Positions 1 through 12,899 of a stretch of DNA of 12,899 bases are shown here, one piece after another (within the stretch, counting starts at the first letter, position 1; every line of letters starts with the position of its first letter). Position numbers and translations under genes: made by a program. The stretch is taken from assembly GCA_048940445.1 (NCBI GenBank), contig JBHLON010000064.1, positions 1 to 12,899 on the forward strand. Direction: 5' to 3'. The notes under the pieces were generated by a model. The model had not been told where the DNA came from. It was given only the letters and a program-made list of their open reading frames with translations, and did not search any database. The stretch comes from Promethearchaeota archaeon (GTDB lineage Archaea > Asgardarchaeota > Lokiarchaeia > Sigyniarchaeales > SOKP01).

Positions 1-91
1 CCCTTGGAATTTATACCTCTATTACAAAAGATATCAAATTATAAGAAAAAATTGTTATTCAAAAAGGAAATAGTAAATTAATAATGAAATT

Positions 92-1768
92 TTAAAAGAT
101 TTGTGGGCTCTGGTATTCTCCAAAAACTTCTCTTAGTACATTACTTATCTCTTCGATGGTTGCATACGTCTTAACGGCTTCTATCATTATTGGCATAATA
201 TTCTTGGAAGATTTAGCTATATTTTTTAGCTCTTTTAACTTTGCGTCTACGAGTTTATTGTCTCTAATTGATTTTAATTCTGTTAGGGATTGCAAAGTTT
301 TTTGTTCAAATTCTGAATCGAATTTAAAGGTATCAATCTTAATTTCCTTTTCGGTGCAAAATGTGTTTACTCCTACTTTTATATCTATGCAATTATCTAT
401 TTTTTTTTGATCAGCATATGCGTTGTTAAGAATTTCTTGTTGAATAAATCCCTTTTCAATGGCAGTCGTAATTCCACCCATTTCATCAATTTTTTTAATA
501 TAATCAAGTGCTTTTTTCTCCAATTCATTCGTTAAATATTCGACGTAAAAAGAGCCACCAAGGGGGTCTACAACATCAGAAACTCCCGATTCATATGCTA
601 TTACTTGTTGAGTTCTTAATGATAAACGAACTGAATCTTCTGTCGGAAGACATAAAGCTTCATCAGCACCACATGCATGGAGAGATTGGGTACCTCCAAG
701 TATGGCTGCTAAAGCCTGAAGAGTAACTCGAATTATATTAACACTTGGTTGTTGAGCAGTTAATGTAACTCCTGCAGTTTGGGTATGAAATCTTAGTCTT
801 AATGAATCAGGATTCTGAGCATTAAATCTCTCTTTCATAAGTTTTGCCCATAGTCTTCTAGCAGCTCTTAATTTTGCTATTTCTTCGAAAAAATGATTGT
901 GAGTAGTAAAAAAGAAAGATAACCTTGAAGCAAAAACATCAATATCTACTCCTCGATTTATAACTTCTTCTATATATGCAATTCCATCTGCTATTGTAAA
1001 TGCTATCTCTTGAATTGCATTACATCCTGCCTCTCGCATATGATATCCACTAATAGAGATAGTATTAAAACGAGGTAAGTGTTTTGAGCAATATTCAATG
1101 ATATCTGCAGTTAATCTCAATGAGGGTTTTGGGGGAAATATATATGTCCCTCTCGCTATATATTCTTTTAATATGTCGTTTTGAACCGTCCCAGTTAATT
1201 TCTCAGGTGGAATTCCTTGTTTTTCTCCGACTGCAATATACATTGCTAATAAAATAGAAGCTGGAGCATTTATAGTCATACTTGTTGATACTTTATCCAA
1301 AGGTATTCCATCAAAAACTTTTTCAAAATCTTTCAACGAATTTACTGTAACCCCTACTCTACCGATTTCTCCTAAGCATAACTGGTTAGTAGAATTATAT
1401 CCCATTTGAGTTGGTAAATCAAAAGCGATAGATAAGCCCATTTGACCTTGTGAGATTAAATATTTAAATCTCTCATTTGTTTTGGTAGCATTTGCAAATC
1501 CTGAATACTGCCGCATAGTCCATACCCTTCCACGATACATATTAGGATAAACTCCTCTCGTAAAGGGGGGCCTTCCTGGAAATCCTAGATCATCTAAATA
1601 TCTAACATTCTCAATGTCATCTGGCCCATATATCTGTTTTAACGGAATTCCCGAAGGAGTTTCAAATCTCTTTTTTGCTTCTCCTTTTTTTATATACCTA
1701 GATAAAACATTTTCTTCCCAATCTTTCCGCTCACTTTTAATTTTATCGAGCTCATCTTTAGAAAACAT
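92..1768 (-). CDS. mcmA: Methylmalonyl-CoA mutase family, large (substrate-binding TIM barrel) subunit, split archaeal type without the B12-binding domain
   Basis: 558 aa with family motifs FPGRPPFTRGVYPNMY, WTMRQYSGF (Tyr88, MCM-type), GLSIAFDLPTQMG, STSMTINA, GTVQNDILKEYIARGTYIFPP, ISISGYHMREAG, RLSFFF, FHTQTAG, GGTQSLH and DPLGGSFYVE. There is no DxHxxG cobalamin-binding domain. Confidence 0.95.
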   Translation of the reverse strand: MFSKDELDKIKSERKDWEENVLSRYIKKGEAKKRFETPSGIPLKQIYGPDDIENVRYLDDLGFPGRPPFTRGVYPNMYRGRVWTMRQYSGFANATKTNERFKYLISQGQMGLSIAFDLPTQMGYNSTNQLCLGEIGRVGVTVNSLKDFEKVFDGIPLDKVSTSMTINAPASILLAMYIAVGEKQGIPPEKLTGTVQNDILKEYIARGTYIFPPKPSLRLTADIIEYCSKHLPRFNTISISGYHMREAGCNAIQEIAFTIADGIAYIEEVINRGVDIDVFASRLSFFFTTHNHFFEEIAKLRAARRLWAKLMKERFNAQNPDSLRLRFHTQTAGVTLTAQQPSVNIIRVTLQALAAILGGTQSLHACGADEALCLPTEDSVRLSLRTQQVIAYESGVSDVVDPLGGSFYVEYLTNELEKKALDYIKKIDEMGGITTAIEKGFIQQEILNNAYADQKKIDNCIDIKVGVNTFCTEKEIKIDTFKFDSEFEQKTLQSLTELKSIRDNKLVDAKLKELKNIAKSSKNIMPIMIEAVKTYATIEEISNVLREVFGEYQSPQIF

Positions 1769-1832
1769 AATTTGTACATCTCTATCGATAATTACTTAAT
1801 AGTTTTTAAAAATAGATTATTCAATTTTATCT

Positions 1833-2186
1833 TTATGCAGGATCAAAAACATAATTATAAATTTCCTTTCCATCAAGACTCTCACAAATCTTTTTATACT
1901 TTGGCTTTAAAACCATTCCAGTATATAAATTCTCTTCAGTAGTAATTTGTCCGAGAGCTTTTATCTTGTTATCAAACTCTACAACTCCAAGTGCATAAGA
2001 TTTTTGATTTCTGAATTCTAAAGGAGGAGATGTCAAAATTGTATAAGTTAATAATTTGCAGAATCTTAATGGGTCAATTTGAGTAAATTCGTGATATTTA
2101 CATTTTAAGCATCTAAGATGAGATATATGTTGTAAAAACCCACATTTATTACACCTTTTCCATTTAATTTTTTCATCAACAGTCAT
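1833..2186 (-). CDS. DUF35-family Zn-ribbon + OB-fold protein (putative acyl-CoA binding)
   Basis: CxxC-x10-CxxC (RCNKCG...RCLKC) followed by LLTYTIL..PP.EF...YALGVVEFD...ALGQI, typical of DUF35. The ORF-track start at 2195 is TTG; the ATG at 2186 is preferred. Confidence 0.88.
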   Translation of the reverse strand: MTVDEKIKWKRCNKCGFLQHISHLRCLKCKYHEFTQIDPLRFCKLLTYTILTSPPLEFRNQKSYALGVVEFDNKIKALGQITTEENLYTGMVLKPKYKKICESLDGKEIYNYVFDPA

Positions 2187-2255
2187 CGAGATCAATGTTT
2201 CTTATACCTTTATCATTTAAAAAAATTATGTTAAGGTTACGTAATTTTAAGAAAT

Positions 2256-4289
2256 TTATCTAAATATTTTTTGAATTAAAACACTAAGCTGAGGAATAGT
2301 ATTTAGTTCAGCCATTCTACCTGATTGAAAAAATTCATTCAAGGCGGTCCAAATTATAGGATCACTTTGAACTTCTTTATTAAATTGAGTTAATCTGAAT
2401 TTAGCAATGTAAGTTTGTCCTTTAAATAAATAACATAATGAAAAAGAGCCAAGGGATTGAATATTCAGTATATAATCCCCAAATTTAGCTCGATCAAGAC
2501 CTTTAGAAAAGATCTCATTACTAAAGCTATTAAATGCACTAAGAAACCCACCAATGATTCCATTCTGAAAGGATAATTCTTCTGTAAAGGAATGGGAAAA
2601 GATAGGAAGACCCCCTTCTCCGATTATCAAAAGAAGTATAGGAGTTTCAGGTTTTAATTTTGATTCTTTAAATGTACTTTTTCCTTGCAATCTATCTATA
2701 ACACCTTTAAAAGAGGCTAATTCTATTCGTTCTGACATTGGCGCATCTATACTCTTAAGATTATCCCAAACGTTCAAATGTTCCAGTAATTCATCATGCT
2801 CACTAGAAATTTTAATAGCTAATAAGTTAAGGCCATGTAACTCAGCTATTTGCTGTGCTTGCGTTAAAATTGATTTAGCTTCATCAAAATTCATTTGAAT
2901 TAATGCTAATTTTGCTTGCAATAATTTTGTTTCTGCCATCCATATAAATGAATGTCTACTATTTGCTAACTCAAGAATTTTGTAAATCAGAGGATTTATG
3001 TCATCCATAATTATTTCGATTTTATTCGTCATGTATAATTCCTCAAAGTAGAGATCACACAGATTAACTAGTGATAAAAGATGAAGTTGAGGAATAGTGA
3101 TATCATCTTCTATGATCTTTTTTAATAATATCTCTGCTTCTGTACGATTACGGATTCGAATACTTTTTTTCAATACCAATGCTTTTGCAATTAAATAGGC
3201 TTGAGAAATTATCCTATTTTCAGTCTGACCAGCTATTTCCTCTAACTCAGCCAAATAATTTTCAGCTTCCTTATGAGAATTCTCATCGAGATTGATTAAG
3301 ATCAAATAAAAGAGAGCTCCATGCATTCCATAAAATGAATTTGCTTCTTTAGCAAGAGAATAACTAAGTTTAAAATGTTTTATAGACTGAGAATAATCAC
3401 CTTTCATTCTGTATGTAGCTCCAATTCCTAATGTAATATAGATTATATCATCAGTACAATTTACTTTTTTTGCTAATACAATTGTACGCTTATAATACCT
3501 CAAAGCCCTGTTTAACTGGCCTCTTTCTCTATAAATAGCTGCTAAAATCTGTGATGAGTCTAGTTTGGTATGAACACTTATGCTGTTAATAGCTAAGCTC
3601 TGTTTACAAAACTTTAAGGCTTCTCCAAAATCTCCTTTCCCATAATAAATTGCTCCAATTAATGAAAGTGATGTCGCAGTCCCAATCGCATTTCCAAGTT
3701 CCTTTTGAATCTTTAAAGTCTTAATGGCATATTCTAAAGCCAAATCAATTTTTTCACTATAGAAGTATACATTACTGATTATCCAATATATACGTGAAAG
3801 ATCTAAGGGGTTGTGGAATTCCTCGCTTAACTCCATCCACTTTAGAGCTAATTCTAATGCATTATTATGTTCATCTTTAAAGAAATAAATAATTGATTTT
3901 ATTAGCAATAAATCAGCTTCTTGCTGAGAAAAATTTAAGGATGATTCCCTAATATTGGAATTAATTATTTTTTCAATTTCTATAATAATGTTGCTAGCTT
4001 CCTCTAATTTCCTTAGTAATACAACATGTGCTTGAAGAATAAGAGCATCAATAGAATCGGGAATCTGTTCTAATTTTTGACTCAATTCATAAGCTCTTTC
4101 ACCCATTTGTACAGCTTCATTGTATTGTTCACAATAAATGTGAATTCTACCCTTTAAAATCATTAAAGAAAGTTTGTTTTTGGAACTTAATGTTTTATTT
4201 TTCTCAAAATCTATAATTGTATTACTGGCTTCCTTAAATTTACCGTTATACATTAATTCTTCTGCGTGTATAATTTCTTTTGGCTTCAT
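2256..4289 (-). CDS. TPR-repeat protein with C-terminal longin-like alpha/beta domain (paralog A)
   Basis: Multiple TPRs (e.g. ATSLSLIGAIYYGKGDFGEALKFCKQSLAI; LGIGATYRMKGDYSQSIKHFKLSYSL). C-terminal domain PILLLIIGEGGLPIFSHSF...IIGGFLSAFNSFSNEIFSKGLDRAKFGDY...LCYLFKG has the longin beta-beta-alpha-beta-beta-beta-alpha pattern. The track start at 4307 is TTG; the ATG at 4289 is preferred. Confidence 0.85.
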   Translation of the reverse strand: MKPKEIIHAEELMYNGKFKEASNTIIDFEKNKTLSSKNKLSLMILKGRIHIYCEQYNEAVQMGERAYELSQKLEQIPDSIDALILQAHVVLLRKLEEASNIIIEIEKIINSNIRESSLNFSQQEADLLLIKSIIYFFKDEHNNALELALKWMELSEEFHNPLDLSRIYWIISNVYFYSEKIDLALEYAIKTLKIQKELGNAIGTATSLSLIGAIYYGKGDFGEALKFCKQSLAINSISVHTKLDSSQILAAIYRERGQLNRALRYYKRTIVLAKKVNCTDDIIYITLGIGATYRMKGDYSQSIKHFKLSYSLAKEANSFYGMHGALFYLILINLDENSHKEAENYLAELEEIAGQTENRIISQAYLIAKALVLKKSIRIRNRTEAEILLKKIIEDDITIPQLHLLSLVNLCDLYFEELYMTNKIEIIMDDINPLIYKILELANSRHSFIWMAETKLLQAKLALIQMNFDEAKSILTQAQQIAELHGLNLLAIKISSEHDELLEHLNVWDNLKSIDAPMSERIELASFKGVIDRLQGKSTFKESKLKPETPILLLIIGEGGLPIFSHSFTEELSFQNGIIGGFLSAFNSFSNEIFSKGLDRAKFGDYILNIQSLGSFSLCYLFKGQTYIAKFRLTQFNKEVQSDPIIWTALNEFFQSGRMAELNTIPQLSVLIQKIFR

Positions 4290-4324
4290 ATTCTTCCGAG
4301 ACTTCAATGAAGTTATATTGTATA

Positions 4325-6559
4325 TTAAAAATCAATTATTGTTACTGGATCATTTAATATATCTTTAAATATATTAAACGAATTAATTACTTTTGTTGAT
4401 GGAATTGTATCAAATTCTTTCTTAAATTTGCAATATTCTTTAGCTGATAAGGGATATGGAAATTTACACTTGATACAAGTCTCCTTTTCTATACATTCAA
4501 CACACTTTCTTTCCTCTGCTACTTTTTTTGACATGTGTTTGAGATTTTGTATAATTTCTGACATACGTATTCCTATTTCTCCAATTGGGGCAGAATGCCA
4601 ACAAATTCGAATAGAATTATCATTACTTATAATGGCTGTTTCTAAAGTCTGACAATTTGCTACATTATTAGTCCATCTACAGAGATTCTGAAAATAGGGT
4701 AATGGATTACTTCCTAAAAGGTAATTAAACTTATTATCAGTTTTTGTTACTTCAAATAAGAGATGGTAGAGAGCTTTGGTATCAGATTTAGAGTGCTCTC
4801 TACAAATTAAGTTCATCAAATCATAATTTCCTATTCTAGTATTTCGCATAGCTAAACTTGTATCTCTAAATCTTATTTTCAAACCAATATTTTCGCCTAA
4901 AAGAGACATTCTCCCTGATTTTAAGACTGTATCTCCATCTATATTTTGTTGATAATAACAATCATAGTATAAGGTTGGTATTAATTTATTATAAAGCATC
5001 GCAAGGTTTTTATCATGGAGTTTTACATACTTTCTCCTATTGGAATAAATTTGGATGATTGTTCCATTTATCATAAGGTTTTTTTGTATCCAGTTTACCA
5101 AAGGGTCTTTTATAACATCAGAATTAATTATCACATTACTAAAGTAAGATTTCTGATTCGTGCGTTTAGGAATTAATGATAAAACCTTTAAATTATTAAA
5201 ATCAATTGTCTTACTATCTCTTTCTATTGTAGATTTAGGGGCTATTTTAATTTTATAGATATCAAATGGAAAATTATTTCTTGTCATTATTTTATTTTTT
5301 TTTCCAATTGGTTTCACTTTATAACCATATTCTTTATAATTATGATAAATTGGAGTTCCTGCAAAGATACGAAAAAAGTTATGTTGGTAATAACTAATAT
5401 CTAATTGATTAATTAGGTCTATCGTTTTTTGAGCATCTTGAATAGTTTCTCCTGGCAAACCAAGCATTATACTTACAAAAATAGAGTTTATACCAATTTT
5501 TTTAGCGTAAGAAGTTATATGTCGCAATTTATCAGTAAACTCTTTTTCTTTATCGAAATTTTTTGACTCAAAATTTGGATTATGGACTTTTCCAATTGTT
5601 CTTAAGACTCTTGGAACCGCACTTTCTAGAGAAAACCCTAATGAAATAAATCCTGCTTGCTTCATTAAGTCTAATAAATCTTCAGTAATATTATCACATC
5701 TAGTAATACAACTAAGAGGAAGTTTGAATTTGTTCTCAATAATTCGTTCGCAAATTCTTTTTGCCCTTGAAGGCACTATAGTAAAACCATCATCTTGAAT
5801 TGAAATGGGTCCTTTATGTAGTTTATATTCATCAAGAAAAGCCAATTCTTCAATAACTCTTTCTATTGAATGAAAAAAGACATTTCTTTTACTCAAAACG
5901 GCACAATTGCAATAAATACAATTTTGGTTGCAACCTCTAGCTGTTATTACGCCCGTAGGATAAGCTTCAGATGGAGGTATAACTCTAGAAAGATAAGGGG
6001 AAGGGTATTTATCTAAATAATTCTTAATTGATCTTTTTGAAAGCAAAATATTGCTATCTGGAGTGTTGATAATTCTATTATATTTCCTAAACGTGATGCC
6101 TTTAATATTATTTAGGTCAGTTTTATTTAAATTATACTCATTTTCCCGTAAAGCAGATAATAACTCAAGAGTAGTTTCTTCTCCTTCTCCTCTAACACAG
6201 ATATCAATACTGATGTTACTCTTCAATATCTCTTGGGATTGTACGGTAGGTGAAGGTCCGCCAAAAACAGTAATAGTATTTGAATTGTAGGTTTTTAATC
6301 CCTTGCATATAAGAACACTCTGCATATAATTTGTTTCATAAACGGTGAATCCTACGATTTTGGGGTTAAATTCCATAATCCTTTTAACACATTCTTTTAT
6401 ATTGTAAGATTCGTTTGAGATAAATTGTTTTGCATTAAATCCTTTTTTTTTTAAATAAGCAATGATATATCCTGATCCTAAATTTGGTTTAAAATTCGAA
6501 ATATGGAGTGATCCACCAGAGGGAAAAACCATTAAAATGTCTGTAAAATCTTTATTCAT
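4325..6559 (-). CDS. Cobalamin-binding radical SAM enzyme with C-terminal SPASM-like Fe-S domain
   Basis: N-terminal B12-binding Rossmann domain (PNLGSGYIIAYL, PKIVGFTVY, VFGGPSPT, DICVRGEGEET). Radical SAM motif TARGCNQNCIYC at 5909-5932 plus IQDDGF, GFSLESAVPRVL and MLGLPGET. C-terminal Cys array C-x8-C-x16-C...CxxC-x5-CxxC-x11-C at 4430-4681. Confidence 0.92.
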   Translation of the reverse strand: MNKDFTDILMVFPSGGSLHISNFKPNLGSGYIIAYLKKKGFNAKQFISNESYNIKECVKRIMEFNPKIVGFTVYETNYMQSVLICKGLKTYNSNTITVFGGPSPTVQSQEILKSNISIDICVRGEGEETTLELLSALRENEYNLNKTDLNNIKGITFRKYNRIINTPDSNILLSKRSIKNYLDKYPSPYLSRVIPPSEAYPTGVITARGCNQNCIYCNCAVLSKRNVFFHSIERVIEELAFLDEYKLHKGPISIQDDGFTIVPSRAKRICERIIENKFKLPLSCITRCDNITEDLLDLMKQAGFISLGFSLESAVPRVLRTIGKVHNPNFESKNFDKEKEFTDKLRHITSYAKKIGINSIFVSIMLGLPGETIQDAQKTIDLINQLDISYYQHNFFRIFAGTPIYHNYKEYGYKVKPIGKKNKIMTRNNFPFDIYKIKIAPKSTIERDSKTIDFNNLKVLSLIPKRTNQKSYFSNVIINSDVIKDPLVNWIQKNLMINGTIIQIYSNRRKYVKLHDKNLAMLYNKLIPTLYYDCYYQQNIDGDTVLKSGRMSLLGENIGLKIRFRDTSLAMRNTRIGNYDLMNLICREHSKSDTKALYHLLFEVTKTDNKFNYLLGSNPLPYFQNLCRWTNNVANCQTLETAIISNDNSIRICWHSAPIGEIGIRMSEIIQNLKHMSKKVAEERKCVECIEKETCIKCKFPYPLSAKEYCKFKKEFDTIPSTKVINSFNIFKDILNDPVTIIDF

Positions 6560-6624
6560 GAAAAAACAACTTAGATTTATTCTAAATTATCTGCGTAAAA
6601 TATCAATGATGCTTTTTCTTATTA

Positions 6625-6643
6625 AAAATTAAAAAAATAAAAT
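6625..6643 (-). terminator. Putative archaeal oligo-T terminator after the 84-aa ORF
   Basis: Minus strand reads TTTTATTTTTTTAATTTTT a few nt after the TAA stop. The AT-rich background lowers specificity. Confidence 0.45.
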
Positions 6644-6648
6644 TATCT

Positions 6649-6903
6649 TTAGATATTCAAATCAGGTGGCGAAGGGATAAAGACACCAAACTCTGCTACT
6701 CTAAATATATCTTCAATATCACCAATATCTGCTTCAGTTACTTTAGGTTTAATAACATTATACCAAAGTCGAGTTCTTAATTGAGACCTTGATTCTTTAT
6801 TATCTATCCCTTGTTGGACAGTATTAATAATTTCTTGAGCAAGATCAGATCCAAACCTCATTTCGATGAGATCTTTCAATTTTGCCGTATTAAGATCTAC
6901 CAT
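6649..6903 (-). CDS. Small acidic hypothetical protein (84 aa); candidate precursor/substrate of the downstream radical SAM enzyme
   Basis: ATG start with SD TGAGGT 7 nt upstream, TAA stop followed by a T-tract, and it fills the intergenic space. Helical-looking N-terminus and a hydrophobic/Pro-rich tail (VAEFGVFIPSPPDLNI). The function is inferred from position only. Confidence 0.8.
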   Translation of the reverse strand: MVDLNTAKLKDLIEMRFGSDLAQEIINTVQQGIDNKESRSQLRTRLWYNVIKPKVTEADIGDIEDIFRVAEFGVFIPSPPDLNI

Positions 6904-6910
6904 AATTTTT

Positions 6911-6916
6911 ACCTCA
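6911..6916 (-). promoter_or_regulatory. Shine-Dalgarno site of the 84-aa ORF
   Basis: Minus strand: aatatGAGGTaaaaattATG. Confidence 0.7.
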
Positions 6917-6942
6917 TATTATTTTGGATTTCGATAATAGAA

Positions 6943-6978
6943 TCAACATTTTTGTTGAAAATTTTTAAATTTTAAAAA
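6943..6978 (-). promoter_or_regulatory. Putative TATA-like element with adjacent palindromic operator upstream of the 84-aa ORF
   Basis: Perfect inverted repeat TCAACA-N4-TGTTGA (6943-6958) next to an A/T-only palindrome TTTTTAAA-T-TTTAAAAA (6962-6978) that contains TTTAAA boxes. Confidence 0.35.
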
Positions 6979-7022
6979 GATCCATTTTCATTTAAACATT
7001 ATTAGTAAATAAGTTAAAAGAT

Positions 7023-7032
7023 AAAAAAAAAA
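7023..7032 (-). terminator. Putative oligo-T terminator after the 116-118-aa ORF
   Basis: T10 on the minus strand, 3 nt after the TAA stop. Confidence 0.5.
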
Positions 7033-7035
7033 GTT

Positions 7036-7386
7036 TTAGATCATTCCATAATTGCGATAATTTATATTTCTTCTAACTTCTTTAGCTGGAATCATTTCTT
7101 GAAGGTATTTAGGATTCAATTCTGCTTTCTTTATAATCTGTTCTAATTCCCGACTTATTTTTGCTAGTTTTTGTATCTCTTTTTGTTCTTTCTTTGGTGC
7201 TTCTAGAATTGATGGTAATGACTTTTGTAAAATTACTTTTTGAATTTCAACTAATCCCATATCATCGGGTAATTGTTCTAGCATCGCAATTAATTCTTCC
7301 TTATATACAACCATCTTTTGTTTCAACTCCATTTTTGATTTTTCTTTTATATTTTTTTTGGACTCATTTGAAGATTTTTTTTCCAT
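7036..7386 (-). CDS. Hypothetical K/E-rich helical protein (116 aa)
   Basis: Open frame co-oriented with its neighbours, with a K/E-rich composition typical of this genome, a TATA-like TAAATATA about 27-35 nt upstream and a T10 tract downstream. The track start at 7392 is TTG; ATG at 7386. No family recognised. Confidence 0.72.
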   Translation of the reverse strand: MEKKSSNESKKNIKEKSKMELKQKMVVYKEELIAMLEQLPDDMGLVEIQKVILQKSLPSILEAPKKEQKEIQKLAKISRELEQIIKKAELNPKYLQEMIPAKEVRRNINYRNYGMI

Positions 7387-7519
7387 CTTCAATATTCAAT
7401 ATAGTTACGAGTGTATATTTAGGTTCGTAGATAAGACTATGATTGGACTCTTGTAATTTTATTGGAGGGAATTTGGCCCATTACATATCAAATAACATAA
7501 AAAGTTAAGAATGGATAAA

Positions 7520-8086
7520 TTAAAGATTCTCGATTTTATATTCTTCTGATAATAATTTATATTTTTGATACAATAAGTTAATTATCACATTAAAAGCATT
7601 AATTACGCCTTGACCTGTTTTAGCACTAGTATAATAAAATCCTAAAAATTCATAATCCTTCATTAATTTTTGAATAGCTGAATCATCTATGGTATTTAGA
7701 TCGATCAAATCGATTTTATTGGCAAAAATAACAGTTGGAATATTACTACAATACTGTTTCAAATCATTATACCAACTTAAAATATGATTAAAACTATTTT
7801 CACCTAGTTTTGTCTTTTCTACACTATATACAATTATTGAAGCATTGCTATTTTTGAAAAATGATGGTTTTAAAAAACTAAAATCATCTTGACCAGCTAT
7901 ATCCCACAATAGCAATCGAACATTTACATTTTCAATTTGTTTATTGTAAACAGAAAATTGAGCACCAATAGTTTTTATATACTCTTTGTTAAACGAACTT
8001 TCTGTAAATCTCTTGATTAGAGAAGTTTTTCCTACTCCTCCATCACCTACAACAGTAATTTTAAAAACAAGCCTTATTTCATCCAT
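7520..8086 (-). CDS. Rab/Ras-like small GTPase (Asgard-type eukaryotic signature protein)
   Basis: G1 GDGGVGKTS, G2 YIKTIG, G3 WDIAGQ, G4 NKID, G5 TSAK. Diverged RabF-like segments IGAQF, RLLLW, FFKNS and IVYSVE. No C-terminal Cys prenylation motif. Confidence 0.95.
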   Translation of the reverse strand: MDEIRLVFKITVVGDGGVGKTSLIKRFTESSFNKEYIKTIGAQFSVYNKQIENVNVRLLLWDIAGQDDFSFLKPSFFKNSNASIIVYSVEKTKLGENSFNHILSWYNDLKQYCSNIPTVIFANKIDLIDLNTIDDSAIQKLMKDYEFLGFYYTSAKTGQGVINAFNVIINLLYQKYKLLSEEYKIENL

Positions 8087-8249
8087 TTTTTTATACTATT
8101 GAAAAAATTGTATTAACTAAAAATACACTTTTAGGGTTTTAAAACTTGCCCTCTTCCCATAAAAGTAAATTATCTAAAATTAATAGTCCAATGTTGGTTC
8201 ATTCCATAAAGTATTAATAGATAAATATCTACTATCTAATTAGAAAATA

Positions 8250-10724
8250 ATGCTAAACATAAATTATCCACCTAGTGAAATTTTAAGACCAATTGTTGGT
8301 AAAACTAATTTTGAATTAACTATACTTTGGATGCTTAAAAATAATAAATCTTGTACATGGTCTAGCTTGAAGAAAGTAGTTAAACATTCAACATTATCAT
8401 TATACCTAAAAAGATTAAAAGAACAAGGTTATATTATAAGAGTTGAATTCAATAAATATCAAATCACTCCAAAAGGAACATTACGGTTTAATGAAATATC
8501 TAAAGTTAGGAAAAAAGAAAGAATTCTAAATTATCCACCAAAAGCAATCCTAAAAGCAAGAAATTATGAACATTGGATTCTTTGGATGGTTTATAATAAT
8601 AGTTATTGTAAATGGGTCGATTTTACTAGTGATGGTTCTTCAGTAAAGATTAGCCAGTCATCTTTATCAAAAGCCTTAAATGATTTGAGAGAACATAATT
8701 TGGTAGAAAAAACAGAAAATCAATACAGAATCACAAAATTTGGTAAAGCACAATATTCTAAAATACTTCAGTTGTATGACTTAGATAAACAATCTATTCT
8801 TCGAGAAGAAAGTAAAAGGATTGAAGAACTTACAACCCAAACACTTCAATTCTTTAAAAAGTTTGAGATTTTGGATAATAATATTAGATACCGATTTCTT
8901 TATAATGTCCTAAGATTACCATTTGAAACATTTCAACATAATTTCGATAATAGAGAAGATTTCTATAAAATTCTGTTATTCCTCGCAATAAATCATCCAT
9001 CTCATTACCCCGAGTATATTACTTCAGAAGAATTTTGTAGAAAGTTTAACGTAGAAAGATTAATCCTAGATTTTCATATTCTTCAGATAGTCGATAAAAA
9101 CATATATCCCATCAAATTCTTTAAATTAAAAGTAGACAGTGATAAAATTTACTATTTCCAAGCCGATGAAAAAGTAGAACAAATGCTTAACGCTGTAATT
9201 GAAGAACAAATTTCAAAGTTTACTTACTTAAACAAACTTTTCGAAAAAATACCAAATGAATCATTTAAAATTACTATGGAATCTGCTCTTACAGCAATTT
9301 TAGATGAGACTTGCGATACTATATTTAATGAAGGTTTTAGAAATGCACTAAGCCAATTGTTACCAGGATATATTAAAGATTTAGCCTATAAAATCGAAAG
9401 AGAGAAAAAGTTAATAGATACTTATGATAAACTCGAATGTTTAATCTGGCAAGAAGTTCAGATGTATGAAAAAGCAGAAGTTCAAGCAGATGTAGAAAAA
9501 GTTTATTTTATCAATCCGGAGTTTTTAGAACTTTTAAATCCTCTTTATAGAAGTAACATTGAGGCGATAGTAAAAAAAGTACAGCCTTTTATGGAGAATA
9601 AAGCTTATCTTAAGGTATTAGAGATTTTAGATAAACAAATTGAGAAGGAGCAAAAAAGTCACGAGCTTATAATTTTTAAAGCAATAGTGCTATGTTATTT
9701 AAACCGAAATATTGATGCTATAAATCTAATAGAAAAGGAGATTGTTTTATCCCGACTTAAACAAGAAGATACTTATATTTCGGTAATGTTCATCAAAGTA
9801 ATTAATCATCTAGTTTTGGGAAATTTTGAAAACGCTTCACAACTTTGCAGTAAGTTAAGTATAAAATACCCAAATTCGCCTTTATCCTATGTAGTAAGAG
9901 GTATTGTATATGGTTATAATTCAATTTATCACTATAAGTTAGAAATTGATGAAAGTGAGAACGGATTAGCTGATATTTCTGAATATTTATCATATGAGTC
10001 ATTTAATTATAATAAATCGATATTATACCAATTTAAAAGTCTTATTTTATTAGAATTGAAAGAATTTGAGGAGGCACTTAGAGCAATCGACAAAGCAATT
10101 GATTTAAGTCCTAATATTCTGCATTTCTATAACTCTAAGGTCAAAATCTTCCTTTATTTTAACAAGTTTGATGAGGTATTGAAATTTCTTGATAGTTTTA
10201 TTGTATTATTCCCTGAAAGTGAAATAGAAATCAAGTTGAAAAAAGCCTATGTATTTAAAAAAATGCGTGAGGTTGAATCAGGACTAAAAATTATTGAAGA
10301 ACTAGTTCAAAATTATCCAGATAATAATGAATTGTTAAACTATAGAGCAACTTGGTTACTATATCTAAATCAAAAAGAACAAGCAGTAGAAATGATTAAG
10401 AAATTAATAGATCTCGAACCAAAAAAAAGCTTATTTCATGACACTTACGGAGAAATCTTAATGACGTTTCAAGAGTATAATGAAGCTATTATAGCATTTC
10501 AGAAAGCAATAGAATTAAAACCAGATATATGGTATAAGTTTCAAACTTATATAAAGTTAGGAATTTGTTTCAAGGAGCTTAAAAACTATGATGAAGCATT
10601 AGAAAAACTCCAAATTGGAAAAGAACTCACAAATAAATGTTACTGTAATCAAGATATTAAAGACAAGTGGCTTTCAATAGCTAATGTCTTTATTAAAGAG
10701 ATATTAGAGCTTGAGGATGCTTAA
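8250..10724 (+). CDS. Tandem winged-helix domain + TPR protein (putative transcriptional regulator)
   Basis: Two N-terminal wHTH-like repeats (STLSLYLKRLKEQGYI...YQITPKG; SSLSKALNDLREHNLV...YRITKFG), an unassigned central region and C-terminal TPRs (EEALRAIDKAIDLSP; DTYGEILMTFQEYNEAIIAFQKAIELKP; YIKLGICFKELKNYDEALEKL). Confidence 0.85.
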   Translation: MLNINYPPSEILRPIVGKTNFELTILWMLKNNKSCTWSSLKKVVKHSTLSLYLKRLKEQGYIIRVEFNKYQITPKGTLRFNEISKVRKKERILNYPPKAILKARNYEHWILWMVYNNSYCKWVDFTSDGSSVKISQSSLSKALNDLREHNLVEKTENQYRITKFGKAQYSKILQLYDLDKQSILREESKRIEELTTQTLQFFKKFEILDNNIRYRFLYNVLRLPFETFQHNFDNREDFYKILLFLAINHPSHYPEYITSEEFCRKFNVERLILDFHILQIVDKNIYPIKFFKLKVDSDKIYYFQADEKVEQMLNAVIEEQISKFTYLNKLFEKIPNESFKITMESALTAILDETCDTIFNEGFRNALSQLLPGYIKDLAYKIEREKKLIDTYDKLECLIWQEVQMYEKAEVQADVEKVYFINPEFLELLNPLYRSNIEAIVKKVQPFMENKAYLKVLEILDKQIEKEQKSHELIIFKAIVLCYLNRNIDAINLIEKEIVLSRLKQEDTYISVMFIKVINHLVLGNFENASQLCSKLSIKYPNSPLSYVVRGIVYGYNSIYHYKLEIDESENGLADISEYLSYESFNYNKSILYQFKSLILLELKEFEEALRAIDKAIDLSPNILHFYNSKVKIFLYFNKFDEVLKFLDSFIVLFPESEIEIKLKKAYVFKKMREVESGLKIIEELVQNYPDNNELLNYRATWLLYLNQKEQAVEMIKKLIDLEPKKSLFHDTYGEILMTFQEYNEAIIAFQKAIELKPDIWYKFQTYIKLGICFKELKNYDEALEKLQIGKELTNKCYCNQDIKDKWLSIANVFIKEILELEDA
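8262..8770 (+). repeat. Internal tandem duplication of an ~89-aa wHTH module
   Basis: NYPP..IL...N[FY]E..ILWM..NN..C.W starts at residues 5 and 94. The DNA TAAATTATCCACC occurs at both 8260 and 8527 (267-nt period). Confidence 0.8.
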
Positions 10725-10732
10725 ATTCAAGT

Positions 10733-12568
10733 TTAGTCTCTTGATAACCATTCTGTTGTAATAAAACTTTTAGTAATTAGATCCTCTAAGATGGGATGCT
10801 GTGTTAACTGTATGATATTAAACTTTTTCAAAAAATCATTAAATATTTGCCATATAGAGGAAAGATCTTTCATGTGATTTGTAAAATAGCTTAATTTTTG
10901 TTTTGCGAAGTATGATTGTCCTTTAAATAAGTAACAAACTAAGAATTCTTCAATAGAATTCATAAGTATTGTATGATGCCCAAATTTTGCTCGATCTAAA
11001 CCTTCAGAAAAGATCTCCTTGCTAATTGAATCAAACGTAGTCAAGAATCCACTAAAAAGTTCGTTTGAAAAATCCCATTCTTTAGAAAATGCATGAGAAA
11101 ATGCGGGAATTCCCCCATCAGTTATGATTAAAAGTAATAAGGGTTGCTCTTCTGACAATTGTGGAATATCTACGATTCTTTTTTGAATTAATCTTTTCAT
11201 TTGGTCTTCTATCTGGGTTAACTTTAGCCTTTCACTGAGAGGTGAATTAGATTTCTTTAAATCCTCCCATAGATCTAATTTTCGTAATAATTCATCATGT
11301 TCAGTTGAAATTTTCATTGATAATCGATTGAAGCCATATTTTTCAGCTATTCGTTGTGCTTCAGATAATAGTTGTCGAGCATTTTTGGTATCAAAGATTA
11401 ATAATGCTAATCTCGCTTGTAAAAGTTTTGTTTCAGCAATTAAAGGAAACGAACTATTTTTCTCTGCCAAATCTAGCAATCTAGAAAAATAGGGCTGAAT
11501 TTCCTTAAGTATTCCAAGATCATTTGTATTACGGAGATCTATAAGCAATAAGTCGCATAGATTAAGGAGAGCATCAATATGAGCTTCATACAAAACAACT
11601 TCTTGTTCTACTGCGCTTCTTAATATTTTCTCAGACTTAGAAAGATTACTTGCTCTGGGTTTAGCTTTTAAGAGTAGTGCTTTATTGATCTTATAATTTA
11701 ATTTAATAATCTCATACTCATCAACTTGTTTATTTTTAAGATCCCTCATCTTTTCCAAATAAGTTTGTGCCAATTTAAGATCTTCCTTATCTAAAGCAAC
11801 ATGAAAAAGTGAATCAAGAATAATAGGAATTTTTGAGCTTTTTATATCCTTAGAAAGTTTATAACTTTGGTTAATATATTCAAACGCCTCATCTAGTTTT
11901 CCTTGAATTCTGGATATCCATCCTAAATTATTAAGAGCAATAATAGTATTTTGGATATCATTTAAATCCTTTGCAACAGATAATGCTTGACCATAGGATT
12001 TAATGGCAGTCTCTAAGTTACCTTTTATGCCATAATATGTGCCAAAATTCAGGGTAAATTGCATTATTAATCTTTTATCTTCTACTTCTTTTGCTAATAT
12101 TAATCCTTGTTCTAAACATTTCTTTATAAGATCTAATTCTCCTCTCGCAAAATGAATACCGCCTTTTATAAGAAATAAAGGAGCATAACTTTTTTGAATT
12201 TCTTTAGTTGGATTAGGAAAATGAAGTTTAAAAATTTGTTCTGCTTTATCTATAGATTCAAGAGCTTCTTCTAATTTACCAAACCTCCAGAGGACCCAAG
12301 CAATGAGATTTAAAGCTTCTATTGATTTATCATAGCATCTATCTTTTTCACTTTCAAGAAGAACTGATTCTGCTAGTTCTTGGGCATCTTTTAAATTTCC
12401 AATATCTAAAAATAAAGAACTCTTTAATAGCTGGATTTTAAATAAGGTTTCTTTTGAAAATTGATTGTTCCTCTCTAAATTAGTCACAATATTAAGAGAT
12501 TCTTCAAATTTCCCTTCCTTCTTAAGTTTCTCTGCTTTTTTAAACTCTTCTAAATCGTTATTTACCAT
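10733..12568 (-). CDS. TPR-repeat protein with C-terminal longin-like domain (paralog B)
   Basis: TPRs (ALNLIAWVLWRFGKLEEALESIDKA; ALNNLGWISRIQGKLDEAFEYINQSY). Shares blocks with 2256-4289: AETKLLQA[KR]LAL, KIS[ST]EHDELL, EIFS[KE]GLDRAKFG and CYLFKGQ[TS]Y.AK. Confidence 0.87.
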   Translation of the reverse strand: MVNNDLEEFKKAEKLKKEGKFEESLNIVTNLERNNQFSKETLFKIQLLKSSLFLDIGNLKDAQELAESVLLESEKDRCYDKSIEALNLIAWVLWRFGKLEEALESIDKAEQIFKLHFPNPTKEIQKSYAPLFLIKGGIHFARGELDLIKKCLEQGLILAKEVEDKRLIMQFTLNFGTYYGIKGNLETAIKSYGQALSVAKDLNDIQNTIIALNNLGWISRIQGKLDEAFEYINQSYKLSKDIKSSKIPIILDSLFHVALDKEDLKLAQTYLEKMRDLKNKQVDEYEIIKLNYKINKALLLKAKPRASNLSKSEKILRSAVEQEVVLYEAHIDALLNLCDLLLIDLRNTNDLGILKEIQPYFSRLLDLAEKNSSFPLIAETKLLQARLALLIFDTKNARQLLSEAQRIAEKYGFNRLSMKISTEHDELLRKLDLWEDLKKSNSPLSERLKLTQIEDQMKRLIQKRIVDIPQLSEEQPLLLLIITDGGIPAFSHAFSKEWDFSNELFSGFLTTFDSISKEIFSEGLDRAKFGHHTILMNSIEEFLVCYLFKGQSYFAKQKLSYFTNHMKDLSSIWQIFNDFLKKFNIIQLTQHPILEDLITKSFITTEWLSRD

Positions 12569-12720
12569 TTTTCTTTTTCAAATCTGTTTATATTTTCAGA
12601 AATCATTTATAAGTTTTTATTAAACCCTAGACTAGTTTTCAATATCCTTTACATTGGATATATTAAAATTAAAGGAAGAGAAGAATTATTAACTTAAAAG
12701 CCTTTTTCATCTACTATTTT

Positions 12721-12743
12721 AAAATAAAGTTATAAAAAAATAA
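12721..12743 (-). terminator. Putative oligo-T terminator after the 45-aa ORF
   Basis: Minus strand TTATTTTTTTATAACTTTATTTT immediately after the TAA. Confidence 0.4.
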
Positions 12744-12881
12744 TTATTTTTTCTTATTCAAATAGAACCACGTTTTAGCCTTTGTTCCATAGGAGTAAGT
12801 CGAGACTTTCAAATGCTTAAAATGTGGCTTTGAACCGTTTGGTGGCCGATTTAATTCATACTTTTTCTCTACTACAACCAT
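12744..12881 (-). CDS. Small basic hypothetical protein, 45 aa (absent from the ORF track)
   Basis: Manual translation gives MVVVEKKYELNRPPNGSKPHFKHLKVSTYSYGTKAKTWFYLNKKK*. SD AAGGAGG lies 10 nt upstream. An in-frame TAA at 12897-12899 shows it is not the tail of a longer gene. Alternative ATG at 12890. Confidence 0.65.
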   Translation of the reverse strand: MVVVEKKYELNRPPNGSKPHFKHLKVSTYSYGTKAKTWFYLNKKK

Positions 12882-12891
12882 TTTATTCATT

Positions 12892-12898
12892 CCTCCTT
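12892..12898 (-). promoter_or_regulatory. Strong Shine-Dalgarno site for the 45-aa ORF
   Basis: Minus strand tAAGGAGGaatgaataaaATG. Confidence 0.65.
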
Positions 12899-12899
12899 A

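Follow-up and report, generated by a model that had tools for sequence, protein, structure and literature searches.

The window analysed here is a stretch of 12,899 nucleotides from a Promethearchaeota archaeon of the class Lokiarchaeia. On its minus strand lie, in order, a small ORF annotated at 116 aa (7036-7386), an ORF for an 84-aa protein (6649-6903, P0002), the gene for a 744-aa enzyme (4325-6559, P0001), and a gene for a 683-aa TPR protein (2256-4307) that begins 18 nt past the enzyme stop codon. The first three had been described as consecutive and co-oriented, and we find them so. The original prediction held that both small ORFs are orphans and that the enzyme modifies one or both of the encoded proteins. 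Instead, both ORFs belong to families, and the proposal is supported for the 84-aa protein but not for the 116-aa protein. The region of the locus is also rich in Rab-like small GTPases.

The enzyme begins with a cobalamin-binding domain (residues 25-133, positions 6161-6487) that matches PF02310 (61 bits, cut-off 32, E 1e-16), followed by a catalytic radical SAM core (residues 204-383, positions 5411-5950) that matches PF04055 (65 bits, cut-off 29.5, E 2e-17). The CxxxCxxC motif of this core (C210, C214, and C217) is invariant among homologs. With a B12-binding domain placed ahead of a CxxxCxxC barrel, the protein is a class B (cobalamin-dependent) radical SAM enzyme, in agreement with its first description as B12-dependent. 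Residues 1-440 find their best structural matches in the solved class B methylases TokK, CysS, TsrM, and MgmA/QCMT (Foldseek E 1e-18 to 1e-15), but identity is 16-18% over approximately 420-490 alignment columns and the C-terminal half is left unaccounted for. By sequence, the non-methylating B12-radical SAM relatives AprD4 and OxsB score level with the methylases.

What was originally noted as a SPASM-like tail does contain an eight-cysteine SPASM-type domain (4430-4681; C627, C636, C653, C686, C689, C695, C698, and C710), but the C-terminal half holds more than this. Specifically, a stretch of ~160 residues that separates the catalytic barrel from the SPASM cysteines resembles another, degenerate radical SAM barrel (a partial barrel at approximately residues 470-626, positions 4682-5152), and CxxxCxxC is absent from this second barrel in all 28 homologs. 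The nine top fold matches to the C-terminal model are all radical SAM SPASM/Twitch enzymes, at middling scores (Z 5.0-6.5, below 8) and with an rmsd of 4.4-6.0 Å over 152-239 residues. A Foldseek search of this half against the PDB gave nothing at E 0.001 (the best match, anSME, has E 0.03), and a sequence search against the PDB gave nothing significant. The eight tail cysteines are invariant across 55 homologs, follow a radical-SAM-like barrel of matching fold, and have a spacing that resembles the eight-cysteine arrangement of anSME (PMC5682303). They presumably hold two auxiliary 4Fe-4S clusters. TIGR04085 weakly matches four of the 28 members (best E 0.001), and the Pfam SPASM model (PF13186) matches none. 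The barrel-plus-SPASM fold is shared with anSME, PqqE, SuiB, CteB, ChlB, TigE, and SkfB; unlike these radical SAM-SPASM maturases, the C-terminal half described here lacks a SAM-cluster motif and follows a complete B12-radical SAM enzyme in the same polypeptide. No match was found to a solved structure with this architecture.

In an NCBIfam search, the enzyme fell under the cut-off for BchE, HpnJ, HpnR, PhpK, QCMT, and every other named family, with a best score of 101 bits against equivalog cut-offs of 360-650 for these five. A quick tree places its clade apart from the ordinary, tail-less B12-radical SAM enzymes of the same genome. None of the refuting conditions named with the original prediction that could be checked, grouping with lipid or cofactor modifiers among them, turned out against it for the 84-aa ORF. 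An Atlas search with the enzyme returned borderline leads only (0.89-0.90), to SPASM-bearing and 'CXXX repeat peptide maturase' clusters. Five loci from Thermoplasmatales and Bacteroidales (L021-L025) were rejected as homologs of the full enzyme and encode ordinary tail-less B12-radical SAM enzymes.

The 84-aa protein is the candidate precursor. A family profile built without this ORF and its close ortholog recovers it as the sole significant match among 10,870 genome ORFs (E 1e-10). Members of the family have a helical leader (approximately residues 1-60 in the window's protein) followed by a hydrophobic tail, often of the form W/F-x-T-V-G, and many tails close with an aromatic residue near a terminal glycine. 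The last 10 residues are enriched in G, V, T, W, and F and depleted in K, E, and D, and no tail residue is invariant across the aligned family. The putative core of the window's own protein comprises residues 70-84 (6652-6696) and carries F-G-V-F-I-P at residues 72-77, which aligns with the tails of its relatives but deviates from their common form. We infer that this segment is the part that is modified. When the window is compared with the closely related locus L059, pN/pS is 0.25/0.43 for the precursor and 0.17/0.61 for the enzyme, indicating that the precursor evolves faster.

No Pfam or NCBIfam model describes the precursor family, no NHLP or Nif11 leader was matched by any of the 28 precursors, and an Atlas search with the precursor gave no leads. 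A relationship to small Tim chaperones, raised by twin CX3C motifs in some precursors, was rejected: the 84-aa protein has no cysteine, and PF02953 is matched by only four of 28 relatives (best E 0.005). Also set aside was an additional precursor match in one genome (G115, E 5e-4); it falls within an ORF of 233 aa that has no enzyme gene close by, and it looks spurious.

Among 161 Lokiarchaeia genomes surveyed, the same 28 hold both the enzyme and the precursor family, including two (G090 and G148) that lie outside the training set. These 28 genomes come mostly from two genera and are therefore not independent. Three of them carry two copies of the precursor (G081, G088, and G089), and the tail is kept in the duplicates. 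The suggested check for small ORFs recurring beside homologous enzymes is thus borne out, with a related ORF in every one of the 28 genomes.

The linked unit reaches beyond the stretch first noted, to the TPR gene at 2256-4307. A TPR gene adjoins in 26 of 28 loci, the remaining two being cut by contig ends, and in 24 of 25 other loci the neighbour has the window's TPR paralog as its best match. Within the window's genus, close orthologs of the TPR protein occur in exactly the enzyme-bearing genomes. In four genomes (G069, G067, G100, and G091), the precursor, enzyme, and TPR genes are absent as one block from the same site, so that sites empty of the first two also lack the third; elsewhere, the trio is found among differing neighbour genes. 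The three genes are thus gained or lost jointly as a unit within one group of Asgard archaea.

Outside this cassette is the 116-aa ORF, a bystander that encodes a conserved small protein belonging to the GTPase region alongside. It probably starts at 7332 to give 98 aa because the close ortholog at L059 reads ATA at the position of the upstream ATG. Its family occurs in 74 of 161 genomes, is present at sites that lack the trio, and is absent beside many enzyme loci. The broad spread and the presence at empty sites rule it out as a second substrate. A family of ~66-aa ORFs with a W-K-x-S-x-x-Y-Y motif, found beside many loci, was likewise rejected, as it occurs in 69 of 161 genomes and travels with the 116-aa family rather than with the enzyme. 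The original caveat that no protease or exporter lies in the window stands, since neither is conserved across the archaeal loci.

Sequence signals noted around the precursor gene are also present. A Shine-Dalgarno-like GAGGT (6911-6915) lies 7 nt ahead of the start codon, with a similar motif in 7% of genome ORFs. Further upstream is a CGAAATCC element (6926-6933), which is a candidate transcription start or operator. Motifs like CGAAATTC are found ahead of 15 of the 28 precursor genes compared to 0.8% of genome ORFs, a pattern derived from the same loci in which it was counted. Past the stop codon, the T-tract reported between the 84-aa ORF and the enzyme gene lies at 6624-6642 and might act as a leaky archaeal terminator; runs of at least six T nucleotides follow 21 of 28 precursor genes and 22% of other genes. 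Scans for sigma-70 promoters and hairpin terminators, using models unsuited to archaea, gave results at chance level.

Bacterial-type homologs of the enzyme show a comparable arrangement. A related ORF of 69-86 aa lies upstream of the enzyme gene at five loci (L155, L156, L160, L162, and L167), and three of these small ORFs match the archaeal profile with E values of ~1e-4 to 5e-4. At two other homolog loci (L158 and L168), a small ORF directly upstream is missing. Tandem enzyme genes occur at L156 (three) and L160 (two), and the Acidobacteriota locus L167 is flanked by C1 and S10 peptidases. No homolog of the window's TPR protein was detectable in the bacterial loci, although the small ORF is kept. 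More distant homologs adjoin PqqD, ScmC-like, and ABC genes, including an ABC transporter at L165, or an NHLP-like precursor of the double-glycine type.

To these genomic associations can be added a predicted complex of the enzyme with the 84-aa protein, which scored 0.68 whereas the best of three controls scored 0.00; the mark used for such scores is passed by 58 of 80 solved complexes and by two of 110 mismatched pairs. Model runs have at least 38% of contacts in common, and the partner pLDDT is at least 63. Precursor residues 4-51 are predicted to dock on the C-terminal half of the enzyme, with the degenerate barrel forming part of the predicted binding surface. In the model, the leader docks above controls, but the expected entry of the tail into the barrel was not seen. 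Confident contacts are confined to the leader, and their absence for the tail is evidence neither for nor against its entry.

Conservation of a small precursor gene together with its putative modifying enzyme, as found in all 28 genomes and at the bacterial loci, is characteristic of RiPP systems. Our favoured reading, to which we assign a probability of approximately 0.6, is that the locus is a three-gene RiPP-like cassette whose enzyme C-methylates the precursor tail. The 84-aa protein is very probably the substrate, and methylation is the chemistry that seems somewhat favoured overall. The helical leader would dock on the half of the enzyme made up of the SPASM domain and the catalytically dead second barrel, a unit that would stand in for an RRE, and the hydrophobic C-terminal segment would be passed to the N-terminal B12-radical SAM module. 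By a class B mechanism like that of PoyC, ApyD, and TokK, a first SAM would methylate cobalamin, a second would yield the 5ˊ-deoxyadenosyl radical that takes a hydrogen from an sp3 carbon (in Val, Ile, Thr, or the beta carbon of an aromatic residue), and the methyl group would then be transferred to that carbon. The auxiliary clusters probably serve as an electron relay or fold support. For the TPR protein we tentatively suggest a role as reader, in which it would bind the precursor or its modified tail within the cell.

The arrangement resembles that of ApyA and ApyD, in which a B12-radical SAM enzyme adjoins its precursor and acts near the C-terminus. ApyD places one methyl group on the beta carbon of the penultimate tyrosine, and the pair was co-expressed in E. 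coli (10.1101/2023.10.30.564719). However, ApyD is described as RRE-containing, with P450, MNIO, and methyltransferase partners, whereas the Lokiarchaeia enzyme has a dead barrel and SPASM domain instead. Membership in the ApyD (aminopyruvatide) family was rejected because the enzyme scores 97 bits against a cut-off of 750 for NF050148, in its N-terminal half only, and no such partners were found beside the archaeal loci as judged by ORF size and sequence. Hydrophobic cores and several enzymes per precursor recall PoyB/PoyC and the bottromycin methyltransferases, which are class B enzymes that methylate beta carbons of Val, Ile, Thr, Phe, or Pro (PMC5682303). These enzymes carry a Cx7Cx2C motif, in contrast to the canonical CxxxCxxC in all members examined here, and this difference, with the lack of NHLP or Nif11 leaders, argues against a proteusin methylase of the PoyB/PoyC type.

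The same enzyme and substrate might instead carry out a different reaction, such as cross-linking, ring formation, epimerisation, C-terminal cleavage, or decarboxylation of the tail, in which the SPASM clusters would serve as oxidant or electron sink. The retention of eight SPASM cysteines that simple methylases do not need is consistent with this alternative, as are the aromatic residues near the terminal glycine of many tails and the known repertoire of B12-radical SAM enzymes, which includes C-S and C-P chemistry, ring contraction, and cyclisation (10.1101/2023.10.30.564719). We nevertheless regard it as rather unlikely: the SPASM domain is attached to the barrel that lacks CxxxCxxC rather than to the catalytic one, the tails share no conserved pair of residues that could be cross-linked, and the two or three tandem paralogs per small ORF recall the multi-methylase clusters for bottromycin and polytheonamide.

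Alternatively, the 84-aa protein could be a non-substrate partner (an accessory subunit, chaperone, or inhibitor) of an enzyme whose target is the TPR protein, some other protein, or a small molecule. Its N-terminal part folds as a helical bundle that holds all confident predicted contacts, the archaeal loci are without a conserved protease or exporter, and the TPR gene is linked as tightly as the small ORF. However, fast change, a distinct tail composition, tandem duplication, and the presence of one small ORF per two or three enzymes better suit a substrate, and the bacterial small ORFs persist with no detectable TPR homolog, which makes this explanation improbable. That the enzyme modifies a lipid or cofactor in the manner of BchE, HpnJ/HpnR, or Grs, with small ORFs as chance neighbours, is hardly credible: the 116-aa ORF is indeed such a neighbour and the N-terminal half resembles BchE and HpnJ at 92 bits each, but these scores are far under the cut-offs of 481 and 578, the clade is separate, and the enzyme-precursor linkage in both archaea and bacteria largely refutes the idea.

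The cassette offers a new precursor family and an enzyme architecture whose dead radical SAM-SPASM module may be a leader-binding unit. A bolder proposal, which we consider fairly improbable, is a new RiPP class in which this module recognises the leader and the TPR protein reads the modified tail for intracellular signalling amid the Rab-like GTPases. Such a system would represent signalling that depends on peptide modification in a prokaryote closely related to eukaryotes. We know of no characterised modified peptide from Asgard archaea, and literature searches, with most subscription papers outside their scope, returned no description of the enzyme or precursor family. RNA-library contigs from one study cover the corresponding locus of Ca. 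Lokiarchaeum ossiferum in two runs, with patchy coverage in a further two; they are not counted as evidence because contigs cannot show transcription or its level. This cultured archaeon carries the trio, with a 77-aa homolog of the precursor and the enzyme annotated as NEF87_000027 (UYP43742.1), which opens the system to direct testing.

The window makes up an entire 12.9-kb contig from a 3.6-Mb genome that is 93% complete, and the closest homologs of its 744-aa enzyme come from Promethearchaeota (Lokiarchaeia) assemblies. The minus strand encodes a Ras-family GTPase (7520-8086), followed by the 116-aa ORF (7036-7386), the 84-aa ORF (6649-6903), the enzyme (4325-6559), a 683-aa TPR protein (2256-4307), a ChsH2-like OB-fold protein, and a methylmalonyl-CoA mutase subunit. 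The 84-aa ORF, enzyme and TPR genes form a precursor-maturase-TPR cassette that is real, undescribed, and RiPP-like. Literature searches found no published description of it. Beyond the GTPase, a divergent plus-strand gene (8250-10724) encodes an 824-aa protein that combines two winged-helix regions with C-terminal TPRs and is kept at the same site in many genomes, and a convergent minus-strand gene (10733-12568) encodes a 611-aa paralog of the cassette TPR protein.

The original prediction held that the enzyme modifies one or both of the small proteins. Its three ORFs are confirmed in the window, as are the SD site ahead of the 84-aa ORF and the T-tract behind it, and a run of at least six T nucleotides lies behind 21 of 28 precursor-family genes, versus 22% of other genes. 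The C-terminal half of the enzyme occurs in 28 of 161 Lokiarchaeia genomes, with no other match among 400 Asgard genomes searched; these 28 come mostly from two genera and thus are not independent samples. For the 84-aa ORF the proposal is supported, as a precursor profile matches these 28 genomes and one other, the latter spuriously, with detection in the training loci being circular and two genomes (G090 and G148) representing independent recoveries. None of the 132 enzyme-less genomes yielded a match to this profile.

A small ORF recurs upstream of the enzyme at all archaeal loci, where it encodes 62-100 aa, and at five bacterial-type loci. The exception in gene order is genome G145, in which the TPR gene separates the small ORF from the enzyme. 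The upstream ORFs align as a single family whose members have a helical N-terminal region followed by a hydrophobic tail, the latter often carrying W/F-x-T-V-G. A family profile from which the window's protein and the nearest ortholog had been left out still gave the 84-aa ORF as the sole significant match in its genome (E 1e-10). Two tandem precursor copies are present in three genomes.

Several additional features were observed among the precursor loci. In G145, a 47-aa fragment resembling the enzyme N terminus (L082:1562-1705) lies between the precursor and TPR genes, with the full enzyme past the latter, and reads as a trace of local duplication or rearrangement. The leaders of many relatives (at loci L062, L063, L064, L070, L072, L074, L075, L077, and L078) show a helical-hairpin pattern of twin CxxxC motifs, probably serving as disulfide or metal staples; the window's precursor contains no cysteine. 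An inverted repeat, TGTAAC...GTTACA, is located 35-65 nt upstream of the precursor gene at several genus-g12 loci (L063, L064, L065, L068, and L070) and is a candidate operator. It is duplicated together with the precursor gene at L070 and is absent from the window.

The TPR gene, which the original prediction overlooked as a cassette member, adjoins in 26 of 28 loci, the remaining two being truncated by contig ends. Nearly all neighbouring TPR proteins (24 of 25) best match the window's TPR protein over its paralogs. Close orthologs in the window's genus occur in exactly the enzyme-bearing genomes, and five genomes of the other main genus that lack the enzyme carry weaker relatives (41-45% identity). 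TPR domains commonly bind C-terminal peptides, which makes this protein a candidate reader of the precursor or its modified tail.

The 116-aa ORF lies outside the cassette and is rejected as a second substrate, since its family is found in 74 genomes and is present at sites lacking the cassette. In genomes G069, G067, G100, and G091 the family gene is followed directly by a gene for a 496-aa protein, which at filled loci (L068, L070-L074, and L077) comes behind the precursor, enzyme, and TPR genes. This abutment at empty sites indicates that the block gained and lost as a unit consists of those three genes. For the 116-aa ORF, 7332 is the probable start position, because its ortholog lacks the upstream ATG. 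Its family and a ~66-aa family with a W-K-x-S-x-x-Y-Y motif are conserved together as two small, unannotated genes (L135-L154) in about 70 of 161 Lokiarchaeia genomes. The pair often lies with a divergent wHTH-TPR gene on one side and Rab-like GTPases on the other. The 66-aa member in the window's genome is on a separate contig (C75).

The enzyme contains Pfam B12-binding (residues 25-133) and radical SAM (204-383) domains and scores below the cut-off for every NCBIfam family. Its AlphaFold model is confident (pLDDT 88, pTM 0.91), with the N-terminal 440 residues resembling CysS, TokK, MgmA, and TsrM structures. The C-terminal 305 residues were modelled separately before fold comparison, and the top nine matches are all radical SAM SPASM/Twitch enzymes (PqqE, anSME, SuiB, sactipeptide maturase 5wgg, ChlB, TigE, MoaA, BtrN, and SkfB), with individually middling Z scores of 5.0-6.5 in a uniform list. 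This half terminates in eight invariant cysteines spaced as in anSME, and CxxxCxxC was found in the C-terminal half of none of the 28 homologs examined. We interpret the protein as a fusion of a B12-rSAM enzyme with a putatively catalytically dead rSAM-SPASM module, whose barrel, the second in the protein, the original prediction missed. The same genome carries nine further B12-rSAM genes of ~450-540 aa (L002-L010; contigs C47, C85, C119, C20, C113, and C104), including a tandem array of three on C85 and another two on C119. A Cys-rich tail is absent from the five of these nine that were checked.

The predicted complex of the enzyme with the 84-aa protein scores 0.68, whereas the highest-scoring of three controls gives 0.00. 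Among solved complexes, 58 of 80 attain this mark, as do 2 of 110 mismatched pairs. Contact agreement between runs is at least 38%, with partner pLDDT of at least 63. Confident contacts join precursor residues 4-51 mainly to enzyme residues 577-582, 611-620, and 723-742, placing the predicted interface on the dead barrel and SPASM half. The leader is predicted to dock, and the tail receives no confident placement. To our knowledge there is no solved complex with this leader, and RiPP maturase folds are part of the training data.

Gene linkage, domain anatomy and the leader/tail pattern are shown directly. Presumably, the tail would reach the catalytic barrel and be C-methylated as reported for the class B enzymes PoyC (PMC5682303) and ApyD (10.1101/2023.10.30.564719). 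Val, Thr, Gly, Trp, and Phe are abundant in the tails, and these are residue types methylated by class B enzymes. Other radical chemistry is a possible alternative, with AprD4 and OxsB being equally close to the enzyme by sequence. If methylation is correct, the cassette would work like ApyA/ApyD and PoyA/PoyC, and by membership tests it belongs to neither system. No conserved protease or exporter was found at the archaeal loci, so the modified product may remain in the cell with its leader attached.

Beyond archaea, the C-terminal-half profile retrieves 359 clusters at 50% identity, most without a taxon label; among those with names are Ca. Lokiarchaeum ossiferum and two MAGs, one from Deltaproteobacteria and one from Acidobacteriota. 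In a quick tree, 12 Lokiarchaeia enzymes form one clade (support 97) among such homologs, separate from the ordinary B12-rSAM enzymes of the window's genome. Protein P0056, which bears a Loki label there, clusters with the bacterial-type P0079 and probably does not come from an archaeon. Among the full-length close homologs inspected at the DNA level, those at L155, L156/157, L160, L162, and L167 have upstream ORFs of 69-86 aa that align to the archaeal family, and three of these five score E values of about 1e-4 to 5e-4. A 71-aa ORF upstream at L161 has no score, an ORF at L159 is NHLP-leader-like as judged by eye, and L158 and L168 have no small ORF directly upstream. Locus L156 encodes three tandem enzymes, and the L167 enzyme is bracketed by C1 and S10 peptidases. 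Among more distant members, L165 has PqqD, ScmC-like, and ABC genes alongside, and L163 lies near a double-glycine NHLP-like ORF. The latter bacterial-type cluster (L163:289-903 and 3352-10615), comprising this 204-aa precursor, three B12-rSAM genes, and a gene resembling asparagine synthetase, has the appearance of a proteusin-type locus and seems to be undescribed.

Follow-up and report, generated by a model that had tools for sequence, protein, structure and literature searches.

Genes and features of the locus

The window, that is the whole stretch of 12,899 nucleotides from an Asgard archaeon that was analyzed, carries on its reverse strand the gene of a 744 amino acid protein (P0001) in which a B12-binding radical SAM architecture is followed by a cysteine-rich, SPASM-like tail. 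The gene is present as a single copy in its own genome, and 49 full-length homologs of its product, with identities between 43 and 70%, were recovered. The gene of a small protein lies directly upstream and that of a TPR protein directly downstream. The features to be discussed are the following, in window positions:

6649..6903, minus strand: gene of an 84-aa small protein (P0204), 90 nt upstream of the P0001 gene, recognized by its conserved pairing with it
4325..6559, minus strand: gene of the 744-aa B12-binding radical SAM protein with SPASM-like tail (P0001), from the ORF list and translation
6161..6487, minus strand: predicted N-terminal cobalamin-binding Rossmann domain, residues 25-133 (PF02310, 61 bits, cut-off 32.1)
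5411..5950, minus strand: predicted radical SAM partial TIM barrel, residues 204-383 (PF04055, 64.7 bits, cut-off 29.5)
5909..5932, minus strand: radical SAM cluster motif C210-x3-C214-x2-C217, then conserved C219, from the homolog alignment
4715..5302, minus strand: conserved alpha/beta segment, residues 420-615 (about 200), which separates the Cys-rich module from the barrel, from the AF2 model
4430..4681, minus strand: eight-Cys SPASM-like module, residues 627-710, from Cys invariance and hhalign alignment to PF13186-positive domains
4607..4639, minus strand: predicted beta-hairpin after C636 and before C653, residues 641-651, in which Asn648 stands where SPASM has Gly, from the AF2 strands
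4466..4504, minus strand: loop C686-x2-C689-x5-C695-x2-C698, its four Cys invariant in 62 of 62 diverse relatives
2256..4307, minus strand: gene of a 683-aa TPR protein (P0002), 17 nt downstream of the P0001 gene, from TPR Pfam matches

A cobalamin-type radical SAM core

By its domains, its motifs and its predicted fold, P0001 is a genuine class B (cobalamin-type, SFLD subgroup 5) radical SAM enzyme. The cluster cysteines C210, C214 and C217 are invariant among the 49 homologs and C219 is kept in 48 of them. Three cobalamin-contact motifs have been described for OxsB, TsrM and TokK, a downstream G/A-x-S/T-x, a GG on beta4 and a GE at the start of alpha5 (PMC9204698). All three are found in P0001, as G70-F-T72-V-Y74, G100-G101 and G126-E127 (the helix begins at 127), with G70, G100, G101 and E127 invariant in the same 49 sequences and Y74 and G126 conserved in at least 90%. 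The full-length AF2 model (pLDDT 86.9, pTM 0.90) is matched in fold by solved class B enzymes, the best being the cobalamin-containing CysS, MgmA, TsrM and TokK, and when the whole protein was compared with PDB sequences (phmmer and hmmsearch) class B enzymes alone were matched.

P0001 stays below every NCBIfam cut-off of the named class B equivalogs. The best scores were obtained with PhpK (101 bits, cut-off 600), ApyD (97, cut-off 750), BchE (92.5, cut-off 481) and HpnJ (92.3, cut-off 578), and these matches leave the C-terminal 330 residues uncovered. In region 420-615 strands alternate with helices, mostly at pLDDT values of 85-98 in the AF2 model, and neither a Pfam nor an NCBIfam family was matched there.

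The eight-cysteine module

Eight cysteines are packed within 84 residues (627-710) versus 12 in the remaining 660 residues of the protein, with the spacing C627-x8-C636-x16-C653-x32-C686-x2-C689-x5-C695-x2-C698-x11-C710. An earlier note on this DNA had pointed to the eight cysteines, and both the translation and the homologs bear it out; its coordinates were exact (the codon of residue 627 is nt 4679-4681, that of residue 710 is nt 4430-4432). As to the conservation on which its reading depended, all eight cysteines are present in 49/49 close homologs and seven in 62/62 diverse relatives, where the mean column identity has fallen to 26%. The conservation of the module cysteines is far beyond chance. 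C636 moves by a few columns; a pattern match still finds it in 122 of 149 representatives, and the others include many fragments.

The AF2 model gives an order of elements in which C636 sits in a helix (635-638), followed by the two strands of the hairpin (641-645 and 649-651, pLDDT about 90), C653, a helix at 666-683, the loop 686-698, and C710 within a last helix (706-715). As far as secondary-structure order goes, the predicted module matches the canonical SPASM elements beta1'-beta2'-alpha2' (PMC6231123), with cysteines on either side of the hairpin. The loop has low pLDDT (<50), as is expected where a site is modeled without its metal. Among the 62 diverse relatives the position of Asn648 is Gly in 31 and position 652 is Pro in 27, so that the canonical SPASM Gly and Pro return, at the sequence level, in the wider family.

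Relation to SPASM domains

The seven-cysteine SPASM motif has been given as CX9-15GX4C-gap-CX2CX5CX3C-gap-C (PMC6231123). P0001 has these seven in order, plus an eighth upstream, and deviates at the x16 gap, at Asn648 (five before C653) in place of Gly and at x2 for x3. The spacing and the last two deviations hold as they were first described. The upstream cysteine had also been counted as a deviation, but is instead the known eighth ligand, to be compared with Cys255 of anSME (PMC6231123). Cysteine spacings of SPASM domains vary (PMC9477430), and the CX2CX5CX2C arrangement is also found in PF13186-positive SPASM domains of relatives (for example L086). The loop 686-698 aligns with the CxxCx5CxxxC of SPASM profiles.

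Direct searches with family models gave a divided answer to the domain composition proposed in the earlier note. PF02310 was positive, with the 61 bits listed above, whereas PF13186 and TIGR04085 matched neither the whole protein (E<=0.1) nor the isolated tail, even at E<=10. With Pfam and NCBIfam the isolated tail produced a sub-threshold match to the Cys-rich family Furin-like_2 and none to a SPASM model. PF13186 was weakly matched in 2 of the 62 diverse relatives (best E 0.0069), and four proteins of the same genome pass it.

Comparison of profiles gave a clearer signal. We aligned a module profile built from 123 diverse sequences with hhalign to 15 PF13186-positive domains and obtained a probability of 83.8% (P 7.9e-6, score 36.6), compared with scores of 15.9 for the reversed control and at most 16.1 in 40 column shuffles. 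With 7 further PF13186 domains, taken as an independent set, the probability was 82.0% (P 1.1e-5, shuffle maximum 15.3), and with both sets combined it was 87.1%. Real scores were 35-37 and controls reached 16.1 at most, less than half. The alignment is in register, pairing the pre-hairpin Cys, the G-x4-C hairpin, the GN(I)/IG(x)VG turn, the CxxCx5C..C loop and the last Cys. The diverse profile was needed for this clear signal, since the close-family profile alone reached a probability of just 15%.

The ESM Atlas also points towards SPASM: among its 30 named clusters closest to the query, 18 (scores up to 0.94) belong to a set for which PF13186 is the Pfam family listed, a label borne by 11-17% of the members in the clusters listed. 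When all ORFs of the genome were searched with the module HMM (hmmsearch), the top non-self match was a 160-aa ORF on contig C70 with CxxxCxxC (E 0.016), the second a SPASM-type radical SAM ORF (C96, E 0.15), and a PF13186 protein appeared lower in the ranking (C110, E 5.7). The last two are suggestive, if weak, pointers to SPASM kinship. The isolated tail was modeled at pLDDT 65, and Foldseek searches with this model against the PDB and VIA-wide gave no credible match, by which the fold is neither supported nor excluded; with the full model, the SPASM enzyme SuiB aligned over the barrel only (residues 197-444). Altogether, the in-register profile alignment, well above shuffles at P values of about 1e-5, and the order of elements in the model support the SPASM-like reading that was first proposed, with the tail as a divergent homolog of the SPASM domain at the profile level. 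Judged by these comparisons, an entire branch of the domain escapes the SPASM HMMs now in use.

Predicted cluster ligands

By analogy with anSME (PMC6231123) and from a pattern of joint loss in relatives, we predict that C627, C636, C653 and C698 would be the ligands of Aux I and C686, C689, C695 and C710 those of Aux II. In three relatives (L028, P0082 and P0102) cysteines 1, 2, 3 and 7 are kept and cysteines 4, 5, 6 and 8 are lost, a split that corresponds exactly to the Aux I and Aux II sets of anSME. A natural variant without precisely the predicted Aux II ligands supports a two-site domain. Our main reading, to which we give a probability of roughly two in three, is that P0001 is a class B enzyme with a divergent SPASM tail that most likely holds two [4Fe-4S] clusters, each ligated by cysteines only, in the crossed topology of anSME.

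Neighboring genes and a candidate substrate

The enzyme gene is tightly linked to the small-protein and TPR genes across two domains of life. Of 35 loci from archaea and bacteria, 30 have a P0204 homolog on the strand of the enzyme gene and at most 900 nt upstream of it, and at one locus (L025) the small-protein gene and the enzyme gene were duplicated together. Such tight pairing makes the small protein a candidate substrate for the enzyme. It has a conserved helical N-terminal body and a short variable C-terminal tail, resembling the leader and core of a RiPP-type precursor. Many of the relatives end in [FW]-x-T-V-G, an ending absent in P0204. The family matched nothing in Pfam or NCBIfam and is unrelated to the FxSxx and mycofactocin small proteins. 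From these sequence patterns, P0204 is probably a substrate or a partner of P0001.

A homolog of P0002 is adjacent in 23 Asgard loci, and TPR proteins adjoin also in two Bacteroidales loci (L021 and L022) and in a Lokiarchaeum (L020). P0002 weakly matches NF040586 FxSxx_TPR (E 5e-4) and NF041717 HaaT (E 1.4e-3), in both cases far below the cut-offs. PqqD was not matched in P0001 or its neighbors; this RRE domain occurs as a fusion in distant members alone, for example P0152 (28.7 bits, cut-off 23.4). No conserved peptidase, protease, transporter or exporter was found near the loci.

A possible mechanism

If the module is as predicted, one chain would hold three Fe-S clusters plus cobalamin. 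The radical SAM cluster would cleave SAM, and the 5'-deoxyadenosyl radical might then attack the C-terminal tail of the co-encoded protein of about 80 amino acids, with cobalamin acting as methyl carrier or as redox partner. The two auxiliary clusters could form an internal electron wire, which would re-reduce the radical SAM cluster or cob(II)alamin, or take an electron from the product radical. The auxiliary clusters of SPASM maturases have been proposed to relay electrons in this way, and in QueG and the reductive dehalogenases twin [4Fe-4S] clusters feed electrons to cobalamin. By this analogy, the tail clusters may deliver electrons to the cobalamin of P0001, as the earlier note had supposed.

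Alternative explanations

The tail could instead bind structural zinc, at a pair of Zn(Cys)4 sites built like a zinc ribbon or a cross-brace, or else mononuclear iron in the manner of rubredoxin; it would then stabilize the C-terminus or bind a partner and carry no [4Fe-4S] cluster. CxxC-x5-CxxC does resemble paired zinc knuckles and could form a mononuclear Zn or Fe site, the sole Pfam match of the tail is the sub-threshold Furin-like_2, and the structure search with the isolated-tail model recovered no SPASM fold. Moreover, the only non-self matches of the tail profile among PDB sequences are weak ones to zinc-binding pieces, the N-terminal domain of DnaI (E 0.29) and the ZZ region of p300 (E 0.58), but neither these nor any other PDB sequence was matched significantly. 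We consider this explanation improbable, given the in-register match to genuine SPASM domains and the return of the SPASM hairpin, Gly and Pro features in the wider family. Local zinc knuckles would predict units of cysteines 4-7 and of 1-3 plus 8, which the observed co-loss of 4, 5, 6 and 8 does not fit, while it does fit the crossed SPASM sets. About equally improbable is that the Rossmann domain has lost cobalamin binding, as in AprD4, which would leave P0001 as a plain SPASM-type maturase with a vestigial B12-like domain and without any chemistry joining cobalamin to three clusters. Against it stand the three contact motifs, invariant or nearly so, the cobalamin-containing enzymes that are the best matches, and a methylmalonyl-CoA mutase gene 2.5 kb from that of P0001, from which it follows that the host genome uses B12.

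A more serious alternative concerns the substrate. The small protein might be a chaperone or a subunit and the true substrate a lipid, a sugar or a cofactor, as for many class B enzymes, HpnJ, BchE and the GDGT-modifying enzymes among them. We regard this as possible but on the whole unlikely. The top NCBIfam similarities of P0001 do include PhpK, BchE, HpnJ and a B12 radical SAM family of lipid biosynthesis, P0001 has no RRE domain and no conserved protease or exporter nearby, and P0204 lacks the ending of many of its relatives. However, such a role accounts less well for a small gene kept directly upstream in most loci of two domains of life, its joint duplication with the enzyme gene, the leader-and-core-like division of its product and the fused PqqD of P0152. 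Besides, maturases of peptides and proteins are where SPASM domains are best known (PMC6231123, PMC10114670). A small protein that is modified by P0001 is for us the more likely account.

Distribution and significance of the architecture

The combination of a B12 radical SAM core with a SPASM-type module is found in at least 153 protein clusters at 50% identity, in both archaea and bacteria. The fusion had been called unusual, which is correct with respect to the classification in the literature, which keeps SFLD subgroups 5 and 17 apart (PMC9477430), but not in the sense of being rare in nature. Cobalamin-dependent and SPASM/twitch enzymes are assigned to different subgroups, each with a mechanistic logic of its own (PMC8950095, PMC9477430), and an incomplete literature search turned up no paper in which a SPASM domain is described in a B12-binding radical SAM enzyme. 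The gene itself is patchy, present in 3 of 151 genomes of the phylum (Asgard) sample and 3 of 41 of the family sample. Near-universal presence in Asgard archaea, which was at first inferred from the strong synteny, is ruled out by these genome searches.

Tentatively, the small protein, the TPR protein and the enzyme could form a mobile system that Asgard archaea share with anaerobic bacteria and that makes a new C-terminally modified protein or peptide-derived cofactor, by a chemistry that needs cobalamin and both auxiliary clusters. If this reading of the three genes is true, the reaction would belong to a class that has no description in either parent subfamily. Electron supply in class B enzymes is a long-standing problem, practical as well as mechanistic, and a clade joining both subgroups would be a natural system in which to follow the route of electrons to the cobalamin and to the radical SAM cluster. 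It would also bear on the chemistry that a methyl or redox cobalt and two auxiliary clusters may carry out around one active site.

Comparison with known systems

The solved class B enzymes CysS (9n1d), TsrM (6wte/6wtf), TokK (7kdx), MgmA (9ccb) and OxsB (5ul4) are 16-19% identical to P0001. In none of these was a Cys-rich module found at the C-terminus, which is formed by helical cap domains (PMC9204698), whereas P0001 has in addition the spacer, about 200 residues long, and the eight-Cys domain. Mmp10 has its cobalamin domain at the C-terminus, the opposite domain order to P0001, and no twin-cluster module of SPASM type.

With anSME, PqqE, SuiB, CteB and MftC, P0001 shares seven or eight cysteines arranged as Cys, hairpin, Cys, helix, CxxCx5Cx(2-3)C and Cys, as well as the association with the gene of a small peptide or protein. 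It differs from these maturases in its core, which is of B12 type and not of subgroup 17 type, and in the position of the module, since the canonical SPASM domain follows the barrel directly and the module of P0001 begins at residue 627 while the barrel ends near 415. The FxSxx-COOH and mycofactocin-type systems follow the same logic, a small tailed protein with a radical SAM/SPASM enzyme and, for FxSxx, a TPR protein. Here the enzyme core is of class B, and the small protein belongs to an unrelated and unnamed family.

QueG (epoxyqueuosine reductase) and the reductive dehalogenases combine, within a single chain, one cobalamin with two [4Fe-4S] clusters that are ligated by cysteines. They provide a functional analogy for built-in delivery of electrons to cobalt, although their fold and ancestry are unrelated, their 2x[4Fe-4S] motif is of ferredoxin type, and they have no radical SAM cluster and use no SAM.

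The enzyme and its cobalamin domain

The enzyme has the following layout:

Window 4325..6559, minus strand: 744-codon ORF of the enzyme (ORF list and translation)
Residues 25-133: B12-binding domain (61 bits, above the Pfam cut-off)
Residues 204-383: Radical_SAM domain (64.7 bits, above the Pfam cut-off)
Residues 420-615: conserved spacer of ~200 residues between barrel and module, a confidently folded alpha/beta region in the AF2 structure prediction
Residues 627-710, exactly window 4430-4681, minus strand: eight-Cys module

A genome search found a single copy of the gene in the source genome. The Radical_SAM domain contains the motif C210-x3-C214-x2-C217, and the AF2 model of the full-length protein is confident (pLDDT 86.9, pTM 0.90). 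In OxsB, TsrM and TokK the cobalamin contacts are a downstream G/A-x-S/T-x motif, a GG on beta4 and a GE opening alpha5 (PMC9204698). The corresponding motifs of our enzyme, G70-x-T72-x-Y74, G100-G101 and G126-E127, were all invariant or nearly so in an alignment of 49 sequences. The possibility that the B12 domain is vestigial has to be weighed with these motifs and with the methylmalonyl-CoA mutase gene in the window, which shows B12 use by the organism. Judged on sequence and fold, the N-terminal part is a real class B enzyme. None of the named NCBIfam equivalogs came near its cut-off (the top one was PhpK, 101 bits versus 600).

The known motifs do not account for several further conserved Cys. 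C121 and C270 never vary among the close homologues, and C284 and C288 are kept in 46 of the 49. The conserved C219, two residues past the CxxxCxxC, is at the 'Cys loop' position, which in class B enzymes of solved structure makes contact with cobalamin or SAM.

A conserved eight-Cys module

The spacing of the module is C627-x8-C636-x16-C653-x32-C686-x2-C689-x5-C695-x2-C698-x11-C710, that is, 8 Cys in 84 residues versus 12 in the remaining 660. Residue-to-nucleotide mapping and translation showed that the earlier note had placed and described this pattern accurately. With the last 305 residues as query, a large protein collection yielded 52 proteins, nearly all of 733-747 aa and with B12 and radical SAM domains, from MAGs of Promethearchaeota (Lokiarchaeota), Hodarchaeota, Hermodarchaeota and Thorarchaeota. 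In the 49 that were aligned, the eight C-terminal and the three radical SAM Cys were all invariant. Searching one genome per species gave 63 loci; some encode full-length relatives with 39-43% identity, from bacteria that include Bacteroidales, Aminicenantes and Desulfobacteraceae.

Residues 441-744, searched exhaustively with phmmer against 1.8 billion representatives, matched at least 153 clusters, most of them matching over the module alone (~residues 622-720), with its location constant across most clusters in host proteins of 700-890 aa. Both B12-binding and Radical_SAM domains were present in 60/62 sampled representatives; two had a class I methyltransferase domain instead, and a PqqD domain was found in two. 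Seven of the eight Cys were present in all 62 of these diverse relatives (26% mean identity), the eighth shifting by a few columns, so that the Cys conservation on which the original proposal of a SPASM-like domain depended held at both distances. In two proteins, P0172 (561 aa) and P0160 (624 aa), the module lies behind the class I SAM methyltransferase domain and no radical SAM domain was detected, while the distant member P0152 (835 aa) has a PqqD/RRE domain fused after it. These contexts indicate that the module behaves as a mobile unit.

Relationship to SPASM domains

The curated models PF13186 and TIGR04085, proposed as a check in the earlier note, matched neither the whole enzyme nor the isolated tail at E<=10; four other proteins of the source genome passed PF13186. 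The isolated tail was poorly modelled (pLDDT 65) and gave no structural match, an outcome that speaks neither for nor against the fold. A family profile had no significant hit in PDB sequences, and SuiB aligned to the full model over the barrel only. In ESM Atlas feature searches the tail was nearest to clusters with some PF13186 members (scores <=0.94), which is only a lead. The homologue P0045 is annotated by JGI as 'radical SAM protein with 4Fe4S-binding SPASM domain', so automated pipelines occasionally detect the domain. The second non-self match of the module HMM (E 0.15) was a 378-aa radical SAM ORF of the source genome (C96:64591-65724, plus strand) with a SPASM-like tail (…CxxCx5CxxC…), absent from the PF13186 list of that genome.

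A zinc module is the rival reading of the enzyme's tail. Four lines of evidence, namely topology, profile-profile match, the motifs of the wider family and natural Cys loss, point to a divergent SPASM homologue. In the full-length model C627 and C636 lie in short helices, followed by a beta-hairpin (641-645/649-651). After C653 the chain forms a long helix (666-683) and then the loop with four Cys (686-698), and the helix that follows contains C710. The loop has low pLDDT, as expected without metal. This predicted order is that of the beta1'-beta2'-alpha2' arrangement of SPASM/twitch domains (PMC6231123).

For the profile comparisons we used PF13186-positive domains from the source genome and twelve relatives. 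The close-family profile reached a probability of only 15%. With a profile of 123 diverse modules against 15 SPASM domains the probability was 83.8% (P 7.9e-6; score 36.6, against 15.9 for the reversed alignment and 16.1 for the top of 40 column shuffles). For seven further domains, none shared with the first set, it was 82.0% (P 1.1e-5; shuffles scored at most 15.3), and for the combined set 87.1%. All the alignments were in register through the pre-hairpin Cys, G-x4-(P)C, the GN-type turn, CxxCx5C..C and the last Cys.

Asn for Gly and x2 for x3 had been listed as departures from the SPASM consensus, and both are real in this copy. Across the wider family such deviations fade: 31/62 relatives have Gly at the SPASM Gly position (648), 27/62 have Pro just before the Cys, and CxxCx5CxxC also occurs among PF13186-positive domains, the Cys spacings of SPASM domains being variable (PMC9477430). 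The upstream Cys that had been called extra is the normal eighth ligand, as Cys255 is in Aux I of anSME (Cys255, Cys261, Cys276, Cys330; PMC6231123). A canonical SPASM adjoins the barrel, whereas this module is separated from it by the spacer, for which no Pfam or NCBIfam family match was found.

The fourth line comes from natural, twitch-like derivatives in one bacterial lineage:

L028:3612-3959: four-Cys derivative of the module

In this locus and in the proteins P0082 and P0102, Cys 1, 2, 3 and 7 are retained, Cys 4, 5 and 6 have gone through a deletion of ~13 residues, and Cys 8 is K, R or M, probably in a single evolutionary event. The same Aminicenantes MAG holds, in locus L025, copies with all eight Cys. 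The ligand sets expected by analogy with SPASM would be 627, 636, 653 and 698 for Aux I and 686, 689, 695 and 710 for Aux II, and the loss divides exactly along these crossed sets, mirroring in miniature the SPASM-to-twitch relationship. Such a split does not fit sequence-local zinc knuckles.

Reviews and RadicalSAM.org/SFLD keep the B12-binding enzymes (subgroup 5) apart from the SPASM/twitch enzymes (subgroup 17) (PMC8950095, PMC9204698, PMC9477430), in agreement with the earlier note, and in the literature covered, which is incomplete, we found no published description of the combination. The B12 radical SAM plus SPASM-like architecture is real, widespread, uncharacterised and directly testable.

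Genomic context and distribution

The neighbouring genes in the window are:

92-1768, minus strand: methylmalonyl-CoA mutase large subunit (717 bits)
1833-2195, minus strand: small OB-fold ChsH2_C-like ORF (with the mutase, after the TPR gene in 8 loci)
2256-4307, minus strand: 683-aa TPR protein, 17 nt downstream of the enzyme gene (adjoining it in 23 Asgard loci)
6649-6903, minus strand: 84-aa small ORF, 90 nt upstream of the enzyme gene
7036-7392, minus strand: second small ORF, ending …RNYG(M/L)(I/L)
7520-8086, minus strand: Ras-family small GTPase
8250-10724, plus strand: divergent wHTH-TPR gene
10733-12568, minus strand: second TPR paralogue

The last four genes of this list keep their place near the enzyme gene in many Asgard loci, and the island as a whole seems to travel together. 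TPR neighbours are also found in Lokiarchaeum ossiferum (L020:7468-9483) and in Bacteroidales (L021:6717-9080, L022:7346-9511), the latter with a gene order unlike that of the Asgard loci. The TPR protein of the window has weak matches to the RiPP-associated families FxSxx_TPR and HaaT.

Despite the synteny, the enzyme gene is sporadic (3/151 phylum genomes sampled, 3/41 family genomes). Among 40 genomes of the family, other copies were found only in G095, of the same genus, and G138, of the same family, with 51% and 55% identity to the protein of the window, and the closest public match (L001), from a different MAG, is 70% identical. This patchy occurrence fits an accessory, probably mobile, module and, together with identities that do not track relatedness, suggests horizontal transfer.

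The small protein and a possible mechanism

In 30/35 archaeal and bacterial loci an HMM search found a homologue of the 84-aa protein, encoded on the enzyme's strand and at most 900 nt upstream. This family of ~80 aa has no Pfam or NCBIfam name. Its members have in common an N-terminal helical body, in which ...L-x-x-x-(F/Y)G-x-x-x-(A/G)-x-x-I... recurs. Their hydrophobic tail is short and variable and often reads [FW]-x-T-V-G, although the copy in the window ends differently (…IPSPPDLNI). From sequence, the design would be that of a leader plus core. Tandem copies occur in one Aminicenantes locus:

L025:7735-10002, 9989-12223 and 12539-14791: enzyme paralogues (within L025:7431-15000)

Three small-gene copies accompany them, two directly upstream of enzyme genes one and three and the third just downstream of the last, suggesting that enzyme and small genes were duplicated as units. 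A non-peptide substrate is the rival reading, to be weighed with this linkage.

Domain composition, motif conservation, homology and gene linkage are what the data establish for the enzyme. If the small protein is the substrate, the radical SAM cluster would make a 5'-deoxyadenosyl radical that attacks its tail, with cobalamin acting as methyl donor or redox partner. The two predicted auxiliary clusters may relay electrons, either inward, with cob(II)alamin or the radical SAM cluster as acceptor, or outward from a product radical. Such a relay has been proposed for the auxiliary clusters of SPASM maturases, and QueG and the reductive dehalogenases use their twin clusters for it.
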